Shown one piece after another: positions 1 to 44,149 of a stretch of 44,149 bases of DNA; position 1 is the stretch's first letter, and each line of letters opens with the position of its first letter. The position numbers and the translations under genes were made by a program. This DNA is from an uncultured Gammaproteobacteria bacterium (GTDB taxonomy: Bacteria; Patescibacteriota; Microgenomatia; UBA10105; UBA927). The notes beneath the pieces were generated by a model. That model saw only the letters and a list, made by a program, of their open reading frames with translations, did not search any database and had not been told where the DNA came from. The stretch covers positions 376,720 through 420,868 of the forward strand of contig CAZEVT010000001.1 in the NCBI GenBank assembly GCA_964515005.1. Direction: 5' to 3'.

Positions 1-2032
<2,032 letters not shown>

Positions 2033-2123
2033 CTAGCTATGCACGCTTTACGGGAAAACACTCTGAAATGTGATGACGAGGGTTTGCGCGAGTTTGCGAG
2101 GCAGGATGTTGAGGCATAGTTTT

Positions 2124-2152
2124 ATTACAATGGTAAGATGGAGGGGTGTCAA
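2124..2152 (-). promoter_or_regulatory. Sigma70-type promoter of giant gene 1
   Basis: Minus strand TTGACA-N17-TGTAAT; the same layout occurs at 9296-9324. Confidence 0.75.
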
Positions 2153-2272
2153 ATCAGATGCGGTAATTAATGCTTATTGAGGCTAAACTATAAGTCTGTT
2201 TAAAGATACGACTATGGGATTAAAATTGCGAAACAGAAGAAAAATATGGGATTTAGGTCGTCTGTACAGCAG

Positions 2273-2304
2273 AATTCATGCAATCTATATTGCCAGTTAT
2301 TGCG
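2273..2304 (-). repeat. Conserved 32-bp element immediately after the stop codon of giant gene 2
   Basis: AATTCATGCAATCTATATTGCCAGTTATTGCG, 28/32 identical to 9469-9500; contains a GCAAT-N4-ATTGC dyad. Confidence 0.8.
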
Positions 2305-9216
<6,912 letters not shown>

Positions 9217-9295
9217 CTATTTCTTGTGTATTTCCCTGAGGGAAACTGTCGATAGTTTGTCATGCTTTGTCATCGGGGATTTTTGGTCTCTCCTT

Positions 9296-9324
9296 ATTAC
9301 AAAGAGTAGACGGGGGTTTGTCAA
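9296..9324 (-). promoter_or_regulatory. Sigma70-type promoter of giant gene 2
   Basis: Minus strand TTGACA-N17-TGTAAT. Confidence 0.75.
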
Positions 9325-9389
9325 AAATGATGCGGGAATATAAGGCTGTTGAACTTAAACTATAAGATAGAGGAAATCAGTGATAACCT

Positions 9390-9417
9390 ACGTTGTATAA
9401 CTTATGTTATGGGTCAG
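9390..9417. other. dif-like (Xer-type) 28-bp site
   Basis: ACGTTGTATAA-CTTATG-TTATGGGTCAG: 11-6-11 layout with the inner ATAA/TTAT dyad of dif sites; the outer arm bases diverge from known consensus. Confidence 0.45.
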
Positions 9418-9468
9418 TTTTTCACTATATAACACTACGTCATGTCTTTTGGCCCATACCAATAGGAA

Positions 9469-9500
9469 AATTCATGCAATCCATATTGCTTGGTATTGCG
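9469..9500 (-). repeat. Conserved 32-bp element immediately after the stop codon of giant gene 3
   Basis: AATTCATGCAATCCATATTGCTTGGTATTGCG, 28/32 identical to 2273-2304. Confidence 0.8.
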
Positions 9501-16568
<7,068 letters not shown>

Positions 16569-17330
16569 TTATGAATATTTCACAAATTAACGCATAGAAA
16601 ATACAGATTCAAATAATGGTATTAAATATATCTTTATTAAATTATCATTTGATTAATTGTCAAATTTATACGTCAAATTTCATCTGCGGTTATAATTTAG
16701 TCGTTAAAAGTTAGGAGATAGTTTAGATTGGTAGAATGACCTTCAAGTGGGTGATACCCTGTAGTTATCATCGTATTGAACTTATAGTAGGAAATGCAGG
16801 TGTATACGCTACCTTATAGTAAAACTCATCAATTATCATTAAAAATCAGGCAAATAATGAGGCTGAAAAAGAGGTAGCAGTTAAAATTTTCTGGTGCTAT
16901 GATTGATTCAGATCGTTTGAACAAGCTGTAAATCTAAAAAAATCCGTTCGTGAAAAAGTTTGGTTGGGAATTTTACCATTTAGAATTGTTGAAATTTGGA
17001 GCACGCTCGGAGCTGCTATTAAAAATGGAAAAGGTATTTTCTGGCAGAGTATAGACATAAGTGCTATTTTTTATACAGGCCATAGAAATAGGCTAGTAGA
17101 GTGTGTCTTCTTTATAGACTTATAGTGATTCGTGCGTGGCACGAATAATAGGGATAGTATGAAGGGACTAGATTTTTCTCCAAAAAAGTTTCGCTGACAT
17201 CGGTGGTTTCCCATAGTTTTCACGCAAAGAATATGGACTTATAGGAAATTTGCTTCCTTGGTTCCATTCCCGCATTAGCCATATTTGGCCTTCACAAATG
17301 TGAGTAAGATGGGTGTATAATAGATTTTAT

Positions 17331-19850
17331 ATGCAAAAGGCGTTGTACGACCATACAAAGGTCGAGAAGAAATGGAGAGACACTTGGCTTGACAAGAAGC
17401 TCAATATTGTCGATGTAAAGGCCGCCAGGAAGCCATTTTTTAAGCGAAGCTTGCAAAACGGATCCAAAGGACCGTTTTATAACCTCATGATGTTTCCGTA
17501 TCCATCTGCGGAAGGTCTTCATGTAGGGAATATGTATGCGTTTACCGGATCAGATATTTACGGCCGGTTTAAGAGGATGCAGGGACATGATGTATTTGAG
17601 CCGATCGGACTTGACGGATTCGGTATTCACAGCGAGAATTACGCCCTGAAAATCGGCAGGCACCCCATGGATCACGCTGTTGTAACGCAAGAAAATTACT
17701 ATCATCAGCTTACACAAATCGGCGGTATGTTTGATTGGAATAAGACCGTTGAGACGTACAATCCGGATTATTATAGATGGACACAGTGGCTGTTTACGCA
17801 GATGTTTAAACACGGCCTCGCGTATCGGGGCCGCGCAAGTGTTAACTGGTGTCCCAAAGATAAGACGGTTTTGGCTGACGAACAGGTCATAGATGGGAAA
17901 TGTGAACGATGCGGGAATATTGTAGAAAAAAGATTATTGGAACAATGGTTTTTCCGTATTACCGCATATGCGGAGAAACTGCTAGGAAACCTTTCCAGCC
18001 TTGATTGGTCGGAAAAAATAAAGGTCGCTCAAATCAACTGGATCGGGAAAAAAGAGGGGATAAACATTACATATCCCGTCGTTGACGAAAAAGGTAAGGC
18101 GGTTGGGAAGGTTACCTGTTTTACCACTCGCCCTGATACCAACTTTGGAGCGACTTTTGTTGTCTTGTCCCCGGAGCATTCTTTTGTCAGTCAAGTGCTA
18201 TCAGTGACAAATAAGGAAGAGGCTACTGCAATAACCCGTTATGTCGAGGCTGCGAAAGCCAAGTCAGAAGCCGAGAGAATTGCCGATGGTGCCAAAAAAA
18301 CCGGAGTATTCACGCAGTTGTATTGTATGAATCAGCTAAATAACTCCAAAATGCCTCTCTACATATCTGATTTCGTACTTGCCAATGTCGGAACCGGGGC
18401 GGTCGTGGGTGTTCCGGGGCACGATAGAAGAGATTATGACTTTGCGATACAGTTTGATATACCTGTCATTCGTGTTGTCAAAGGTAAAGACGGCGATACA
18501 TCAAAGATTTCACGGATGGAACAAGTACAGGAAGAAGAAGGAAGTATGGTGAATTCAGACTTTTTAGATGGTTTGGATATCCACGATGCAACCGTGAAGA
18601 TGATGGATTATTTAGAAAAGAAAGGTTGGGGCAAACGCGTGACCACGTATCATCTTCGTGACTGGCTTATATCCCGTCAACGCTACTGGGGGCCGCCGAT
18701 ACCCATGATTTACTGCAAAAAGTGTGCGGCGGAAGGCAAAGGAGAGCGTTCCGACATGCCGGGTTGGTATGCAGTCCCGGAAAAGGCACTCCCCGTTGTT
18801 CTTCCTAGAATTGAAGATTATAAGCCTGGAGATGATGGTGTGGCGCCTCTTGCCAAACATAAGGAGTTTTATGAAACCAAATGTCCGGGATGTGCAGGAG
18901 CAGCTGTTCGGGAAACAGACGTATCTGATACATTTTTAGATAGTTCCTGGTATTTTTTGCGCTATCCGTCCATTAACAGTCAGACTGCAAATACCAAACC
19001 TTTTGACGCTGCGATTACCAAAAAGTGGCTTCCGGTGCACATGTATACCGGCGGGGCTGAACACAGCGTCCTTCACCTTATGTATTCCCGTTTTGTCACC
19101 ATGGCACTTAAAGACTTCGGATTCTTAGACTTCGAGGAGCCGTTCACCCGGTTTTACGCGCATGGACTCGTAATTAAAGACGGCGCAAAGATGAGCAAAA
19201 GCAAAGGAAATGTCGTAAATCCGGATGAGTATATCAAACTGTATGGCGCTGATGCACTTCGCTTGTATCTTATGTTCATGGGGCCGTTTAGCGAGGGCGG
19301 GGACTTCCGGGATAGCGCCATGGAGGGGATGAGCCGGTGGGTAGGGCGGGTATGGCGCATAGCAGTAGGAGATCAAAATGAAATACTTACTCGAGGGCTT
19401 CACAAACTCATCAAAAAAGTCACTGAAGATATCGAAAAACGCCGCTATAACACTGCAATCGCATCCATGATGGAATTTACGAATCTGGTCGCGGACCACG
19501 GCGGGGCACTCGTAAAAGAAGACCTTCGTACGTTTATCCTGCTTTTGGCTCCCTTTGCCCCGCATCTGACGGAAGAGTTGTGGGCAAGAGTAGGGGGCGC
19601 ATTCTCTGTCCACCGGCAACCCTGGCCGACCTTTGATGAATCTAAAATTGTTGAGCAAAGCGTCCAAGTGGTTATTCAGGTGAACGGTAAGCTTCGTGAT
19701 GCCATTACTGTGACTAAGGAGCAAAGTATGAATCAGAAGTATATAGAAGAGTCTGCAAAAAAAAGTGAGAAGGTTCAGAAATTCCTTGCAGGATCAGGAG
19801 TTCGCAAAATGATTTTTGTGCCGGGAAAATTGTTAAACTTTGTGATCTAA
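17331..19850 (+). CDS. leuS: Leucine--tRNA ligase
   Basis: MFPYPSAEGLHVGN (HIGH), KMSKS, DWLISRQRYWG, CP1 editing motifs (TTRPDT, GTGAVVGVPGHD), VIQVNGKLR. ATG 17331 follows TATAAT 17316-17321. Confidence 0.98.
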   Translation: MQKALYDHTKVEKKWRDTWLDKKLNIVDVKAARKPFFKRSLQNGSKGPFYNLMMFPYPSAEGLHVGNMYAFTGSDIYGRFKRMQGHDVFEPIGLDGFGIHSENYALKIGRHPMDHAVVTQENYYHQLTQIGGMFDWNKTVETYNPDYYRWTQWLFTQMFKHGLAYRGRASVNWCPKDKTVLADEQVIDGKCERCGNIVEKRLLEQWFFRITAYAEKLLGNLSSLDWSEKIKVAQINWIGKKEGINITYPVVDEKGKAVGKVTCFTTRPDTNFGATFVVLSPEHSFVSQVLSVTNKEEATAITRYVEAAKAKSEAERIADGAKKTGVFTQLYCMNQLNNSKMPLYISDFVLANVGTGAVVGVPGHDRRDYDFAIQFDIPVIRVVKGKDGDTSKISRMEQVQEEEGSMVNSDFLDGLDIHDATVKMMDYLEKKGWGKRVTTYHLRDWLISRQRYWGPPIPMIYCKKCAAEGKGERSDMPGWYAVPEKALPVVLPRIEDYKPGDDGVAPLAKHKEFYETKCPGCAGAAVRETDVSDTFLDSSWYFLRYPSINSQTANTKPFDAAITKKWLPVHMYTGGAEHSVLHLMYSRFVTMALKDFGFLDFEEPFTRFYAHGLVIKDGAKMSKSKGNVVNPDEYIKLYGADALRLYLMFMGPFSEGGDFRDSAMEGMSRWVGRVWRIAVGDQNEILTRGLHKLIKKVTEDIEKRRYNTAIASMMEFTNLVADHGGALVKEDLRTFILLLAPFAPHLTEELWARVGGAFSVHRQPWPTFDESKIVEQSVQVVIQVNGKLRDAITVTKEQSMNQKYIEESAKKSEKVQKFLAGSGVRKMIFVPGKLLNFVI

Positions 19851-19853
19851 TTC

Positions 19854-20444
19854 ATGGACATCTTCGCGGTCGTCCGGGAGTATAAGATCCCGCTTGTGCT
19901 TGCGGCGGGAAGCGTATTCTTCATTGTTTTTTCCCTTGTATTGCTTGTCAAATCAATCCAAACAACCACTCCGATCCGGTTTTCAGAAGACGCAGCGACT
20001 ACCAGCTCGACCTTGGGAGCCATGACCGTGGCCGTCGATGTGGAGGGCGCCGTGATTCGACCGGGTCTTTATACGTTGTCTGCCGGAAGCCGCGTCGAGG
20101 ACGCCATAGTTGCCGCGGGTGGACTTTCGACAGACGCCGATCTTGCGGCCCTTGCCAAAACCATAAACCGCGCGGCGAAGGTAGTGGACGGCGGGAAGGT
20201 CTATATCCCAGATAAATCAGATCCTCAATCGCAAGGCTCCGGTATAGATTCAGGGCTGCAAAACGGACTAATTTCTGTAAACGCATCTTCTCAGTCCGAG
20301 TTGGAGGGGCTTCCCGGGGTAGGACCGGTGACCGCCAAAAAGATTATCGACAACCGGCCGTATCAGACACTGGAAGAACTGGTTGGGAAGAAGGCTGTCG
20401 GGACAGCCTTGTTTGAAAAGATCAAAGCACAGCTGACTCTATGA
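19854..20444 (+). CDS. comEA: Competence DNA receptor ComEA (TM + SLBB + HhH)
   Basis: VDVEGAVIRPGLY..GSRVEDAIVAAGG; ISVNASSQSELEGLPGVGPVTAKKII. Confidence 0.95.
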   Translation: MDIFAVVREYKIPLVLAAGSVFFIVFSLVLLVKSIQTTTPIRFSEDAATTSSTLGAMTVAVDVEGAVIRPGLYTLSAGSRVEDAIVAAGGLSTDADLAALAKTINRAAKVVDGGKVYIPDKSDPQSQGSGIDSGLQNGLISVNASSQSELEGLPGVGPVTAKKIIDNRPYQTLEELVGKKAVGTALFEKIKAQLTL

Positions 20445-21247
20445 TTACGGTTGCCGACTTTAGCGCCGTCGTGAACCAGGTTCTTCCGGAGCCCCACGCA
20501 GGCTTATTAAATGGCATCATCTTCGGCACGAAAGCATCGCTTTCTAAGGATTTTTTACAGGCCCTGATTACCACCGGTACCCTCCATATCGTCGCATTAT
20601 CCGGCATGAATATATCGATTCTAGTGGGCGTCATGCAAAAAACGCTCCTTCGGGTCGCGCCCAGGCGCGTTACCCACCTCCTTACTATGCTCCTTATTGC
20701 CGGATTCGTCTGGTTTGTGGGACCGACTCCAAGCGTCATTCGGGCCGCAGTGATGGGATCTCTCGTGCTTCTGTCTACAATTTTGGGCCGGCAGAACTGG
20801 ACAATCCTGACTTTTATCCTTACCTGTGGCATCATCCTTCTTGTCAAACCAAGTTGGCTCTTTGACCTTTCGTTTCAACTATCAGCGTTTGCGACCTTAG
20901 GAATTATTTTGTTTGGAAACAACGTGGGGGAGGCAAATCAGAAGACAAATATTTTTTGGCAATTCATTGAAAACGATCTTCGGGTAACCCTTGCCGCGCA
21001 GGTATTTACGATTCCGCTAATTCTCTTTACCTTTGGGAGGATGTCTCTCATTTCCCCTGTCACCAATGTTCTTATTGGTTGGACGATTCCGATTTTGACT
21101 CCGCTCGGGATGCTTATTGCCATAACCGGTTGGATATTTTTGCCGGTCGGACAACTGCTTGCATACGTGGCATGGATGCTTTTACAATATCTCATTGTCG
21201 TTATTAATTTTACTGCCAACATACCGTTTGCAAGCATCGGAAGATGA
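20441..21247 (+). CDS. comEC: ComEC/Rec2 competence (membrane channel) domain protein
   Basis: TGTLHIVALSGMNI, PSVIRAAVM, DLSFQLSAFAT; multi-TM; lacks the N-terminal OB region. Confidence 0.92.
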   Translation: MITVADFSAVVNQVLPEPHAGLLNGIIFGTKASLSKDFLQALITTGTLHIVALSGMNISILVGVMQKTLLRVAPRRVTHLLTMLLIAGFVWFVGPTPSVIRAAVMGSLVLLSTILGRQNWTILTFILTCGIILLVKPSWLFDLSFQLSAFATLGIILFGNNVGEANQKTNIFWQFIENDLRVTLAAQVFTIPLILFTFGRMSLISPVTNVLIGWTIPILTPLGMLIAITGWIFLPVGQLLAYVAWMLLQYLIVVINFTANIPFASIGR

Positions 21248-21353
21248 AATTATAAGAGTATGTAGCTTTGGTTTAACTATATCAAACTGATCTAGGCATG
21301 GATAAATAGCACGAAAAAAGCAACATAAATCCATACACTAGAGGATTACAATT

Positions 21354-22232
21354 ATGTTTAGGTTACGCACAGGATACCTCATAAGCGGCATAATTACAGG
21401 CTGCATACTCCTTTTCAATTTCGTGGGGTCCTTGCCCGACGGAAAACTCCATATTTTCTTTTGTGATGTCGGTCAGGGCGATGCAGCATACATAAAATTT
21501 CCGGATGGTCGGGATATGGTGGTGGACGGCGGACCCAACGATCAGGTCCTCGGATGTCTTGGAAAATATATGCCGTTTTGGGACCGGCATATTGACATGG
21601 TCCTCATGACGCATCCCCAAAAAGATCACATGCAGGGCTTGATTTCCGTGTTTGAGCGCTATTCAGTGGACTATTTTGTCAGAAGCGACGTCGGGAACAC
21701 AACAGAAGGCTATCAAAAGCTTCTTGCCGTAGTTACCCAGAAGAGAATCCTGGTCAAATATATGACACGGGGCGAGCATATAGCCTTGAGTGATTCGTCA
21801 CTGAAGTTCGTGTGGCCGTCTGGAGATCAAATTGCCAAAGGGGAGAGCAGCGTGTTGGGTGCAACAACCGGTGACCTGAACGATTACAGCCTGGTTTTTA
21901 CCCTTCGGTACGGCGCATTTGACGCGCTGTTTACCGGAGACGCGGATATCAGGGTGGAAGGAAACTATACCGGCGACCCGTTATCAGACGAACGGGTTGA
22001 AGTGCTCAAGGTTCCGCACCATGGGAGTAAAACAGGTATGAACAAGGCGTTTGTTGACTGGGTCCGCCCGGAGCTTGCCGTCATTTCCGTCGGCAAAAAC
22101 AACTACGGCCACCCATCGAAGGAAGCTCTTGATCTGCTACAGACTATCGGTGCACGCGTCTTAAGGACGGATCAAGAAGGGGACATCGAGGTGGTGAGCG
22201 ACGGAAAAGATTGGACTGTCGCAATCAACTAA
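21354..22232 (+). CDS. ComEC C-terminal-type metallo-beta-lactamase-fold nuclease (stand-alone)
   Basis: DVGQGD, THPQKDHMQG, LFTGD, KVPHHGS, SVGKNNYGHP, RTDQEG. Confidence 0.92.
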   Translation: MFRLRTGYLISGIITGCILLFNFVGSLPDGKLHIFFCDVGQGDAAYIKFPDGRDMVVDGGPNDQVLGCLGKYMPFWDRHIDMVLMTHPQKDHMQGLISVFERYSVDYFVRSDVGNTTEGYQKLLAVVTQKRILVKYMTRGEHIALSDSSLKFVWPSGDQIAKGESSVLGATTGDLNDYSLVFTLRYGAFDALFTGDADIRVEGNYTGDPLSDERVEVLKVPHHGSKTGMNKAFVDWVRPELAVISVGKNNYGHPSKEALDLLQTIGARVLRTDQEGDIEVVSDGKDWTVAIN

Positions 22233-22273
22233 AAAGTGACGCATAAGACCGTTTGTGGTACACTACAGGTCTT

Positions 22274-22579
22274 ATGACGACCATAAATGTGGAAAACGGC
22301 GGAACGATCGGTGTCTATGGGGACATCTTTATCAGCCGGCAAAAAGAGAAATGCATGGTCAGTATTCAAGGCGAGATTGCGAAAGTATATCCGCCCGGTC
22401 TCATGGCTCTTTTGCGTGACACTCGACCCGTTTCCATACATACCGACGATTTACCCGGAAAGGTGTTATACGTGTCGTCAGAAGGCGGGGATCCGGTGAT
22501 AAGCGAATATGTACAAATTCCAGGCGATGTGTCTGTTGTATGGCTAGTGTCGGAAGAAGACGCAAAGCTGATTCCTTAG
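22274..22579 (+). CDS. Hypothetical protein
   Basis: ~101-aa ORF filling the gap; TACACT -10 just upstream of ATG 22274. Confidence 0.6.
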   Translation: MTTINVENGGTIGVYGDIFISRQKEKCMVSIQGEIAKVYPPGLMALLRDTRPVSIHTDDLPGKVLYVSSEGGDPVISEYVQIPGDVSVVWLVSEEDAKLIP

Positions 22580-22607
22580 TATTGTTGGAATGATAATTTT
22601 TGCCCCT

Positions 22608-22636
22608 TGACAATACTCATAGAAGATGTATATAAT
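22608..22636 (+). promoter_or_regulatory. Sigma70-type promoter of the T-box leader
   Basis: TTGACA followed at normal spacing by TATAAT (22631-22636). Confidence 0.8.
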
Positions 22637-22662
22637 TATTCTTTGTTCTTGAAAATTGAATA

Positions 22663-22906
22663 GGCGATGATGGTGTCGAGCACCGGAGCCAGCTTCAGAA
22701 GAAAGTCGCCACAAGCGACAAGTACGAAGCATAAATGAGTCAACTCATTTGCTGTCAAGGCTTTTACAGCAGATTTTTTTGTTTAAAAAAACAAAGGGTT
22801 GTAAACAAAGGTGGCACCACGGTGCGAATCCCGCGTAGCGGGACAAACCGTCCTTTCGGGCCTCCATCCCTCTTTAGGGATCGAGGCTTGAGCGGACGGT
22901 TTTTTT
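22663..22906 (+). ncRNA. T-box riboswitch (ultrashort Stem I, transcriptional terminator)
   Basis: K-turn Stem I GGC-GAUGA-UGGUG-[UCGAG]-CACCG-GA-GCC; Stem II with S-turn GCUUC-AGAAGAAA-GUCGC..GCGAC-AAGUAC-GAAGC; Stem III UUUACAGC/GUUGUAAA; antiterminator AAAGG-UGGCACC-ACGG..CCGU-CCUUU; competing terminator AAACCGUCC/GGACGGUUU plus U-tract. Confidence 0.88.
22845..22906 (+). terminator. Intrinsic terminator (attenuator) of the T-box
   Basis: aaaccgtcc...ggacggttttttt enclosing an inner hairpin; mutually exclusive with the antiterminator. Confidence 0.85.
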
Positions 22907-22957
22907 GTGCTTTCGTAGCTATTTCCGAGTCATCGAGGAAAAGCGTACGAAGAACAA

Positions 22958-22984
22958 TCCCTCCGAAGCTTTAGCGAAGGGGGA
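22958..22984. repeat. Short REP-like palindrome (copy A)
   Basis: Reverse complement TCCCCCTTCGCTAAAGCTTCGGAGGGA closely matches TCCCCCTTCGCCAAGGCTTTGGGGGA at 25635-25660. Confidence 0.7.
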
Positions 22985-23045
22985 TGATGGTGAAGTAAGC
23001 ATGGTGTGGGGGTTGTGGAAAAAGTAGTGAAAGGGGGTGAATCAT

Positions 23046-23705
23046 ATGACAAAAACAAAAGAACAAGGAACGACATCTCAAGGCGGGTACCCCGCTCATT
23101 GGTTGGAGGAATTCGCCAAAGTTGAGAGCCAGAAGTTGACTGGTTTTATTACGCCGGTTGCATCTAAAGTGGACGGAACGTTTGCTGGGGGCATCCTGGT
23201 GGTCAAAAAACAAACTCATAACGGAAGCTATTGGGGCTGGATTGATTATCTTCATGTCGAAGAGAAAGAAAAGGGGAATGGTTTAGGAACCGCCCTTGTT
23301 GCAAATGCTATCGATAAAGCAGGATTCAATAAAATGAGTCATCTTGAAGTGATAATACCGTTGTTAAGTTACCCGTTAATGCATGTGTTTTTAAATAATA
23401 ACGGTTTTATTGGATATAAATTATTGGAAAGTTATTTTGGCTCGGAAAATCATGGTTTGTGTATCCAAAAAAATCTTTCTATGGGATGGCATGGTCTTTC
23501 AAAACATGAATACGCAGAAGCTGTTGGGCTTCACCCGTCTACATTTTCAAAAGTCTCGGTTTCTGATTATCAAGCTTTTCAGCACAAAATTGCCGATGGA
23601 CATGTACTCGTTGGTGTTTTTGAGCCAAAAGTCACCGGGCTAGAAAATTCAATAAATCTCTTTATGAAGATACCGAAGGATTTAATTTTGAAAGGAGGTG
23701 AATAA
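23046..23705 (+). CDS. GNAT-family N-acetyltransferase
   Basis: Motif A IDYLHVEEKEKGNGLGTALV; SD GGGGGTGA before ATG 23046. Confidence 0.8.
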   Translation: MTKTKEQGTTSQGGYPAHWLEEFAKVESQKLTGFITPVASKVDGTFAGGILVVKKQTHNGSYWGWIDYLHVEEKEKGNGLGTALVANAIDKAGFNKMSHLEVIIPLLSYPLMHVFLNNNGFIGYKLLESYFGSENHGLCIQKNLSMGWHGLSKHEYAEAVGLHPSTFSKVSVSDYQAFQHKIADGHVLVGVFEPKVTGLENSINLFMKIPKDLILKGGE

Positions 23706-24513
23706 ATATGAAAGATTTACCAAAACGATTTTACAAAGCGATACTGAAAAAGCTGAGCTTTTAAAAGGAATGACTATCAGTTCATGGTCGTCCGAGGAAG
23801 CTCCGGCCCTTTATGAGGGGCTTGAGCATCCGAATTGGGCACCATGGCTGGAAGCGGGAATATCCTCCCTTGCAGGGAGGGCAAAAGTATTCCCGGAAGG
23901 GCAATTGGTGATGAAAGATGGGCAAGGCCACTATGCCGCCAGCTTATCCTTAAATCAGATCAATTGGGACGGAATCATTGAACATCTGCCGAGTTGGGAC
24001 GATGTAGCAGGAGATCCTACGGATTACAGTAAGACCTATACGCCAAATGGTAACACGCTCGTCTTGCTTTCGATGAATGTCGCGCCGGAGTTCAAAGGAT
24101 TGCAGCTTCCCAGCAAGATGATAGATGCAGCAAAACAGGTCGCGAACACGCTCGGCGTTTCCCATTTGATCGGATCATTTCGTCCAAGCGGCTATGGCGA
24201 AATTAAAAAGGGCGTGCCAGATTTAGAGTTTGAAACATACTGTATGTTGAAAAAATCCTTTTCAGACAAGCCTATTGATCATTGGTTGGGAAGTTTATGG
24301 CACATGGGCATGAAGATGCTGGAGGTAGACCATAAGGCTATGACTGTTATGGTGCCTATGACGGAATTTGAAAGTTATAAACAGGCCGATTGGAAAGAAG
24401 TAAAGCCGGGAATTTGGGAATGTGGCGAGGTGGGTCAGTGGAACGTGGATGCGGAGTCTGGCACTGCAACGTATCAGGAAAGTAATGTGTGGGGATCATT
24501 ACCCCTCACATAA
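23698..24513 (+). CDS. GNAT-fold protein (start uncertain)
   Basis: FPEGQLV, LSMNVAPEFKGLQLPSKMIDAAK (motif A-like), RPSGY, PIDHWL, YQESNVW. Confidence 0.75.
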   Translation: MNKYERFTKTILQSDTEKAELLKGMTISSWSSEEAPALYEGLEHPNWAPWLEAGISSLAGRAKVFPEGQLVMKDGQGHYAASLSLNQINWDGIIEHLPSWDDVAGDPTDYSKTYTPNGNTLVLLSMNVAPEFKGLQLPSKMIDAAKQVANTLGVSHLIGSFRPSGYGEIKKGVPDLEFETYCMLKKSFSDKPIDHWLGSLWHMGMKMLEVDHKAMTVMVPMTEFESYKQADWKEVKPGIWECGEVGQWNVDAESGTATYQESNVWGSLPLT

Positions 24514-24562
24514 AGGGAGGTGGGCAAGCGGGGTGAGGCTAACCCCAATTGCTCAAAAATAT

Positions 24563-25261
24563 ATGAAAAAACAATGGTTTACGGTAAAAAAAATTCGTCC
24601 GCAGCTCTATGCTCTGGCGGAATTTGGCCATTTCGAAAAAGTGGTTTCGTACCTTGTGGTTGGAAAGACTGAAGCCTTTCTCGTAGATACGGGAATGGGC
24701 TACACTGATATACACAAGGCTATTAAGGCTATTACAAAGCTTCCTGTGACTGTACTATTGACTCACGCCCATTGGGATCATATCGGCGGGGTAAAAAAGG
24801 CTGATCGCGTATATGTTTTTGACCACCCGTTTGAAAAAAAGTCTATCACACAATTACATAATAACTATGTGTCAGTTCAGGACAGACAAATCCTGAAAAT
24901 TGGTAATTATACCGTCAAAGTGATCCATACGCCAGGACATAGCCCCGGTTCCACCTGTTATTTTATCAAAAACTTAAATTGGCTGTTTGTAGGCGATACG
25001 CTCTATCCTGGCCCACTTTACGCGCATTTACCTGAGTCGGATCTATATGCGTACACAAAGTCTCTAGCAAGGTTATGTTTGGTTGCCAATAATCAAACCC
25101 TCATTTTACCTGGCCATAACAAGTTGCATTGCAGCTATGCGCTACTTAAAAAGGCTGCCGTCCTTATGAAAAAGGCAGTTAGGACGAAAAAAATGGGTAT
25201 CTCAGAATTGAAGGGTGACGGCTTTTCTATCCTGTTGTCTAAGCTAGGAAAAAGCCTGTGA
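24563..25261 (+). CDS. MBL-fold metallo-hydrolase
   Basis: LVDTG, THAHWDHIGG, HTPGHSPG, GD, PGH; ATG 24563 preferred to the overlapping upstream start. Confidence 0.92.
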   Translation: MKKQWFTVKKIRPQLYALAEFGHFEKVVSYLVVGKTEAFLVDTGMGYTDIHKAIKAITKLPVTVLLTHAHWDHIGGVKKADRVYVFDHPFEKKSITQLHNNYVSVQDRQILKIGNYTVKVIHTPGHSPGSTCYFIKNLNWLFVGDTLYPGPLYAHLPESDLYAYTKSLARLCLVANNQTLILPGHNKLHCSYALLKKAAVLMKKAVRTKKMGISELKGDGFSILLSKLGKSL

Positions 25262-25289
25262 GTTTGCTATCATGGAGGCATCCTAGATT

Positions 25290-27230
25290 ATGAAGAAATA
25301 CATCCAAGCACTGCTTGAAGGAATTCTTGAGTCGATGGGACTTGAGGAAGCAGTCAGTCCACAGGTTTCGGTTCCGGAAAATCCGGTCCACGGGGACTAC
25401 ACCACGAACGTTGCAATGCTTCTTGCGGGGGAGTTGAAAAAATCGCCGCTGAAAATCGCAGAAGACCTAAAAGGTATGATCCAAAAAGATCAAACTGTAT
25501 CACGTGCGGGAATTGTCGACCGTGTGGAAATAGCGCCCCCAGGCTTCCTAAATCTGTTTCTCTCCGAGGCTAATCTTATCAGTCAGGTATCGGAAGCGCT
25601 AAAAATGGGCGAGGCATATGGTTCTGTGATGAAATCCCCCTTCGCCAAGGCTTTGGGGGACGAGGTGAAGCCAAAAAAGACCCTCGAAAAAGGCAAGAAA
25701 ACAGAAGAAGAAATAGCAGGTTTCACGGATAGGCAATATACCTCAAAACAGAGCAAAAAAGACCGCCAAATTTCCCGTAAATCCGCCGTACCGGAAAATT
25801 TAGCCCGTCAAAACAATAAAAACGAGGTAAATGGTATAGGCGAATTAATTCCCGAAGGGGCAAAAAAGAGAATTATGATAGAGTTTGCCGACCCCAATCC
25901 TTTTAAAGAAATTCACATCGGTCATGTCCGAAACATAGCCCTTGGCGAAAGTTTTTGCAGGCTTTTGGAATCGCAGGGGAATGAAGTCCGTCGGGCAAAC
26001 TATGAAGGCGATGTCGGACTGCATGTTGCCAAGAGTCTGTGGGGTCTTGAAAGACTTGGGAAAGACGGCGTAGACATCAGTGGAGTGGGATTAGATACTC
26101 AAGGGAAAGCAGCTCTCCTGGGGCGGGCCTATGCTGTCGGGAGCAAGGCGTTTGAAGACAATGCATCGGCGAAGGAAGAGATGATTGGGGTAAACAAGAA
26201 ACTATACGCGATGGACGAGGGAATCATTGCTCCTTGGAGGCGCGGCCGCCAGTGGAGCCTGGACTACTTTGAAACCGTCTATGGCCGCCTCGGCACGCAC
26301 TTTGACCGGTATTACTTTGAGTCTGAAGTGGCGCCAATAGGCGCTGCATTGGTTCAAAAGCACCTTGATGACGGCATTTTTGAAAAAAGCGAGGGCGCAA
26401 TCGTCTATCGCGGTGAAAAAGTCGGCCTCCACACACGGGTGTTTGTGACGAAAGAGCATTATGCCACGTATGAAGCCAAAGATTTAGCCTTGGCGCCGCT
26501 GAAATACTCCGAATGGCCCTATGATAGCTCGATTATCATGACCGGCAATGAGCAGTCGGAGTACTTTAAGGTCATGCTGGCGGCACTTGCCGAGATTAAT
26601 CCCGAACTAGCCTCAAGAACGCGACATATACCCTTTGGGATGGTGCGGCTGACTACCGGCAAAATGTCTTCACGTACAGGGGCTGTCATCACTGCCGACT
26701 GGCTCACAGAAGAAGCTAAAAAGCGTATCTATACCATTCTGGAAAATAATAAGTCAAACTATAGCAAGATAGAAAAAGATGACATTGCTGAAAAAGCCGC
26801 AATAGGGGCGATTAAGTACTCTATGCTTCGGGTAAATGCGATCAGTGATATAGCGTTTGACATAGAAGCATCGGTATCATTTGAGGGGGATAGCGGACCG
26901 TATCTCCAATATACCTATGCCCGCGCAAAAAGCGTTCTTCGTAAGGCTGGACAGGGTACAGGGGATAAGGTACAGGGTTTAAACCCTGAAGAACGGATTC
27001 TCGCCCGATCCATCATGCAATTCTCTGATGTCGTGTCTGAAGCGGCTGAAAACTTTGCACCAAATACTATTTGTACCTATCTATTTCATCTGGCCCAGCA
27101 GTTCAATCTGTTTTATGCGAAGCACCCGATTGTCGGAAATGATCTTCGACTCACACTCACTGCCGCTACAGCCCAGGTTCTAAAAAACGGTTTGTATCTT
27201 TTGGGAATAGAAACCATGGAAAAGATGTAA
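25290..27230 (+). CDS. argS: Arginine--tRNA ligase with a large insertion
   Basis: HGDYTTN, PGFLN, EFADPNPFKEIHIGHVRN, KMSSRTG, FEGDSGPYLQYTYAR, C-terminal LGIETMEKM. Confidence 0.97.
   Translation: MKKYIQALLEGILESMGLEEAVSPQVSVPENPVHGDYTTNVAMLLAGELKKSPLKIAEDLKGMIQKDQTVSRAGIVDRVEIAPPGFLNLFLSEANLISQVSEALKMGEAYGSVMKSPFAKALGDEVKPKKTLEKGKKTEEEIAGFTDRQYTSKQSKKDRQISRKSAVPENLARQNNKNEVNGIGELIPEGAKKRIMIEFADPNPFKEIHIGHVRNIALGESFCRLLESQGNEVRRANYEGDVGLHVAKSLWGLERLGKDGVDISGVGLDTQGKAALLGRAYAVGSKAFEDNASAKEEMIGVNKKLYAMDEGIIAPWRRGRQWSLDYFETVYGRLGTHFDRYYFESEVAPIGAALVQKHLDDGIFEKSEGAIVYRGEKVGLHTRVFVTKEHYATYEAKDLALAPLKYSEWPYDSSIIMTGNEQSEYFKVMLAALAEINPELASRTRHIPFGMVRLTTGKMSSRTGAVITADWLTEEAKKRIYTILENNKSNYSKIEKDDIAEKAAIGAIKYSMLRVNAISDIAFDIEASVSFEGDSGPYLQYTYARAKSVLRKAGQGTGDKVQGLNPEERILARSIMQFSDVVSEAAENFAPNTICTYLFHLAQQFNLFYAKHPIVGNDLRLTLTAATAQVLKNGLYLLGIETMEKM
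25635..25660. repeat. Short REP-like palindrome (copy B), in frame within argS
   Basis: TCCCCC-TTCGCCAAGGCTTT-GGGGGA, encoding SPFAKALGD. Confidence 0.7.
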
Positions 27231-27277
27231 ACAATGTCTTTGTGTGATAGAATAATTTTTAAGAAATGGAGGTTCTT

Positions 27278-27568
27278 ATGCTAGAAGGAAACACAGCAGA
27301 GGAAACCAGTGCTGGGAGTCAAAGCGTCACTCCTCCGAGCGCTGACGATGTTATCAAGTGGGCCGAAGCAGACGCTCTGCGACGAGAAAAGAATCGGTCC
27401 AAAGGAAAGTCAAAGTTTGAATCAAGAGAAGGAGTAGAAGTTTCGAAAAAAGTGCAACGATTCACGGTCGTACGTACCGGTGTTGCAGAGGAAGCAATGG
27501 TTAAAGGAGCCCCGATAGTTGGTATTTCTGGTTCACGTCCAGTTAAGCCAGAAAATATAGTGAAGTGA
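27278..27568 (+). CDS. Hypothetical protein
   Basis: ORF with TAGAAT -10 and GGAGG SD before ATG 27278 (alternative start 27266). Confidence 0.6.
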   Translation: MLEGNTAEETSAGSQSVTPPSADDVIKWAEADALRREKNRSKGKSKFESREGVEVSKKVQRFTVVRTGVAEEAMVKGAPIVGISGSRPVKPENIVK

Positions 27569-27579
27569 TGAGGCGGAGG

Positions 27580-27768
27580 TTAGCGAATTATTCTTGCGAC
27601 AGCCTTGGGATCCACACGAGCCTGAACCGCCCGTATTTCAATTCTTTTGTCTGAAAATGGTCCGTTTGGATTTTCTTTGTGAACAATGACGGCTTGTTTG
27701 AGCAAGTCATTTAGGCTGTTGAAAGCCATACTCTCTTCATGACTTTTTTGAACTTCTATTTTTTTCAT
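27580..27768 (-). CDS. Small hypothetical protein (62 aa)
   Basis: 3' part of ORF 27580-28044; TG-G-TATAAT lies 7 nt before ATG 27768, and this start avoids overlap with the next gene. Confidence 0.55.
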   Translation of the reverse strand: MKKIEVQKSHEESMAFNSLNDLLKQAVIVHKENPNGPFSDKRIEIRAVQARVDPKAVARIIR

Positions 27769-27799
27769 ATACGTAATTATACCACAAGCGCAATCTAAT

Positions 27800-28813
27800 T
27801 CAAGTATCGTGATGCGTCCAGACAGGGATACCGAGCCGTGGCGCGACAAAGTTATAGATTTCCTGATTCCGGCAGATGAGAACGGGGACACGCGGTCCGA
27901 CTTTATGACGGGATGCATATTGAATGATATGCTCGGTGTGTATAATCTGTCCTTTGTTTCCCCGTGAGATGGCCCCGGCCTGGTTGGCGACATAGCCCCA
28001 CAGTTCATACCACGGTTGGCCTTTGGTGATGTCGACCATGACATCGGTGGGGGCGCCTATAGGAAACAACATGTCCAAGAGTGCAAATCCACCGAATGTA
28101 GGCTGAATGTTAATGGAGATCTCGGGATCGTGAAATAGCGAAAGTTCTTTTATGGCCTCAAGCCTCCTTGGGAGTACGGCCACCCGAAGAGTTTTTGACT
28201 CCGTGCGCCATGGTTGCTGTATTGGATACTCCATTTGAAGACGTTTGGTATTGTGATCATAAAACAGATAGGTTGTGTAGTTGCCTTCGGTCATGATAAT
28301 ACGTTGGTCTACTAAGCTTGCAATCGCCGCTGCTTCGAAGGATCCATCAGGTCGGGTGATGACAATACTCGTCGATTGTACCGCCCGTGGGGGCTCCGCG
28401 GTGAGTGCGCTGGTTTCATCGACAGGGTCCACCATCACTAAATGCTTGCCGACATATAATGGATGGTCAGGGATAAATTGCCATACCGGCGTTTCTTCAA
28501 CGAACAATTTGACGGGTGTCACAGCGGACTGCTCTGTAAGCAGCATCCGTACAAGGTCACCGCCGATTTCATCAATTGCCAAATGGGGATTATACTCGGG
28601 TCCTCCGGTTTGCGTAAGAAGTGACGGGGTTGTGTGACGATTGTCAATCAGCGGGCGCAATAGTTCGCTTGCCGCCAACGCATACGTAAGACACGTGGAT
28701 CCTTCCGGTGAAAGGGGCAATTCTCCCAGACGCAGAATGGCACGGGCATGGTCAAGGGACGCCTGATAGGCTCCATCATGTGGGGTCCCACGTTCTTCCA
28801 GTTTATTCTGCAT
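27800..28813 (-). CDS. Inositol monophosphatase/FBPase-superfamily protein, divergent
   Basis: FVEE and VMVDPVDET resemble the EE and DPxDGT metal-binding motifs. Confidence 0.6.
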   Translation of the reverse strand: MQNKLEERGTPHDGAYQASLDHARAILRLGELPLSPEGSTCLTYALAASELLRPLIDNRHTTPSLLTQTGGPEYNPHLAIDEIGGDLVRMLLTEQSAVTPVKLFVEETPVWQFIPDHPLYVGKHLVMVDPVDETSALTAEPPRAVQSTSIVITRPDGSFEAAAIASLVDQRIIMTEGNYTTYLFYDHNTKRLQMEYPIQQPWRTESKTLRVAVLPRRLEAIKELSLFHDPEISINIQPTFGGFALLDMLFPIGAPTDVMVDITKGQPWYELWGYVANQAGAISRGNKGQIIHTEHIIQYASRHKVGPRVPVLICRNQEIYNFVAPRLGIPVWTHHDT

Positions 28814-28974
28814 AGTGATAAGAACCCTATTGTACCATGCCAAAGCCATGACGGGCGTACGTCATAAAAAACGGCTTGAATTTTCCGGGAATCCCATACT
28901 GGGAAATTACGTTATTTTACCGTTATGAGAGACTTAGTTGATTATACCATTACAATAGGCTAAAATTGGCCATC

Positions 28975-30135
28975 ATGGTTTACCAAGAAACATCAGTAAA
29001 TAAAGAGAGAATACACCCCAATAAGTATCTAAATGACTACGTGACATTTTACGCGTTACAGTACTTAGATGAGTCCGGTATTTTGACTGCACTCAAGGAG
29101 CGTAGAGAGATTGCGCTTGGATCCAAAGAGTCGGTTATTCAGCGGGGTATCATGAATCATTTTGTGGGGTTGGGAGTTTTGGAACGAGATGGTGGTACGT
29201 ATCGTCTGATTAAGGAGTTGCCGAAGTCGGAAGATGTAGTGCGAGGAAAATTTTTTGTTGAAGCGGTGGCTATAGCGCAGAGAAAAGTTTCGTTGAATGA
29301 AGGAACATCCGTTCGCTCATTGATCGATAAAGACGTTCCCGCGCTACTTACTGGTTACTCTGGCCAGTGTCTCATGGCGTATTCATACCGGGAACTTTTA
29401 GAAAGCTTATATGCTGTGGATAAGGGAAAAAAGAAAGCGGGAAGGGTACAACCGGATAATGCGTTGGGATCAGGAAAAATGATTGAACAAGCTGCAGCCC
29501 GCATTGGGGGAATGATTGCCAATTTTCTTCTTAAAAACAACATCCACGATATAAACATTCTGGAACTAGGCAGCGGAAATGCCAAAGTAATTGTAAATAT
29601 TGTAAAACAATCACTGGAGAAAGGCATACACGTATCCAATGTACTTCCTTCTGATAAAGACAAAGCAACGAGGGGTCCAGCAGAAACTACGTTTAAGAAC
29701 GAGAAAGTGAGTGAGTACTTTAACTGGATGCCGATTGACATGGGAAATTATGATGATATGAAAACAGCAGCGGAAGCAACCCAGGGAAAGCAAGTCGTCA
29801 TCGATATCGGCTATATCCTTCATGAGTCAAAAGAGCTTGCTTTCAGTACGCTCAAAAATATCAAAGCATTATTTCCGAATGCGATTCTTGCTATATGTGA
29901 AGTGTTTCGACAAGATATAATTACGGACATGGTCCAGCTGTGGTTTCGGACGATCCATGACGTTTCCGGTCAGGAACTCTTTTATTACCATGAGTTCATG
30001 TCTGCTTTTGATTCTATTGACTTCGTTGAAGTCGACCGGGAGGTACTCAACGCACCGGATAATCCCGATGATCCACCGCTCAACGCAGTACTCCTATTTA
30101 TTTCGAAAAATCAGGCTGCTCGAACAAAAATTTGA
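28975..30135 (+). CDS. Class I SAM-dependent methyltransferase with N-terminal winged-helix-like region
   Basis: ILELGSGNA motif I, IDM, GYILHE; N-terminal HFVGLGVLERDGGTYRL typical of O-methyltransferase dimerisation regions. Confidence 0.75.
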   Translation: MVYQETSVNKERIHPNKYLNDYVTFYALQYLDESGILTALKERREIALGSKESVIQRGIMNHFVGLGVLERDGGTYRLIKELPKSEDVVRGKFFVEAVAIAQRKVSLNEGTSVRSLIDKDVPALLTGYSGQCLMAYSYRELLESLYAVDKGKKKAGRVQPDNALGSGKMIEQAAARIGGMIANFLLKNNIHDINILELGSGNAKVIVNIVKQSLEKGIHVSNVLPSDKDKATRGPAETTFKNEKVSEYFNWMPIDMGNYDDMKTAAEATQGKQVVIDIGYILHESKELAFSTLKNIKALFPNAILAICEVFRQDIITDMVQLWFRTIHDVSGQELFYYHEFMSAFDSIDFVEVDREVLNAPDNPDDPPLNAVLLFISKNQAARTKI

Positions 30136-30171
30136 GTTTAAAATTCCAAACTCCTTCCGGGAACTAAGATT

Positions 30172-30726
30172 TTAAGGGGTCACCGGTACCGCCCGGGTTA
30201 CGAAGCGCAAGGAGTCCAGGAGTCCCGTGCAGGTATAGAGGGTAACCACTTCGATGTTAGTGGGGGAAAGAAGCTCCGTTTGGCTTGGCGGGACAATCTG
30301 CGTTTTCGTTATTTTGTACCGGTACAGCTTGCCGTCGCTCGTTCGAATACTCACGGGATCACCGACTCTGGCATCTACCAGGTAGCCAAAGACGGTATTG
30401 AGATTATGCCCGTATATGATGACATTGCCCTCCTCTCCCGGCCGGGCCGATGTAATGACATGGTTGGCGGCCGTCCGCGACACCGTCCAGACGCCATTCA
30501 TCTTGCCTCCTTCGACCACCTGGAGGCCAATGGTATTTCCCACAGTGATATGCGTAGGGAAGGCCACTTGATCCGTATTTGGCCTATAGGCCGCAAGAAG
30601 GGCATCTGACAGGCTCAAAGACCGGTTGTAGAAGAACTGATGTACGCCCCAGAGCCCTACCATAACCAAGCCTATGGCCACGAGCACGTAGGGGGTAGTC
30701 TTTGTCTTTTTTCTTCGTTTTGCCAT
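30172..30726 (-). CDS. Sortase
   Basis: N-terminal TM, GNVIIYGHN (His), VTLYTCTG (Cys), downstream Arg (LRFV). Confidence 0.93.
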   Translation of the reverse strand: MAKRRKKTKTTPYVLVAIGLVMVGLWGVHQFFYNRSLSLSDALLAAYRPNTDQVAFPTHITVGNTIGLQVVEGGKMNGVWTVSRTAANHVITSARPGEEGNVIIYGHNLNTVFGYLVDARVGDPVSIRTSDGKLYRYKITKTQIVPPSQTELLSPTNIEVVTLYTCTGLLDSLRFVTRAVPVTP

Positions 30727-30745
30727 GCCTCTATTATACTCCATG

Positions 30746-30771
30746 AAAAAAGGCCCCGCGGGGCCTTTTTT
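30746..30771. terminator. Intrinsic terminator (symmetric)
   Basis: AAAAAAGGCCCC-GC-GGGGCCTTTTTT downstream of the 30809-31423 gene. Confidence 0.85.
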
Positions 30772-30808
30772 CCTACTGCAAAAGCAGAACTATTGTTACG
30801 AAGTAGAG

Positions 30809-31423
30809 TTATTTGTTGAATTTCTTTTTAGCAATCATTGCAAGGCCGCTGGCGGTTGAAAGTCCACCGAGGGCGCCTACTGCATTCATGAGCATGTCAA
30901 CTGTCGTTCCCGTGCCTGCAAAGTCTGTGCTGGCACCGAGTACTTGGCCACTTGGAGCTTTGGTACATTCCGGACAGCTTGAGCGTCCATCGCTTCGGCC
31001 GTCTGAAAGTCCGTCTCCAGGTCCACCCGTGTTGGTAGACGATTGCGTCTGTTCCGGTGTCGGCGTAGGTGTCGGCGTCACACACTCTTCCTCTTCCGGA
31101 TCGCATTGCACCGGCGTTGGTGTCGGAGTAGGTGTCGGCGTCGATGCATTGTCTTCACACCATTCATCTCCATCATGGGTCGGTTTACCATCGTCTGTCG
31201 GACCCTGATAGAGAAAATCTCCTTCATGGTCGTCATGGCCATTCCAATGACCGTCATCATTCACGCGGATGGCTTCATAATCGCCGTTCCCTTTTTGATG
31301 ACAGATATTTACTTTAGCCTGTGCTATAGAAAGTACTTGGGTAGGATGGGCAAATAACAATGCGCCCAGTGTAAAAGCAGAAACACCAGCAAGAGTCAAA
31401 ACGCGAAGCATGTGATTTTTCAT
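30809..31423 (-). CDS. Secreted PT-repeat protein, probable sortase substrate
   Basis: Signal peptide; ICH..GH..H.GD His/Asp-rich domain; (PT)n linkers; C-terminal FAGTG + hydrophobic stretch + KKKFNK; adjacent to the sortase. Confidence 0.8.
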   Translation of the reverse strand: MKNHMLRVLTLAGVSAFTLGALLFAHPTQVLSIAQAKVNICHQKGNGDYEAIRVNDDGHWNGHDDHEGDFLYQGPTDDGKPTHDGDEWCEDNASTPTPTPTPTPVQCDPEEEECVTPTPTPTPEQTQSSTNTGGPGDGLSDGRSDGRSSCPECTKAPSGQVLGASTDFAGTGTTVDMLMNAVGALGGLSTASGLAMIAKKKFNK

Positions 31424-31526
31424 AATACCTTCCTTTTGGCAGGAAATGATTAATGTTTTGGGAATATATCATACTAGAGGTTAGTATGTCAATAGGGATC
31501 TTCAGTAGATCAAAACAGGGGATGAG

Positions 31527-32219
31527 TTACTTGGCTCTTGCGGCGGCACTCACGGCAGCATAGGCAGCTTGACCGCCCCGAACCGGGACAATCGAAAAGT
31601 AGTACATTTTGCCTGAAGTGAGCGCGCCGACGGTGTATGAATTCATTGGTTGTCTTCCCACATTGAGTGCTCCCCACTTCTGGACGCCGGGTGCATCGCC
31701 ATAGACGACATGATAATTTGATGTATCCCCGAAAGCATTCAGCCAAGTAAGTGTAACTTGGCCTTTGCCGGGGCCGGGTTTGGCACTAAGTGAATGTTTG
31801 CCGATGGGTCCGGTAAAGAAGGTTGTGGCGGCTGATCCTGTCGCTGCTTTTGCCATGACCGATTGGGTGACATAATTGACCGATCCATCTGCTCGAACAC
31901 TCGTGAGATGGAAATAATACGTTGTGCCTGGAGAAAGGGATTTGATGGTATATCGGTTCAGGTTTCCGGTTTCGGGATTAGCCCGACCGACGTTGAGTGC
32001 GCCGTACATATCTTTACCGACAACGGTGCCGTAGGAAACGTGGAAATTCACGCTCTCCGGTAAGGCCTGAATCCATTTGAGGGTGACCATGCCGGCTTCG
32101 GGGCCGCTTTCTGCTTGCAGCATCTGTTTATCCACAGGGCCACTCGTATACGCCGCATGAACACGTGAAAAAGGAACAAGCGTAAGAATAAAAAGAACGG
32201 GCAAGAAAAACCTTTTCAT
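31527..32219 (-). CDS. Secreted protein with two fibronectin type III-like repeats
   Basis: Signal peptide; duplicated VTLxW..YG..GALNVGR..YTxxxLxxGxxYYF units. Confidence 0.82.
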   Translation of the reverse strand: MKRFFLPVLFILTLVPFSRVHAAYTSGPVDKQMLQAESGPEAGMVTLKWIQALPESVNFHVSYGTVVGKDMYGALNVGRANPETGNLNRYTIKSLSPGTTYYFHLTSVRADGSVNYVTQSVMAKAATGSAATTFFTGPIGKHSLSAKPGPGKGQVTLTWLNAFGDTSNYHVVYGDAPGVQKWGALNVGRQPMNSYTVGALTSGKMYYFSIVPVRGGQAAYAAVSAAARAK

Positions 32220-32277
32220 ATGTTCAATAACTAATATTTCACGGTTTGTACATTGTTGTCAAGTACCCAATTTGAAG

Positions 32278-33522
32278 CTACCAGCCCAATAGCTGTCCCG
32301 CGACACCCAGGATTGATGCTGCCGAGATAATGATGGTTGCCCCAATGAGGAGCGAGTTTTGGAATTTGGTGTTTACATAGGTTCCCATGATTGCCGCGTT
32401 ATTGGCAAACTGATAGAGGAAGTAGAAGATAATAGGCAATATGGCTCCGTTGACGAAATTGGCAATGAGCGTGATTGTGAAAAGCGACACGTTGGGCATA
32501 AGCGCGACCCCCATGGCAATGACCAGCTGGACCAGAAGCGTCGCGTAAAACAGCCGGCTTTTGCGGAAATTTTCGTCCAGTGAGCCTGAATAGCCGAAAA
32601 ACTCGGAAAACGCGTATGCGGTCGTCAGGGCAACCACGATGCACCCCAGCATTCCGGCTCCCAAAAGACCAAGGCCAAAAAGGAGCCCGGTAAACTCGCC
32701 CGCAAACGGGCGGATGGCGATGGCAGCGGAGGCTGCATCCGTGACCGGGATGTGGTTGACAAAAAGTGTGGCGGCAACGGCAACGATAATGAAAAAACAA
32801 AGCGCGTTGGTGAGGACCGCGCCGATATAGATCTCCGCCCTGTTGTATTTCAGGTGCTCGGTCGTCAGCCGCTTGTCTTTCACATACGAGTTGATGAAAA
32901 ACTGCCCCCAGGCGGTGACGGTCGTTCCCAAAACGGCGATTGCTACGTAGAGAAATCGGGGGGTCAAGGGCCCTTTGGGAATAAGAAGCGCGGTTGTTGC
33001 CTCCTGCCAATTGGGATTGGCGAAAAAGGCAGAAGCGATGTAGGTCACGTAAAAGGCAATGAGGACAAAAAGAAACCGTTCTATCATATTGTAGCGGGCA
33101 AGGACGACAAACAGATAGAGGGCGGCGATGATGGCAGGCAGGAAGATCGTGGGATTGAGGCCAAAGAGGGCAAGGGCGGCTTTCATGCCGGAGACATCCT
33201 GCACAACGACCGCGAGATTGACGAAGAACAAAAGCGCATAGACGAATATCGCAACCCGGATGCCGTGGCGTTCGCGGATGAGGTCGGCAAATCCCTTTTC
33301 CGCCACAATTGCGATTCGTGCCCCTATTTCCTGGGTGACGGCAAGAAGAATGGTAATGGGGAGAATAATAATGAGAATCTGATAGCCGAATGTGGCCGCA
33401 GCCACCGAATACGTCGCGACCCCGGCCGCATCATTATCGGCAAACGCGCTGATGAGGCCCGGGCCAAAGATAGCAAGGGCCAGAATGATGCGTTTTCTCC
33501 ATCTTTTGATCCAATCTCTCAT
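32278..33522 (-). CDS. NRAMP-family (NRAMP-related) divalent metal transporter
   Basis: GPGLISAFADNDAAGVATY, QEIGARI, LGTTVTAW; about 11 TM segments. Confidence 0.9.
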   Translation of the reverse strand: MRDWIKRWRKRIILALAIFGPGLISAFADNDAAGVATYSVAAATFGYQILIIILPITILLAVTQEIGARIAIVAEKGFADLIRERHGIRVAIFVYALLFFVNLAVVVQDVSGMKAALALFGLNPTIFLPAIIAALYLFVVLARYNMIERFLFVLIAFYVTYIASAFFANPNWQEATTALLIPKGPLTPRFLYVAIAVLGTTVTAWGQFFINSYVKDKRLTTEHLKYNRAEIYIGAVLTNALCFFIIVAVAATLFVNHIPVTDAASAAIAIRPFAGEFTGLLFGLGLLGAGMLGCIVVALTTAYAFSEFFGYSGSLDENFRKSRLFYATLLVQLVIAMGVALMPNVSLFTITLIANFVNGAILPIIFYFLYQFANNAAIMGTYVNTKFQNSLLIGATIIISAASILGVAGQLLGW

Positions 33523-34730
33523 AGCATTTTTTCCTGTATGGACTCGGCTAAATCGTCAAAGGTGACGATGCCTAATATTTGTTTTTTATCGTCGATGACC
33601 GGGAGAGCCTCGATTTTGTACTTGAGCATACGCTTGATCGCTATCTCAACCGGGGTGGTGAGGTGGATAACAACGACAGAAGGCGTCATAAAGCGGTACA
33701 GAGGCGTGTCCGCGGCGGTCAGGAGGAGCTCGTGAAGGTTGACGGCCCCCACAAGCTGACCCTCGCGGTTGACGGCAAATACGTAGGAAAGCGCTGAAAA
33801 CTCCTTTGTTTCTTTCCCGATTCTTCTTTTTATGGACAGCGCGGTTTCGTCGGGACTCGCCGTGAAAAATTCGCTCGTAATGAGACCCCCGATTGGGGTT
33901 TTGGCAAGAGATAAAAGCGAAGAGAGCTCTTTTGACTTCTGCGGCGTCAAGGCCTTCAGAATGGCATCCCGCCGAGCTTCGGTCACCGTGAGGAGAATAT
34001 CGACTGCCTCATCCGGGTCCATACGCGTGATGAGTTTACTGGCTCGCTCCGGCGTAAAGAGCTTAAACAAATTCTGCTGATAGGAAATATTGAGGCTCTC
34101 GACGACCTGGGCCGCAAGGCCTTCTTCCATAAGATCGAGAACCCGGGTGATGTTTCGTATGCTCATGGTCTCCAGATGATCCGCCAAATCCTCGGGCATG
34201 AGGCGCGAAAGTTTTTTCTCTTCCTTTTTGAGGACTACGGTGCCGCGCGCAAGCGCCAGCGGCTGGATGTCTGCCCACGAGAGGAAGCGCGACGTGACGG
34301 TTTTACCCAGGAGCCGGAAGAGTCGCCCGAACGTTTCATCAACGCCAAACCAGCGCAAGATCCCGATAATCCCGACGTCGACGCCGGCAATCATCAGTAT
34401 CGGTTTGTCCTGGATTGCCACGTCATTGACGCGGACGACTTTGTTGCCTTTGATGTCGATAATTTGCTGATCGAGGACATTTTTTCGGATATACAACTCG
34501 TTTTCCGAAAGCGACTCGATGCTAAAGCCGTCGGCGATCGTCACGGCGGAATTCAACTTTCTTATTTGTGCCACCGGAATGACATAGATGTGATTTTTGC
34601 CGCCAGATACGACCACCTTGGTGACGATAGGCTGGGTTGCGGCCAGAAACACAAGGTCGGTCAGACGGCCTAATTTGGCACCGTTTTCGGTGACGACCCG
34701 GCGGCCGGAGAGTTCAGAAAAATAGAGCAT
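33519..34730 (-). CDS. Soluble PRC-barrel + MgtE N-terminal + CBS-pair protein
   Basis: LDQQIIDIKGNKVVRVND, PEDLADHLE, MDPDEAVDIL, CBS motifs (LVGAVNLHELL, LPVIDDKKQILGIVTFDD); no TM; 4-nt overlap with the transporter. Confidence 0.88.
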   Translation of the reverse strand: MLYFSELSGRRVVTENGAKLGRLTDLVFLAATQPIVTKVVVSGGKNHIYVIPVAQIRKLNSAVTIADGFSIESLSENELYIRKNVLDQQIIDIKGNKVVRVNDVAIQDKPILMIAGVDVGIIGILRWFGVDETFGRLFRLLGKTVTSRFLSWADIQPLALARGTVVLKKEEKKLSRLMPEDLADHLETMSIRNITRVLDLMEEGLAAQVVESLNISYQQNLFKLFTPERASKLITRMDPDEAVDILLTVTEARRDAILKALTPQKSKELSSLLSLAKTPIGGLITSEFFTASPDETALSIKRRIGKETKEFSALSYVFAVNREGQLVGAVNLHELLLTAADTPLYRFMTPSVVVIHLTTPVEIAIKRMLKYKIEALPVIDDKKQILGIVTFDDLAESIQEKML

Positions 34731-34817
34731 GATCTATTTATTGTACTCCTCTATTCATAAAGTCAACTAGGAGGGTTGTCTATTGACCAATGATTTTTCA
34801 CGATGTAGATTGAAGTT

Positions 34818-35111
34818 ATGTTGACAAAAATAGATATTAAACAACTTCTTACCGCCTTTAAAGAGGTGTTTCAGACGAAAGATGAAGCTCAAATGCGGCA
34901 TGATGCGGTAATCATTAAATTGAATACTATTGAAAAACGCGTCAGTAATGTAGAGCATGATGTAACTTCATTCAATGAGGCAATGGTGCCTATTTTAGGT
35001 AATCTCCACGAGTGGACAGATGAAATACACAATGAGGTTGTACGTGAAAAACTTCTCAAACGCGTCAAACGATTAGAAAGACATCTCGGTGTCCCCACGC
35101 TAGTTGGCTAA
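34818..35111 (+). CDS. Small coiled-coil hypothetical protein
   Basis: 97-aa ORF, heptad-like, ending RVKRLERHLG. Confidence 0.7.
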   Translation: MLTKIDIKQLLTAFKEVFQTKDEAQMRHDAVIIKLNTIEKRVSNVEHDVTSFNEAMVPILGNLHEWTDEIHNEVVREKLLKRVKRLERHLGVPTLVG

Positions 35112-35148
35112 TGCCGAATTTCCCGTGCTTCTGTGCTAAAATGCTGGT

Positions 35149-36939
35149 ATGAACCAAAAAAACATTAGAAATTTCTGTGTCGTGGCACACATTGACCATG
35201 GGAAATCAACGCTCGCCGACCGCCTGATGGAGATGACGGGGACGGTTGCCCGTCGTGACGCGCGGCCGCAACTTCTGGACAGCAACCCGATTGAGCGTGA
35301 GCGGGGGATTACGATCAAGCTCGCGCCGGTCCGGATGAAATACAAAGAATATATTTTAAATCTCATTGATACTCCCGGCCATGTGGATTTTGGATACGAA
35401 GTCTCCCGGAGTCTTGCGGCCTGTGAGGGGGCGCTCCTCGTCGTTGATGCGACGCAAGGGGTGCAGGCCCAGACGCTTGCCAATCTCCATCAGGCCCGCG
35501 AGCACAATCTCACCATTATTCCCCTGATTAATAAAATCGACATGCCGACGGCGAGGATCAAAGAGACGGAAAAAGAAATTCTCGACATCGGATTTAGAAA
35601 AGAAGAGATCATAAAGATTTCAGCAAAAACCGGGGAAAATGTCGACAACGTTTTGAAAGCGGTTGTAGAAAAAATCCCTCCGCCAGCTGGCGGATCCGAA
35701 AAACCACTGCGTGCCCTCATATTCTCGTCACAGTATGATACACATAAAGGCGTCGTGGTGTTTGTCAGAATCGTCGACGGAAAAATTCCGTTCTCGTTCG
35801 CCACTAAACTTCAATTTATGGCTTCCGGGGCGTCAGTAACGCCTGTGGAAATGGGGTATTTTATTCCTCATATGCAGATGATTGGCAATGGAGACAATTT
35901 GGAGACAGGAGAAGTAGGGTATATCGCAACCGGTTTAAAAGATGTTCGATTTGCAAAAGTTGGTGACACGGTAACCCTGGAACATGTTCCAGCTGCGGGT
36001 CCCTTACTCGGATACAAAGAACCCAAGCCCATGGTGTTTTTGAGTCTTTTTCCGCTTAACGCGGATGAATTTACCGACGCCCGTGAGGCGATGGAAAAAT
36101 TGCGCCTCTCCGATAGTGCATTCACCTTTCGACCTATTTCGTCTCTTGCCCTTGGCAACGGATTTCACTGCGGATTTCTGGGACTACTGCACGCGGAAAT
36201 CGTACAGGAGCGGCTCTCGCGGGAGTTTAATTTGAATATGATTGCAACGGCTCCGAGTGTGGAGTACCGGTTGCGGACTACGAGCGGGGAGGAGATAACG
36301 ATCCAATCCGCATCGGAGTATCCGGACCCGTCGGCAGTGGCCCAGTCCCGCGAGCCGGTGATGAATGTGACGATCTATACGCCGAAGCGCTACGTCGGGG
36401 CGGTGATGCAGCTCTCCCAGGAGAAGCGGGGAGTATATGTTGACTTGACCTACCAGGCCGAGCAGGCAGAGTTTACCTATCGTATTCCTCTCTCGGAAAT
36501 GATTATCGACTTTTTTGACCGTTTGAAGAGTGTGACCGAGGGGTACGCGAGTTTGGATTATGAGTTCTATGACTACCAGCTGGTCGACGTAGTCAAGATT
36601 GATTTTTTGGTGAACAAAGAAAAAGTGGATGCGCTGTCTTTTTTAGTGGTACGGGAGCAGGCCCATGCCAGAAGCATTCAGATTACCGACCGGCTGGCCG
36701 CCGTCATCCCCAGACAGCAATTTGAAGTGCCCATTCAGGCGGCAATCGGGGGCAAAGTCGTTGCCCGGTCAGACGTGAAGGCATTTAGAAAAGACGTGAC
36801 CCAGAAGCTCTACGGCGGCGACCGAACGCGCAAAGACAAACTCCTCAAAAAACAAGCCAAGGGTAAAGCAAGAATGAAATTAATAGGAAGAGTGCAGATT
36901 CCGCAAACGGCATTTTTTGAAGTGCTGAAACGAGAGTAG
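35149..36939 (+). CDS. lepA: Elongation factor 4 (LepA)
   Basis: IRNFCVVAHIDHGKSTLADR, ERERGITIK, DTPGHVDF, NKID, GFLGLLH, LYGGDRTRKDKLL. Confidence 0.98.
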   Translation: MNQKNIRNFCVVAHIDHGKSTLADRLMEMTGTVARRDARPQLLDSNPIERERGITIKLAPVRMKYKEYILNLIDTPGHVDFGYEVSRSLAACEGALLVVDATQGVQAQTLANLHQAREHNLTIIPLINKIDMPTARIKETEKEILDIGFRKEEIIKISAKTGENVDNVLKAVVEKIPPPAGGSEKPLRALIFSSQYDTHKGVVVFVRIVDGKIPFSFATKLQFMASGASVTPVEMGYFIPHMQMIGNGDNLETGEVGYIATGLKDVRFAKVGDTVTLEHVPAAGPLLGYKEPKPMVFLSLFPLNADEFTDAREAMEKLRLSDSAFTFRPISSLALGNGFHCGFLGLLHAEIVQERLSREFNLNMIATAPSVEYRLRTTSGEEITIQSASEYPDPSAVAQSREPVMNVTIYTPKRYVGAVMQLSQEKRGVYVDLTYQAEQAEFTYRIPLSEMIIDFFDRLKSVTEGYASLDYEFYDYQLVDVVKIDFLVNKEKVDALSFLVVREQAHARSIQITDRLAAVIPRQQFEVPIQAAIGGKVVARSDVKAFRKDVTQKLYGGDRTRKDKLLKKQAKGKARMKLIGRVQIPQTAFFEVLKRE

Positions 36940-36953
36940 GTTGATGCCTAGTC

Positions 36954-37679
36954 CTACCGTTTTATTATCTTCCTGCGGGTTATTTTTTCCATCAAGGCAA
37001 TCAAAACACGTATAAACAGTAATCCTGCGATATTGAGCACGAACACGATTCCTAAACTTTTGGTGAGGGCGTCAAGAATTCGGAGGAAAAAAACAAGAAC
37101 CGGCCCGGTGATGCCCACGCGGATGCCGGCGATATAGGCCGCAGTGCCAAGAATGGCGATAGCCAGAATAAAAGGGATGAACCCTTTGAGATCTTCTTTC
37201 GAGGAGAACATGGAGTTGGAGACGGCCAAAAGAGCATACATAGCGAGGAGCAAATAGTAAAAAGTCGGATTGGAGTACCAGGGGAGCTCGCTTACTATGA
37301 GTGTATTCCAAAGACTGGGAAGAAAATAGGAGAGGGCAGAAATGGTAATCATGCCCACAAATACCGGGGCAAGTCCCACGGCATAGCGGCGAAACGGATC
37401 CGTGGCAGCAATCATCACCGAGCCCGCCTTAATTTCTTCTTCACGGATGTTTTCGGGAACCAGGGTGAGTTTTCCTGTCTTCACTCCCAACACTTCCGCG
37501 GTAAACAGGTGCGAGAGCTCATGGATGACCGTGCCGGGAAAATTAAGAATGGTCACCACCATCACGCCCGCCGTGCGGGAGCGAAAGAGGAGAACCGTGA
37601 GGTCATACAAGCCTTGTGTGAGGCGTGCGGCAAGAATATAGAGGAGCAGTAGCTCGCCGAAAAGAAGAAATAATTGCAT
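36954..37679 (-). CDS. Membrane metalloprotease-like protein (M50-like)
   Basis: PGTVIHELSH (HExxH) within a multi-TM protein; GLAP motif. Confidence 0.7.
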   Translation of the reverse strand: MQLFLLFGELLLLYILAARLTQGLYDLTVLLFRSRTAGVMVVTILNFPGTVIHELSHLFTAEVLGVKTGKLTLVPENIREEEIKAGSVMIAATDPFRRYAVGLAPVFVGMITISALSYFLPSLWNTLIVSELPWYSNPTFYYLLLAMYALLAVSNSMFSSKEDLKGFIPFILAIAILGTAAYIAGIRVGITGPVLVFFLRILDALTKSLGIVFVLNIAGLLFIRVLIALMEKITRRKIIKR

Positions 37680-37760
37680 GATAATAGTATAGAGTCAGGG
37701 CGTCTATGTATCAAGCGAGGCGAACAATTATCGACCTCGCTTCAGTAAAAGTTTTCTTCG

Positions 37761-39014
37761 TTACGATAACGCAAAGGTTTTGAGGATTTGACGGGAGAAG
37801 TTTTCTCGAACCGCGCGATTTTTTACGCTTCTTTTAAGAAGAATATAAAAGCGCTTGGAAAGGTTTTTCCATTCAAACTTCCGTTGAATGGTCGTCCGAA
37901 ATCTGTGTGCCGTCGCCCGGCGCGTGTCAGCGTGATCAACAGCCCAGAGCATCGCCCGGCGCATATCTGCTTCGTTTTTTTGGTCAATCAGAAGACCAGT
38001 TTTGCCATCGGTGAGTGCTTCCTCAACGCCTGCATTTCGGGTTGCAATGACAAACGCTTCCGTGGCGCCGGCCTCTAAAATGACATTGGGGAATCCCTCA
38101 TTATGGTGGGACGGGTGTACGAAAATATCGGTGGCACGCATAAGATCACGGACCTCGCGTGCATCAAGAGCGCCAGTCGTAAATATCCGGTCCGTCAGTC
38201 CATCTTTTTTGATTTCTTCTTGAATGTCGCCGAGTAGGTTGCCGGGACCGGCAATGACCACGTAGGTCCGGCGGGGGAATTTGGTTATGCTGTCGCGTAT
38301 CGCCCGGTAAAAATAGGTCATACCTTTGGACCAGATGACGCGGCCGGCATACGAAATGATCGTATCGGCATTGGCAAACGTTCTCCCCACATGCGGAACA
38401 CGGCGTTTAAGTCCTCGTTTTGGGCTAAAATACGCGGCATCGACCCCGCCGTATGTAAGATACACGGTTTTTTTTATCCCCATAACATTTTTTAAAAACC
38501 ACCGTGCGGATTTATTTGTCGCTGTGATATAGTCGTATCGAGAAATGGACCACTTTGCAATTGTCTGATCAATGAGTTTGGCAAGTATGGTCACGTTTGA
38601 ATTGCTATGGACCGGATGGGAGGCTACGTGTTCGGTAAATATGCTGGTGGCTCCGATGAACTTTGCATACATCCAGGCCCACCAGGTTGCGTCAAAGAAC
38701 CGGATATGGGTATGGACAATGTCATAGGAATTCTGTCGGTGCGCCAGGAGCCATGAGAGAAGGGCAAAAGGGTTGGGAAGGGCAAACTGTCCCTTTAGAA
38801 TGTGCCAGCAAGGGATACGATAAATGGTCATACCGCGATGCTGTTCTTTACTACGCACGTTATCTGTGTTGTAGGTGAGAACATCAACCGTTACCTTTTT
38901 ATACTTTTTTAAAAGGTGCGCGTAAAGTTCCTCCATATACCGCTGGGATCCGCCTTTATGCGGATGGAAAAATGGAGAAATAAGGAGTATGGAAAGATCT
39001 TTTTGTTTTTTCAT
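37761..39014 (-). CDS. Glycosyltransferase family 4 (GT-B)
   Basis: PHKGGSQRY, YAGRVIWSKG, DIFVHPS..EGFPNVILEA, DGKTGLL. Confidence 0.93.
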   Translation of the reverse strand: MKKQKDLSILLISPFFHPHKGGSQRYMEELYAHLLKKYKKVTVDVLTYNTDNVRSKEQHRGMTIYRIPCWHILKGQFALPNPFALLSWLLAHRQNSYDIVHTHIRFFDATWWAWMYAKFIGATSIFTEHVASHPVHSNSNVTILAKLIDQTIAKWSISRYDYITATNKSARWFLKNVMGIKKTVYLTYGGVDAAYFSPKRGLKRRVPHVGRTFANADTIISYAGRVIWSKGMTYFYRAIRDSITKFPRRTYVVIAGPGNLLGDIQEEIKKDGLTDRIFTTGALDAREVRDLMRATDIFVHPSHHNEGFPNVILEAGATEAFVIATRNAGVEEALTDGKTGLLIDQKNEADMRRAMLWAVDHADTRRATAHRFRTTIQRKFEWKNLSKRFYILLKRSVKNRAVRENFSRQILKTFALS

Positions 39015-39760
39015 AGTGCCGCCTTTTCCATTGTCCCGGTAAGCAGATTTCGAGTTGCCATGACGGGATTATCCACGGTAAACCGGCGCTTTATAATATA
39101 CCACGCATGTGCAAATCCTGTCACAAAAATACGCTGTTTACTGACTTCATGTTCGCGGCTAAAGTGTGCGATGTGGTATTCGCTTGCGTGTATTTCCGGA
39201 TTGGTAAGTGCGGCGAGTTTGATCTCAGGAGAATAGTTCCAATCGCCGCTTTTGACATGTAAATTTTTGAGTGACTGGCTCCGGCCTACCCACATACCGG
39301 TTAAAAGGTCATGGGATTTTTTGCCGTACAAAAGACGTACTTCGAGATTGAGAATCTGGATGCCAAGCCTGCGGATCCAGGATATCGCTTTTATGTTCGT
39401 TAGAGGTAATCGGTTGCAAAAGACTATATCCAAAGAGTACTTTTCCATATATTTGACGATAGCTTGAATGCTGCGCACCGGGTAGGTATCGTCGCCGTCC
39501 ATAGCCACGACATAGTCACCCGTAGCTTTATTCAGGCCTTTTTGATGGGCAAACCCATACCCGATACCGTTGACACTTCTCTTTTCGGCAATCACGCGTG
39601 CTTCGGCCCGTCGTGCGGCCGCAACCGTGCCGTCTGTCGAATTATTATCAACAATGAGTATCTCATCTACATACTTCGGAACACGTTTAATAAACGCATC
39701 AATAATGCGGGCTTCATTTTTCACCGGGACAACAAGTGAAATTGTTTTATTTCCCATCAT
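39011..39760 (-). CDS. Glycosyltransferase family 2 (DPM/polyprenol-phosphate type)
   Basis: ISLVVPVKNE, VDNNSTDGT, GYGFA, MDGDDTY. Confidence 0.93.
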   Translation of the reverse strand: MMGNKTISLVVPVKNEARIIDAFIKRVPKYVDEILIVDNNSTDGTVAAARRAEARVIAEKRSVNGIGYGFAHQKGLNKATGDYVVAMDGDDTYPVRSIQAIVKYMEKYSLDIVFCNRLPLTNIKAISWIRRLGIQILNLEVRLLYGKKSHDLLTGMWVGRSQSLKNLHVKSGDWNYSPEIKLAALTNPEIHASEYHIAHFSREHEVSKQRIFVTGFAHAWYIIKRRFTVDNPVMATRNLLTGTMEKAAL

Positions 39761-41166
39761 ATTTTAAAAATGACAATGCTTGAATTTCGATAGACTTCTT
39801 GGAAGCCTAACTTTTTAATATAGAGTTGATCATTCATCGATAAGGCGTTTGGACGCCAGATATTAAACGCAATGTTCATCTGGTCTTTGGGGTCAGCTGC
39901 AAGCCATTTCATGGTCCGGGCGCTTATTGCCAAAAGAGTTCCGTGACTCACATGCATGCCTAGCAGATTTTGGCGGCTTTCCGAAGTCATATAGGCTCCG
40001 CCCTGCGTGTCGATCCCCGAGAGAGGTTCCAGAATATATTGCGTTGCCGGGTCAGAAATGAGAAACGCATGTTTATAATTCTCTCGTAAAAATTCGGCCG
40101 CGGCACGTTCGTCGCCGGAAACGTGCGAAGCGATACCGCGAAATACCACCGGGTTTTTCCATTGGGAGGTATTGGTTATAAAGATAAGGCCAGCGGCTAT
40201 GGTGAGGGCGGCAAGAGCCAGGTAGCGGCCCAATTTCGATGTCACCGGGCGCAGAAATTCACCTATGCCGATTGCCATGACCGCAATCATTACATACCGG
40301 ATGATAACCATAAACTTCAAAACATACGGGAACGGGGAGGCCAATAACCCAGCAGAAGCTGCAAGCATAAGAACAAGGCTCCGGTTTGCACGTTTCAAAC
40401 CCAACAGGAGAAAGGGAATTGGGAGAAATCCGTACCAATGACGAAAGAGTTCAAGTTTCTGAGGCAAAGTTTGATTGAAATATTGGGCTTCGCCGGCATT
40501 CAACTCTGTTAGTCCAAAGTGACTGGCAATATACGTAGGTATTGCGTAGCTTGCTATGAGTACAAGCGCCCAATGTATTTTGGGTTCTACGGCCATAGTA
40601 AACAGGAATAAGGCACCCAGTGCCCCGACTATCGCATGAAAGGGGAGGATAATAAGAGACGTGATGAGCGCAACGAGTAGCTTTTCCCGTTTTGTTTTTC
40701 GAGTTGCAACAATCGTCATTCCGATAAGCCACATGAGCGCGGCTACGGTCTGTGGAAGCAGAAACAGCGTAGTGAATGCAACTGCTGATTCAAAAAGTCC
40801 AGCCGAAAGAACTCCGCCGGCAAAGGCAGCGAGTTTATTTTTGGTTAGGGCATAGACGAAACCATAGGCTGCAATGGTTGTAAGGACGAAAAATATTCCC
40901 TCTGCAATCCACCAAAATCCGAGGACATTTTGGACATTTAATATCGTTTGTAAACCGGCAAGAATGGTATGGAAAAGTGTCGTATATCCGTCAAAACGGA
41001 ACGTATCAGACAATTGTGAAGGGAGTAAAGCAAACGAACCGCCACGGATGGCGTTTATCACAGTCTGATGTTCCAAGATGTCCCAGTTGAGCGGACTCGG
41101 GTATGGGCTGTTCCACCGCCAAAGAGCATAAAAAATTATAATGATAATGACGAGTAATTTTTTCAT
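39757..41166 (-). CDS. Polytopic membrane protein, possible GT-C glycosyltransferase
   Basis: About 11 TM segments, WD in the first outer loop, soluble C-terminal domain; overlaps GT2 and the upstream gene by 4 nt. Confidence 0.65.
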   Translation of the reverse strand: MKKLLVIIIIIFYALWRWNSPYPSPLNWDILEHQTVINAIRGGSFALLPSQLSDTFRFDGYTTLFHTILAGLQTILNVQNVLGFWWIAEGIFFVLTTIAAYGFVYALTKNKLAAFAGGVLSAGLFESAVAFTTLFLLPQTVAALMWLIGMTIVATRKTKREKLLVALITSLIILPFHAIVGALGALFLFTMAVEPKIHWALVLIASYAIPTYIASHFGLTELNAGEAQYFNQTLPQKLELFRHWYGFLPIPFLLLGLKRANRSLVLMLAASAGLLASPFPYVLKFMVIIRYVMIAVMAIGIGEFLRPVTSKLGRYLALAALTIAAGLIFITNTSQWKNPVVFRGIASHVSGDERAAAEFLRENYKHAFLISDPATQYILEPLSGIDTQGGAYMTSESRQNLLGMHVSHGTLLAISARTMKWLAADPKDQMNIAFNIWRPNALSMNDQLYIKKLGFQEVYRNSSIVIFKI

Positions 41167-41642
41167 ATATTGACGGTATCGTGCACAATAATTGTTTTTA
41201 TTGATCCTTCAATTTGTTTTTGATTGATATCAATGTGCATATTTGAACCCCTCAGTTCGAGCATTCCTGGTATATGTGGGTTGACGAGATAGATTGCCTC
41301 CGGAAGAGTAACAGTACTTACTTTTTTCATTCGCAGATAATCAATTTGCTCTTGTGGCGGATCTGTATAAATAGCTGTTGCATCAAAGATAATATCGTCA
41401 CGGCTATAAACAATTTTTGATAGTGCATCTATGGTGATCACTCTCCCTTTGACGCTAAACCCGGTTGCGTCTACAAACTGCACATCCGCGTGTTTCCCGT
41501 CTTGATAAATGGCGACACCATAGGGATTTTTGCTGATTTTGTAATAGCCAATAGACGTTTCCGGTTTTGGCCATGAAGGAATACCGGCAATACCGGTAAG
41601 GCAAAGAAGTATAAAACCGATGAAGGTAAATATATGTTTCAT
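41163..41642 (-). CDS. Hypothetical exported protein
   Basis: N-terminal signal/TM; first gene of a four-gene overlapping operon. Confidence 0.75.
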   Translation of the reverse strand: MKHIFTFIGFILLCLTGIAGIPSWPKPETSIGYYKISKNPYGVAIYQDGKHADVQFVDATGFSVKGRVITIDALSKIVYSRDDIIFDATAIYTDPPQEQIDYLRMKKVSTVTLPEAIYLVNPHIPGMLELRGSNMHIDINQKQIEGSIKTIIVHDTVNI

Positions 41643-41736
41643 AGTTCGTTCCCGAAGGCAATGATGTCTTCAGAAACGAACTAGGCATAACAGGGTGTCA
41701 AAATGACAATACACCTGGAAGGTGCAGCCTAGAATC

Positions 41737-41930
41737 GTTGACCTTTGGGGGTCGGGGTTTGCTTTCGCGTTTGCGTGTGTTGGCTAGATGCCTTATCAGA
41801 CTGGTTGTCCTCGAGGATTTCTCCCTTCAGCAGTCATACGGTAGGTAATCCGCCCATGGTCTCAATGACCATCAATGTACGCATAAACGCTTCGGCGGCG
41901 CCCGACCCTTACGGATCAACTGAGTGGCCA
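41737..41930 (+). ncRNA. Candidate structured non-coding RNA, family unknown
   Basis: Nested long-range helices GGGTCGGG/CCCGACCC and GCGTTTGCGTGTGTTGG/TCAATGTACGCATAAACGC enclosing smaller hairpins; TAGAAT at 41730-41735. Confidence 0.45.
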
Positions 41931-41946
41931 CGGTGGCCTCTCAGTT
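41928..41946. terminator. 3' arm region of a hairpin at the end of the lipoprotein gene (hairpin spans about 41918-41946)
   Basis: AACTGAG-TGGCCA-CGG-TGGCC-T-CTCAGTT abutting the TAA stop; no U-tract. Confidence 0.4.
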
Positions 41947-42682
41947 AGCGCGCATCAATGGTGTTGATGTTTGCCGAGCGGTCGTATGGACCCCACCAGA
42001 CCAGACTCTCATGAGTCGGTGCAGCGGTTGTGTAGTCCACAGTGATGGTAACAACGCCGGAATCCGGAAGGATCACAGTGATGTCGCCCATGTCGGAGGT
42101 AGCCTGCGTTACGGTCTTACCCGATGCAGTCACGATGGTTACCACAGATTCGGGAGCGATGCGGACGTTGATTGCCGCTGGCAGATTGCCGTCGCCCATG
42201 AACTGCGATTTCCATTGGCCGGTCGTTAGGACGCCCAAGCACCAAGTGAGATGCGTTGAAGTGCCCCTATAGACGATCTGCCCGGGATTTCCATGGCTGG
42301 TCCAGTTGCCGCCGGAGTTAGATCCGAGAGCAAGACTCATGAACCATGAATCGGCTCCGCCCCAATTATTCGCCTGGTTGAATAACCGCTCGTTAAAGAC
42401 GCGGTGGAACCATGCGTTGGCCGAGGCGAGCTCGATCTTCGTTTTGGGCATTGCGTCCAAATTGCCAGGTGCGGCAAAAGCGCAGCTGCCTGACACGACG
42501 GGTGCCGAGTCATTATTGACGGGATCCGAAGCAGGTTGGCCGGGATCACTGTTGACCACGGGCGCTGCGGTAGCGGGAGTGTTTCCGGAGCTGCCTATGG
42601 GCGCGTTCAAGTTGCATCCTGCGGCCAGAAGTGCGGATACGAGCAATACGGTGAAAAGAGTTTTGTTCATCTTGTTCCTCAT
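41945..42682 (-). CDS. Lipoprotein of unknown function
   Basis: MRNKMNKTLFTVLLVSALLAAG-C lipobox; Pro/Ser-rich linker; ATG 42682 overlaps the upstream TGA (ATGA). Confidence 0.8.
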   Translation of the reverse strand: MRNKMNKTLFTVLLVSALLAAGCNLNAPIGSSGNTPATAAPVVNSDPGQPASDPVNNDSAPVVSGSCAFAAPGNLDAMPKTKIELASANAWFHRVFNERLFNQANNWGGADSWFMSLALGSNSGGNWTSHGNPGQIVYRGTSTHLTWCLGVLTTGQWKSQFMGDGNLPAAINVRIAPESVVTIVTASGKTVTQATSDMGDITVILPDSGVVTITVDYTTAAPTHESLVWWGPYDRSANINTIDAR

Positions 42683-42975
42683 TTTCTCTTTTTTACCTCG
42701 GGGCGAGTGTTGCGGCGCCACCAGAAGTAACCTCCGATCGACAGCACCAGGCCGGCCAAAAGCCAGGCGGCCAGCAAGGGGTCGATCGACGCGATCACCA
42801 CGAGGGTGATGAGCGCACCGAAAATCATGGCGCGCAGCGGGACCTGGCGGCGTTGAAACCACCAGTCGGACCACTTGTCCGGAACCAAAAGGTCCCATCC
42901 AAGGTCGTAGGCGGCCAGCATGATCAAACCAATGATCAGATGGCCCCATGTTAGGGTGATACCAAACACGTTCAT
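42679..42975 (-). CDS. Small membrane protein (3 TM)
   Basis: GGAGG SD before ATG 42975; hydrophobic segments; basic C-terminus. Confidence 0.75.
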   Translation of the reverse strand: MNVFGITLTWGHLIIGLIMLAAYDLGWDLLVPDKWSDWWFQRRQVPLRAMIFGALITLVVIASIDPLLAAWLLAGLVLSIGGYFWWRRNTRPEVKKRK

Positions 42976-43364
42976 TTTTTGTTCCTCCAGATTAGTTTTG
43001 ATTAAACCCGTTTGATTTGTGCACGAAAATCTAATGTGCATCCAAGGTGGGTTTCGAACCCTGATTGTTTTTGAAGAGTGGATCCACTCGAAAGACCATG
43101 TTCGATCTTCCCAGTGGATCCACCCAAAACCAGTGATTCAACTCACCCTTTTTGGAGAAACGTTACCCTTCCGCTTCGCTACTCCGTAAAACTATGTAGG
43201 CTATTTTCCCTGTTATGCCTATGTTAAAGTGCTTGTTAGGTGATTCAAATACATTGCGCATTTGCAACGCTTTAAATACCAAATCAACCCAGGTATTGAA
43301 CCCGGGAAAGAGAGTATTCGGTCCTGCCGTACCAAATACCCTCATTCCCAAGATCAAAGCCCAC

Positions 43365-43390
43365 AAAAAACCGGCAATCCCTTGCCGGTT
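43365..43390 (-). terminator. Intrinsic terminator of the 43443-44078 gene
   Basis: Minus strand AACCGGCAA-GGGA-TTGCCGGTTTTTT. Confidence 0.85.
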
Positions 43391-43442
43391 CGTTAGTTAA
43401 CTTTTTTTTCAGCGCCCGGCAGGATGCTCTATGTGCCGTGGA

Positions 43443-44078
43443 TTAGCTTTTCTTTTTCAAAAGTGCAATACCCATCAGGCCTGCTCCCGCAAACGGCAGA
43501 AGGAGAGCAAGGTCGTTAAATCCAGAGACCGGCAGGGTAGTGACCCCGAGTACATTGTTCTGAAGACAAATTTGTGCGGTATCAGAGTCGAAGCGGTTCA
43601 AGGCTTTGACTTCGGCATAGTTGGTCACACAGACAAATGATTTGCCGTTGAATGAGCTTGTATCAATCACCCGTGCCATAACCTCAACCGTGCGGGTTTC
43701 GCCGGCGTAGACTTCTTTGAGTTCAAAGGTGAGCGTGTTGCTGTTTTTGTCATACGTTCCGGGGCCAGATACAAAGGTCAGATATCCGGGAAGGACGTCT
43801 TTTACATAGACAGGATTAAACGTTTCGCCGCTTGAATTTTTGATGATGAGCTTATAGAGCACGTCAGATCCCGGGGCAAATGTCGGGTCAGAGGCGCTTA
43901 AGTTTTCGACGAAGACATTGGATGTGGCATTTCGGATCTGCTTGTTGATCGTCAGGTCAGATGGTCGGCAGGTTGTTTCGCCGCCATACTGCGTGGTACA
44001 AACGTCGGCGTACGCGGGAGATGCCAAGCCGGCAAGAACAAATGCAAAGAGAGATAGAACGATAGCTTTTGTTTTCAT
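43443..44078 (-). CDS. DUF11-like Ig-fold surface protein with LPxTG-like sorting signal
   Basis: Signal peptide from MKTKAIV; DLTINKQ..PGSDVLYKLIIKN..VKDVLPGYLTFVS; C-terminal LPVSG + TM + KKKS. Confidence 0.85.
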   Translation of the reverse strand: MKTKAIVLSLFAFVLAGLASPAYADVCTTQYGGETTCRPSDLTINKQIRNATSNVFVENLSASDPTFAPGSDVLYKLIIKNSSGETFNPVYVKDVLPGYLTFVSGPGTYDKNSNTLTFELKEVYAGETRTVEVMARVIDTSSFNGKSFVCVTNYAEVKALNRFDSDTAQICLQNNVLGVTTLPVSGFNDLALLLPFAGAGLMGIALLKKKS

Positions 44079-44149
44079 AGGATATACTTTTAGACAGTTC
44101 GGAGATAGTATCATATATGACAAAGTGTGTCAAGTGTTATGGGATATTT

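What the first reader, a model, noticed from the sequence alone, without database searches (positions are those of the whole stretch)
22663..22906. Hybrid T-box riboswitch: ultrashort Stem I with a probable Arg (CGA) specifier coupled to a transcription terminator
Seen: all T-box parts in order. These are a 28-nt K-turn Stem I with terminal loop UCGAG, Stem II with an AGUA/GAA S-turn, a CUGUCA box, Stem III, an antiterminator with UGGCACC bulge and an overlapping terminator. Established: ultrashort Stem I with the specifier in the terminal loop is characteristic of actinobacterial ileS T-boxes, which act on translation and read Ile. The bulge variable base pairs with the tRNA discriminator (C implies G73). 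Inference: CGA followed by a purine gives Arg, consistent with argS downstream; UCG (Ser) or GAG (Glu) are alternatives. A non-Ile, transcriptional, ultrashort T-box in a CPR-like genome may be an undescribed subclass that standard models score poorly.
Basis: partly seen in the sequence, partly recalled or inferred. Interest (0 to 1): 0.85.

Follow-up and report, generated by a model that had tools for sequence, protein, structure and literature searches.

The report
Minimal arginine T-box with terminator
This is a real tRNA-sensing T-box leader in a tiny candidate-phyla-radiation bacterium that reads arginine tRNA with an unusually stripped-down first stem yet still switches a transcription terminator, a combination the field has treated as the exception.

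Summary
Rfam's T-box model matches at only 30.5 bits (cut-off 93) because 71 Stem I positions are missing.

- **Conservation:** a model built from two relatives finds one copy in 52 of 81 family genomes. Across 54 copies, 96.6% of cells pair and 36 of 39 pairs show compensatory changes.
- **Stem I:** 31 of 54 copies have the ultrashort form (4-bp helix, 5-nt apical loop), 21 an intermediate form and 2 are aberrant.
- **Specificity:** the loop triplet is CGA in 52 of 54 copies and AGA in another family, both arginine codons. The regulated operons are argH-argG-OTC...argS. Here it is GNAT, an unknown gene, an MBL-fold gene, then the genome's only argS.
- **tRNA match:** the UGGC bulge pairs with G73 of tRNA-Arg(UCG).
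- **Switch:** the terminator (-38.9 kcal/mol) overlaps the antiterminator (-17.2 kcal/mol).

This is a Class III-like decoding module without a canonical IIA/B pseudoknot, coupled to termination, in Gottesmanbacteria-like genomes. I rate it a new variant of a known kind.

Two extras were found. The 61-nt terminator hairpin stands alone upstream of argS in relatives, and a second conserved leader RNA follows the terminator.

The parts
22607..22636 (+). Sigma-70-type promoter, TTGACA (22607-22612), 18-nt spacer, TATAAT (22631-22636)
   Evidence: 12 of 12 consensus matches. Homologous leaders carry a similar TTGACA promoter.
22663..22690 (+). Ultrashort Stem I: base helix GGC/GCC, K-turn (GAUGA / GGA), 4-bp helix GGUG/CACC and 5-nt apical loop UCGAG. 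Specifier CGA is 22677-22679, followed by purine G at 22680.
   Evidence: The helix covaries (GGUG/CACC, GGAU/AUCC, CCAU/AUGG, CCGU/ACGG). CGA is kept in 52 of 54 homologs.
22692..22730 (+). Stem II: lower helix GCUUC/GAAGC, internal loop with GAAGAAA (22698-22704) and AGUA (22721-22724) forming the S-turn motif, and upper hairpin 22705-22719
   Evidence: RF00230 alignment. Helices 3-5 are 95-100% paired, and all 10 pairs show compensatory changes.
22731..22739 (+). Short linker AUAAAU plus GAG (a purine-A-G motif) at the 5' foot of Stem III. There is no room for a canonical Stem IIA/B pseudoknot and no CCGUUA F-box.
   Evidence: Sequence. AG is invariant. The role of the RAG motif is taken from PMC11297988 (passages). 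The absence of a pseudoknot is inferred.
22741..22801 (+). Stem III domain: long-range helix 22741-22746 with 22796-22801. It encloses hairpin a (22748-22773, loop with invariant CUGUCAAGGC at 22752-22761), a U-run, and the variable hairpin b (22778-22795).
   Evidence: Helix 6: 6 of 6 pairs have compensatory changes and 96% of cells pair. RNAfold of 22737-22806 alone predicts it. Relatives G166 (L128) and G015 (L104) have a plain hairpin here.
22807..22856 (+). Antiterminator: helix A1 22807-22811 with 22852-22856, T-box bulge UGGCACC 22812-22818 (UGGC pairs with the tRNA's 3' GCCA), helix A2 22819-22823 with 22847-22851, and an inserted hairpin 22830-22842
   Evidence: -17.2 kcal/mol. Helices 8-9. 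UGGC occurs in 51 of 54 homologs.
22846..22906 (+). Intrinsic terminator: 56-nt near-perfect hairpin 22846-22901 whose 5' strand is the 3' strand of the antiterminator, followed by the U-run 22900-22906
   Evidence: -38.9 kcal/mol. The 61-nt element aligns without gaps in 21 relatives and is found in 69 of 81 family genomes.
22907..23036 (+). Second conserved structured leader between terminator and first gene: a hairpin (about 22909-22953) followed by helix AUCCCUCC / GGGGGAU (about 22958-22986). Function unknown.
   Evidence: Related elements follow the terminator in at least 13 relatives printed, with the helix AUCCNCC/GGNGGAU changing on both sides. No Rfam match.
23037..23705 (+). First gene of the controlled operon, a GNAT-family acetyltransferase (222 aa; an ATG at 23047 follows a GGGGG ribosome-binding site)
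   Evidence: PF00583, 28 bits
23698..24513 (+). Second gene, 271 aa, no family match. Homologs precede an MBL gene and argS behind the same T-box in G015 and G070.
24422..25261 (+). Third gene, a metallo-beta-lactamase-fold hydrolase (279 aa)
25290..27230 (+). argS, arginyl-tRNA synthetase (646 aa), the only copy found in the genome
   Evidence: TIGR00456 scores 378 bits against a cut-off of 261.65. It is the single PF00750 hit in the genome.

Best explanation
This is an arginine-specific T-box riboswitch that controls transcription readthrough into a four-gene operon ending in the genome's only argS.

Transcription starts near 22643. Stem I is reduced to a K-turn, a 4-bp helix and a 5-nt apical loop that presents the codon CGA plus a purine to the anticodon of tRNA-Arg(UCG). 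Stem I has no distal platform for the tRNA elbow. Binding therefore presumably depends on Stem II, whose S-turn would clamp the codon-anticodon helix as in the actinobacterial ileS (Class III) T-boxes.

If the bound tRNA is uncharged, its 3' GCCA pairs with UGGC in the bulge and stabilises the weak antiterminator, so RNA polymerase reads on. If the tRNA is charged or absent, the much more stable 56-nt hairpin plus U-run forms and terminates transcription at about 22906.

**Shown here:** the anatomy, the covariation, the conservation of the codon, the arginine gene context and the fit to the tRNA discriminator.

**Inferred:** tRNA binding, the Stem I-Stem II clamp, the absence of a IIA/B pseudoknot and the regulatory outcome.
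For: 1. **Family match.** RF00230 aligns over its whole length with only the Stem I distal part deleted.
2. **Structure.** In 54 homologs, 96.6% of cells pair and 36 of 39 pairs have compensatory changes. The covariation score is 0.679 against 0.193 in shuffles (0 of 500 reach it) and 0.04-0.14 when partners are slid. An independent MAFFT/RNAalifold run on 5 sequences recovers Stem I, Stem II and hairpin a.
3. **Specifier.** CGA plus a purine is kept in 52 of 54 copies while the flanking helix changes. AGA appears in family f34 in front of a tRNA-binding protein and ArgRS.
4. **Regulon.** 45 of 47 loci have argH and/or argS downstream on the same strand. Neighbouring genes are argG, ornithine carbamoyltransferase and an M20 peptidase.
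5. **tRNA.** This genome has tRNA-Arg(UCG) with G73 and an encoded CCA, matching UGGC. G104 has UGGU together with A73 in tRNA-Arg(UCG).
6. **Switch.** The terminator (-38.9 kcal/mol) and antiterminator (-17.2 kcal/mol) share 22846-22856. 47 of 53 homologs pass an automated hairpin plus U-run test.
7. **Codon tracks the gene.** Short-Stem-I T-boxes in the same class follow the rule: GAC precedes asparaginase plus an AspRS-type gene, and also PEP carboxylase. GGC with UGGA precedes a GlyRS-type gene.
Against: - No experiment and no RNA data. No RNA run holds the locus.
- The Rfam score is a third of the family's cut-off.
- A7 was aligned to the model's own structure, which favours pairing counts.
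- The loop triplet GAG/GAA (Glu) is also conserved synonymously, so the codon frame rests on gene context, the discriminator fit and the canonical 'codon plus purine next to the helix' rule.
- The discriminator test is thin. G012 has UGGU but G73 in tRNA-Arg(UCG), which gives a U-G wobble rather than a Watson-Crick pair.
- Reviews state that transcriptional T-boxes generally need the elbow-binding platform for fast tRNA capture (PMC7583486, passages). How this RNA meets the kinetic demand is unknown.
- The same terminator hairpin persists without any T-box upstream of argS in relatives, so it may carry a second function.
Confidence: 0.84

Rival explanations
1. It is a working T-box, but the apical loop is read in another frame. 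It would then sense tRNA-Glu (GAG) or tRNA-Ser (UCG) rather than tRNA-Arg.
For: - GAG is as conserved as CGA, and the two UCGAA variants (G072, G077) would still read Glu (GAA).
- tRNA-Ser(CGA) of this genome has G73, which fits UGGC.
Against: - **The UCG frame is broken in relatives:** CCGAG in G042, GCGAG in G215, and UAGAG in G166 and G144.
- Both tRNA-Glu genes have A73, which mismatches UGGC.
- A GAG frame would leave no purine between the codon and the helix.
- Downstream genes are argH, argG, OTC and argS, never gltX or serS.
Confidence: 0.04
2. The 61-nt hairpin is the primary regulatory element of the arginine/argS leader. It would be a target of a protein, a nuclease such as RNase III, or another factor. 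The T-box would be an accessory layer that only some lineages keep, so control here would be dual or mainly hairpin-based.
For: - The hairpin is found in 69 of 81 family genomes against 52 of 81 for the T-box.
- It keeps exactly the same length in 21 aligned copies.
- It stands alone right after a homologous promoter in 11 loci, 10 of them with ArgRS downstream.
- In G010 and G036 it sits at argS while the T-box sits elsewhere at argH.
- Two stand-alone copies (G011, G031) lack the U-run.
Against: - Conservation of its 5' strand is expected from pairing with the T-box sequence.
- No binding protein or motif was identified.
- Stand-alone copies could be recent deletion derivatives of the T-box leader.
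- The hairpin plus U-run is a textbook terminator.
Confidence: 0.08
3. The element is a decaying relic. After this genome lost its arginine biosynthesis genes, the T-box would no longer sense tRNA, and the leader would act as a constitutive partial terminator.
For: - This genome lacks argG, argH and OTC, and the operon content has been replaced.
- Degenerate copies exist in relatives: G004 lacks Stem I, and G066 has a damaged Stem I.
Against: - Every helix, the K-turn, the specifier and the UGGC bulge are intact here.
- 16 of 52 T-box-bearing family genomes also lack argG yet keep the element.
- argS is essential and single-copy, so a constitutive terminator of -38.9 kcal/mol would be costly.
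Confidence: 0.03
4. Regulation is translational, as in the actinobacterial short-Stem-I T-boxes, with the 3' hairpin acting as a sequestrator.
For: [quoted passage not shown]
Against: - The hairpin is followed by seven U residues, and the start codon lies about 140 nt further on behind its own GGGGG ribosome-binding site.
- In relatives the ribosome-binding site lies outside the hairpin.
Confidence: 0.01

Closest known systems
Class III T-box riboswitches (ultrashort Stem I; actinobacterial ileS leaders such as Nocardia farcinica and Mycobacterium tuberculosis ileS)
   Same: Short Stem I without the elbow-binding platform, a K-turn at its base, the specifier in a penta- or hexanucleotide apical loop followed by a purine, a Stem II with S-turn, and a T-box bulge UGGN. 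The class definition is taken from PMC10482949 (Introduction).
   Different: - Arginine (CGA/AGA) instead of isoleucine.
- An intrinsic terminator instead of a Shine-Dalgarno sequestrator.
- No recognisable Stem IIA/B pseudoknot or F-box, with only a 6-nt linker between Stem II and the RAG motif.
- Stem III is a branched domain.
- The host is a Gottesmanbacteria-like CPR lineage, not Actinobacteria.
Class IV T-boxes (intermediate Stem I; Actinomyces odontolyticus ileS)
   Same: [quoted passage not shown]
   Different: The window's own copy is the ultrashort form. Specificity, expression platform and host differ as for Class III.
Class I transcriptional T-boxes (Bacillus subtilis tyrS type), including Arg T-boxes on argS such as one argS copy in Bacillus cereus (PMC2494555, passage)
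   Same: Antiterminator/terminator switch, Stem II with S-turn, T-box sequence, and control of an aminoacyl-tRNA synthetase and biosynthesis genes. The same genome holds one such canonical T-box (92 bits).
   Different: Class I has a long Stem I with a distal interdigitated T-loop platform and a IIA/B pseudoknot. Both are missing here.
Class II glycine T-boxes (Bacillus subtilis glyQS)
   Same: A reduced, transcriptional T-box.
   Different: glyQS drops Stem II but keeps the long Stem I. This RNA does the opposite.

Membership tests
T-box leader (Rfam RF00230) | Score at or above the curated gathering threshold (93 bits) | tested here: not met
   30.5 bits, E 9.4e-5. No hit at gathering level. 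Six homolog loci score 23.8-36.7 bits.
T-box leader (Rfam RF00230) | Specifier codon in Stem I, followed by a purine, that matches the amino acid of the regulated genes and an anticodon present in the genome | tested here: met
   CGA+G at 22677-22680. tRNA-Arg(UCG) is present. argS lies downstream. CGA is kept in 52 of 54 homologs, and the gene context is arginine-related in 45 of 47 loci.
T-box leader (Rfam RF00230) | K-turn (GA motif) at the base of Stem I | tested here: met
   GAUGA / GGAGC aligns to the consensus UGA / GGAGC and is kept in most homologs. It is identified by sequence only.
T-box leader (Rfam RF00230) | Distal Stem I platform (AG bulge plus distal loop) that stacks on the tRNA elbow | tested here: not met
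   71 consensus positions of Stem I are deleted in the alignment. Stem I is 28 nt long.
T-box leader (Rfam RF00230) | Stem II with S-turn (GAA / AGUA) | tested here: met
   Helices 3-5 covary.
T-box leader (Rfam RF00230) | Stem IIA/B pseudoknot with F-box (CCGUUA) | tested here: not met
   No CCGUUA is present. Stem II is followed after 6 nt by the RAG motif and Stem III. An unconventional pseudoknot involving the invariant CAAGGC loop cannot be excluded, because both candidate partners are invariant and so offer no covariation.
T-box leader (Rfam RF00230) | T-box sequence forming a bulged antiterminator whose UGGN pairs with the tRNA's NCCA end | tested here: met
   AAAGGUGGCACCACGG matches the consensus. 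UGGC fits G73 of tRNA-Arg(UCG). In G104, UGGU goes with A73. In G012, UGGU goes with G73, a wobble.
T-box leader (Rfam RF00230) | Mutually exclusive terminator (or sequestrator) that overlaps the antiterminator's 3' strand | tested here: met
   47 of 53 homologs pass the automated test.
T-box leader (Rfam RF00230) | Readthrough induced by uncharged cognate tRNA | not testable with these tools
   This needs an in vitro transcription or reporter assay.
Class III (ultrashort Stem I) T-boxes as defined for actinobacterial ileS | Short Stem I without a platform, with the specifier in a penta- or hexanucleotide apical loop, and with Stem II present | tested here: met
   Definition from PMC10482949.
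Class III (ultrashort Stem I) T-boxes as defined for actinobacterial ileS | Stem IIA/B pseudoknot stacked on Stem II, acting as hinge and backstop | tested here: not met
   Same evidence as for the F-box row above. The absence is inferred from sequence and covariation, not from a 3D structure.
Class III (ultrashort Stem I) T-boxes as defined for actinobacterial ileS | Translational expression platform (Shine-Dalgarno sequestrator), Ile specifier, ileS target | tested here: not met
   Terminator with a U-run, CGA specifier, and arg genes downstream.

The most novel reading that the evidence does not exclude
One class of CPR bacteria (Gottesmanbacteria and neighbouring families) has evolved its own series of minimal, transcription-terminating T-boxes.

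- They place the specifier in an apical loop or a simple side bulge, lack the tRNA-elbow platform and lack the IIA/B pseudoknot.
- They serve several amino acids: Arg with CGA or AGA, Asp with GAC, and an 89-nt Gly element with neither Stem II nor a platform.
- This would show that co-transcriptional tRNA sensing needs far less RNA than current models assume.

In addition, the 61-nt terminator hairpin and the conserved RNA that follows it would be separate regulatory modules of the arginine/argS leader. That would make the leader a three-part tandem control region.
Probability: 0.35. Interest if true: 0.8.

Novelty: new variant of a known kind. Interest (0 to 1): 0.66.

Why it matters
Current accounts of T-box mechanism tie architecture to output. 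Long Stem I with an elbow-binding platform goes with fast, kinetically controlled transcription termination. Short Stem I goes with slower translational control in Actinobacteria (PMC7583486 and PMC10482949, passages read).

A conserved, covarying family breaks that link. It pairs a Class III/IV-type decoding module with a strong intrinsic terminator, lacks a IIA/B pseudoknot, and occurs in organisms with about 1-Mb genomes.

It offers a natural minimal scaffold of about 150-200 nt for asking what is really needed for co-transcriptional tRNA capture.

It also shows that Rfam-threshold annotation misses T-box regulation in CPR genomes. It adds regulatory evidence that these reduced organisms monitor tRNA-Arg charging to control arginine synthesis and argS.

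Tried and rejected
**Searches that gave nothing.**
- The Rfam gathering-level scan of the window gave nothing.
- Rfam E-value scans gave no family for the post-terminator element.
- ARAGORN finds no tRNA in the window.
- No RNA holder is listed for the locus among public runs.

**Rejected readings.**
- The local hairpin AAAUGAG-UCAA-CUCAUUU (22734-22751), predicted by single-sequence folding and by RNAalifold on five close relatives, was set aside. The long-range helix is preferred because distant relatives cannot form the local hairpin but all keep the long-range pairing, with changes on both sides.
- A pairing between the CAAGGC loop and the AGCC after Stem I was considered and dropped, because G019 has AGGC there with an unchanged loop.
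- A trans-acting role of the T-box on stand-alone hairpins was considered and not pursued for lack of any test.

**Limits on the tRNA test.**
- BLAST with this genome's tRNA-Arg(UCG) found no tRNA-Arg in G001, G072, G012 or G166. G012 was recovered with the G104 gene as query.
- The tRNAs of G166 were not checked.

**Limits on the searches.**
An any-codon pattern scan of all species for ultrashort Stem I was designed but not run.

**Literature.**
- Searches for T-box together with Patescibacteria, Candidate Phyla Radiation or Microgenomates returned 0 papers.
- Searches on 'ultrashort' and 'short Stem I' returned only the actinobacterial work and reviews.
- Sherwood et al. 2015 and 2018 are not held. 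Whether they list transcriptional short-Stem-I examples could not be checked.
- Supplementary files (for example the TBDB class II model and lists) were not seen and may bear on the novelty claim.
Full report
**What is in the window.** I read 22400-23300. A perfect sigma-70 promoter, TTGACA-18-TATAAT, lies at 22607-22636. The parts that follow are listed below.
- **Stem I (22663-22690):** a 28-nt hairpin made of a GGC/GCC base helix, a GAUGA/GGA K-turn motif, a GGUG/CACC helix and the apical loop UCGAG.
- **Stem II (22692-22730):** carries GAAGAAA and AGUA in its internal loop.
- **Linker:** six nucleotides followed by GAG.
- **Stem III domain (22741-22801):** branched, described below.
- **Antiterminator (22807-22856):** carries the bulge UGGCACC.
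- **Terminator:** a 56-nt hairpin (22846-22901) followed by seven U residues.

Rfam finds nothing at gathering level. In E-value mode the T-box model aligns from its first to its last position at 30.5 bits (cut-off 93, E 9.4e-5), with 71 Stem I positions deleted. The region folds much better than shuffles, with z = -5.8. The terminator alone folds at -38.9 kcal/mol and the antiterminator at -17.2 kcal/mol, and they share 22846-22856. The default state is therefore termination.

**Genes and tRNAs.** Four tightly packed genes lie downstream.
- A GNAT acetyltransferase.
- A 271-aa protein with no family match.
- A metallo-beta-lactamase-fold hydrolase.
- argS, the only ArgRS gene found in the genome.

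Upstream are leuS, comEA and comEC.

The genome is 0.96 Mb in 14 contigs and 98% complete. It encodes 46 tRNAs by ARAGORN.
- tRNA-Arg(UCG), which reads CGA, has discriminator G73 and an encoded CCA, complementary to UGGC.
- tRNA-Ser(CGA) also has G73.
- Both tRNA-Glu genes have A73.

**Relatives.**
- BLAST of the 271-nt leader hit 29 of 61 genomes, counting G000.
- A covariance model built from two relatives with a structure I supplied found exactly one copy in 52 of 81 genomes of the family.
- In a sample of the class it found 15 of 151 genomes, 7 of them in the family.
- In a sample of the phylum it found none of the 150 other genomes.
- The nearest ArgRS loci in the named collection are titled Candidatus Gottesmanbacteria. 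The 'CPR-like' guess is therefore right.

I aligned 54 copies to the model.
- 96.6% of cells form standard pairs, and 36 of 39 pairs show changes on both sides.
- The covariation score is 0.679, against 0.193 in shuffles (0 of 500 as high) and 0.04-0.14 when the partners are slid by one to three columns.
- That alignment was fitted to the model, which favours pairing.
- A plain MAFFT alignment of five sequences folded by RNAalifold independently recovers Stem I, Stem II and hairpin a, with 16 of 32 pairs compensated.

**Stem I and the specifier.** Of the 54 copies, 31 have the ultrashort form seen here. Another 21 have an intermediate form: helix, AAA, a distal hairpin without platform motifs, then C-UCGAG and the helix. 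The last two are aberrant.

The 4-bp helix changes freely (GGUG/CACC, GGAU/AUCC, CCAU/AUGG, CCGU/ACGG, GCAU/AUGC), while CGA plus a purine is kept in 52 of 54 copies.
- **Ser frame (UCG):** the base before CGA is C in G042, G in G215 and A-context in f34. This excludes the frame.
- **AGA variants:** in family f34 the loop is UAGAG, in ultrashort form in G166 and intermediate form in G144. AGA is the other arginine codon box. Behind the G166 copy lie a tRNA-binding-domain protein and ArgRS.
- **Glu frame (GAG/GAA):** it is also conserved synonymously. I reject it on three grounds: the A73 of tRNA-Glu, the missing purine between codon and helix, and the gene context.

**Regulon.** On the 47 loci with downstream sequence, 32 carry argH and 34 carry argS on the same strand within about 6.5 kb. 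45 carry at least one of the two. The two exceptions sit on short contigs.

Pfam identifies the intervening genes as argininosuccinate synthase, one or two ornithine carbamoyltransferases, an M20 peptidase, a GNAT and a B3/4-domain protein. The usual unit is therefore T-box, argH, argG, OTC and so on to argS.

This genome has lost argG, argH and OTC and keeps the T-box in front of three other genes and argS. G015 and G070 have the same unknown gene, MBL gene and argS arrangement.

Across the family, the T-box and argG co-occur in 36 genomes. The T-box occurs without argG in 16, argG without the T-box in 9, and neither in 20.

**Discriminator fit.** UGGC occurs in 51 of 54 copies and UGGU in 2.
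- In G104 (UGGU), tRNA-Arg(UCG) has A73, a compensatory change.
- In G012 (UGGU), it has G73, which gives a wobble.

All three genomes tested are compatible with pairing, but only one is a true covariation.

**Architecture beyond Stem I.** The strongly covarying helix 6 joins 22741-22746 to 22796-22801. It has a purine-A-G at its 5' foot and A-rich sequence at its 3' foot, as described for Stem III (PMC11297988, passages).

It encloses a hairpin with the invariant loop CAAGGC, a U-run and a variable hairpin. G166 and G015 have a plain hairpin instead.

Only six nucleotides separate Stem II from this domain, and there is no CCGUUA. I therefore infer that the canonical IIA/B pseudoknot is missing. 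By contrast, the Asp T-box of G166 has CCGUUA.

**Comparison with the literature.**
- A 2023 paper defines four classes. Class III has a short Stem I with the specifier in a penta- or hexanucleotide apical loop and needs Stem II. Class IV has an intermediate Stem I. Both are exemplified by actinobacterial ileS and 'mostly regulate translation initiation' (PMC10482949, Introduction read).
- A 2020 review says transcriptional T-boxes generally require the long Stem I with its platform, and contrasts this with the translational ones (PMC7583486, passages).
- TBDB searched its class II model only in Actinobacteria and among class I hits with a truncated Stem I (PMC7778990, passages). These CPR leaders score too low to have been class I hits.
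- Arg T-boxes on argS are known in Firmicutes (PMC2494555, passage).
- Searches combining T-box with CPR names found no paper.
- The primary paper on ultrashort T-boxes is not held, and supplements were closed. A previously listed transcriptional Class III example therefore cannot be excluded.

**Other short-Stem-I terminator T-boxes in the class.** All have a hairpin plus U-run after the T-box.
- The second hit in G166 has a 6-nt apical loop, AUGACA (GAC plus A), and precedes an asparaginase-domain gene and an AspRS-type gene.
- G167 has the loop CCAGACA in front of an archaeal-type PEP carboxylase.
- G192 has an 89-nt element with the loop AGUGGCAU (GGC plus A), the bulge UGGA and no Stem II, in front of a GlyRS-type gene.

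**The terminator as a module.** The 61-nt hairpin aligns without a single gap in 21 relatives. A model of it hits 69 of 81 family genomes, one site each.

In 11 loci it follows a homologous promoter directly, with no T-box. ArgRS is downstream in 10 of these 11, and two of them lack the U-run. In G010 and G036 the hairpin sits at argS while the T-box sits at argH on another contig.

These look like deletion derivatives of the T-box leader. Their persistence suggests the hairpin may have a role of its own. I could not test this.

**A second conserved RNA.** Between the terminator and the first gene (22907-23036 here), many relatives carry two features.
- A hairpin with UUAACGA / GAGUUUA internal-loop motifs.
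- A helix AUCCNCC / GGNGGAU that changes on both sides.

It has no Rfam match, and its function is unknown.

**Verdict.** The finding is real and correctly interpreted. It is a T-box by mechanism-defining features, although it fails the Rfam threshold and lacks two canonical modules. It is best described as a Class III/IV-like decoding domain joined to a transcription terminator, specific for tRNA-Arg, in a CPR lineage. The regulatory behaviour remains to be shown experimentally.

Noticed in passing
Relatives: L113-L123 (for example L113 229-289, L118, L117); the equivalent in the window is 22846-22906: The 61-nt terminator hairpin occurs alone, directly after a homologous promoter and without any T-box. 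ArgRS lies downstream in 10 of the 11 loci examined, and two copies lack the U-run. The hairpin is found in 69 of 81 family genomes, against 52 of 81 for the T-box.
   Followed up: partly
window 22907-23036; L072, L066, L083, L076, L077, L088, L099, L106 (coordinates): A second conserved structured RNA lies between the T-box terminator and the first gene. It has a hairpin with UUAACGA/GAGUUUA internal-loop motifs, then a helix AUCCNCC/GGNGGAU that changes on both sides. It has no Rfam family. It may be a further regulatory element in tandem.
   Followed up: partly
L134 1501-1671 (G166) and L131 1501-1723 minus strand (G167): These short-Stem-I T-boxes have terminators and apical loops AUGACA and CCAGACA (GAC plus A, aspartate). 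They precede an asparaginase-domain gene plus an AspRS-type gene, and an archaeal-type PEP carboxylase, respectively.
   Followed up: partly
L133 1501-1589 (G192): This 89-nt T-box-like leader has a short K-turn Stem I (loop AGUGGCAU, GGC plus A), no Stem II, the bulge UGGA and a terminator. It sits upstream of a small ORF and a GlyRS-type gene. It would be an extremely minimal glycine T-box, but the model score is weak (23 bits).
   Followed up: partly
G000 contig C2 24056-24338 = L001 1501-1783, and L001 about 1840-1940: The same genome has one canonical long-Stem-I T-box (92 bits, UGGU bulge). Just after its terminator lies a tRNA-like sequence with a good T-arm and acceptor stem that ARAGORN and Rfam do not call. 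The overlapping ORF (L001 1798-2937) gave only weak methyltransferase matches.
   Followed up: partly
L112 501-711 minus strand (G004, same genus) and L105 201-352 (G066): These are degenerate copies. G004 lacks the specifier, the 3' half of Stem I and the 5' half of Stem II, yet keeps the rest in front of argH. G066 has lost the 5' strand of the Stem I helix.
   Followed up: no
L089 6501-6717 minus strand (G014): This intermediate-type copy has GUGAG where the others have UCGAG, so UGA sits at the specifier position. Its operon still ends in ArgRS, and no conserved hairpin was found in that genome.
   Followed up: no
whole genome G000; window 23037-25261: This genome lacks argG, argH and ornithine carbamoyltransferase. 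In their place, the T-box controls a GNAT gene, a 271-aa protein of no known family and an MBL-fold hydrolase ahead of argS. The unknown gene, MBL gene and argS unit recurs in G015 and G070.
   Followed up: partly
G000 contig C1 186623-186699: The genome encodes tRNA-Arg with anticodon GCG rather than the ACG usual in bacteria, alongside CCG, UCG, UCU and CCU.
   Followed up: no
window 2305-9207 and 9501-16505, minus strand: Two adjacent giant ORFs of 2300 and 2334 aa. They were not examined.
   Followed up: no
window 20441-21247 and 21354-22232: comEC appears as two separate ORFs, one holding the Competence domain and one the MBL domain, with a 106-nt gap between them.
   Followed up: no
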